Of a stretch of DNA of 42,226 bases, positions 1 to 42,226 are shown one piece after another; position 1 is the stretch's first letter, and each line of letters opens with the position of its first letter. The translations under genes were made by a program, and so were the position numbers. Source of the stretch: an uncultured archaeon (GTDB lineage Archaea > Asgardarchaeota > Thorarchaeia > Thorarchaeales > Thorarchaeaceae); NCBI GenBank assembly GCA_964473825.1, contig CAYYQL010000022.1, positions 1 to 42,226 on the forward strand, read 5' to 3'. The notes under the pieces were generated by a model. That model was given only the letters and a program-made list of their open reading frames with translations, did no database searches and was not told the origin of the DNA.

Positions 1-9612: not shown

Positions 9613-9765
9613 CTGATGATAACATCCTACTCAAAGTGCTTAAGTGCTGAGATACCGTCCAAGAAAGTAAAAGAGCTGGACCAGCGCACCATTCGTCGAT
9701 CTATTACTTGGATAAGCGAAAACACATTTAGGGATAGATACTGGGGAGATGTTGAGGATAAGACA

Positions 9766-10461
9766 ATGAGAATCACCCCGGATAAGATGCATAAGCTAGA
9801 CGGGAAAATCTGCTTCATCTGCGGGCATTACCTTCTGAACAACACAGACGCAGACCTAGCGTATGTTCCTGTCCACACAGGCGAGTCAATTCGAGCTAAA
9901 CCTGACAGGTATTACATCTTCGAATGCCCGAACTGCGGGATGATGGGTCACAAGAGGTGTTGGTATGATGTTGGCGAAAAGAGGGTGCGGGGCGGATTCC
10001 TTAATCTCTTCACGAGGGGGTGGAAGCTATCGTGTCCAAATTGCAGACATGTTCTTGCTCCACTTAGAGAAGATAGAGATGATTGGGAGAAAGGCTATCA
10101 GATCCCCGGTCACCCTGATGAAGAGCTGTACGAACTCCGAACGAAGGAGGTCTTGGCTTACAAAGCCGGTTCTTTGTTTGGAAAGGTAGGGGCGGCTATT
10201 AATGGTTTCTTCAAGGCTGTTGGACTCAGCAGCCTGACAAGCTCGGAGACCAATGCGGTTGTGAGAGCTGCCAATCGGATAGGTAAGACGATCAAGGATG
10301 TCGCTGAGAGAGTTTTCAGGCTTGAGATACCTGCTGAGCAACGTTCAGAAATCCAAGACCTCAAGTGTCAGAACTGTGGTGCACCACTACCGATGCCTGG
10401 ACGTTTTGAAGAAGCAGTTGTCTGTGAGCATTGCGGCACTGCACATCTGCTTCCCACGTAG
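9766..10461 (+). CDS. Multi-zinc-finger protein (C4HC3 PHD/RINGv-like finger plus C-terminal zinc ribbon)
   Basis: CFIC...CPNC-x4-H-x2-C...CPNC, then CQNCGAPL...CEHCGT. ATG 9766 preferred over 9616. Confidence 0.65.
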   Translation: MRITPDKMHKLDGKICFICGHYLLNNTDADLAYVPVHTGESIRAKPDRYYIFECPNCGMMGHKRCWYDVGEKRVRGGFLNLFTRGWKLSCPNCRHVLAPLREDRDDWEKGYQIPGHPDEELYELRTKEVLAYKAGSLFGKVGAAINGFFKAVGLSSLTSSETNAVVRAANRIGKTIKDVAERVFRLEIPAEQRSEIQDLKCQNCGAPLPMPGRFEEAVVCEHCGTAHLLPT

Positions 10462-10534
10462 CCGCCTAGACCACCCTAGAATCAATTATATACTCGCGAA
10501 GAAAGAACAAGCAAAAGCAGACTAACAGGAGGAT

Positions 10535-10846
10535 TTGCTTGCCTTGCCAGTATACCTTGAATTCAACGAATCAGACTCCCAGTTCCACCAGAGTACCAGG
10601 GATGCAAGCCCTGACTCGATAGTTCTGGTGATTGATGATAGCCAGAAGAAACTGTTGATGACCGTGCCGTCGCGTGTGGGGATGATCACTCGACGTGCTG
10701 CTGAACGTCAGGCGAGAGGAATAATCAAGTCGGGATTCCTCTGTAATGACGGTGGTCGGTATGGACGAAATCATGAGCTAGAAATCCTTGGAGAGGGCGG
10801 AAGACTGCCTGAAAGGCTGCGTCAGAGCCCTCGTGAAGTCTACTGA
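10535..10846 (+). CDS. Small hypothetical protein, possibly a divergent single gelsolin-like domain
   Basis: AGGAGGA RBS and TTG start. The segment SIVLVIDDSQKKLLM...RRAAERQARGI...ILGEG follows the gelsolin strand-strand-helix pattern but lacks WxG. Confidence 0.5.
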   Translation: MLALPVYLEFNESDSQFHQSTRDASPDSIVLVIDDSQKKLLMTVPSRVGMITRRAAERQARGIIKSGFLCNDGGRYGRNHELEILGEGGRLPERLRQSPREVY

Positions 10847-10863
10847 AACTAACAGACCACATG

Positions 10864-10884
10864 GAGCCCCTCGGGGCTCTCTTT
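10864..10884 (+). terminator. Terminator-like hairpin
   Basis: GAGCCC-CTCG-GGGCTC followed by TCTTT, downstream of stop 10846. Confidence 0.55.
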
Positions 10885-11055
10885 AATCATCTTGCTCCTG
10901 CATATCTATATAGGGGTTGTTATTGGCAGAGAATCTCTCAGTCCACAACATTTTTGACCCCGTGAGTTACTTGTATCGTAGGGAATACAGTCGTTCTATT
11001 AACAATGGTTAATATTATAAGCCTCTGATTTCCTGAATTTCGAGGTGTTAAGTAT

Positions 11056-11736
11056 ATGTTTGAGTGTTGTGGGTTGAAGTTCAGCCAGATCAAAGGAAAG
11101 AGTGTCATAGACGCTGATGGAAAGAAGATTGGCCGCACCGTGGATTTCGTTGTCACTTTTACAGATGATGGTTGGTTTGAAATGAAGTCAGTGATCTTGG
11201 GCGGTGGTCGAGTTGAGGAGCTGCTCGAATCCTTGGGGGTTAAGCCAGACATCGACCCAGTCTTTCAGCTTGATTGCATCAGTCAAATAGATGAGGATTA
11301 TGTCCAACTTGCTGTTGCCGGTGATACTCTAGACAACACATTGGACGACGGCGTCATAGGAGAGGGGGATATCAAGATGTCCGAACTCTCAAGAATCAAG
11401 GTTACTGATGCCGACGGTTTCAAGATAGGAAATGCGATTGATATCTGGTTTGATGCCAGTGGTGAACTATGGCTTCTTCTTGGTGGTGGATTTGTAGAGG
11501 AAACCCTTGAAAAACTGAAAGCCCAACCTGACATAGACCTTCTTGTCCCAAGAGATGCTCTCAGGAGCATGTCCAGGGGTGAGATTTGTCTGAAATGGAC
11601 TCGATTCCAGCTCGAATCAAATGCTCAAGATGAGTATGAGAAATACAAACGGCAGATTCTTTCGCAACACAGACCCGGAGATGCGAAATACACACAGCTG
11701 AGGCTGTTCCCCGGTCCATCTGGCGGGCCAATATAA
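11056..11736 (+). CDS. Tandem PRC-barrel domain protein
   Basis: Two internal repeats: VIDADGKKIG..VD / VTDADGFKIG..ID and LGGGRVEE..PDID / LGGGFVEE..PDID. Confidence 0.8.
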   Translation: MFECCGLKFSQIKGKSVIDADGKKIGRTVDFVVTFTDDGWFEMKSVILGGGRVEELLESLGVKPDIDPVFQLDCISQIDEDYVQLAVAGDTLDNTLDDGVIGEGDIKMSELSRIKVTDADGFKIGNAIDIWFDASGELWLLLGGGFVEETLEKLKAQPDIDLLVPRDALRSMSRGEICLKWTRFQLESNAQDEYEKYKRQILSQHRPGDAKYTQLRLFPGPSGGPI

Positions 11737-11901
11737 CTTCAGATTATGACAACGGTACTGGTCTTGAAGTACCGCCTTTCCGTTCTCGCGGCACCAACTC
11801 GTATCTCACGGTGAGGAAAAGGTGCGTCCAGAATATCCCTAAATAGTATTCCCGTGATAATACATTGCCCCACCTTCGATGCTTAGAGGGAGCATCAGGA
11901 G

Positions 11902-12495
11902 ATGCATAGATCCGGCGGAAAGCAGTTCAAGATATCTCTCATAGGCGATCCTTTTGTCGGGAAAACCAGCATTAGAAGGAGCTATCTCGGCAAAGTCTTC
12001 AAAACATCATACATTCCCACCATAGGTGTAGATTTTGCGCGGAAGTCGGTCATGGTTGATGAAACACCTGTGCATCTTGTGATCTGGGACATCGCGGGAC
12101 AGCCCCTTTACGAGAATCTTCGCAAGCGTTACTATGAAGGATGCAAAGGCCTCATTGTTGTGTACTCTGTGGTGAACCAAGATTCATTTGACCATATAGA
12201 AGATTGGTTGGTTCAGGCACAAGGGTTCATGGGGAAGCTCCCACCTCTCCTTATCATCGGCAACAAGACTGACCTGAGGCTGGATCGCTCTTCCGGAGAG
12301 GTAGTTAGTACTCAAGAAGGGCAGGACTTCTCAAGGATTATCAGGGAACGACTGAGAACCAAGACTCTGTTTATCGAGACTTCTGCTCTCACAGGACACA
12401 ACATCGATGAGGCATTCAAAGCTCTCGTGGGAATGATGCTAGAGCAGGCCGGTCAAGGGTCGCAGGATGCCAAGAAGCCTAGCTTCGACCTTTAG
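11902..12495 (+). CDS. Rab/Ras-like small GTPase (eukaryotic signature protein)
   Basis: G1 GDPFVGKTS, G2 YIPTIGVDF, G3 WDIAGQ, G4 NKTD and G5 ETSA. No C-terminal prenylation Cys. Confidence 0.93.
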   Translation: MHRSGGKQFKISLIGDPFVGKTSIRRSYLGKVFKTSYIPTIGVDFARKSVMVDETPVHLVIWDIAGQPLYENLRKRYYEGCKGLIVVYSVVNQDSFDHIEDWLVQAQGFMGKLPPLLIIGNKTDLRLDRSSGEVVSTQEGQDFSRIIRERLRTKTLFIETSALTGHNIDEAFKALVGMMLEQAGQGSQDAKKPSFDL

Positions 12496-12552
12496 CGCAT
12501 TATCTCCGACTGACGAAATACCAACAAGTTCGGGCGTGGTATATCCACTGAC

Positions 12553-13203
12553 GTGACGGGCAAGGGCGTCATCATCGTACTGTTTCTGTGTATGACGGCG
12601 AGTATGCCAGTTCTGACTCATCACCGTTCAAACTCCTCGCCGCATGTGTGGAGTCAAGCATCAAATGGCCCAAGGATTGAATGGTATGACATTCCTGAGA
12701 ACGGTACACTTGCATTCGCATGGGACGGAGCCTGCACTGGACAGACAGAAGAGGTCTGGACCCACAGACACTGGGTAAATAACTCAGATGGGGTGGATTC
12801 TGTCATTTTCAGGTACAGATGGTTCTCGGAGAGTGAATGGAGGAACAAGACGGCCACAAAGATCCAGGGTAATGAAACGAGAGGGCTCTATGAGTCCAAC
12901 TTCACGTATGCGGTCTGGTGGAACTATGGAACTGGCCGTCCGGAGACCGAGGGCTCAGGAGGAAATTTCTACTATAAAGTCTGGGCTAACGCCACCGTGG
13001 TCAATTGGAATGAAGTGCCGGAGGTGTGTTACATGGGCGGCTATATGTACGTTAAGCCTCCTCCAGAGGTCGGATTATGGTCTATTCTTGAAGCGCTCTT
13101 TCTCACTCTTGTCATTGCCGGGGGCATTGTAGGTCTTGCCGTCCTTGTCGAAGCATACGTAAGGATGAGGCCTGGTCAACAGAACCCTGACACCGCACCC
13201 TGA
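12553..13203 (+). CDS. Hypothetical exported protein with C-terminal TM helix
   Basis: N-terminal hydrophobic signal, Trp/Tyr-rich extracellular part with sequons, and a C-terminal hydrophobic helix. Confidence 0.6.
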   Translation: MTGKGVIIVLFLCMTASMPVLTHHRSNSSPHVWSQASNGPRIEWYDIPENGTLAFAWDGACTGQTEEVWTHRHWVNNSDGVDSVIFRYRWFSESEWRNKTATKIQGNETRGLYESNFTYAVWWNYGTGRPETEGSGGNFYYKVWANATVVNWNEVPEVCYMGGYMYVKPPPEVGLWSILEALFLTLVIAGGIVGLAVLVEAYVRMRPGQQNPDTAP

Positions 13204-13292
13204 AATCCTGAAACCACGAAGCAGATGAGCGAGCTGTCACAGTCTATACTGGAACCGTGGAAGCCCAAGATGGTCAATCATGTAAGGAAACT

Positions 13293-15479
13293 CTATTTCC
13301 AAGCTTCGTCGCTTCGCGGCAGAGTGTCTTCGGGTGGTTCGGAGTCCTCAAGTTTCTTGACAATCTCTACGACTTCAGGGATCCAATCTAGACCTAGTTT
13401 CTCTACATGCTCTAGAGTAGGTGCACCGTTCCGTGTCCAACCGCGACGTTTGTAGACTGCATCAGTCAGGAGTTTGTACTGCTCCTCCCTGAACTCGCGC
13501 AATTTGGCAACCTTTTCGGCAGTACTCATCCCAGAGCAATCGACTTCACACTTCTTCTCTAGTTCCGCATCATACCTATCCTGCCGACTCTCGTACTCCC
13601 ACTCTGTAACAGGTCCAACGCTTCTATATGGCGGATTTGAATCGTGGAGTCTGAGGCCCTTGCCCTGACGGATATTGAATATCCGCTGAAAGTTGTAGAC
13701 TCTCTCGGACTGGGTGATGAGTTCAGCGGGATCCACTTCCTTGCCTGTCACAGACGTGAAGAACCTCGCATAGAACTCAAGGTGTTTGGGAACTTTCGCT
13801 GGTTCATCTGTTTCCTTGTTGTCAGCCGGTACGACATCGTTCCACGGCAACTTGCATAATCCGTTCAATGCAAACCACGTTCGCCACATGGGAAACCAGT
13901 GCAATGCTTCAGCCTTGTCCTCGAAGGTGGGCATGTAGTTGTGGACCATATCGAGAAATATGAGCCACGCCTCGTCGTGTTGAGGTCCTTTCAATGTCAG
14001 TCCGTAGCCACCCTGCTGCGCAAGACTCTCCTTCGTCACATATTCGCTGTACTCGAGACCCTTGTGCTCCATGCCAATATCCTGCATGACCTGTTCGTCC
14101 ACACCGAAATTCTCAGCAAAGTAGCCCTTCAGATATCGAATACCCTTACCGAAGTGTTTGCCAAAGCCCTCTCCTGTTGAGATCTCGTGGAGTACAGCCA
14201 TTGCTTCTTCAGCTGCACCCCAATACAGCTTGTGTCCGCCCGTGGCAGATTCATCAATGTATCCCTCTTCAAAGAGCTCCATAACAAAGGCCATAGTAGT
14301 ACCGAAACTGATTGTGTCAATTCCATAGGTGTCACAGTAGAAGTTGATCTCTGCCACCCAGTGTGGGTCGAAGACGCCTATGTTTGAGCCGCAGCCGGCA
14401 ATGGTCTCATATTCTGGTCCGTCAACGACGACCTTCTTGCCCTTGTACTCACCGGTCTTTGGGACAAATCCCTCGATGCAATGTGAGCAGTTGATGGCGC
14501 AAGCTCTCCAACACCCGTCCCAGCCCTTGCCCTCATTGGTGAAGATGTCTTGCCAGACATCACCGGAGAGGTTCTTTGCCTCAGGGTCGCTTCCGGTTCT
14601 GAAGTTGCGGGTTGGAAATAGATCGAATTCATCCATGATTGAGGGAAGATGGGCTGTGCCAATATCTCGCATGCGATTCTGTTTCGAGTCCAGTTCCAGA
14701 ATCTCTTTGGAGTGGGTGCGACCAACATCACGCAGCGAATCTGGGTCTGCAGAGCCGTTCATGTCAAGCGTAATTTTGTTGAGCTTGGCAACGAGGGCTT
14801 TGATCTTCTTGTTCCGAAAGACTGTTCCACAACCGCCTCTGCCAGCCTGCTTGTATCGAGGCAGATTACGGCGCATATCCCACCACGAGAAGTTCAGACA
14901 CCCCATGTATGCATGCTCAGCGCCAGAACCAGCAGCAACCACTGAGATATCCTTGCCGTCCTTCTCTGTGTGTCTATCGCTGAGAATCCGTGTAATCTCA
15001 TAAGCATCTGACGGCAAGTCAGTTGCATCGTGGATCTCTATGATGCCTTTGTCCCCGTCGATGAAGACGTAAATGTCTTCGTCTGCCTTGCCGTGTATGG
15101 CCATAGCATCAAACCCAGCAAACTTCAGATTGGGGCCAAAATAGCCCCCAACGTTGCTGTCGATTGGTATGCCTGTCTCCGGCGATATGGTGGTCACGAT
15201 AGATTTGCCTGCACCCGGATAGAGTGATACTCCTCCGAGAGGGCCGCACGCGATACAGAGAACATTCTCAGGTTCGTCCCATTTCACTATCCGGTCTTTG
15301 GGCATATTCTCCCACATGAGCCAGAGATCAAATCCCTTGCCACCCGTGAAGGTTTCTTTCACATTCTCTTCAACAGGCCTGATCTCTATCCTATTGTCCT
15401 CCAAGTTGATATAGAGCGTCTGATTGGAATAGCCTCTCTGCAACTTGGGAATGTCGTACGTAAATTCCTTGAGTGCCAA
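13293..15479 (-). CDS. Tungsten-dependent aldehyde:ferredoxin oxidoreductase family protein
   Basis: GGKG, SPETG..DSNVGG, KFAGFDA, AGRGGCG, CWRACAINC, DGPEYET and CDTYGIDTIS. Confidence 0.95.
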   Translation of the reverse strand: MALKEFTYDIPKLQRGYSNQTLYINLEDNRIEIRPVEENVKETFTGGKGFDLWLMWENMPKDRIVKWDEPENVLCIACGPLGGVSLYPGAGKSIVTTISPETGIPIDSNVGGYFGPNLKFAGFDAMAIHGKADEDIYVFIDGDKGIIEIHDATDLPSDAYEITRILSDRHTEKDGKDISVVAAGSGAEHAYMGCLNFSWWDMRRNLPRYKQAGRGGCGTVFRNKKIKALVAKLNKITLDMNGSADPDSLRDVGRTHSKEILELDSKQNRMRDIGTAHLPSIMDEFDLFPTRNFRTGSDPEAKNLSGDVWQDIFTNEGKGWDGCWRACAINCSHCIEGFVPKTGEYKGKKVVVDGPEYETIAGCGSNIGVFDPHWVAEINFYCDTYGIDTISFGTTMAFVMELFEEGYIDESATGGHKLYWGAAEEAMAVLHEISTGEGFGKHFGKGIRYLKGYFAENFGVDEQVMQDIGMEHKGLEYSEYVTKESLAQQGGYGLTLKGPQHDEAWLIFLDMVHNYMPTFEDKAEALHWFPMWRTWFALNGLCKLPWNDVVPADNKETDEPAKVPKHLEFYARFFTSVTGKEVDPAELITQSERVYNFQRIFNIRQGKGLRLHDSNPPYRSVGPVTEWEYESRQDRYDAELEKKCEVDCSGMSTAEKVAKLREFREEQYKLLTDAVYKRRGWTRNGAPTLEHVEKLGLDWIPEVVEIVKKLEDSEPPEDTLPRSDEAWK

Positions 15480-15603
15480 CTGATATCACCATCAATGGGA
15501 TTTCACAGTATATTCTGAATCCCGTCGTGCGTGATTGGTCTCAGCCGATATATCAGTCTTAAGTTAGGCGACATGTCGAATGCTGCCAGTCGATTCTGTC
15601 CTT

Positions 15604-16500
15604 TCAGACAATAGCCACCCAGATACCAAGCAGGGTCAATATAGTTCCTACCGCAATCTTCGTGTTGATACTCTCTTCTAGGATGACAATTGAAAAGGGA
15701 ATGGCAAATAGAGGCCCAGTCGACCCAATAATGGAGCCAACAGTGGCCCCGATCAGTTTGATCGATGCAACGTACATGAGAGATCCGATAGCGTAGCCAA
15801 AAACAGAGACTGCTGCGATGTATTTCACTGCACGCGGTGGTGGACGTTGGCCCGTACGCCGCCTCTCAACAAGGAAGAGCGGTATCATGATAAAGCTACC
15901 GGCTAGCATTCTGACGTACGCCGCGTCGATGGGATTGACAGTCTCCACGCCAATCTGCATGTTCACTGTTGCTATTGCATAGAAAAGTGATGCGATTACA
16001 GCCAGTCCAACTCCGATTCTGTCAGCATTAATTATCCCTTCTTCTGGAGTGTCTTCGTCAGTAACTCGACTCCGAGAGATCAGCGTGATTCCACTGACGG
16101 TGAGGAGTGCTCCAATGAGCTTGAATGGGATGAATGCCTCGCCAAGGAACACAATCGTGATTGCGTAGGTGAACAGCGGGTATGTCATTGCGATGGGGAA
16201 TGCAATTGAAACTCCCACTCTCTTCTGGCTAGTGAAGTAGATGACTTCACCAAGGGTTCCACCGAAAGTCACCGATAGTACTAGGGGCAAGACAGCGGTA
16301 GCAGGAATGAATAGGACGTCAGGCCGCAGAGGCAGAATTGCTATGGACGTCATTACTAGAAGAGATGCCCAAAGCTTGATTGAGTTGGCGAAGACGGGTT
16401 CTGTTGTTGCACTATGATACTTCACGACTACATTCTGGATTGCCAAGAAGATGTTGCTGAGAATGCCAAGTACTACCCCAACAATCAATCCGCTTATCAA
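15604..16500 (-). CDS. DMT/EamA family transporter
   Basis: About 10 TM helices in two repeats, with GVSIAFPI..YPLF and GATVG..GPLF. Confidence 0.88.
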   Translation of the reverse strand: MISGLIVGVVLGILSNIFLAIQNVVVKYHSATTEPVFANSIKLWASLLVMTSIAILPLRPDVLFIPATAVLPLVLSVTFGGTLGEVIYFTSQKRVGVSIAFPIAMTYPLFTYAITIVFLGEAFIPFKLIGALLTVSGITLISRSRVTDEDTPEEGIINADRIGVGLAVIASLFYAIATVNMQIGVETVNPIDAAYVRMLAGSFIMIPLFLVERRRTGQRPPPRAVKYIAAVSVFGYAIGSLMYVASIKLIGATVGSIIGSTGPLFAIPFSIVILEESINTKIAVGTILTLLGIWVAIV

Positions 16501-16569
16501 TTCATTAGTCGTCTCCTAGGCCAGGTTTATGTGGCTACTGGCGAAGACTGCTCGCCTCGGTCATAAGGC

Positions 16570-17010
16570 TTACAGTACAGGACAGCGGGATATGGTGTTA
16601 GTGATTCCATGCAACGACCTACAGAAGAATCCTATCACGACCATTGCGACAGCGGTATCTGATACTATTGCTATGACGACGATATGCTGCGTAAGAGTCA
16701 GACCCAGCAGGAACTGCAGAGCGGAGATGTTCATGATGAGGGCGAATCCGATAAATCCCGCAAGATAAGGTCGATCCACAACACACCATTTGTAGAATGA
16801 CCCCGATTCTCTGACTGCATATCTTCCGACAAAGCGGCGAAGCTCAGAAGGATTTGAGGCTTCCACTAGTATCTGGTCATCATGGTCCTCGCGGAGTGTA
16901 GGTTCCCTCTTAGTTGACTGGGAATCGTAGACATCGACAACAACTTGCCTTTCCAGATTCGCCCCATCCAGAATCGCACGGGCTATGCCCCCTGCAAACT
17001 CGTGATCCAT
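16570..17010 (-). pseudogene. Truncated paralog of the membrane protein at 17351-18742
   Basis: VEASNPSELRRFVGRYAV..FYKWCVVDRPYL aligns with VRASHPAVVRQLVGRYVV..LYKWYVADRPYL. Covers only the N-terminal third. Confidence 0.6.
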
Positions 17011-17156
17011 CTTGTTTCATCCCACTTCAGTTTGCGCTGCATCAGAGTAATTGCTGTCACCTCGTAGTAGAAGAATGAACATGTTAGTCTTTCTCCGTCA
17101 GTTGGAGAGCTCGGTCAGTACTATCAGCCTGTGGATGGACGCGCGTTGATCGCTCA

Positions 17157-17234
17157 TTAGTTTGAGTAGAGCTTCCGACTGGACGAACCTCTCTCCAACT
17201 CGGGTATGTCATAAGCGAGTTTCTTGAGTGTCAA
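17157..17234 (-). pseudogene. Remnant of the AOR 5' end
   Basis: Translates as MTLKKLAYDIPELERGSSSRKLYSN*, compared with AOR MALKEFTYDIPKLQRGYSNQTLYIN. The upstream CAACTGATATCACCAT is identical in both copies. Confidence 0.8.
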
Positions 17235-17350
17235 CTGATATCACCATAAAGGGAACTCCGCAGTCCATGCGTTGGGTCCCATCGTGTGTGATCGCAGGCA
17301 ATAGAACAGTTCCAAGTTGGGCGACATGTCGGTCGGTGCCGGTAGGTGGT

Positions 17351-18742
17351 TCATAAGACCCAGAGCGCCAGGACTTCTATACATATTGCAGCAAAGACGT
17401 ATGCCAGAAGCATCGCCACATCAATGCGGATGGCGTCCCCGAGTGCGTTCTCATAGTAGTAATCTCGATCGAAATCAGCCATATGGTCTGACTCGTTCAG
17501 TAATCTTCGAAGGACCTGCTGACTCTCACGGTGAAGGGCTATGTTGAGCCTTGTTGTGTAACCCAAAACAATCCCTCCCAGTATGAGGAGGACATGCATC
17601 AAGTGCTCTCCCAGAGTTGCACCCACTATGGCAACAACCATGATGTACATAATGAGAAAGAAGAGATTGAAGATGACCAGAAGCCTTCGTCTAAGACCAA
17701 CTTGGCTAAACATCGGAGTGGCAAGTCTTCGAAGCTTGGCGACCGTTAGACGTTTCGCCTCTTCAAAACCCATGTCATGTATTTCGAACATCAGTCTTGA
17801 TTCCTCTTCGTAGTAGGTGAACCATCTGCATTGAGGGAATCTGGTCCTTCTGAATACAACCCCAAGGTCTTCAGCAGTGCATTCGGTTTCTTCTTGAAAC
17901 AGGTCTTGGAGTTGCAGTGTTGCAATCTCCTTGGTTATCAATGACTTGAGCTCACGAGCTATCTCTTTCTCTTCATGTGTCAACTCTCGCAGTTCGTCTT
18001 CCTCATCTCCGATTTCGGCCCAGCAAGGATTGTGACCAATAGCCCTGCCCTGACCAACAAAGATTGAGGGAATGGACACAAGCAAAGACAAGAAGAAAAT
18101 GATGGGCGGATATGAAGTGAAGTCAAGCATGAGAACAGCAGGCCTTAGAATGAGCAGCATGAGAGCGACGAAAGCGAGGAAGGGCCAAGCAATCTGTGAT
18201 GGGCTATTAGTCACTTCATAACGGTCGTCGTCGAATTCAGTCAGACCGCCAAGCTGGCTTAGCTGTTCGATCAGACCCCTTCGCCATTTTGTATGCCTGA
18301 TGGCTATGGCATAGGAGAGCACCACGAGAATGCCTCCAATGCTAATATCTGCCACTATGGACAGACCCAGTAAGTAATGAGGAAGAGCCGCACCCAGCAG
18401 TAAATGAATGATGGAGATTGTTGCGATGCCAACGAATCCTATCAAAACCACCAGATAAGGTCGATCCGCAACATACCATTTGTAGAGAGGCCATCTCTTC
18501 TTGACAACATATCTTCCCACTAACTGGCGGACCACTGCGGGATGGGAGGCTCTTACAACCAATTTATTGGGTGATATCTCGCGAATCGAAGGGGTTCTCT
18601 TGATTTCTGGAAGGCTATGGACGTCCACTGAAATCGTCCGCTCTAGATTCCCTTTGGTCAGTATCTCCCGTGCCATTCTCTCTGATTCAGACATGTCCAT
18701 CTCACGCACCATGCTATGGAAAAGCGGATCGACTCGTAGCAC
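17351..18742 (-). CDS. Hypothetical multi-pass membrane protein
   Basis: Long ORF with about 7 hydrophobic segments. The true start is probably near 18694-18700. Confidence 0.7.
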   Translation of the reverse strand: MLRVDPLFHSMVREMDMSESERMAREILTKGNLERTISVDVHSLPEIKRTPSIREISPNKLVVRASHPAVVRQLVGRYVVKKRWPLYKWYVADRPYLVVLIGFVGIATISIIHLLLGAALPHYLLGLSIVADISIGGILVVLSYAIAIRHTKWRRGLIEQLSQLGGLTEFDDDRYEVTNSPSQIAWPFLAFVALMLLILRPAVLMLDFTSYPPIIFFLSLLVSIPSIFVGQGRAIGHNPCWAEIGDEEDELRELTHEEKEIARELKSLITKEIATLQLQDLFQEETECTAEDLGVVFRRTRFPQCRWFTYYEEESRLMFEIHDMGFEEAKRLTVAKLRRLATPMFSQVGLRRRLLVIFNLFFLIMYIMVVAIVGATLGEHLMHVLLILGGIVLGYTTRLNIALHRESQQVLRRLLNESDHMADFDRDYYYENALGDAIRIDVAMLLAYVFAAICIEVLALWVL

Positions 18743-18940
18743 CTAGAACAGACCTAACGCCATAAGCAGCATGAAGAATATGAACGATACAGGCTCAAAG
18801 ACTAGATACAAGATATTCAAGGGACCTTCCAGACCCCCAGGCTCGATTGGGATGATGCTCTGCCATCGCAGGACTGACCAGACTAGTCCGACTAACAAGT
18901 AAATCATGACTATGATACCGACTTTCTTGGCTATACCCAT
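18743..18940 (-). CDS. Small two-TM membrane protein
   Basis: GGAGG RBS before ATG 18940 (MGIAKKVG...), followed by two hydrophobic helices. Confidence 0.65.
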   Translation of the reverse strand: MGIAKKVGIIVMIYLLVGLVWSVLRWQSIIPIEPGGLEGPLNILYLVFEPVSFIFFMLLMALGLF

Positions 18941-19013
18941 GAGGGTTCCTCCGTTTGTCCCTCTGGTAGAACACAAATTCAGATAAATTGTTCTTGTCTG
19001 TCCGTTGCGAGTT

Positions 19014-19288
19014 TCATCCGCCGCCTGCAAAGATGCTTACAATATCAGACTGCTCACCGTCATCGATGAGTATGTCTAGCCCCTGCATTCAATGAATGGA
19101 CACGACATTCACACTGACAAGAAGATCGCCGTTCATCTCTCCCTTCTCTGGGTCGTACATTTACGATTTGAAGATGTGCTATCACCCATTACATCGATTG
19201 GGTTGGTGGACCCATAGGTTACGACCTGATGATTTCTGAGGTCGGCGATGTACTTGAGCGTGTATATCAATTCTAACTCACTCGACAT
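19014..19288 (-). pseudogene. MoaD/ThiS/SAMP ubiquitin-like sulfur-carrier pseudogene
   Basis: Reads FKS*MYDPEKGEMNGDLLVSVNVVSIH*MQGLDILIDDGEQSDIVSIFAGGG*, with in-frame stops at 19161-19163 and 19089-19091. The N-terminal part is in another frame. Confidence 0.65.
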
Positions 19289-19522
19289 TTACGTACACGC
19301 CAGTCGGTATGACCATGAAGTCTCTGTGTTCAGATCAGAATCAATGCTGAAACCCGAGAAGTCATCTTGCGTGCGTATTGTTAACTATAAAAGGGACTTT
19401 GCACATTCAAGTGTGTCTGGTGTTGTATCGACGCTTTGCTTTCAGTTACCTAGATGATTCCATAAATCGTTACATTTCTTTGGATGACATTCAGAATGCA
19501 TGCCTCTAATTCAAAGGCAATT

Positions 19523-19589
19523 CAGAAAGAATATATACCAGTGTACTGTTTGTCAATAGTACCTCAATAAGTAGGTTATACATACCTAA
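19523..19589 (+). promoter_or_regulatory. BRE/TATA promoter with adjacent inverted repeats (candidate operator) for the ECF operon
   Basis: CAGAAAGA-ATATATA, then GTACTGTT-tgtc-AATAGTAC (7/8 inverted repeat) and TAGGT..ACCTA, followed by an AGGAGGAG RBS. Confidence 0.5.
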
Positions 19590-19637
19590 CAGGAGGAGAT
19601 GTGACTGTCAGAAGAACGCGTTAGAGAAAGACAGCCA

Positions 19638-20387
19638 ATGGGATACGGTGGCGCTAGCATCGCCTTTATCGCCGTCTATGGTGCGATAAACGGTGCACTC
19701 GCCCTCGTACCAATCTTCCCTTACGTCGGTGGCGGCGGCTTCCTACCACTCTGTGTGGTTTTTGAAGCAATCGGCCCACTGATTCTGGGACCTGTTGGCG
19801 GAATCCTTGCAGCCGTTATCGGCGGTGTCATTGGGATGTTTATCAGTCCTGCGACCTATCCATTAGGTCCGGTTGATGTACTCCTTACCGGAATCCTTCC
19901 GGCTTTGTATGTGGCACTCATCATAAATGCCGATGATAACAAATACTGGGTTCTTTCATTGTTGGCAATGATTGTGACCTCAGTCTTCGCCATATTCTGG
20001 CCATACATTTGGCCTGGAATCACTGGCGAAACTTGGACCATCGAGTTCTTGCTCGCAGGTCTGATGTTCTGGCTACCATGGCTAATCATCGAGTTTACCC
20101 CTATCGGTAAGACGAAGATTCCAGAGTGGTCCCGGATGGAAGACCCAAAGACGAGGTACCTCGGTGTGCTGTTGGCCGTTCTCATGGGCCTAATGATGTG
20201 GTTCATACCATGGGGCATGGTCTACTGGTACATTTTCGAGTATTCAGTGGCATTGGCAATCGGGACGTTCATCGCGTATAGCTGGTGGGTACCAACCCTT
20301 GCAGTTATCACGACGATCATCGCCGTTGCTGTCGTTGAGTCACTGAAACGAAGCGGACTACCAAGGATTCCCAGAGCAATCTGGTAG
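19638..20387 (+). CDS. ECF transporter substrate-specific (S) component
   Basis: About 7 TM helices with a PLILGPVGGILAAVIGG motif, lying directly upstream of the ECF ATPase and T genes. Confidence 0.8.
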   Translation: MGYGGASIAFIAVYGAINGALALVPIFPYVGGGGFLPLCVVFEAIGPLILGPVGGILAAVIGGVIGMFISPATYPLGPVDVLLTGILPALYVALIINADDNKYWVLSLLAMIVTSVFAIFWPYIWPGITGETWTIEFLLAGLMFWLPWLIIEFTPIGKTKIPEWSRMEDPKTRYLGVLLAVLMGLMMWFIPWGMVYWYIFEYSVALAIGTFIAYSWWVPTLAVITTIIAVAVVESLKRSGLPRIPRAIW

Positions 20388-20405
20388 AATAGTTTTCTTA
20401 GAACG

Positions 20406-20434
20406 GTGGGGCAGACGCATCGTGTCGGCCCCAC
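20406..20434 (+). terminator. Intra-operon hairpin after the S component
   Basis: GTGGGGC-a-GACGC-atc-GTGTC-g-GCCCCAC. Confidence 0.5.
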
Positions 20435-20510
20435 TCAATTTCCTCCTGAACAAACACACACAAATATACAGTAGACAACCCCTCGAATTGATAGGATGTG
20501 CAATACCCCT

Positions 20511-22262
20511 ATGACAGAACAACCCCTCGTAAAAATTGAGAATCTATCATTCACTTATGAGCGAGGACCTGATGCTCTAAAAGGCCTCAGTCTTGAAGTG
20601 AACAAAGGCGAGGTCGTAGCGATACTAGGTGCCAATGGCGCCGGCAAAACAACGCTATGTTTTCACCTAAACGGTGTCATCCCAACGGTCTATGCCGGAA
20701 CGGAGAAGGGCGAAATAAGTGTGGCCGGACTTGATCCATGGGAAACGCCCATTATCAATCTTGCTTCACATGTCAGCATGGTTCTGCAAGATCCGGAGAC
20801 TCAGTTCGTAACTAACGATGTAGATTCTGAGCTCGCTTTTGGACCTGCCAATCTGGGCATTGAGAAAGAAGAAATACTCAAACGGATGCAGTTTGCAAAG
20901 GAAATCTGTGGTCTTGAAGGTCTGGGAGAAAGACCTCCCAAGGACCTTAGCGGGGGTCAGAAGCAGCGAGTGGCCTTCGGTGCTGGCTTGGCTATGCTAC
21001 CCGAGTTGTTGGTTCTCGACGAACCCACGAGTCAGTTAGATCCTGTTGGAACCAAAGAGATACTTGAAACGTTGAATCGGCTTACTAAGGAAGAAGACCT
21101 GACAATCATTATATCGACACATAAGACTAAGGAGATTGCACCATTGGCGTCTCGAGTCTTAGTACTGAACAAAGGTGAGCAATTCGCCTATGGAACACCA
21201 AGAGAGATATTTGCCAGGTCTGATGAACTTGACGAAATAGGTGTCAATGTTCCTGCCGTCACTCAACTCTGTAGATTGCTTGAGGACAAGATACCTGGTT
21301 TCAAAGAAGAGTTCGAGAAGCGCGGTGGAATCCCGATTACACTTGAGGAAGCTCTTGATTTGTTCAAAGATTTGCTCGATACCGGCTTTCTGAAGATTCA
21401 GTGGAAAGAACCATCGACACCGCCAGAGTATGATACCCCCGTCGTGGTTGATGTTGAAAATGTAACCTTTACCTATCCAGGGAGAAAACCAGTCACCGCT
21501 TTGAAGAATGTGTCTGCCAAGATTCAGAAGGGAGAAGTCGTAGCAATCATCGGTCAGAACGGTTCGGGCAAGACGACACTAGTGAAACATTTCGTTGGCC
21601 TCTTGCGTTGTGACCAAGGTCGAATAAAGGTTCAAGGCAACGACGTAAAAGATATGACAACTGGTGGAATAGCCAAGCGGGTTTCGTTGATTCTTCAGAA
21701 TCCGGACTACCAGCTCTTCAACATAAGCGCTGAGAAGGAGATTGAATTCGGCCTCAAGAACCTTAAACTCGACAAGGATGAGATTGAACGCAGAGTGGAT
21801 GCGGCCTTGAAAGAAGTTGGGCTTGAGGAATCTCGTGATACCTTCCCATTCAGGTTGAGCTTCGGTGATCGAAGAAAGCTTGCCGCAGCAGCAGGAGTTG
21901 CCATGGACCCTGATGTGCTCATTCTTGACGAACCTACCACCGCTCAAGACTATGAAGGCCGACACAAGCTCTGTCAGATTGCCATGGATATGCAGAAGGA
22001 AGGCAAGACGGTCATCATGATTTCACATGACATGGATCTCATAGCGACATATGCCGACAGAATCATAGTGATGGCGGATGCAGAGATTATTGCCGATGGA
22101 CATACTAGAGAGATTTTCGCCATGGACGACATACTTGAAAGAGCTGACATTCGACCTCCACAAATTGCAGAATTCTCGAAATACATGGAACCTTATGGTG
22201 TCAAGAAGTTGATGTTGGACGTAGAAGAAATGGCTGAACTGTTTGTCAAGGGAGGTGCTTAG
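20511..22262 (+). CDS. ECF transporter fused double ATPase (EcfA-A')
   Basis: Two ABC domains: GANGAGKT/LSGGQKQR/LDEPT and GQNGSGKT/LSFGDRRK/LDEPT. Confidence 0.93.
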   Translation: MTEQPLVKIENLSFTYERGPDALKGLSLEVNKGEVVAILGANGAGKTTLCFHLNGVIPTVYAGTEKGEISVAGLDPWETPIINLASHVSMVLQDPETQFVTNDVDSELAFGPANLGIEKEEILKRMQFAKEICGLEGLGERPPKDLSGGQKQRVAFGAGLAMLPELLVLDEPTSQLDPVGTKEILETLNRLTKEEDLTIIISTHKTKEIAPLASRVLVLNKGEQFAYGTPREIFARSDELDEIGVNVPAVTQLCRLLEDKIPGFKEEFEKRGGIPITLEEALDLFKDLLDTGFLKIQWKEPSTPPEYDTPVVVDVENVTFTYPGRKPVTALKNVSAKIQKGEVVAIIGQNGSGKTTLVKHFVGLLRCDQGRIKVQGNDVKDMTTGGIAKRVSLILQNPDYQLFNISAEKEIEFGLKNLKLDKDEIERRVDAALKEVGLEESRDTFPFRLSFGDRRKLAAAAGVAMDPDVLILDEPTTAQDYEGRHKLCQIAMDMQKEGKTVIMISHDMDLIATYADRIIVMADAEIIADGHTREIFAMDDILERADIRPPQIAEFSKYMEPYGVKKLMLDVEEMAELFVKGGA

Positions 22263-23343
22263 TTTGGCTTTTGAATACGTCAAGAAAGACACTCCACTTG
22301 ATAGCATGAATCCACTGGTGAAACTGGCTTACATGGGGGCTGCACTCATCTTTGCACTCTCTCTGAACCAGCTGACTCAACTTGGTGTTGTGGTTTTGTG
22401 GTTGCTTGTGGCAACCCTATGGTGGATTGCCGGCAAGGTTGAACTCAAAAGCTTGGGACTTCTCTTGAGTCTTCTCAAATGGATGGTCCTGTTCCTGATG
22501 ATTATTCAAGGACTGACCTATCGATTTGGTGACCAAACGGTCTTGCTGAGGCTCTTTGACTGGCCGTCTCCTGATGGGACTGTGAATTACGGCGAACTGA
22601 GTGCTGGAGGTGTTATGTTCGGCCTGTTCGTGAGCACTCGAATTGTTGTTGTACTCTCGGTTATTCCGATTTTCACCATGACCACTTCGATGTCGCGACT
22701 CAACGCCGCACTTGCAAAGCTACGCGTACCCCAGAAGGTGATTTTCATGTTCATCACAGCCATGCGCTTTGTGCCTCTCGTCCAAGAAAGCTGGGATGCA
22801 ATCATCGACGCTCAGAAGATACGTGGATTTGATATCGACAAGGCGAATTTCTTCCAGAAGATACGGCGGGCATACATCCCAATCATCACTCCCTTGATTC
22901 TCCTTATGTTCCGTCGAGCGATGGATATGGAAGTCGCCATAAATGCAAGAGCATTTGGAGCGAAGAAGCAGCGAACTTACATCGAGGACATATCATTCAA
23001 GCCTGTGGATTTTGTCGGTTTCACAGCAGTCATCGCAATCTTCATCGGTATGATATATGTCCTGAACTTCCAGTATATGCTCCTATGGAACATTCTGGTC
23101 ACTGTTGTGACGTTTGTGGCGGACTTCATCGTCAATGTCAGCACAACGCTCGGCTTGGATGTGCTGCTTCAGGCATTCAATGCTGTATTGGTCAATATCC
23201 CCATTCTTGGTTTGTACTTCGGGTACTTCAATCAAAATGTCCTCCTGGGCTACGGGGGTATTGTTGGGCTGTTGCTTGCAGTGTATGTCATCCATAAGCT
23301 GATACGAAGGTATACGAGGGTCCCTCGGGCCAAGATCGAGTAA
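22243..23343 (+). CDS. ecfT: ECF transporter transmembrane (T) component, CbiQ/EcfT family
   Basis: MNPLVKL, AMRFVP, AQKIRG and AINARAF (conserved Arg motifs). The start codon is uncertain. Confidence 0.9.
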   Translation: MSREVLSLAFEYVKKDTPLDSMNPLVKLAYMGAALIFALSLNQLTQLGVVVLWLLVATLWWIAGKVELKSLGLLLSLLKWMVLFLMIIQGLTYRFGDQTVLLRLFDWPSPDGTVNYGELSAGGVMFGLFVSTRIVVVLSVIPIFTMTTSMSRLNAALAKLRVPQKVIFMFITAMRFVPLVQESWDAIIDAQKIRGFDIDKANFFQKIRRAYIPIITPLILLMFRRAMDMEVAINARAFGAKKQRTYIEDISFKPVDFVGFTAVIAIFIGMIYVLNFQYMLLWNILVTVVTFVADFIVNVSTTLGLDVLLQAFNAVLVNIPILGLYFGYFNQNVLLGYGGIVGLLLAVYVIHKLIRRYTRVPRAKIE

Positions 23344-23388
23344 AGCGGCTTCGCGTGGTTAGGAAACCGTCAATGGAGCCAATAGTAT

Positions 23389-24843
23389 ATGTCTGACTTG
23401 AATGAACAATTGATAGCGATAGTGGGTCGAGAGAATGTGGTCACAGAAAAGGTTGACCGCGTGGCTTACGCCCGTGATCTGACTCCCTACTTTGCGCTTG
23501 CCGACATCATTGTATTCGCGACAAGCACGGACCAAGTAGTCAGGGTCATTAACACAGCAAACAAACATGAGATTCCAATAACACCTCGAGGTGGAGGAGC
23601 GTCCTTCCAAGGATCGTCGCTCCCAATCAAAGGTGGAATCTTGCTAGATCTCAGCAGGATGAATAGGATCCTTGAGATCAGCAAAGAGGACATGGTTGCG
23701 GTTGTGCAACCCGGTGTCAGGTACGAAACCTTCGATAAGGCACTCTCTGACCATGAACTCTCGTGGCCACACGATGTGGGAAGTCACGATGCAGCAAGCA
23801 TCGGAGGTATCCTTGCATCAGACTCGAATGGACACCATGCATACAAGCATGGCCGAGTAAGCTCGTGGATCCAAGCGATGGAGGTTGTCTTGGCTGATGG
23901 CTCAGTTCTACATCTGGGAACACGCGCACCCAGATACAATATGGGCTACAACCTCTCTGCTCTGTTCTCAGGATCGCAGGGCACACTCGGTGTCATTACT
24001 GAGGCGATTCTTCGGCTGGTGCCACGTCCGAAGTATGATGCGACAATTGGGGCATTTTTCGAAGACTTGGACGATCTGATGGCAGCGTCTCACGCCATCA
24101 CCCTGTCCGGAGTTGACGCAGGAACTCTTGAGGCGACAGATGGCTATACCGTAAAAACAATCAGCGAAGTTATGGACTTCGGTTTCCCTGAGTGTGAAGG
24201 TAACTTCGTCGGTGACATTCAGGCCTTCGATAAGGAAGACCTCGACAGACGACTCAATATCATGGCAGATATTCTCAAGAAACACCGTGGAAAAGAAGTC
24301 ATTTTCGCCTACGATGACGCGATGATACGGAAGCTCTGGGCACCACGAATGGAAATAGATGTGGCCGTCATGAAGACCGACCCGGGTTATCGAGAAATCG
24401 GGTTTGCTGCAGCTGACCCCTGCGTCCCTCTCTCAAAACAGGCCGAAGCTATGCGTGAGATTGGCAGGATAATCCGGTCGCACGGACTTATCGCCGCTGT
24501 CTTCTGTCACACAGGAATTGGAATCATCCATCCTGCTGCCCTCATGGACCCCAAGAGTGAGGATCATTGGAAAGCTCTCAAGCTAGCCGAGAAGGAGGTC
24601 ATTGAGTATGTCTTCAGCATCGGCGGTGTCTTGAGTGCAGAGCATGGACTTGGCTATGTCAAGAACCCCTATGTGAAGCGGGCTGTTGGTGAGAAGAAGC
24701 TCGAGATTGACCGGAAGATCAAGAAGATACTTGACCCCGATGGACTCTTCAATCCGCGTAAGATGGCGCTTGACACGGAGGAACGAGATGTTGAGGCTAA
24801 GCCAATTCACTCGGCGTATGTCACAGACAAGGAGGCCTGGTAG
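23389..24843 (+). CDS. FAD-binding oxidoreductase, GlcD / D-lactate dehydrogenase-like
   Basis: PRGGG, ASIGG, GSQGTLGVITE, SAEHGLG and LDPDGLFNP. Confidence 0.9.
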   Translation: MSDLNEQLIAIVGRENVVTEKVDRVAYARDLTPYFALADIIVFATSTDQVVRVINTANKHEIPITPRGGGASFQGSSLPIKGGILLDLSRMNRILEISKEDMVAVVQPGVRYETFDKALSDHELSWPHDVGSHDAASIGGILASDSNGHHAYKHGRVSSWIQAMEVVLADGSVLHLGTRAPRYNMGYNLSALFSGSQGTLGVITEAILRLVPRPKYDATIGAFFEDLDDLMAASHAITLSGVDAGTLEATDGYTVKTISEVMDFGFPECEGNFVGDIQAFDKEDLDRRLNIMADILKKHRGKEVIFAYDDAMIRKLWAPRMEIDVAVMKTDPGYREIGFAAADPCVPLSKQAEAMREIGRIIRSHGLIAAVFCHTGIGIIHPAALMDPKSEDHWKALKLAEKEVIEYVFSIGGVLSAEHGLGYVKNPYVKRAVGEKKLEIDRKIKKILDPDGLFNPRKMALDTEERDVEAKPIHSAYVTDKEAW

Positions 24844-24847
24844 TCGA

Positions 24848-25240
24848 ATGTCGCTTGAAGAACATAGACACATCATCATGGAGTGCGTGAGCTGCGGACT
24901 CTGTCAGAGCAATTGCCCTATCTACAAGCAGTCCTATGTCGAATCTAACAGCGCCAAGGGGAAGATGTCAATCCTCTACGCTCTCCTTGAGGGTTGGCTG
25001 GACTGGGACGAGGTGGCAGATAGAATGTACGAGTGCACAACTTGCAAGAACTGCCAGGCAACCTGCCTCTCAGGGCTGGATATTCCTGCCGTAGTGGAGG
25101 CTGCAAGAGCAGAGCTAGTCAAGCGGGGGTACGGGAATGAGATATCAGCCAAGCTAGCAGAGAATCTCAAAGAAACTCACAATCCCTTCGGTGAGGATCC
25201 GAAGGTGCGAAACAAGTTCAAAGAAATGGCGGAGGCATAA
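24848..25240 (+). CDS. 2x[4Fe-4S] protein (GlcF/HdrC-like N-terminal part)
   Basis: CVSCGLCQSNCP and CTTCKNCQATC. ATG 24848 follows the upstream stop codon. Confidence 0.88.
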   Translation: MSLEEHRHIIMECVSCGLCQSNCPIYKQSYVESNSAKGKMSILYALLEGWLDWDEVADRMYECTTCKNCQATCLSGLDIPAVVEAARAELVKRGYGNEISAKLAENLKETHNPFGEDPKVRNKFKEMAEA

Positions 25241-25243
25241 CAG

Positions 25244-25966
25244 GTGATAGTGTATTTTCTTGGCTGCATGGCAACCTATCGACTGCCATCCATCGCAGAG
25301 GCAACAATCAAGATTCTAAAACATGCAGACGTTGACTTCAAGACCCTTGGTGAGGACGAGTGGTGCTGTGGAAGTGTCACCCTCCGAACAGGCTTCAATG
25401 AGGAAGCGGAGTATCTTGCTCGCCACAATGTTGACGCCCTGAAAGAGGCGGGAGCAGACCGCGTTGTCACTGCTTGCGCTGGCTGTTTCCGAACCCTGAC
25501 TATCGACTATCCAGAGATTCTCGGTGAGGAATTACCATTTGAGGTGGTTCACTTCCCGACACTCCTCAAGGAGCTCATCGAGGAAGGCAAAATAGAGTTC
25601 CCAGAGGATGAAGAGATTGCAGTCACCTATCACGACCCGTGTCATATAGGTCGCCATATGGGCATCTATGATGATCCTCGTGAGGCTCTCGAGGCAATCC
25701 CAAACGTGGAACTGAGGGAGATGTTCAAGACACGAGAGAATGCCTCATGCTGTGGCGCCGGTGGTGGCTTACGCTCAACAAATCGAGAGCTGGCTAGGGG
25801 AGCTGCTGATACTCGCATAGAAGAGGCTGAGGAGACTGGCGCATCGGTGTTGACCACTGCTTGTCCGTTCTGCACCTTCAATCTGCGGGAGTCGACTGAA
25901 CGCTCAGAGTCTGGAATCGAAATGTTGGACTTCCCTGAGTTTGTCGCGAAGATCCTGAAGCTTTAA
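25244..25966 (+). CDS. CCG-domain Fe-S protein (GlcF/HdrD-like C-terminal part)
   Basis: YFLGC, EWCCG, TACAGC, YHDPCH, CCGAGGG and TACPFC. Confidence 0.9.
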   Translation: MIVYFLGCMATYRLPSIAEATIKILKHADVDFKTLGEDEWCCGSVTLRTGFNEEAEYLARHNVDALKEAGADRVVTACAGCFRTLTIDYPEILGEELPFEVVHFPTLLKELIEEGKIEFPEDEEIAVTYHDPCHIGRHMGIYDDPREALEAIPNVELREMFKTRENASCCGAGGGLRSTNRELARGAADTRIEEAEETGASVLTTACPFCTFNLRESTERSESGIEMLDFPEFVAKILKL

Positions 25967-26292
25967 GACAGAAAGGGTCCGGGTACAGGGAATCCCTTCC
26001 CTTGCAGACGCCGGACACCTCTCTCTTTTCTTTCAACCCACAGTCTATTCGCTTGAGCCCCTCGGCCTGTTGCCTGAAACTCTTCTGTAACGTTCTTTCT
26101 TTCACGCTGAGCGCTGATCGCATGTTCGGATACCCTGGAGAGCAATAATGTCTGCATCGACTGAACTCACCGAGAGATTCAGTGACCCAGCAGTGTCTAT
26201 GCGTCTGCTTGCAACCGTCAATATACAGCCATCACTTATCGGCCAAGTCTTTTGACTGCATTATCCTTGAATCTTAGATGAGAGTTTCTGGC

Positions 26293-27399
26293 TCATCGAA
26301 TTCTTTCACCCATACCATCCAATACGCAACTGGCTCTAATGACAAGGTCGGCAATCACCAATGCCGCCAATCCTTCTACCGCGGGTAGAGCCCTTGGGAC
26401 AATGGAAGGGTCATGGCGCCCTTGGATGCCAATAGTCGTTTCTTTATTGGTCTTTAGATTGACAGTGGTCTGAGATCGGTTGATAGATGGTGTCGGTTTG
26501 AATGCTAGACGGAATACTATTGGCTGACCATTGGATATACCACCTAGGATTCCTCCTGCATCATTCTTGAGCAATACCACCTTTCGGCCTTTCATTGCAA
26601 AAGGGTCGTTATTCTCAGAGCCAAGCATCGCCGCCCCCAAGAAGCCAGAACCGAATTCAATCCCCTTAACTCCGGGTATAGAAAACATTGCGTGGCTCAT
26701 CACACTCTCAACGGAATCGAAGAACGGCTCGCCGATACCTATTGGAACATCCAGAACCCGGCACTCGACTATGCCGCCGACAGAATCTCCCAGGCGTTGG
26801 GTCCTCGCAATCTCCTCTTTCATTTTGGCAACCGCACGAGAATCTGCACACCTTATTTCGTTGGTGTATACATGTTTCTTGATCTCTCGGTCAGTGATTT
26901 GCCTTTCAACCCTTATCTTTCCCACTTGAACTACGTGTGCAACGACTTCGATTCCAAGGCCCACAAGCAATTGCTTGGCGATGCTACCGGCGGCTACGAT
27001 GGGTGCTGTCATTCTTCCTGAGAACACTCCACTTCCTCGGTAGTCGTTGTATGCATCATATTTGATGCGAGCAGTGTAATCTGCTGTGCCTGGTCGGGGC
27101 GTATCCTTGAAAGCCTCGTAGTTGGATGAATCAACGTCGGTATTCGGAATCATCATGACTAGCGGTGCCTGCGTAGTCTTCCCTCGAAAGAGCCCACTTA
27201 ATACAGACACACGGTCTTCTTCGTTTCTCGTAGATGTGACAGTGCTCTGTCCCGGTCGCCGAGTATCCAGGTCTTGTTGCACCTTGTTTAGATTAATCTC
27301 GACGCCCGGTGGGCATCCATCTATGACCACTCCAACGCAGTGGCCATGGGACTCTCCGAATATATGGATCCTGAAAGCTTCTCCAAACGTGAATGTCAT
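26293..27399 (-). CDS. aroC: Chorismate synthase
   Basis: FGESHG, RRPG, PRPG, DSVGG, FKPTPSI and GRHDP. Confidence 0.96.
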   Translation of the reverse strand: MTFTFGEAFRIHIFGESHGHCVGVVIDGCPPGVEINLNKVQQDLDTRRPGQSTVTSTRNEEDRVSVLSGLFRGKTTQAPLVMMIPNTDVDSSNYEAFKDTPRPGTADYTARIKYDAYNDYRGSGVFSGRMTAPIVAAGSIAKQLLVGLGIEVVAHVVQVGKIRVERQITDREIKKHVYTNEIRCADSRAVAKMKEEIARTQRLGDSVGGIVECRVLDVPIGIGEPFFDSVESVMSHAMFSIPGVKGIEFGSGFLGAAMLGSENNDPFAMKGRKVVLLKNDAGGILGGISNGQPIVFRLAFKPTPSINRSQTTVNLKTNKETTIGIQGRHDPSIVPRALPAVEGLAALVIADLVIRASCVLDGMGERIR

Positions 27400-28715
27400 G
27401 CTATTCCTCCTGTAGGCTGTTCTTTGCCAAGGAGCTGAATTTCAGCTCCCAATCTTCTGACGTCTCTGATGAAGTTGGGATAGCTCTTCTTGATGCTTTC
27501 CGCACCTCTTATCGTGGTTTCTCCCTCAGCAACCACCCCGGCAAGGATACAGGTCATTGCAATTCGGTGGTCCTCATGAGCACACAGCGTGTCTCCGATT
27601 AGTCGAGTCGGTCCCTTGATATCAAGTGTGTCCCCTCTCACGGTGATGTCTGCCCCCATCTTTGCGAGTTCTACCGTTGAGGAGATGAGCCGATCGCTTT
27701 CTTTGTGACGTAGTCTTCCTGCGTTATAGATGTGAGTTGTGCCGCTAGCCTGTGTTGCTATCAGAGTCAATACTGGAACGAGATCGGGAATATGACTTGC
27801 ATCGATGCTGCAAGCCCGTAAATTGGACTTTTCGACCCTCACTCCCTCCTGAACTATTCTAACTGAAGCACCCATTTTCTTCAATATGCTCGCGATTTCG
27901 GCATCTCCCTGAATAGAACCCCTTCTTAGCCCGCTCACTACCACATCTCCTGAAAGAGCTCCGGTAGCCATCAAGAATGATGCAGATGAATAGTCACCTT
28001 CCACATGGAATTCAGTTGAATGGTACTCTTGCTTCCCTTGTACTTCGATACATCTCCAATCGGATTGAACTTCGGCAGACACTCCAAACTGAGCCATGAC
28101 CTCAATGGTCATACCCACGTAGTCCTTCGACTCAAGCTCGGTTGTAATTGTCAGCGTCGAGTTTCCACTTGCTTTGGAGCAGGCGAAAAGAAGACCTGAG
28201 ATGTACTGCGAAGACACATTTCCTTCAATAGAAACAGGTCCTCCTGTCAAGGTTCCTCCTTGGACTTCAACGGGTGGGCGATCGTTTCGATGGATCGACT
28301 TTGCCTTAATGCCTAGTTGACGTAAGGCCATGAGAAGACCCTCGATTGGCCTCCTGACAAGACTCTCATTACCTGTCAGAATACATCTGCCCTGCGTCAA
28401 GGATGAGAGTGCCGTGAACAGTCTGAGCGTCGTTCCCGAACCACGGCAGTCCATCTCTTCATCGGGTGTTCGAAGTTGAATCGGTCCTGTGATTCTAATG
28501 TCTGAGCCCCGGTCAATTCTTGCACCGAGCATCTGAGCGACATCAAGTGTTGCTTCGGTGTCATCGCAGTAGAGCGGGTTCCTGATACGTGTGGTATCAG
28601 AAGAGAGAAGCCCACATATGATAGCTCTGTGGGTGCAGCTTTTCGATGGTGGCGCACACACGGTACCGACAGTTTCGGACTTCTTAACAATGACCTTCAG
28701 AGGCCCAACCTCCAT
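27396..28715 (-). CDS. aroA: EPSP synthase
   Basis: PPSKS.THR, SGTT.R, SSQY.SG, DYSSA, LRHKESDR, DHRIAM and KSYPNF. Confidence 0.96.
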   Translation of the reverse strand: MEVGPLKVIVKKSETVGTVCAPPSKSCTHRAIICGLLSSDTTRIRNPLYCDDTEATLDVAQMLGARIDRGSDIRITGPIQLRTPDEEMDCRGSGTTLRLFTALSSLTQGRCILTGNESLVRRPIEGLLMALRQLGIKAKSIHRNDRPPVEVQGGTLTGGPVSIEGNVSSQYISGLLFACSKASGNSTLTITTELESKDYVGMTIEVMAQFGVSAEVQSDWRCIEVQGKQEYHSTEFHVEGDYSSASFLMATGALSGDVVVSGLRRGSIQGDAEIASILKKMGASVRIVQEGVRVEKSNLRACSIDASHIPDLVPVLTLIATQASGTTHIYNAGRLRHKESDRLISSTVELAKMGADITVRGDTLDIKGPTRLIGDTLCAHEDHRIAMTCILAGVVAEGETTIRGAESIKKSYPNFIRDVRRLGAEIQLLGKEQPTGGIA

Positions 28716-29221
28716 CGAATGAGTCTAGCGGCCTCGGTAGCGGTGACCGAGTCTGTTGAGATCTCGATGCTCTTAGCCAAATTGTATCCGCTGTTCCTTT
28801 CCGCAAGAAGGACCTCCAATCGGTGCTTCAGCGTGTTCTGTTCATGAACGAGGAGAGGTCTCGTTTCAATTGGTTGAATCCTCTTGATAATAGTCTCAAC
28901 AGAAGCAGTCAACAGCACAACACGTGTGTGTCTTCTTATCGTTTCAGCGCTAGAGGGGTTCAGTAGTGCTCCGCCACCAAAGCTTATGACACACGAGCGT
29001 TTTCTGCATACTTCTGTTACCACTCTCGCCTCGATTTCTCGAAAGTATCTCTCACCTGAGTGTGAGAAAATGCTGGCAACATCCTTCCCTTCTCCAATTT
29101 CAATCATCTCGTCAGTATCTATGAACTCTCTTCGGAGATTGCTTGCTAGCGCCTTACCCACAGTAGTCTTTCCTGTACCCATGAACCCGATGAGCCCAAT
29201 ACTCAGCTCAGCGTTCAGCAT
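28697..29221 (-). CDS. aroK: Shikimate kinase (bacterial NMP-kinase type)
   Basis: GFMGTGKTTVG, DTD, GERYFREIE, SFGGG and RPLL. Confidence 0.94.
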   Translation of the reverse strand: MLNAELSIGLIGFMGTGKTTVGKALASNLRREFIDTDEMIEIGEGKDVASIFSHSGERYFREIEARVVTEVCRKRSCVISFGGGALLNPSSAETIRRHTRVVLLTASVETIIKRIQPIETRPLLVHEQNTLKHRLEVLLAERNSGYNLAKSIEISTDSVTATEAARLIRWRLGL

Positions 29222-30069
29222 CCATTCCTCCCTTGGAGCGCTCTCTGAACGGTCTTCCTCATCACTTCTATAGGAGCTTTCTTTCCAGTCCAGATTTCAA
29301 AAGATGTAGCTCCTTGATACACGAACATGTTCTCCCCACTAATCGTATGACATCCAGTTTCCTTAGCCTCTCCGAGGAGACGAGTGTGGATTGGGTTATA
29401 GACCAAGTCCATGACGGTTTGAGTGTTCTTGAGAACGGATTTCGGAATAGGTGTCCGGTCGATTGAGTGACCTCTCATTCCAATAGGAGTGCAGTTCACA
29501 AGCAGTGCTGATGACCGAGACCTCTTCACAATGGATTGTAAGTCATGATAATCGAACTCAATTCCATACTTACTAACAACCAAATCTGCCAGTCTTCTGG
29601 CTTTGGTCATCGATCTGGCAAAGACTGTGACCTCCCGAATTCCCAATTTTGAAAGTCCTATCAATACTGACTTTGCTGCTCCTCCCGAACCAACGACAGT
29701 TGCCCTTTCGCCCTTTACGGGTACTTCAGACTCCATAATCGACCTCATGAAGCCCGGGATATCGGTATTGCATCCTGTGACCGTCCCATTGTCAAGAAAG
29801 ACGGTATTGACACAACCCGCTGACATTGCATCGTCATGTAGAATTGCCAGATAATTGAGGATTGCCGATTTGTGTGGCATTGTGACATTAGCTCCGTGTA
29901 TCTTACCATCCACAATCGCCTTAACGAGGAGCGACAATCTGTTTTTCTTCATTGGACATGCACCATACTCAAATTCATGAGAAAGTCCGGCCGCCGCGAA
30001 TGCGGCATTGTGCATCAGAGGGCTAAGTGAGTGCTCCAGAGGATATCCTACAACAACATATCTTTTCAC
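29215..30069 (-). CDS. aroE: Shikimate dehydrogenase
   Basis: HSLSPLMHN, NVTMPHK, NTD, GSGGAA, NCTPIGM and DLVYNP. Confidence 0.96.
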   Translation of the reverse strand: MKRYVVVGYPLEHSLSPLMHNAAFAAAGLSHEFEYGACPMKKNRLSLLVKAIVDGKIHGANVTMPHKSAILNYLAILHDDAMSAGCVNTVFLDNGTVTGCNTDIPGFMRSIMESEVPVKGERATVVGSGGAAKSVLIGLSKLGIREVTVFARSMTKARRLADLVVSKYGIEFDYHDLQSIVKRSRSSALLVNCTPIGMRGHSIDRTPIPKSVLKNTQTVMDLVYNPIHTRLLGEAKETGCHTISGENMFVYQGATSFEIWTGKKAPIEVMRKTVQRALQGRNGC

Positions 30070-30743
30070 GAGAGAGCCTCCAAAATGAGTTTCATCTGGG
30101 TGAGAGTGAGTTGCCCCGGAGCCGCCTCTTGGCCGTCGTCCATGGCCACATACATAAATGGGGCACCAAGGAACAGCGCACAGAGCCGAGTTATCCTTCC
30201 GAGCTCGCCCATGGAGAAAGCTATGAGTTCCTGCCCCCCTCTCCGTCTGAGAGTATACAGTTGCATCGTTCTACGGCAATCATCCACGGAGTTTGGGGTA
30301 GTAACAATCTTGACTATGTCTGCTTTCTTAGATGAGGTCTGGTGATACATCTTGGTAAGCTCGGGGAATTCAGGAGTGAATCTATGGTAGTGCTTTGAAA
30401 CAATCAACTTACACCAAGAAGTTTCGGCCGATTCCTGAACCATGTGAAAGAGAGAACGAGGAGTTTCTATTTCGATGTCAACATATGCAGCACCAGCACT
30501 TATTCCATCCAACAGGAGGGCCACCCGTTCGTCCTCAGAGCCTTTGAAGCAGCCACCATTCAAAACAGATCGGCAGGTCACCAAAATCGGGATTTCTGTT
30601 GCATCGTATATCTCATCCAGAGGTTCATTCTTGCTCATGAAATCCAGCCGGTGTTCGATGAGATTGGCATGACACTCACTCACGAACTTCAGACATTCCG
30701 AGAAACTTCTTCCTGTCATTGACACACAGAGATTTGTCTTCAT
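30066..30743 (-). CDS. aroD: Type I 3-dehydroquinate dehydratase
   Basis: EHRLD, TCR..GG, YVDIE, DIVKIV, MGELG..TR and APGQ. Confidence 0.93.
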   Translation of the reverse strand: MKTNLCVSMTGRSFSECLKFVSECHANLIEHRLDFMSKNEPLDEIYDATEIPILVTCRSVLNGGCFKGSEDERVALLLDGISAGAAYVDIEIETPRSLFHMVQESAETSWCKLIVSKHYHRFTPEFPELTKMYHQTSSKKADIVKIVTTPNSVDDCRRTMQLYTLRRRGGQELIAFSMGELGRITRLCALFLGAPFMYVAMDDGQEAAPGQLTLTQMKLILEALS

Positions 30744-30752
30744 CTGAGTGTT

Positions 30753-31838
30753 CTACTCCTTCGGCGACCTTCTGGTCAACGTCTTACTTGCCATCGGTAC
30801 GGTCTGGCATCTTTCGTCTAGGAAACCACTATCCTGCTCAGTCACACTGATCCCTCTCTTGACCATCTTCATGAAGTGACGAAACATCGCGGGTGTCAGT
30901 GATTGAGGCCCATCTACTAGGGCATTCTCGGGATCTGGGTGAACCTCTATCAAGATACCATCCGCACCTACTGCCAGCCCGGCCTTGGCAAGAGGGGTGA
31001 CTATGTGTCGTTTTCCTGCCGCATGGCTTGGATCTACGATGAGTGGAAGATGTGTGAGTCTTCTCAGCTCTGGAATTGCACCAAGGTCTAGGGTGTATCT
31101 CGTGTGCTGGTTGTAGGTTCTAACACCTCTTTCACATAGTATGACTCTACTGTTCCCTTCTGCCATCAGATACTCCGCAGCAGACAGGAGCTCTGTTAGT
31201 GTGGCCCACATGCCACGTTTGAGCAGGACTGGCTTACAGGACCTGCCAGCTCGTTTTAGAAGAGAGTAGTTCTGCATATTCCTAGCACCAATCTGGATAA
31301 TATCTACTACTTCCTCAACACGGTCGAAGGTCTCTACATCAACAGCTTCAGATACAATCGGCAGGCCAGTCCGTCGCCGAGCTTCTGAAAGAAAGCGCAG
31401 CCCTACAACACCTAGGCCTTGAAATGAGTATGGAGAGGTACGCGGCTTGTAAGCTCCTCCACGGAGTATATCTCCTCCCGCATCCTTGATCAGTTCAGCG
31501 GCATCTGTGATCTGTTCAAGAGATTCGACACCACACGGTCCAGCCAGAATTACAGGTCTGCTTCCACCAATCTCAACATCGCCTACTTCGATCACGGTCT
31601 TGTCGGGATGCGCCTCGAGGTCAGCCAGTCTATACGGCTTGGTAACCCGAATGACTTCCATTACTCCCGGCAAGCCCATGAACCGACTTGCATCTTCAGC
31701 TCTGATGTCTCCCTTAACGTTGATTACCGTGCGATGTACACCAGGATTTGGTTGCCCCGTATATCCGAGCTTCTCAATCATCTGTAGTACGTTGTCTATT
31801 TCTTCTTCTGTTGCGTGTGAATAAAGAATCACTAACAT
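30753..31838 (-). CDS. aroF: DAHP synthase, type I-beta, with N-terminal regulatory domain
   Basis: [40 protein letters not shown] and DGPQSL. Confidence 0.95.
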
Positions 31839-32920
31839 CTCTTATGTCTCCTTTCTAAAAATGTAAAACGAGTTGAATCGATGGTTGTCATCTTGGCCTT
31901 TCCTAACTCTACAAGTAGTGGGACCGCGACGCGGCCATGGCGTATCTTCTTATCTTGTCTTATTGCTAGTTCTAGCTCATGCCTGCTGACTACCGATGGG
32001 ATCTCCACAGGCAGTTCGAATGCGGACAAGGTTGTAAGGATGAAATCAAGCGAATCAAGGTCAAGCAAGCCGAGTCGTGCCGCAAGCCTAGCCTCTTCGG
32101 CGATTCCGATAGCAACTGCGAATCCGTGTGGAATCGCGTAGCCTGAGCAGGTTTCAACTGCATGACCGATTGTGTGACCGTAGTTGAGAATCTCCCGCTT
32201 TCCGCTCTCCTCTCTCTCATCTCCCTCGATTACCCGAGCCTTAACCCTCAGACATCTCTCGACAATTGTGGCGAGTACTTCAGGGTCTTTCGAGAGTATC
32301 TCTTCTCTCTTGCCTAAGAGCAGGTCCAGAAGGTCTCTGTCCATGCTCACACCGTACTTGATTACCTCTGCGAGCCCATTCCTGAATTGGTGGGTCGGGA
32401 GGGTTTCAAGGGTACATGTATCTGCAATCACCAAATGTGGCTGATAGAATGTTCCGACAAGATTCTTGCCAGCAGGTAAGTTGAGTCCGGTCTTTCCGCC
32501 TATGGCAGAATCTACCTGTGACAGGAGCGTAGTAGGAACCTGCATCAGATACATTCCGCGCTTGAACGTTGATGCAACAAAACCGGCCAAGTCGCCAATG
32601 ACACCTCCTCCAAGTGCAACGATGATGTCAGAACGTGTTGCGGTGTTCTTGGTTAGGAATCCGTAAATCTCGCTTGCCGTACTGATAGACTTCGCCGCCT
32701 CTCCCTCATTCACAGTGATTACGGATGACTGAATGCCCACTTCATCTATTCCTCCTGATATAGGCGCAAGAAGAAGATCAGCAACTGTGTTATCAGTCAC
32801 GATGAATGCTCTCTGGGAAACACCAGCAAGTATCTTGCCCACTTCGTGGAGCAACTCTTCTCCTATTGTGACTTGATAGGTTCTGCTGCTAGTCCTTATC
32901 TCGAACTCCGAGCGTATCAT
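31832..32920 (-). CDS. aroB: 3-dehydroquinate synthase
   Basis: GGGVIGDLAGF, PTTLLSQVDSAIGGKT, KNLVGTFYQP, LNYGHTIGHAVE and DKK. Confidence 0.96.
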   Translation of the reverse strand: MIRSEFEIRTSSRTYQVTIGEELLHEVGKILAGVSQRAFIVTDNTVADLLLAPISGGIDEVGIQSSVITVNEGEAAKSISTASEIYGFLTKNTATRSDIIVALGGGVIGDLAGFVASTFKRGMYLMQVPTTLLSQVDSAIGGKTGLNLPAGKNLVGTFYQPHLVIADTCTLETLPTHQFRNGLAEVIKYGVSMDRDLLDLLLGKREEILSKDPEVLATIVERCLRVKARVIEGDEREESGKREILNYGHTIGHAVETCSGYAIPHGFAVAIGIAEEARLAARLGLLDLDSLDFILTTLSAFELPVEIPSVVSRHELELAIRQDKKIRHGRVAVPLLVELGKAKMTTIDSTRFTFLERRHKRC

Positions 32921-33801
32921 GGACCCAACTCCGGTGAAAGCCTTCGGTCGAGCATGCCCAAGAGCTGGTACATCTCCTCGTACTTCTCGGCGAGATCGAT
33001 TACTTCTCCAAAATCTGCTTTGATTCCACTGCAGAACTTCTTGAAGTCGGCTCCTTCATCCAACAACGCCCTCATTCCTGAGGTCAATTCCCTCTGAAAG
33101 TTCTGGAGAACCCCCACTACATGCGGGTTGTGTGAGTGAAGTTCTTCATGGAGACGGCAGGAATTGAACATTACACTACCTGCCAGCATCAGCTGCACTC
33201 TGAAGGTAGTCCCGCCCAACATCTGAAGGTGTCGTATGTCTTTGTTCTGAAGAACAGATGCTAAGATCAGGTTCACGAAATAGGGCAGAGATATCGTGAA
33301 AGCCATTGCTTTGTCATGTTCTTCAACTGGGATAACGAAGGTTTCGTACTCAGGGAATATCTCTGATGCAGTTTCTCTTTCCTTGACCTCATCAAAGACT
33401 GGGATCACTGCCATCTTCTTTCTCAGGGACTTGGCTCCTTCTCCGAATAGTGGATGAAGACACAATGGGCTAACATCGGTCCGACCAAGGTTCTGTAGAA
33501 TATCATAGATTCCATGCTTGATTGATGATATCTCACACAGAACTGCATTTGTCTTCATGCAGGATACGACCTCTTGGATCACCTGAGTTGTCAGGCTCAT
33601 CGGTACTGCGATGATGACAACATCTGCGTTGGATACCGCTTGGCTGTTTGATAGTGCAGATTCAACCCCGCTTCTCTGACAGAGTTTCTTGAGGGCGGCT
33701 ACGTTCGGATCTGACACAACTAGGTCATTGCTCAAGGAGTGTAGGTCTCCGACGAGAAGCGTTCCCATCCTTCCTGCCCCTCCCAATACTGCAATCTTCA
33801 T
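32917..33801 (-). CDS. tyrA: Prephenate/arogenate dehydrogenase
   Basis: Rossmann motif GGAGRMG, SSIK, HPLFG and EEHDKAM, plus operon context. Confidence 0.9.
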   Translation of the reverse strand: MKIAVLGGAGRMGTLLVGDLHSLSNDLVVSDPNVAALKKLCQRSGVESALSNSQAVSNADVVIIAVPMSLTTQVIQEVVSCMKTNAVLCEISSIKHGIYDILQNLGRTDVSPLCLHPLFGEGAKSLRKKMAVIPVFDEVKERETASEIFPEYETFVIPVEEHDKAMAFTISLPYFVNLILASVLQNKDIRHLQMLGGTTFRVQLMLAGSVMFNSCRLHEELHSHNPHVVGVLQNFQRELTSGMRALLDEGADFKKFCSGIKADFGEVIDLAEKYEEMYQLLGMLDRRLSPELGP

Positions 33802-35195
33802 GCAAGCAACTCCTTCATGGCTTCTATTGCCGTCACTAGAACACTCTCAGGTTGACACACTGACATCCTGAAGAACTCCGCATAGTCTTTGCCAAACACA
33901 GAACCAGGAGTGATGGATATACCGGCCTCAGAGAGAAGTCGCGCAGAGAATTCGGTTCCGTCGATGCCGTTGCTGGATAGGCGTGGAAAGAGGTATAAGC
34001 CCCCCTCTGGCACAACAAAAGAGAAGGGCAGGTTTCGCATGAGTGCCGAAGAGACTTCTATTCTCTTTCTGACAGTCCTCGCATACTCTCTCTGTTCGCG
34101 TTGACAGGTAAGTGCTGCAAGACCAGCACATTGAATGAACTCTGAAACGCTTGTAAGGCACAGATTCTGAAGCTTTGACATCCTTTCTATCGACTGGATG
34201 TCTGAAACTGCAAAACCGAGTCGAAAACCTGTCATTCCATAGCTCTTGGAAAATGAGTTTAGATAGACAGATTGCCCCTCTACGAACTCGAGTATGCTGG
34301 GTGGAGATTTCTGGCAGAAATCCCCGTAGACCTCATCGCTCAGGACAGCCAATTCATTGGCTACTGCAATATCTACCAGCTCGCTGAGCCAAGGCTCCTT
34401 TACTACTTTGCCCGTAGGGTTTGCCGGTGAATTGAGAATTATCATCCTAGTGTTGCTGCGGATTTCCTCGTCAAGTCTGCTCAAATCTGGAATCCAGTCA
34501 TCTTCTAGACGCGCAGGAACGTGGACCGGCAAAGCGCCTGCTGCGGTCACCAAATCATCATAGGCTGGATATGATGGATCGAAAATAATGACTTCGTCTC
34601 CCGGTCTTACAATTGTCATCACACTGAGGAACAGAGCAGATCTTCCCCCTGCTGTAACAATTACTTCTTCCGGAGAAATCTGTGTGTTATGTTCACGGTT
34701 GAGGTACTGCGCAATGCTGTTACGTAATTCTAAGAGCCCTGCCGTTGCAGTATATCGCGTGCGACCCTGCAGTAACGCGTGGGCCATGAATTCAACTACT
34801 TCTGGGGGTGGGCCGAAATCAGGCTCACCGATCTCGAGATGAACTACATGGCGACCACTGTTCTCCAATTCCCTTGCTCTAATCCATGTAGTATATGCAG
34901 ATGTATCTGCCAACGACTGAGGAGTCTGATCCTGGACGCTCTTTGCTTCTGCTATTAAGAGGTTGAGAATCCTCATTGCAAACGCAGAATCATGATTCTC
35001 TTTTTCACAAAGGCGAATCACGGATGCCCTTAGATTCTCTTCGACTGCATGGTTCACCACGGGAACATCCATGCGATATTTCATCTTGCCCACAGCTCTA
35101 GCGAGATTCGTCCGATTGCCTGCAAGCGAAACGATGTCGAGAGTAATCGACTGAATCTGAGCTCTTAGCTCCTCTAGCTGACTTTCCTCAGACAC
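33798..35195 (-). CDS. Chorismate mutase (AroQ)-like domain fused to a class I/II PLP aminotransferase
   Basis: N-terminal LEELRAQI..R..LA..VG.MK..V...E, the CM_2 pattern. C-terminal GEPDF, NSPANPTG, SDEVY and SFSKSYGMTGFRLG. Confidence 0.88.
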   Translation of the reverse strand: MSEESQLEELRAQIQSITLDIVSLAGNRTNLARAVGKMKYRMDVPVVNHAVEENLRASVIRLCEKENHDSAFAMRILNLLIAEAKSVQDQTPQSLADTSAYTTWIRARELENSGRHVVHLEIGEPDFGPPPEVVEFMAHALLQGRTRYTATAGLLELRNSIAQYLNREHNTQISPEEVIVTAGGRSALFLSVMTIVRPGDEVIIFDPSYPAYDDLVTAAGALPVHVPARLEDDWIPDLSRLDEEIRSNTRMIILNSPANPTGKVVKEPWLSELVDIAVANELAVLSDEVYGDFCQKSPPSILEFVEGQSVYLNSFSKSYGMTGFRLGFAVSDIQSIERMSKLQNLCLTSVSEFIQCAGLAALTCQREQREYARTVRKRIEVSSALMRNLPFSFVVPEGGLYLFPRLSSNGIDGTEFSARLLSEAGISITPGSVFGKDYAEFFRMSVCQPESVLVTAIEAMKELLA

Positions 35196-35315
35196 GTTCA
35201 GCTTTCACCCCTCCAATGTTGGCCCATCAATCCTTGACGAGAGACAAAGTCAACTATTGGATCGCGCGCAGTCTTCAGAAATTCGGGATATGGAGTTTTG
35301 ACTTGTAGAAACATA

Positions 35316-35371
35316 AGACACCACCAAAACGAGGGAGCCGGGGCCGACGCCCGACATCCTAAGTAGCGTCT
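35316..35371 (-). promoter_or_regulatory. Candidate attenuator RNA (alternative hairpins, GC-rich stem, U-rich tail)
   Basis: Stem GGAUGUCGGGC-GUCG-GCCCCGGCUCC (35359-35334), then CUCGUUUU. A competing pairing is GACGCU (35370-35365) with GGCGUC (35351-35346). Confidence 0.55.
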
Positions 35372-35375
35372 CGAT

Positions 35376-35456
35376 TTAGAGATAATAACTATAATAGCCA
35401 CTATAGCGACAGGTGTTTCCTGCCGTACAGATGTTCGTGGCTATTTCTCTGTTCAT
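35376..35456 (-). CDS. Putative Tyr-rich leader peptide of the aro/tyr operon
   Basis: ATG..TAA encodes MNREIATNICTAGNTCRYSGYYSYYL, with 5 Tyr among the last 9 codons. An in-frame GTG at 35468 is an alternative start. Confidence 0.7.
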   Translation of the reverse strand: MNREIATNICTAGNTCRYSGYYSYYL

Positions 35457-35492
35457 CGAAACGTTCACTGTCTTGGGCCAGCATCTTCGGGC

Positions 35493-35507
35493 TTAATATA
35501 CTTTGTC
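35493..35507 (-). promoter_or_regulatory. BRE/TATA promoter of the aro operon leader
   Basis: Minus strand reads GACAAAG-TATATTAA, about 25 nt upstream of GTG 35468. Confidence 0.55.
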
Positions 35508-35865
35508 AGAATCGTGCGGAATATCCTCTGTTCTGCCTGAATGGTATCTTCTTCGCGCTGCTGCGAACGCATCGAGCTAGGCTTTGGCGTGGTCGATACT
35601 GCTACTCTCTAGTATTATTCGGGAGCACAGAGTCATCAAATAGGCCAAATGGTGGAAGTCTGGTACGTTGTGAAAGACATGGCAATGACTCTCATTCCAT
35701 GCAATTCCAAAGCTAAGATGACGAATCCAGTGACATTACCTGTGAAACAACTCCGAGTGGCTCCCCTGTCTCTGCTAGTTCCTTATTCCTCTTCAAGTGT
35801 TCCCCTTGTTACGTACTACCTTTCCGGCGATTTGTTCTTATGCAGGACTGATACTGCAATCCTGG

Positions 35866-36522
35866 ATGGCTGTGTCTATATTGCTGGAGAGATTCGAAGC
35901 ACCAGAACCGCAGTCGAAAAGAATTGCAGTCCTGGCGGTATTTACGTCGATTTCAATGCTCCTTGAGGTTTTTCCGGTTCCTGGAATTACGGACCTGAAA
36001 CTGGTCCCTCAGGTGCCAAGCTTCACAATTGACTGGACTGGAATCCCCCTCTCATTCATTCTCCTTGGACTCGGCCTTACCTACTCGTTGACCGCGGTAG
36101 TCGGGGTGGGAATCGCAATCGGATATCGGAATCCCGTTGGTGCCCTTTTCAAGGTGGCATCCGAGACTCTTACGGTCTTGGGTATGTCTGTTGGTTTCTC
36201 CGTCCATAGGGCACTCCGCAAAAGACTCCCGAAATTGTCAAAGACCCGAACCCTCCTTGTCTTGGCTGGAGGCATGTTGTTCAGAATGGTCGGCATGTAT
36301 GTCATCAACATAGCACTGCTGCCGGTGTTTGTCGGTCTTCCGGAGGCTACGGCAATCACTGTATCCGGTATACTTGTTCCGTGGAATGGGGTTCAGGCCC
36401 TCATCAACATACTCGGTGCCTGGGTCCTCATGGCACTGTTACCGAGAGAACTATTATTGCAGGCAGGGCTCAGCCTGCCTGCGGGCGAAGGCGATCAAAT
36501 TGACTTCAGCGATGAAGGGTGA
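35866..36522 (+). CDS. Membrane protein, probable stand-alone ECF S component
   Basis: RIAVLAVFTSISMLLE, FTIDWTGIP..LLGLG and PWNGVQALIN resemble RibU-type S components. About 6 TM helices. The start codon is uncertain. Confidence 0.65.
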   Translation: MAVSILLERFEAPEPQSKRIAVLAVFTSISMLLEVFPVPGITDLKLVPQVPSFTIDWTGIPLSFILLGLGLTYSLTAVVGVGIAIGYRNPVGALFKVASETLTVLGMSVGFSVHRALRKRLPKLSKTRTLLVLAGGMLFRMVGMYVINIALLPVFVGLPEATAITVSGILVPWNGVQALINILGAWVLMALLPRELLLQAGLSLPAGEGDQIDFSDEG

Positions 36523-36654
36523 TTCAACCTGCGTAGTAGCGTGGTTATGCAACCAGAAGAGGGACTGGCTCGGACACAGCTAATGGAACCTTCCCATCGA
36601 GAACCAGTGGCGTTGTTATTAGTTCGCCTGCTGCACGCGGTATCGTTTACCGAC

Positions 36655-37824
36655 TTACATCTCTGAGTCAATGAACCCCTCAACAAACCTAGAGCTGATT
36701 TTCGGTTCAGTCTTCATGTCCTTTGCATACATTGCGTGTCTAATCAGTCTATCAAGTGCAACGGAAAAGGCATCAAGTGTACTCCATCCCTCAGACGAGC
36801 TATGATACTGCCCGTTGACTGTCCTGAGATTCATCCGACACTGGACAAGCGTCCTCTTTCCTGCAACAGACCCTTGCGTTTTCAAATAGACAAACAGAAT
36901 ACCTTTTCCCAGTGTCGCATCAAACTTCTTCCTGAATGATGCGAAATTCTTCATCATGATGTCCCTGTCGCGATCAGAGATGTCGACCGAGGGCTTGATG
37001 GCGAATTGAACTGTCAGTCGTCGAGATTCGATTGCCTCTTTTGACAGCGGTTCAAGGAAGTCCAACTTAGTGACTATTCCCGTAAGGTCGTCATCTTTTG
37101 TTACAACGAGACATGACACCTGTTCCTTCTTCATCTTAGAGAAACACTCTGATAGAGCATCCTGCTCGCCCACCGTCACGACTGGCGAGCTCATGACCCC
37201 GCGAACCTCGATGTTCATCACCCCGTAGCTTTCGCCCACTCGTTCTCCTTTTGTTGTTCGGTTTCTGATCTTATAGACGAGGTCTACGATATCCTGCAGG
37301 CTGACCATGCCAATGGCCCTCCCATCTTTGACAACAGGTGCATGAGAGATTCCGTGCTCTCTGAACAGATTCAGGGCGGATGCGGCTGTGTCATCTGGAG
37401 TCACGACTTCGGGCTTCTTTGACATAATCTCCGTCACTGGGGCGTTTCCGAGTGGCCCCTCCATAACATTGTCAAGTATATACTCCCGAGTGATAATTCC
37501 CCTGAATCTCTCGCCGGAGTATACTGGGAGCTGCGCTGCTCCGCTCTCAATCATCAATCTAGCAGCTTCACTGATGGAATCCCGCATCTGAACTCTTGGT
37601 GGTATCTCTATTATCTTTCTGATTGTTAGATTTGCAGGACTAAGCCGCGATCTTCTCAATCTTCGCATCGAAATCATACCGACATACTTACTCTTGCTAT
37701 CTCTGACGGAAAGAGCCTCAACACCAAGTTCTTTCAATCTTGCTAAGCAAGAGGTTAGGCTGTCAGTATCACTCACTGATTCGGCGATCTTGCTGTATAC
37801 ATCCTGTACGAGAGGGTACTCCAT
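36655..37824 (-). CDS. 4xCBS-domain protein with C-terminal HPF/RaiA-like domain
   Basis: CBS repeats (QLPV..GIIT, HAPVV..GMVS, CLVV..GIVT..D). C-terminal CRMNLRT..YHSSSEGWSTLDAFSVALDRL. ATG 37824 preferred as the start. Confidence 0.8.
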   Translation of the reverse strand: MEYPLVQDVYSKIAESVSDTDSLTSCLARLKELGVEALSVRDSKSKYVGMISMRRLRRSRLSPANLTIRKIIEIPPRVQMRDSISEAARLMIESGAAQLPVYSGERFRGIITREYILDNVMEGPLGNAPVTEIMSKKPEVVTPDDTAASALNLFREHGISHAPVVKDGRAIGMVSLQDIVDLVYKIRNRTTKGERVGESYGVMNIEVRGVMSSPVVTVGEQDALSECFSKMKKEQVSCLVVTKDDDLTGIVTKLDFLEPLSKEAIESRRLTVQFAIKPSVDISDRDRDIMMKNFASFRKKFDATLGKGILFVYLKTQGSVAGKRTLVQCRMNLRTVNGQYHSSSEGWSTLDAFSVALDRLIRHAMYAKDMKTEPKISSRFVEGFIDSEM

Positions 37825-38007
37825 TTGATATTTCCCGCATCTAAGGAAAACAATGAGCTCTGGCGATATATCTGTTTGGAAGAGGCAAGCAAAGGCGTCA
37901 CTGGTAACCCTGAGATAGTGCATGATTTGATGCGTAAATCCATCGTACCCAAGCTATAACTCGGCAACCGCTAGAGTTTGTACTGTGATAGAGATGCCGA
38001 GAGGACC

Positions 38008-38853
38008 TCACATGATTCTTACACGTGCTACTACAGGCAGATGGTCGCTTCCTTTGGCCTCGGAAACCACAACGCAGGATATTACATCGAGGCCGGGTTC
38101 GATCCAGATGTAGTCAATTCTCTCAAACGGATCCGTGCTTGGCCAAGTGTAGCCTTCAGGTGGATCAAGAGGATTTCCCGCGGCTGTCCAAGCGTCCACC
38201 AGACGAGTTGATAAGTCCTCGTAGATGGTATCATTGGGGCCCTCTACTCCTGGTTCAGGTTCACCTGTGGGCAGAGTGTTGAAGTCGCCCATTAGAATCT
38301 TGGGACTCGGCGCGGTGTCTATCAGCGCCATTACTTCCTGCGCCTGAGTTGTCCTGTCTTCATACGACAACCCAAGGTGTACGACAAAGACGCTGAGGTT
38401 GACAGAGCCTATACGAACAACGGTTTCAAGCATGACACGCGGCAGTTCTTCATGGCTCAGCAGGTGGTACTTGGCACTGATGATCGGGTACTTTGAGAGA
38501 AGTGAGACACCAATGACCTGCTCACTCGAAGGTGGGCCGAAGTAGCTGTACATCCCGAGCTGTGTAGAAAGCCAAAGGATTGAGTCTATGTTCATGGAGC
38601 TAACCCGTCCCGAGTCAGATTCCTGCAGTCCAATCAGGTCTGCCTCATATCCAATGATTGTATTCCGGACATGCTCCAAGTTCACCAAACCGTCAGGAGT
38701 ATAGCCCTGGTATATGTTATAGGTCATGACAGTGATGGTCTCCGATGGCGGTGTTTCAGGCATTGGAGCTAGGGACAGAAGAAGCCCCGAGGCGGTTCCT
38801 ATCACAAAGAGAACGGCAAGAGCCGTTACTGATTTGCGAATAGACGAATCCAT
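38008..38853 (-). CDS. Endonuclease/exonuclease/phosphatase (EEP) family protein with N-terminal TM helix
   Basis: MTYNI, GLQE, LLSKYPI, VHL, MGDFN, RIDYIW and SDHLPV. Confidence 0.9.
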   Translation of the reverse strand: MDSSIRKSVTALAVLFVIGTASGLLLSLAPMPETPPSETITVMTYNIYQGYTPDGLVNLEHVRNTIIGYEADLIGLQESDSGRVSSMNIDSILWLSTQLGMYSYFGPPSSEQVIGVSLLSKYPIISAKYHLLSHEELPRVMLETVVRIGSVNLSVFVVHLGLSYEDRTTQAQEVMALIDTAPSPKILMGDFNTLPTGEPEPGVEGPNDTIYEDLSTRLVDAWTAAGNPLDPPEGYTWPSTDPFERIDYIWIEPGLDVISCVVVSEAKGSDHLPVVARVRIM

Positions 38854-40052
38854 TACTCAACCACCTCCCCCTTTTCGAGTGCTAGGCCGACCGTTAGTAT
38901 TGCAGGAAGTGCAAATGATGAGAGAATCAGATATGGAGAGATGCCCTCAAGGGGCGGGAGTATCTGCCCTGCGACAAGAGTGAGTACGTAGAGTAACGTG
39001 AAGAGCAGAAGAATCAACATCCCGGCAAAATGGAACACTGCATGCTCTGTCAGAGTCGCGTTATGAGACCCAAGGAAGTCCCAGAGGAGTCGTAGATCGA
39101 GTACGAACACCAGGCTAGTGATACCTGCCAAGACACCCCCCAGGGGTGAGTGCATATACGCCAAGTCAAGAGCAGCTACAAGAGCCAAGAGGTTAAGCAG
39201 CACAACAGTGGGTCTACGATTCAATCGCTGATATAGTGATGCATTGACTGTAACCAGGGTGTAGGTGATGAGACCAAGAAGAATAGAGAGTCCCGCGATT
39301 TCGTAAGAGCCAGCAGTCCAGCGCGCGATTACATTAGGATACGCCAAGAAGGTGAGGAATGAAAATAATGCCCCTCCGAAGCCCAGACCGGCCAGGAACA
39401 CTTTGCTTTTTGAGATTGAGGACGCCGCTCTCATCTCGGACATAGATGATGGATACAGATGGCTCAGATAAGCAAACGACCCAGCAAGAACACACAGAAG
39501 TGGAGTTATCACAATTCCGAGTGGACCGGTGGACAAGTCCCAAGTGATGCCAAGTGTTCTTAACATGAGATCGGCTGCGATGGCTAGCGAGAAACCCGAG
39601 ATTAAGAGATTAGGCATTGACGGCATTGGACTTGGTTCGGCTCTGTATAGGAACGCCGTTGCAACTGGGAGATACATCCCATAGAATAAGACAGTCAGCC
39701 CCGCAATCATCATGTAAAGTTCAGCGGTTGTCTGAACGAAGGGCATTATGAATCGGAACACAATCACTCCAGTCACACTAAGCATTCGTAAAACTTCAAC
39801 TCCAAAACCGCGCAGAGGTATGACTACAGCAGGTGACAGGAATAGAACTACAAGTGCAACAGAAGCCCCTAGTGTCATTGCACCGAGATTTTGAAAGTAT
39901 ATCTGCCCAACGAACTCTCTGACGCTTTGGAGGAAGAACAGAGTCATCATGAGGGGCAGTAGCAGATGATTCATGAGCACACTCACCTCATCTCTTGAAA
40001 GGGCATTTCTGACCCCTTCGGCCGGAGTCTGTGTAGATGTTCTTCCGTTCAT
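38853..40052 (-). CDS. Multi-pass membrane protein coupled to the EEP gene
   Basis: About 11-12 hydrophobic helices. Its stop overlaps the EEP start (TAATG). Confidence 0.75.
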   Translation of the reverse strand: MNGRTSTQTPAEGVRNALSRDEVSVLMNHLLLPLMMTLFFLQSVREFVGQIYFQNLGAMTLGASVALVVLFLSPAVVIPLRGFGVEVLRMLSVTGVIVFRFIMPFVQTTAELYMMIAGLTVLFYGMYLPVATAFLYRAEPSPMPSMPNLLISGFSLAIAADLMLRTLGITWDLSTGPLGIVITPLLCVLAGSFAYLSHLYPSSMSEMRAASSISKSKVFLAGLGFGGALFSFLTFLAYPNVIARWTAGSYEIAGLSILLGLITYTLVTVNASLYQRLNRRPTVVLLNLLALVAALDLAYMHSPLGGVLAGITSLVFVLDLRLLWDFLGSHNATLTEHAVFHFAGMLILLLFTLLYVLTLVAGQILPPLEGISPYLILSSFALPAILTVGLALEKGEVVE

Positions 40053-40256
40053 TGACCATCACCTTGCCATGCAGGCCATGAGTCTAGTGTCAAACCTGCC
40101 CAAAAGCGTTTTCATGCTGATGACTAATCTGAAGAGCATCCTTCTGCTTGTTTCCGCAAGCGAAGACATGGCCCTGCTCCTCATATTGAGATATGCTCCG
40201 GAGTCATCGCATGGTGCATTTCCGATGCGCTTTCGTGTTGAACTTATGCCTATACT

Positions 40257-42224
40257 CTAAGCAGGCTTTCGTCGTTTCATTGTCAAGAGCACCACAATGA
40301 CAGCGGCAACTCCGATTGAGCCGATTACCGAAACCAGTATCAACGGGTCTAACTCCGATGGTTCTGTTGGCGTTGTAGTGGTTGTCGTAGTAGATGTTGT
40401 TTCCGTCGTGGTCGGTGTAGTGTCAGCCGGAGTCACTGTCACGAGTACAGTATCGCTTGCGCTATTGCCGCTTGAGTCAATGACAACAATGGTGTAGTTG
40501 TAGACACCGGGCTCAAGACCGTCCACAACTATTGATATGTTGTTCTCATACACTGAACTGGACAGAATAAGGGTCCCATTTCGGTAGATAGAGTGATTGA
40601 GGGGACTAAGATCAAACACCTGCCAGATGATAGAATAGCCGGTACTGTCGAACTGATACTCGATATCATCCGGATCATCAACCGTGGGTGGTGTTGTGTC
40701 TACTACCGTGACGCATACCGTACTAGTGGTGGAGTTTCCTCTTATGTCGAACACAACGAGGGTATAGTTATGGACTCCAGGACGTAGCCCATCGATACCG
40801 ATGATGATGTCTGAGCCGTTCCATGTATCGCCGGTGAAGTACATATCGTTCCGATACAGCTCGTAAGCCTGCGGGTAAGGATGCCTTGGACTCCAAACAA
40901 TCGAATGACCACTCGTACCTAGTTCGTATTCTATGTCCTCAGGATGGTCGATGGTTGGAGCAAATCCTGCAAAGAACATTGGGTGCCAGTCCCTACTTCC
41001 GCTTGTTCCTCCAATGAGATACTCTCCAACTCCATCATAGTCGTCCCAGAAGTTGCCGTGCGTGCCATTATCCCAGCTGTTTGTTCCGCTATCGTCTACA
41101 GCACTCATCGCGTTGTATGCAAGAAAGTTCTGATAGACAAGACCCCCATCACAATCGTAGAGATGAATTCCTCTTTCGTTGCCGATGACTGAGTTGCCAG
41201 TTACGACGAAATCACTGGAAAACCTGAAATGGAATCCGTTTTCCGAGTCGGTTGCAGTATTGTTTGCCACCACACATCCGATCGAATCGGACAGCATGAA
41301 TCCGTTACCTGTGATTTCTTGAGCAGTATTTTTTGTCAGAGAACAATCTGTGCAGTCAATCAAAGAGAATCCCTGGTCTGAGAGCAAGACTACATTATCG
41401 ATGAGCTTGCAGCTCTCGCAGTTGTAGAGATACATTGCGACTCTTGCGCCGCTGACCATATTCCCTGTGAGAGTGCAGTTGTAGCAGTATCCAACCTGAA
41501 TGCTGTCTACATCGACAAATGAGCCATTTGACACGATGAAACTGGAGCAATTCGCGAGTATCACCTGTGCGAACTCACTGCCATCTATTGCTAGGTCGGA
41601 ACTGCTTCTGAAATAGCCCAGTGGGTTTTCATTGACCGTGTTTTCGGTCATATTGTGCAACCAGTGAGATAGACTCCACCCTCGAATACGAAAACCAAGG
41701 CCAACAACATTATTCTGGGTAAGCACACAATTAGCTGAGTTCTGGAGAAAGATGTCATGATTTGAGTTGTTGCTGGCGGTGTTGTTCATAAGGATGCTTG
41801 CATCCGTGTAGAGCAGGTAGAATCCATAGGCTGTATTATTGCTGGCGGAGTTCTTGCTGAAGATACAACTCTCGGAACCGTGCGTATGGAATCCGCTTCC
41901 TGCGTTAAGATCGGCTGTGTTGAATCCTAGACTGCAGTTCGAAGACCCTTTCAAATAGAATCCATGCTCCATATTGTTGCTGGCGGAGCTGTATCTCATG
42001 GTACAATATTGAGAATCGTTGGAAAAGTACCCACTACCTGTGTTGAGATTGGCAGTGTTGTGGCTGAGGGTGCAGTTCAAGGCCGCTTTCAAATGGAATC
42101 CGTGTTCGCCGTTGGTGTCCGCTACATTGTGCGTTAGATTGCAGGCGGCTGTATTGAGGAGGTAGAATCCGTGTTCGCCGTTGCTGCCCGCGGAGTTGTT
42201 GTTCAGGATACAATCATCTGAACC
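40257..42224 (-). CDS. NosD/CASH parallel beta-helix surface protein with Ig-like repeats, Thr linker and TM anchor (5' partial)
   Basis: Frame is open to the window end. About 23-aa C.L..N.A..N...GF.L repeats, GNFWDDY, two DGL.PGV.NYT.VV.D..GN repeats, and a poly-Thr/TM/KRRK C-terminus. Confidence 0.88.
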   Translation of the reverse strand, partial: GSDDCILNNNSAGSNGEHGFYLLNTAACNLTHNVADTNGEHGFHLKAALNCTLSHNTANLNTGSGYFSNDSQYCTMRYSSASNNMEHGFYLKGSSNCSLGFNTADLNAGSGFHTHGSESCIFSKNSASNNTAYGFYLLYTDASILMNNTASNNSNHDIFLQNSANCVLTQNNVVGLGFRIRGWSLSHWLHNMTENTVNENPLGYFRSSSDLAIDGSEFAQVILANCSSFIVSNGSFVDVDSIQVGYCYNCTLTGNMVSGARVAMYLYNCESCKLIDNVVLLSDQGFSLIDCTDCSLTKNTAQEITGNGFMLSDSIGCVVANNTATDSENGFHFRFSSDFVVTGNSVIGNERGIHLYDCDGGLVYQNFLAYNAMSAVDDSGTNSWDNGTHGNFWDDYDGVGEYLIGGTSGSRDWHPMFFAGFAPTIDHPEDIEYELGTSGHSIVWSPRHPYPQAYELYRNDMYFTGDTWNGSDIIIGIDGLRPGVHNYTLVVFDIRGNSTTSTVCVTVVDTTPPTVDDPDDIEYQFDSTGYSIIWQVFDLSPLNHSIYRNGTLILSSSVYENNISIVVDGLEPGVYNYTIVVIDSSGNSASDTVLVTVTPADTTPTTTETTSTTTTTTTPTEPSELDPLILVSVIGSIGVAAVIVVLLTMKRRKPA

Positions 42225-42226
42225 AT

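Follow-up and report, generated by a model that had tools for sequence, protein, structure and literature searches.

Leaderless poly-cysteine short open reading frames of mycobacteria (the Ms5788A class), in which a stalled ribosome blocks the structure that conceals the ribosome-binding site belonging to the next gene (Canestrari et al., bioRxiv 10.1101/834739), are the closest published system to the leader described here, which precedes the only tyrosine-making operon of an Asgard archaeon. As in the mycobacterial class, a short frame lies at the (here predicted) start of the transcript, regulatory codons are clustered at the 3' end of that frame, and the downstream ribosome-binding site is held in a stable helix, with translational control of the cognate biosynthetic operon being what we propose. 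The wiring differs in that the mycobacterial cysteine codons themselves pair with the Shine-Dalgarno (SD) sequence, so that a stall unmasks it directly, whereas in the archaeal leader the anti-site sequence lies after the stop codon and is captured by the 5' end of the leader frame. In addition, it is a bridging uORF and not the enzyme gene that has the regulated site, and the host, an archaeon, would be sensing tyrosine.

Classical attenuators provide a second point of comparison. Escherichia coli trpL, pheL and hisL and Corynebacterium glutamicum aroR, the last of which carries Phe-Tyr-Phe ahead of the aroF DAHP synthase operon (PMC11802643), place a short frame with codons for the pathway product between the promoter and the first gene, and the archaeal leader has the same arrangement, with its tyrosine codons clustered. 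It also shares with them mutually exclusive helices around the stop codon and, as modeled here, a ribosome on the stop codon that covers a segment required for the "on" helix. Unlike these attenuators, the archaeal leader has no conserved intrinsic terminator and its output is sequestration of a ribosome-binding site; the partner of the "on" helix is found on the upstream side of the stalled ribosome, none of the Rfam leader families is matched, and a predicted leaderless start follows an archaeal TATA/BRE promoter. The proposal that a stalled leader-frame ribosome decides access to a downstream SD sequence recalls translational attenuation of ermC, although the stalling signal would be a hungry codon and not, as for ermC and cat, a drug-bound exit tunnel. 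Passage of ribosomes across a stop-start overlap or a 2-nt gap, also proposed here, is known from Haloferax gene pairs (Huber et al. 2019, PMC6728339; PMC10666635); the coupling frame of the archaeal leader is, in contrast to coupled archaeal gene pairs, a non-conserved spacer ORF and not a protein gene. In the literature that could be searched, no precedent for leader-peptide attenuation in archaea was found, the cases described there being bacterial only.

A tyrosine-rich frame ahead of a tyrosine operon

The window, meaning the whole stretch of DNA that was analyzed (42,226 nucleotides), comes from a 3.27-Mb genome that is 95.7% complete (G000). The assembly encodes TBP and its host is therefore archaeal, as the initial annotation of this DNA had proposed; a 16S rRNA gene is absent from it. 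On the minus strand, a compact leader element of ~270 nt is followed by a nine-gene operon running from DAHP to tyrosine, and Pfam assignments agree with the content that had been claimed for it. In order, the genes encode a chorismate mutase-aminotransferase fusion, TyrA (prephenate dehydrogenase), AroB, a DAHP synthase that carries a ferredoxin-like domain, AroD (type I dehydroquinase), AroE (shikimate dehydrogenase), AroK (P-loop shikimate kinase), AroA (EPSP synthase) and AroC (chorismate synthase). A search of the genome contigs for related loci returned only an unrelated bacterial aminotransferase. The features of the leader and operon are as follows, in the direction of transcription.

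35494..35506, minus strand: archaeal-type promoter, ACAAAG (BRE-like) plus TATATTA, ACAAAGTATATTA; read from the sequence and conserved in relatives
35376..35468, minus strand: ORF1 leader frame, 30 codons plus TAA, VNVSMNREIATNICTAGNTCRYSGYYSYYL followed by a stop; start, frame, length and stop kept in relatives
35455..35463, minus strand: segment Z (CGUUUCGAU), nt 6-14 of the transcript, which forms the 5' side of the closing helix; pairs with the post-stop segment in relatives
35393..35446, minus strand: helix P1 (AAAUAGCCAC with GUGGCUAUU) around the inner hairpin Pin; from covariation and folds
35382..35405, minus strand: Tyr-codon cluster TAT AGT GGC TAT TAT AGT TAT TAT; from the sequence and relatives
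35362..35375, minus strand: segment C, of which AUCGAGACG (35375-35367, C') pairs with Z and GAGACGCUACU (35372-35362) with the uORF2 ribosome-binding site, 6 nt being shared
35331..35360, minus strand: variable apical hairpin; 22 of 22 relatives have a hairpin at this position, the sequences of which are unrelated
35326..35330, minus strand: GUUUU tract, taken for a terminator tail in the initial annotation; UUGUUCUGG or UUCUUUCUGG in other genera
35312..35325, minus strand: uORF2 ribosome-binding site, GGUGGUG, spacer and AUG (35314-35312); UGGUG and AUG invariant, GGUG paired in 22 of 22 relatives
35198..35314, minus strand: uORF2, 38 codons; its TGA (35200-35198) lies 2 nt before GTG 35195 of the first enzyme gene
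35205..35214, minus strand: SD sequence belonging to the first enzyme gene itself, GGAGGGGUGA, which falls within the end of uORF2; a GGAGG-type motif precedes the start in all relatives
26293..35195, minus strand: nine-gene DAHP-to-tyrosine operon (Pfam); genes overlapping or abutting

The TATA box that had been claimed is present (TATATTA, 35500-35494), and the GTG at 35468 follows 32 nt later. In all 22 intact relatives, a (A/C)AA(G/C)TATAWWAG motif lies 32-33 nt before an RTG start, the sequence in between is variable, and the predicted transcript start has a YA/RTG context. As the distance to the promoter is fixed and the spacer is unconserved, a leaderless transcript starting at the RTG is predicted, and ORF1 is probably leaderless, its transcript beginning at its own GTG. 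The initial annotation had described a 26-codon frame from ATG 35456 to TAA 35378-35376 and had raised GTG 35468 as a possible leaderless start. The shorter frame does read MNREIATNICTAGNTCRYSGYYSYYL to its stop, but ATG 35456 is replaced by AAG or ACT in two genera, and relatives have ATG or GTG at the position of 35468; with the start conserved there, the frame comprises 30 codons (35468-35376). The conserved RTG and its spacing from the promoter likewise favor the suggested leaderless translation, as a prediction from sequence.

At its 3' end, ORF1 reads TAT AGT GGC TAT TAT AGT TAT TAT CTC TAA and the peptide ends RYSGYYSYYL, so that TAT makes up five of the last nine codons, just as had been reported. 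Tyrosine accounts for 3.4% of codons genome-wide, and among the intergenic short frames of the 3.27-Mb genome, ORF1 alone has five or more Tyr in nine codons. A search of the same genome for sister attenuators (Trp, His, Leu, Thr, Phe and Ile leader frames) found none among the ten candidates checked, as the gene downstream is unrelated in every case (for FAA hydrolase, glycosyltransferase, SAH hydrolase and nitroreductase, among others).

Relatives were first compared by eye in eight genomes with a full-length fusion gene, all of which had the same upstream layout, and a covariance model built from the leaders of seven of these eight was then searched across the family. The element was detected in 23 of 86 family genomes, as a single copy each, in 6 of 16 genera, and with stricter filters in none of 125 genomes sampled from the phylum's other families. 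Of the 23 copies, 22 have an ATG or GTG start at the same position, a frame of 29-32 codons and a stop (TAA, TAG or TGA) in the same place; the tail pattern (Y/F)SG-x-YYSY is likewise kept in 22 of 23. ORF1 is open in all 22 intact relatives, stops interrupt both other frames in all 22, and insertions and deletions come in multiples of three. The peptide itself is not conserved, given that the entropy of the three codon positions (0.78, 0.78 and 0.80) has no codon periodicity and that the changes between genera, affecting 10-20 of 30 codons, are mostly non-synonymous; outside the Tyr-rich tail it varies freely. A frame, length and tyrosine tail that are kept without the peptide being conserved are, as expected, what a regulatory leader frame would leave behind, and ORF1 has the appearance of a translated frame, to judge from the conservation of that frame. 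In the remaining copy (L053), the TATA box is mutated, GAG replaces the start, the frame is broken, and both the ribosome-binding site and the downstream fusion gene are missing, which points to decay of the element once the operon is lost. The comparison of leaders ahead of orthologous operons that the initial annotation had suggested therefore bears out its leader frame, the Tyr-rich short frame being kept in 22 of 23 copies (six genera), and the leaders have covarying stems. A tyrosine-rich leader frame ahead of a tyrosine operon is confirmed.

The enriched codon also matches the product of the pathway. The initial annotation had made this point from the operon, and the match extends further than claimed, since no member of the prephenate dehydratase (PDT) or anthranilate synthase (TrpE) families was found anywhere in G000, at 95.7% completeness, or in the other two genomes of its genus. 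Tyrosine is therefore the only amino-acid product of the pathway there. The choice among synonymous codons is strongly skewed as well: across relatives the tail Tyr codons are UAU in 83 cases and UAC in 6, compared with 51% UAU genome-wide, and with a single tRNA-Tyr gene found (anticodon GUA), UAU is the wobble-read codon. Tail serine codons are mostly AGY (48 of 55) and mid-frame tyrosine is always UAC, and UAUAGY repeats (CUAUAG palindromes) form local hairpins in the folds of some clades. The AGY bias together with the near-constant UAU indicates that RNA-level constraints contribute too, and part of the tyrosine richness of ORF1 could be structural in origin.

Two mutually exclusive helices and a bridging frame

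Because of register shifts, MAFFT and RNAalifold on the raw leaders recovered only the inner hairpin, and the covariance model with an anchored duplex analysis was needed to resolve the remaining structure. Inside ORF1, P1 pairs AGCCAC with GUGGCU; six pairs of P1 and Pin are changed on both sides, and 81.8% of cells are paired, compared with 33-53% when the partners are slid. A second, long-range helix, Z:C', joins 35463-35455 near the 5' end of the transcript to 35375-35367, the 9 nt after the stop. Every one of the 22 relatives has it, and five positions (nt 5, 6, 7, 11 and 14) carry compensatory changes, among them CUCUCGA:UCGAGAG, UCUUGAC:GUCAAGA and GUUUCGA:UCGAGAC. With Z:C' and P1 both formed, the whole of ORF1 folds as one long hairpin.

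The segment after the stop has an alternative partner. In a site-hiding helix, 35372-35362 pairs with GGUGGUGUCUU (35325-35315), which comprises the invariant UGGUG and the spacer before the invariant AUG (35314) of uORF2; the AUG is hidden along with the site. Segment C pairs with the GGUG of uORF2 in each of the 22 relatives, covariation is found in the flanks (at +4 and +6 to +9), and the anti-site sequences and registers differ between clades. The leader thus has, like the mycobacterial poly-cysteine class, a ribosome-binding site sequestered in a conserved helix. In the clades checked (g1, g3 and g12), Z:C' and the site-hiding helix share 5-7 nt and are therefore mutually exclusive, and in folding the ribosome-free leader toggles between two conformers of similar energy.

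Mutually exclusive pairings around the ORF1 stop codon had been part of the initial annotation, and they exist in the form of these two covarying helices with shared nucleotides. The site-hiding helix and the bridging second frame had been mentioned there in passing or missed, and the long-range Z:C' helix had not been seen. Of the structures it did name, the minimum-energy fold contains the GC-rich hairpin and also pairs GAGACGCUAC with GUGGUGUCUU. The pairings it had numbered 1:2 (AGUGGC:GCUACU) and 2:3 (GACGCU:GGCGUC) are complementary in the window but, by inspection, have no equivalent in several genera, the former failing in g12 and the latter in g3. The AGUGGC:GCUACU pairing was also considered as a conserved anti-sequestrator (B:C) and was rejected because, by inspection, it is missing in g12 and weak in g6.

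The site that is hidden opens a second short frame. In the 20 relatives with a mapped start of the downstream gene, uORF2 has 25-52 codons and ends at most ~12 nt upstream or ~17 nt downstream of the enzyme gene start, and its sequence is conserved only within genera. By analogy, this is the layout of termination-reinitiation coupling. In Haloferax, termination-reinitiation needs overlaps or very short gaps and is abolished beyond ~20 nt (PMC10666635), limits that fit uORF2 feeding the enzyme gene across its 2-nt gap and that argue against direct reinitiation from ORF1 to uORF2, the ORF1 stop being ~60 nt from the uORF2 AUG. Masking of the strong SD sequence of the first enzyme gene by the body of uORF2 was rejected, since except in genus g12 it could not be told apart from shuffled controls. 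As the enzyme gene has a strong SD sequence of its own, with no detectable masking outside g12, its dependence on uORF2 is something we infer only.

Ribosome position, the proposed switch and competing explanations

The effect of a ribosome on the leader was modeled by blocking a stretch that reaches, counted from the first base of the A-site codon, 15 nt upstream and 12 nt downstream. The mean opening cost of the uORF2 site at equilibrium was 5.6 kcal/mol with no ribosome, 6.3 with a ribosome on the first Tyr codon, 7.3 on the last Tyr codon and 8.0 at the 5' end; in the full leader, a ribosome on the Tyr codons does not open the site and slightly closes it. A ribosome on the stop codon lowers the opening cost in G000 and G002, an effect that is not seen in most other clades. 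For the window leader, it was rejected that a ribosome stalled at Tyr codons masks the anti-site directly, as moving the 3' edge of the footprint from +12 to +18 leaves the site closed. The anti-site begins 4 nt after the stop and is 9% covered by a ribosome parked on the last Tyr codon, and the Tyr-codon tract itself does not act as the anti-SD in the window. In the divergent leader of G009, the anti-SD overlaps the last ORF1 codons and direct masking of the mycobacterial kind may therefore apply there.

Modeling of a nascent transcript that lacks the uORF2 site gave a different picture. With a ribosome on the first or middle tail Tyr codon, Z:C' forms at ~0.9 and 66-70% of the anti-site is paired to ORF1; on the last tail Tyr codon, this falls to 46%, and a ribosome on the stop codon covers 66% of the anti-site and leaves only 7% paired to ORF1. 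Folding with and without the ribosome-covered segment, which the initial annotation had put forward as a check, consequently speaks both ways, as the equilibrium calculation leaves the site closed upon a stall and the co-transcriptional model gives negative feedback. In these models the choice of helix would depend on the position of the ribosome. Since the equilibrium sign is wrong for a biosynthetic operon, the sign of the feedback rests on the kinetic argument and on assumed footprints, and the sign of control is the weakest link of the switch model.

In the mechanism that we propose, the transcript would begin at the GTG of the 30-codon ORF1, the last third of which holds five UAU codons. 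ORF1 would fold as one long hairpin based on Z:C', and the post-stop segment could alternatively pair with the GGUG and spacer of uORF2. When tyrosyl-tRNA is scarce, the first ribosome would stall on the UAU codons and leave Z and C' free; Z:C' would then pair before the uORF2 site has been transcribed, and the site would emerge unpaired and the operon be translated. When tyrosyl-tRNA is plentiful, the ribosome would reach the stop codon, cover C' and strip Z:C', and after its release the nearby, newly made uORF2 site would capture C' and shut the operon off. From uORF2, ribosomes would be handed to the chorismate mutase-aminotransferase gene by termination-reinitiation, and the later, tightly packed genes of the operon are possibly served likewise by reinitiation. 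The model requires that Z:C' pair around the parked ribosome and that few queued ribosomes occupy Z.

On balance, we consider it somewhat probable that the leader is a tyrosine sensor read by the ribosome and that its control acts on translation of the operon, not on termination of transcription. The broader proposition has, in our estimate, an even chance of being correct: that this Asgard family uses leader-peptide attenuation, a leaderless Tyr-codon frame setting an RNA switch that gates a bridging uORF relay into the tyrosine operon, in a two-uORF form reminiscent of eukaryotic uORF control. If so, ribosome-mediated sensing of amino acids exists in Archaea and works with archaeal transcription and translation, and its wiring, a long-range anti-sequestrator helix with a relay uORF, is unlike both the enterobacterial and the mycobacterial types. 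Every part of the leader can be mutated, and the idea is directly testable in Haloferax, Thermococcus or cell-free systems.

The attenuator reading of the initial annotation stands with regard to the Tyr-rich sensor frame and fails with regard to the terminator, which is not conserved across genera. Under classical transcription attenuation, the GC hairpin and U tract (35359-35326) would be a conditional terminator, replaced by an anti-terminator upon a stall. Archaeal RNA polymerase terminates at oligo-U, which would suit such a signal, as would the hairpin followed by UCGUUUU in the genus of G000 (g1) or by UUUUCGUUUU in G002, and the ability of GACGCU to pair with GGCGUC in the window. The run CUCGUUUU that was taken as the terminator U-tract, however, becomes the pyrimidine sequences UUGUUCUGG or UUCUUUCUGG in other genera, with no U-run in g3, g6, g12 and g2; in several genomes the hairpin stands 8-10 nt away from the pyrimidine tract, and this tract instead supplies the conserved site-hiding helix with its 3' strand. 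Inspection of G001 and g3 revealed no counterpart of the 2:3 pairing, and a terminator scan did not call the hairpin. With the sequence and spacing of the hairpin variable, a U-run confined to g1, and the 1:2 and 2:3 helices missing in several genera (by inspection), an intrinsic terminator is not the conserved off structure, and we regard bacterial-type termination as an improbable mechanism for this leader. A two-state RNA worked by a trans-acting factor, be it a metabolite as in a riboswitch, uncharged tRNA-Tyr as in a T-box, or a TRAP- or PyrR-like RNA-binding protein, is unlikely too, if less so. Translation of ORF1 would then be incidental or modulatory, which would account for an ORF1 region that is itself a covarying structure, for codons fixed by position (tail UAU, mid-frame UAC, Ser AGY) in a way that suggests nucleotide-level selection, and for a leader that already toggles between two similar-energy conformers without a ribosome. 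It would leave needless the kept 5' ATG/GTG, the open frame of fixed length, the fixed stop and the indels in multiples of three, and no regulator gene was seen adjoining the operon. The Rfam leader families (Trp_leader, Phe_leader and similar) and the T-box gave no match at E up to 10. Moreover, the leader folds as a single irregular long hairpin, accompanied by the site-hiding hairpin, and has no multi-helix junction with conserved unpaired cores; the T-box features (Stem I specifier loop, T-box sequence, UGGN bulge) are missing from this fold, and the leader has only 2-4 irregularly spaced UAG triplets where a TRAP site would have ~9-11 (G/U)AG triplets spaced 2-3 nt.

Two further explanations retain the leader frame and give it another role. 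In a positive relay, a ribosome that completes ORF1 and sits on its stop codon would melt the base of the helix and thereby open the uORF2 site, so that operon translation would rise with tyrosyl-tRNA or translation capacity. The equilibrium calculations agree with this in G000 and G002, where a ribosome on the stop gives the most open site and one on the Tyr codons or at the 5' end leaves it closed or closes it further, but most other clades lack the effect, the ~60 nt between the ORF1 stop and the uORF2 AUG are far beyond the reinitiation range of Haloferax, and positive feedback on a biosynthetic pathway has no physiological rationale; we hold a positive relay to have little chance of being correct. 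That ORF1 is no sensor and instead encodes a functional small peptide, for instance a precursor from which a Tyr-derived product is made, is highly improbable. The C-terminal YSG-YYSY motif is conserved, which would speak for such a peptide, but the P1 arm AGUGG supplies the codons for its serine and glycine, the sequence outside the tail is unconserved, its changes being mostly non-synonymous and free of third-position bias, no maturase gene was seen near ORF1 in the operon neighborhood, and the element decays when the operon is lost. For the ribosome-read sensor that we favor, the frame, the helices and their exclusion, the bridging uORF2 and the agreement with the product of the pathway are observed, and translation of ORF1, its leaderless start, stalling at the Tyr codons and the timing and sign of the switch are inferred.

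Finally, the distribution of the leader was compared with that of the pathway. Chorismate synthase, a marker of the shikimate pathway, is found in only 25 of 86 family genomes (61 are without it), and the genus of G000 apparently makes tyrosine alone by this pathway. Leader and chorismate synthase occur together in 20 of these 25 genomes, and two more of the 25 have divergent leaders recognized by eye. Prephenate dehydratase is confined within the family to genera g3 and g6, plus one fragment in g7. A Phe codon is present in the ORF1 tail of 5 of 8 leaders from PDT-positive genomes and in 1 of 14 others (one-sided Fisher ~0.01, hand calculation), and as this represents only two or three independent events, the association is suggestive, at most, of Phe codons in the tail tracking the presence of PDT.

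Origin of the tyrosine operon and pathway content

The leader and its Tyr-rich frame head a nine-gene operon for tyrosine synthesis.

26293-35195, minus strand: tyrosine operon with bacterial-type enzymes (P-loop AroK shikimate kinase, AroB, DAHP synthase I)

The DAHP synthase I carries a ferredoxin-like domain. As the operon enzymes are of bacterial type and the usual archaeal route is not the one used here, horizontal acquisition of the operon is suggested; in contrast to the enzymes, the operon promoter and the predicted leaderless start are of archaeal type. Across the whole genome to which the window belongs (G000), the pathway from DAHP to tyrosine is complete, and neither prephenate dehydratase (PDT) nor anthranilate synthase (TrpE) was found. 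Among the 86 genomes of the family, chorismate synthase is present in just 25, PDT in 9 and TrpE in 5. Aromatic prototrophy is patchy across the family, with tyrosine alone in the genus of G000.

A Phe codon lies within the Tyr tail in 5/8 leaders from PDT-carrying genomes vs 1/14 from the remaining genomes, a comparison that sets leaders L036, L038, L039, L045 and L050 against the rest and whose cases are not phylogenetically independent. Judged from these sequences, which share that non-independence, the residues sensed by the leader may track the products of the pathway.

Decayed and divergent leader copies

One leader copy from a relative has decayed.

G084, contig C148, 1501-1653: leader copy L053, with a mutated TATA box and the start codon changed to GAG

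Its reading frame is broken, the GGUG site is absent, and no chorismate mutase-aminotransferase gene lies downstream; chorismate synthase was not found in this genome, which is 74% complete. Two divergent leaders from two additional genera, L008 (genome G009) and L009 (genome G008), were undetected by the covariance model. Their leader frames encode MEISRKTIALFKGKRPCYSGFYYFIL and MRNHMLGGLDHSMVFYHSYRDHR, respectively, and both retain the two-hairpin layout. TrpE is also present in both genomes, and in L008 the anti-SD and the final codons of its frame overlap.

Frames flanking the leader and a repeated short frame

A second upstream frame bridges the leader and the first enzyme gene.

35198-35314, minus strand: uORF2, 38 codons, with its own GGUG site

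Wherever the start of the downstream gene could be mapped (20 relatives), an equivalent frame of 25-52 codons is kept open, although its sequence is unconserved. On the other side, the ~1.1 kb upstream of the operon promoter (35508-36654) holds plus-strand frames only (35649-35966 and 35797-36522), neither with a Pfam match.

Elsewhere in G000, a short frame reading VVSVVVSD(T/S/G)V occurs in three near-identical copies with conserved upstream sequence.

C71, 4915-4948: first copy
C74, 2215-2248: second copy
C81, 2929-2962: third copy

A long frame follows each copy at a distance of 200-360 nt; it spans at least 120 aa, and on C71 760 aa. The copies look like a repeated element or the head of a paralogous gene.
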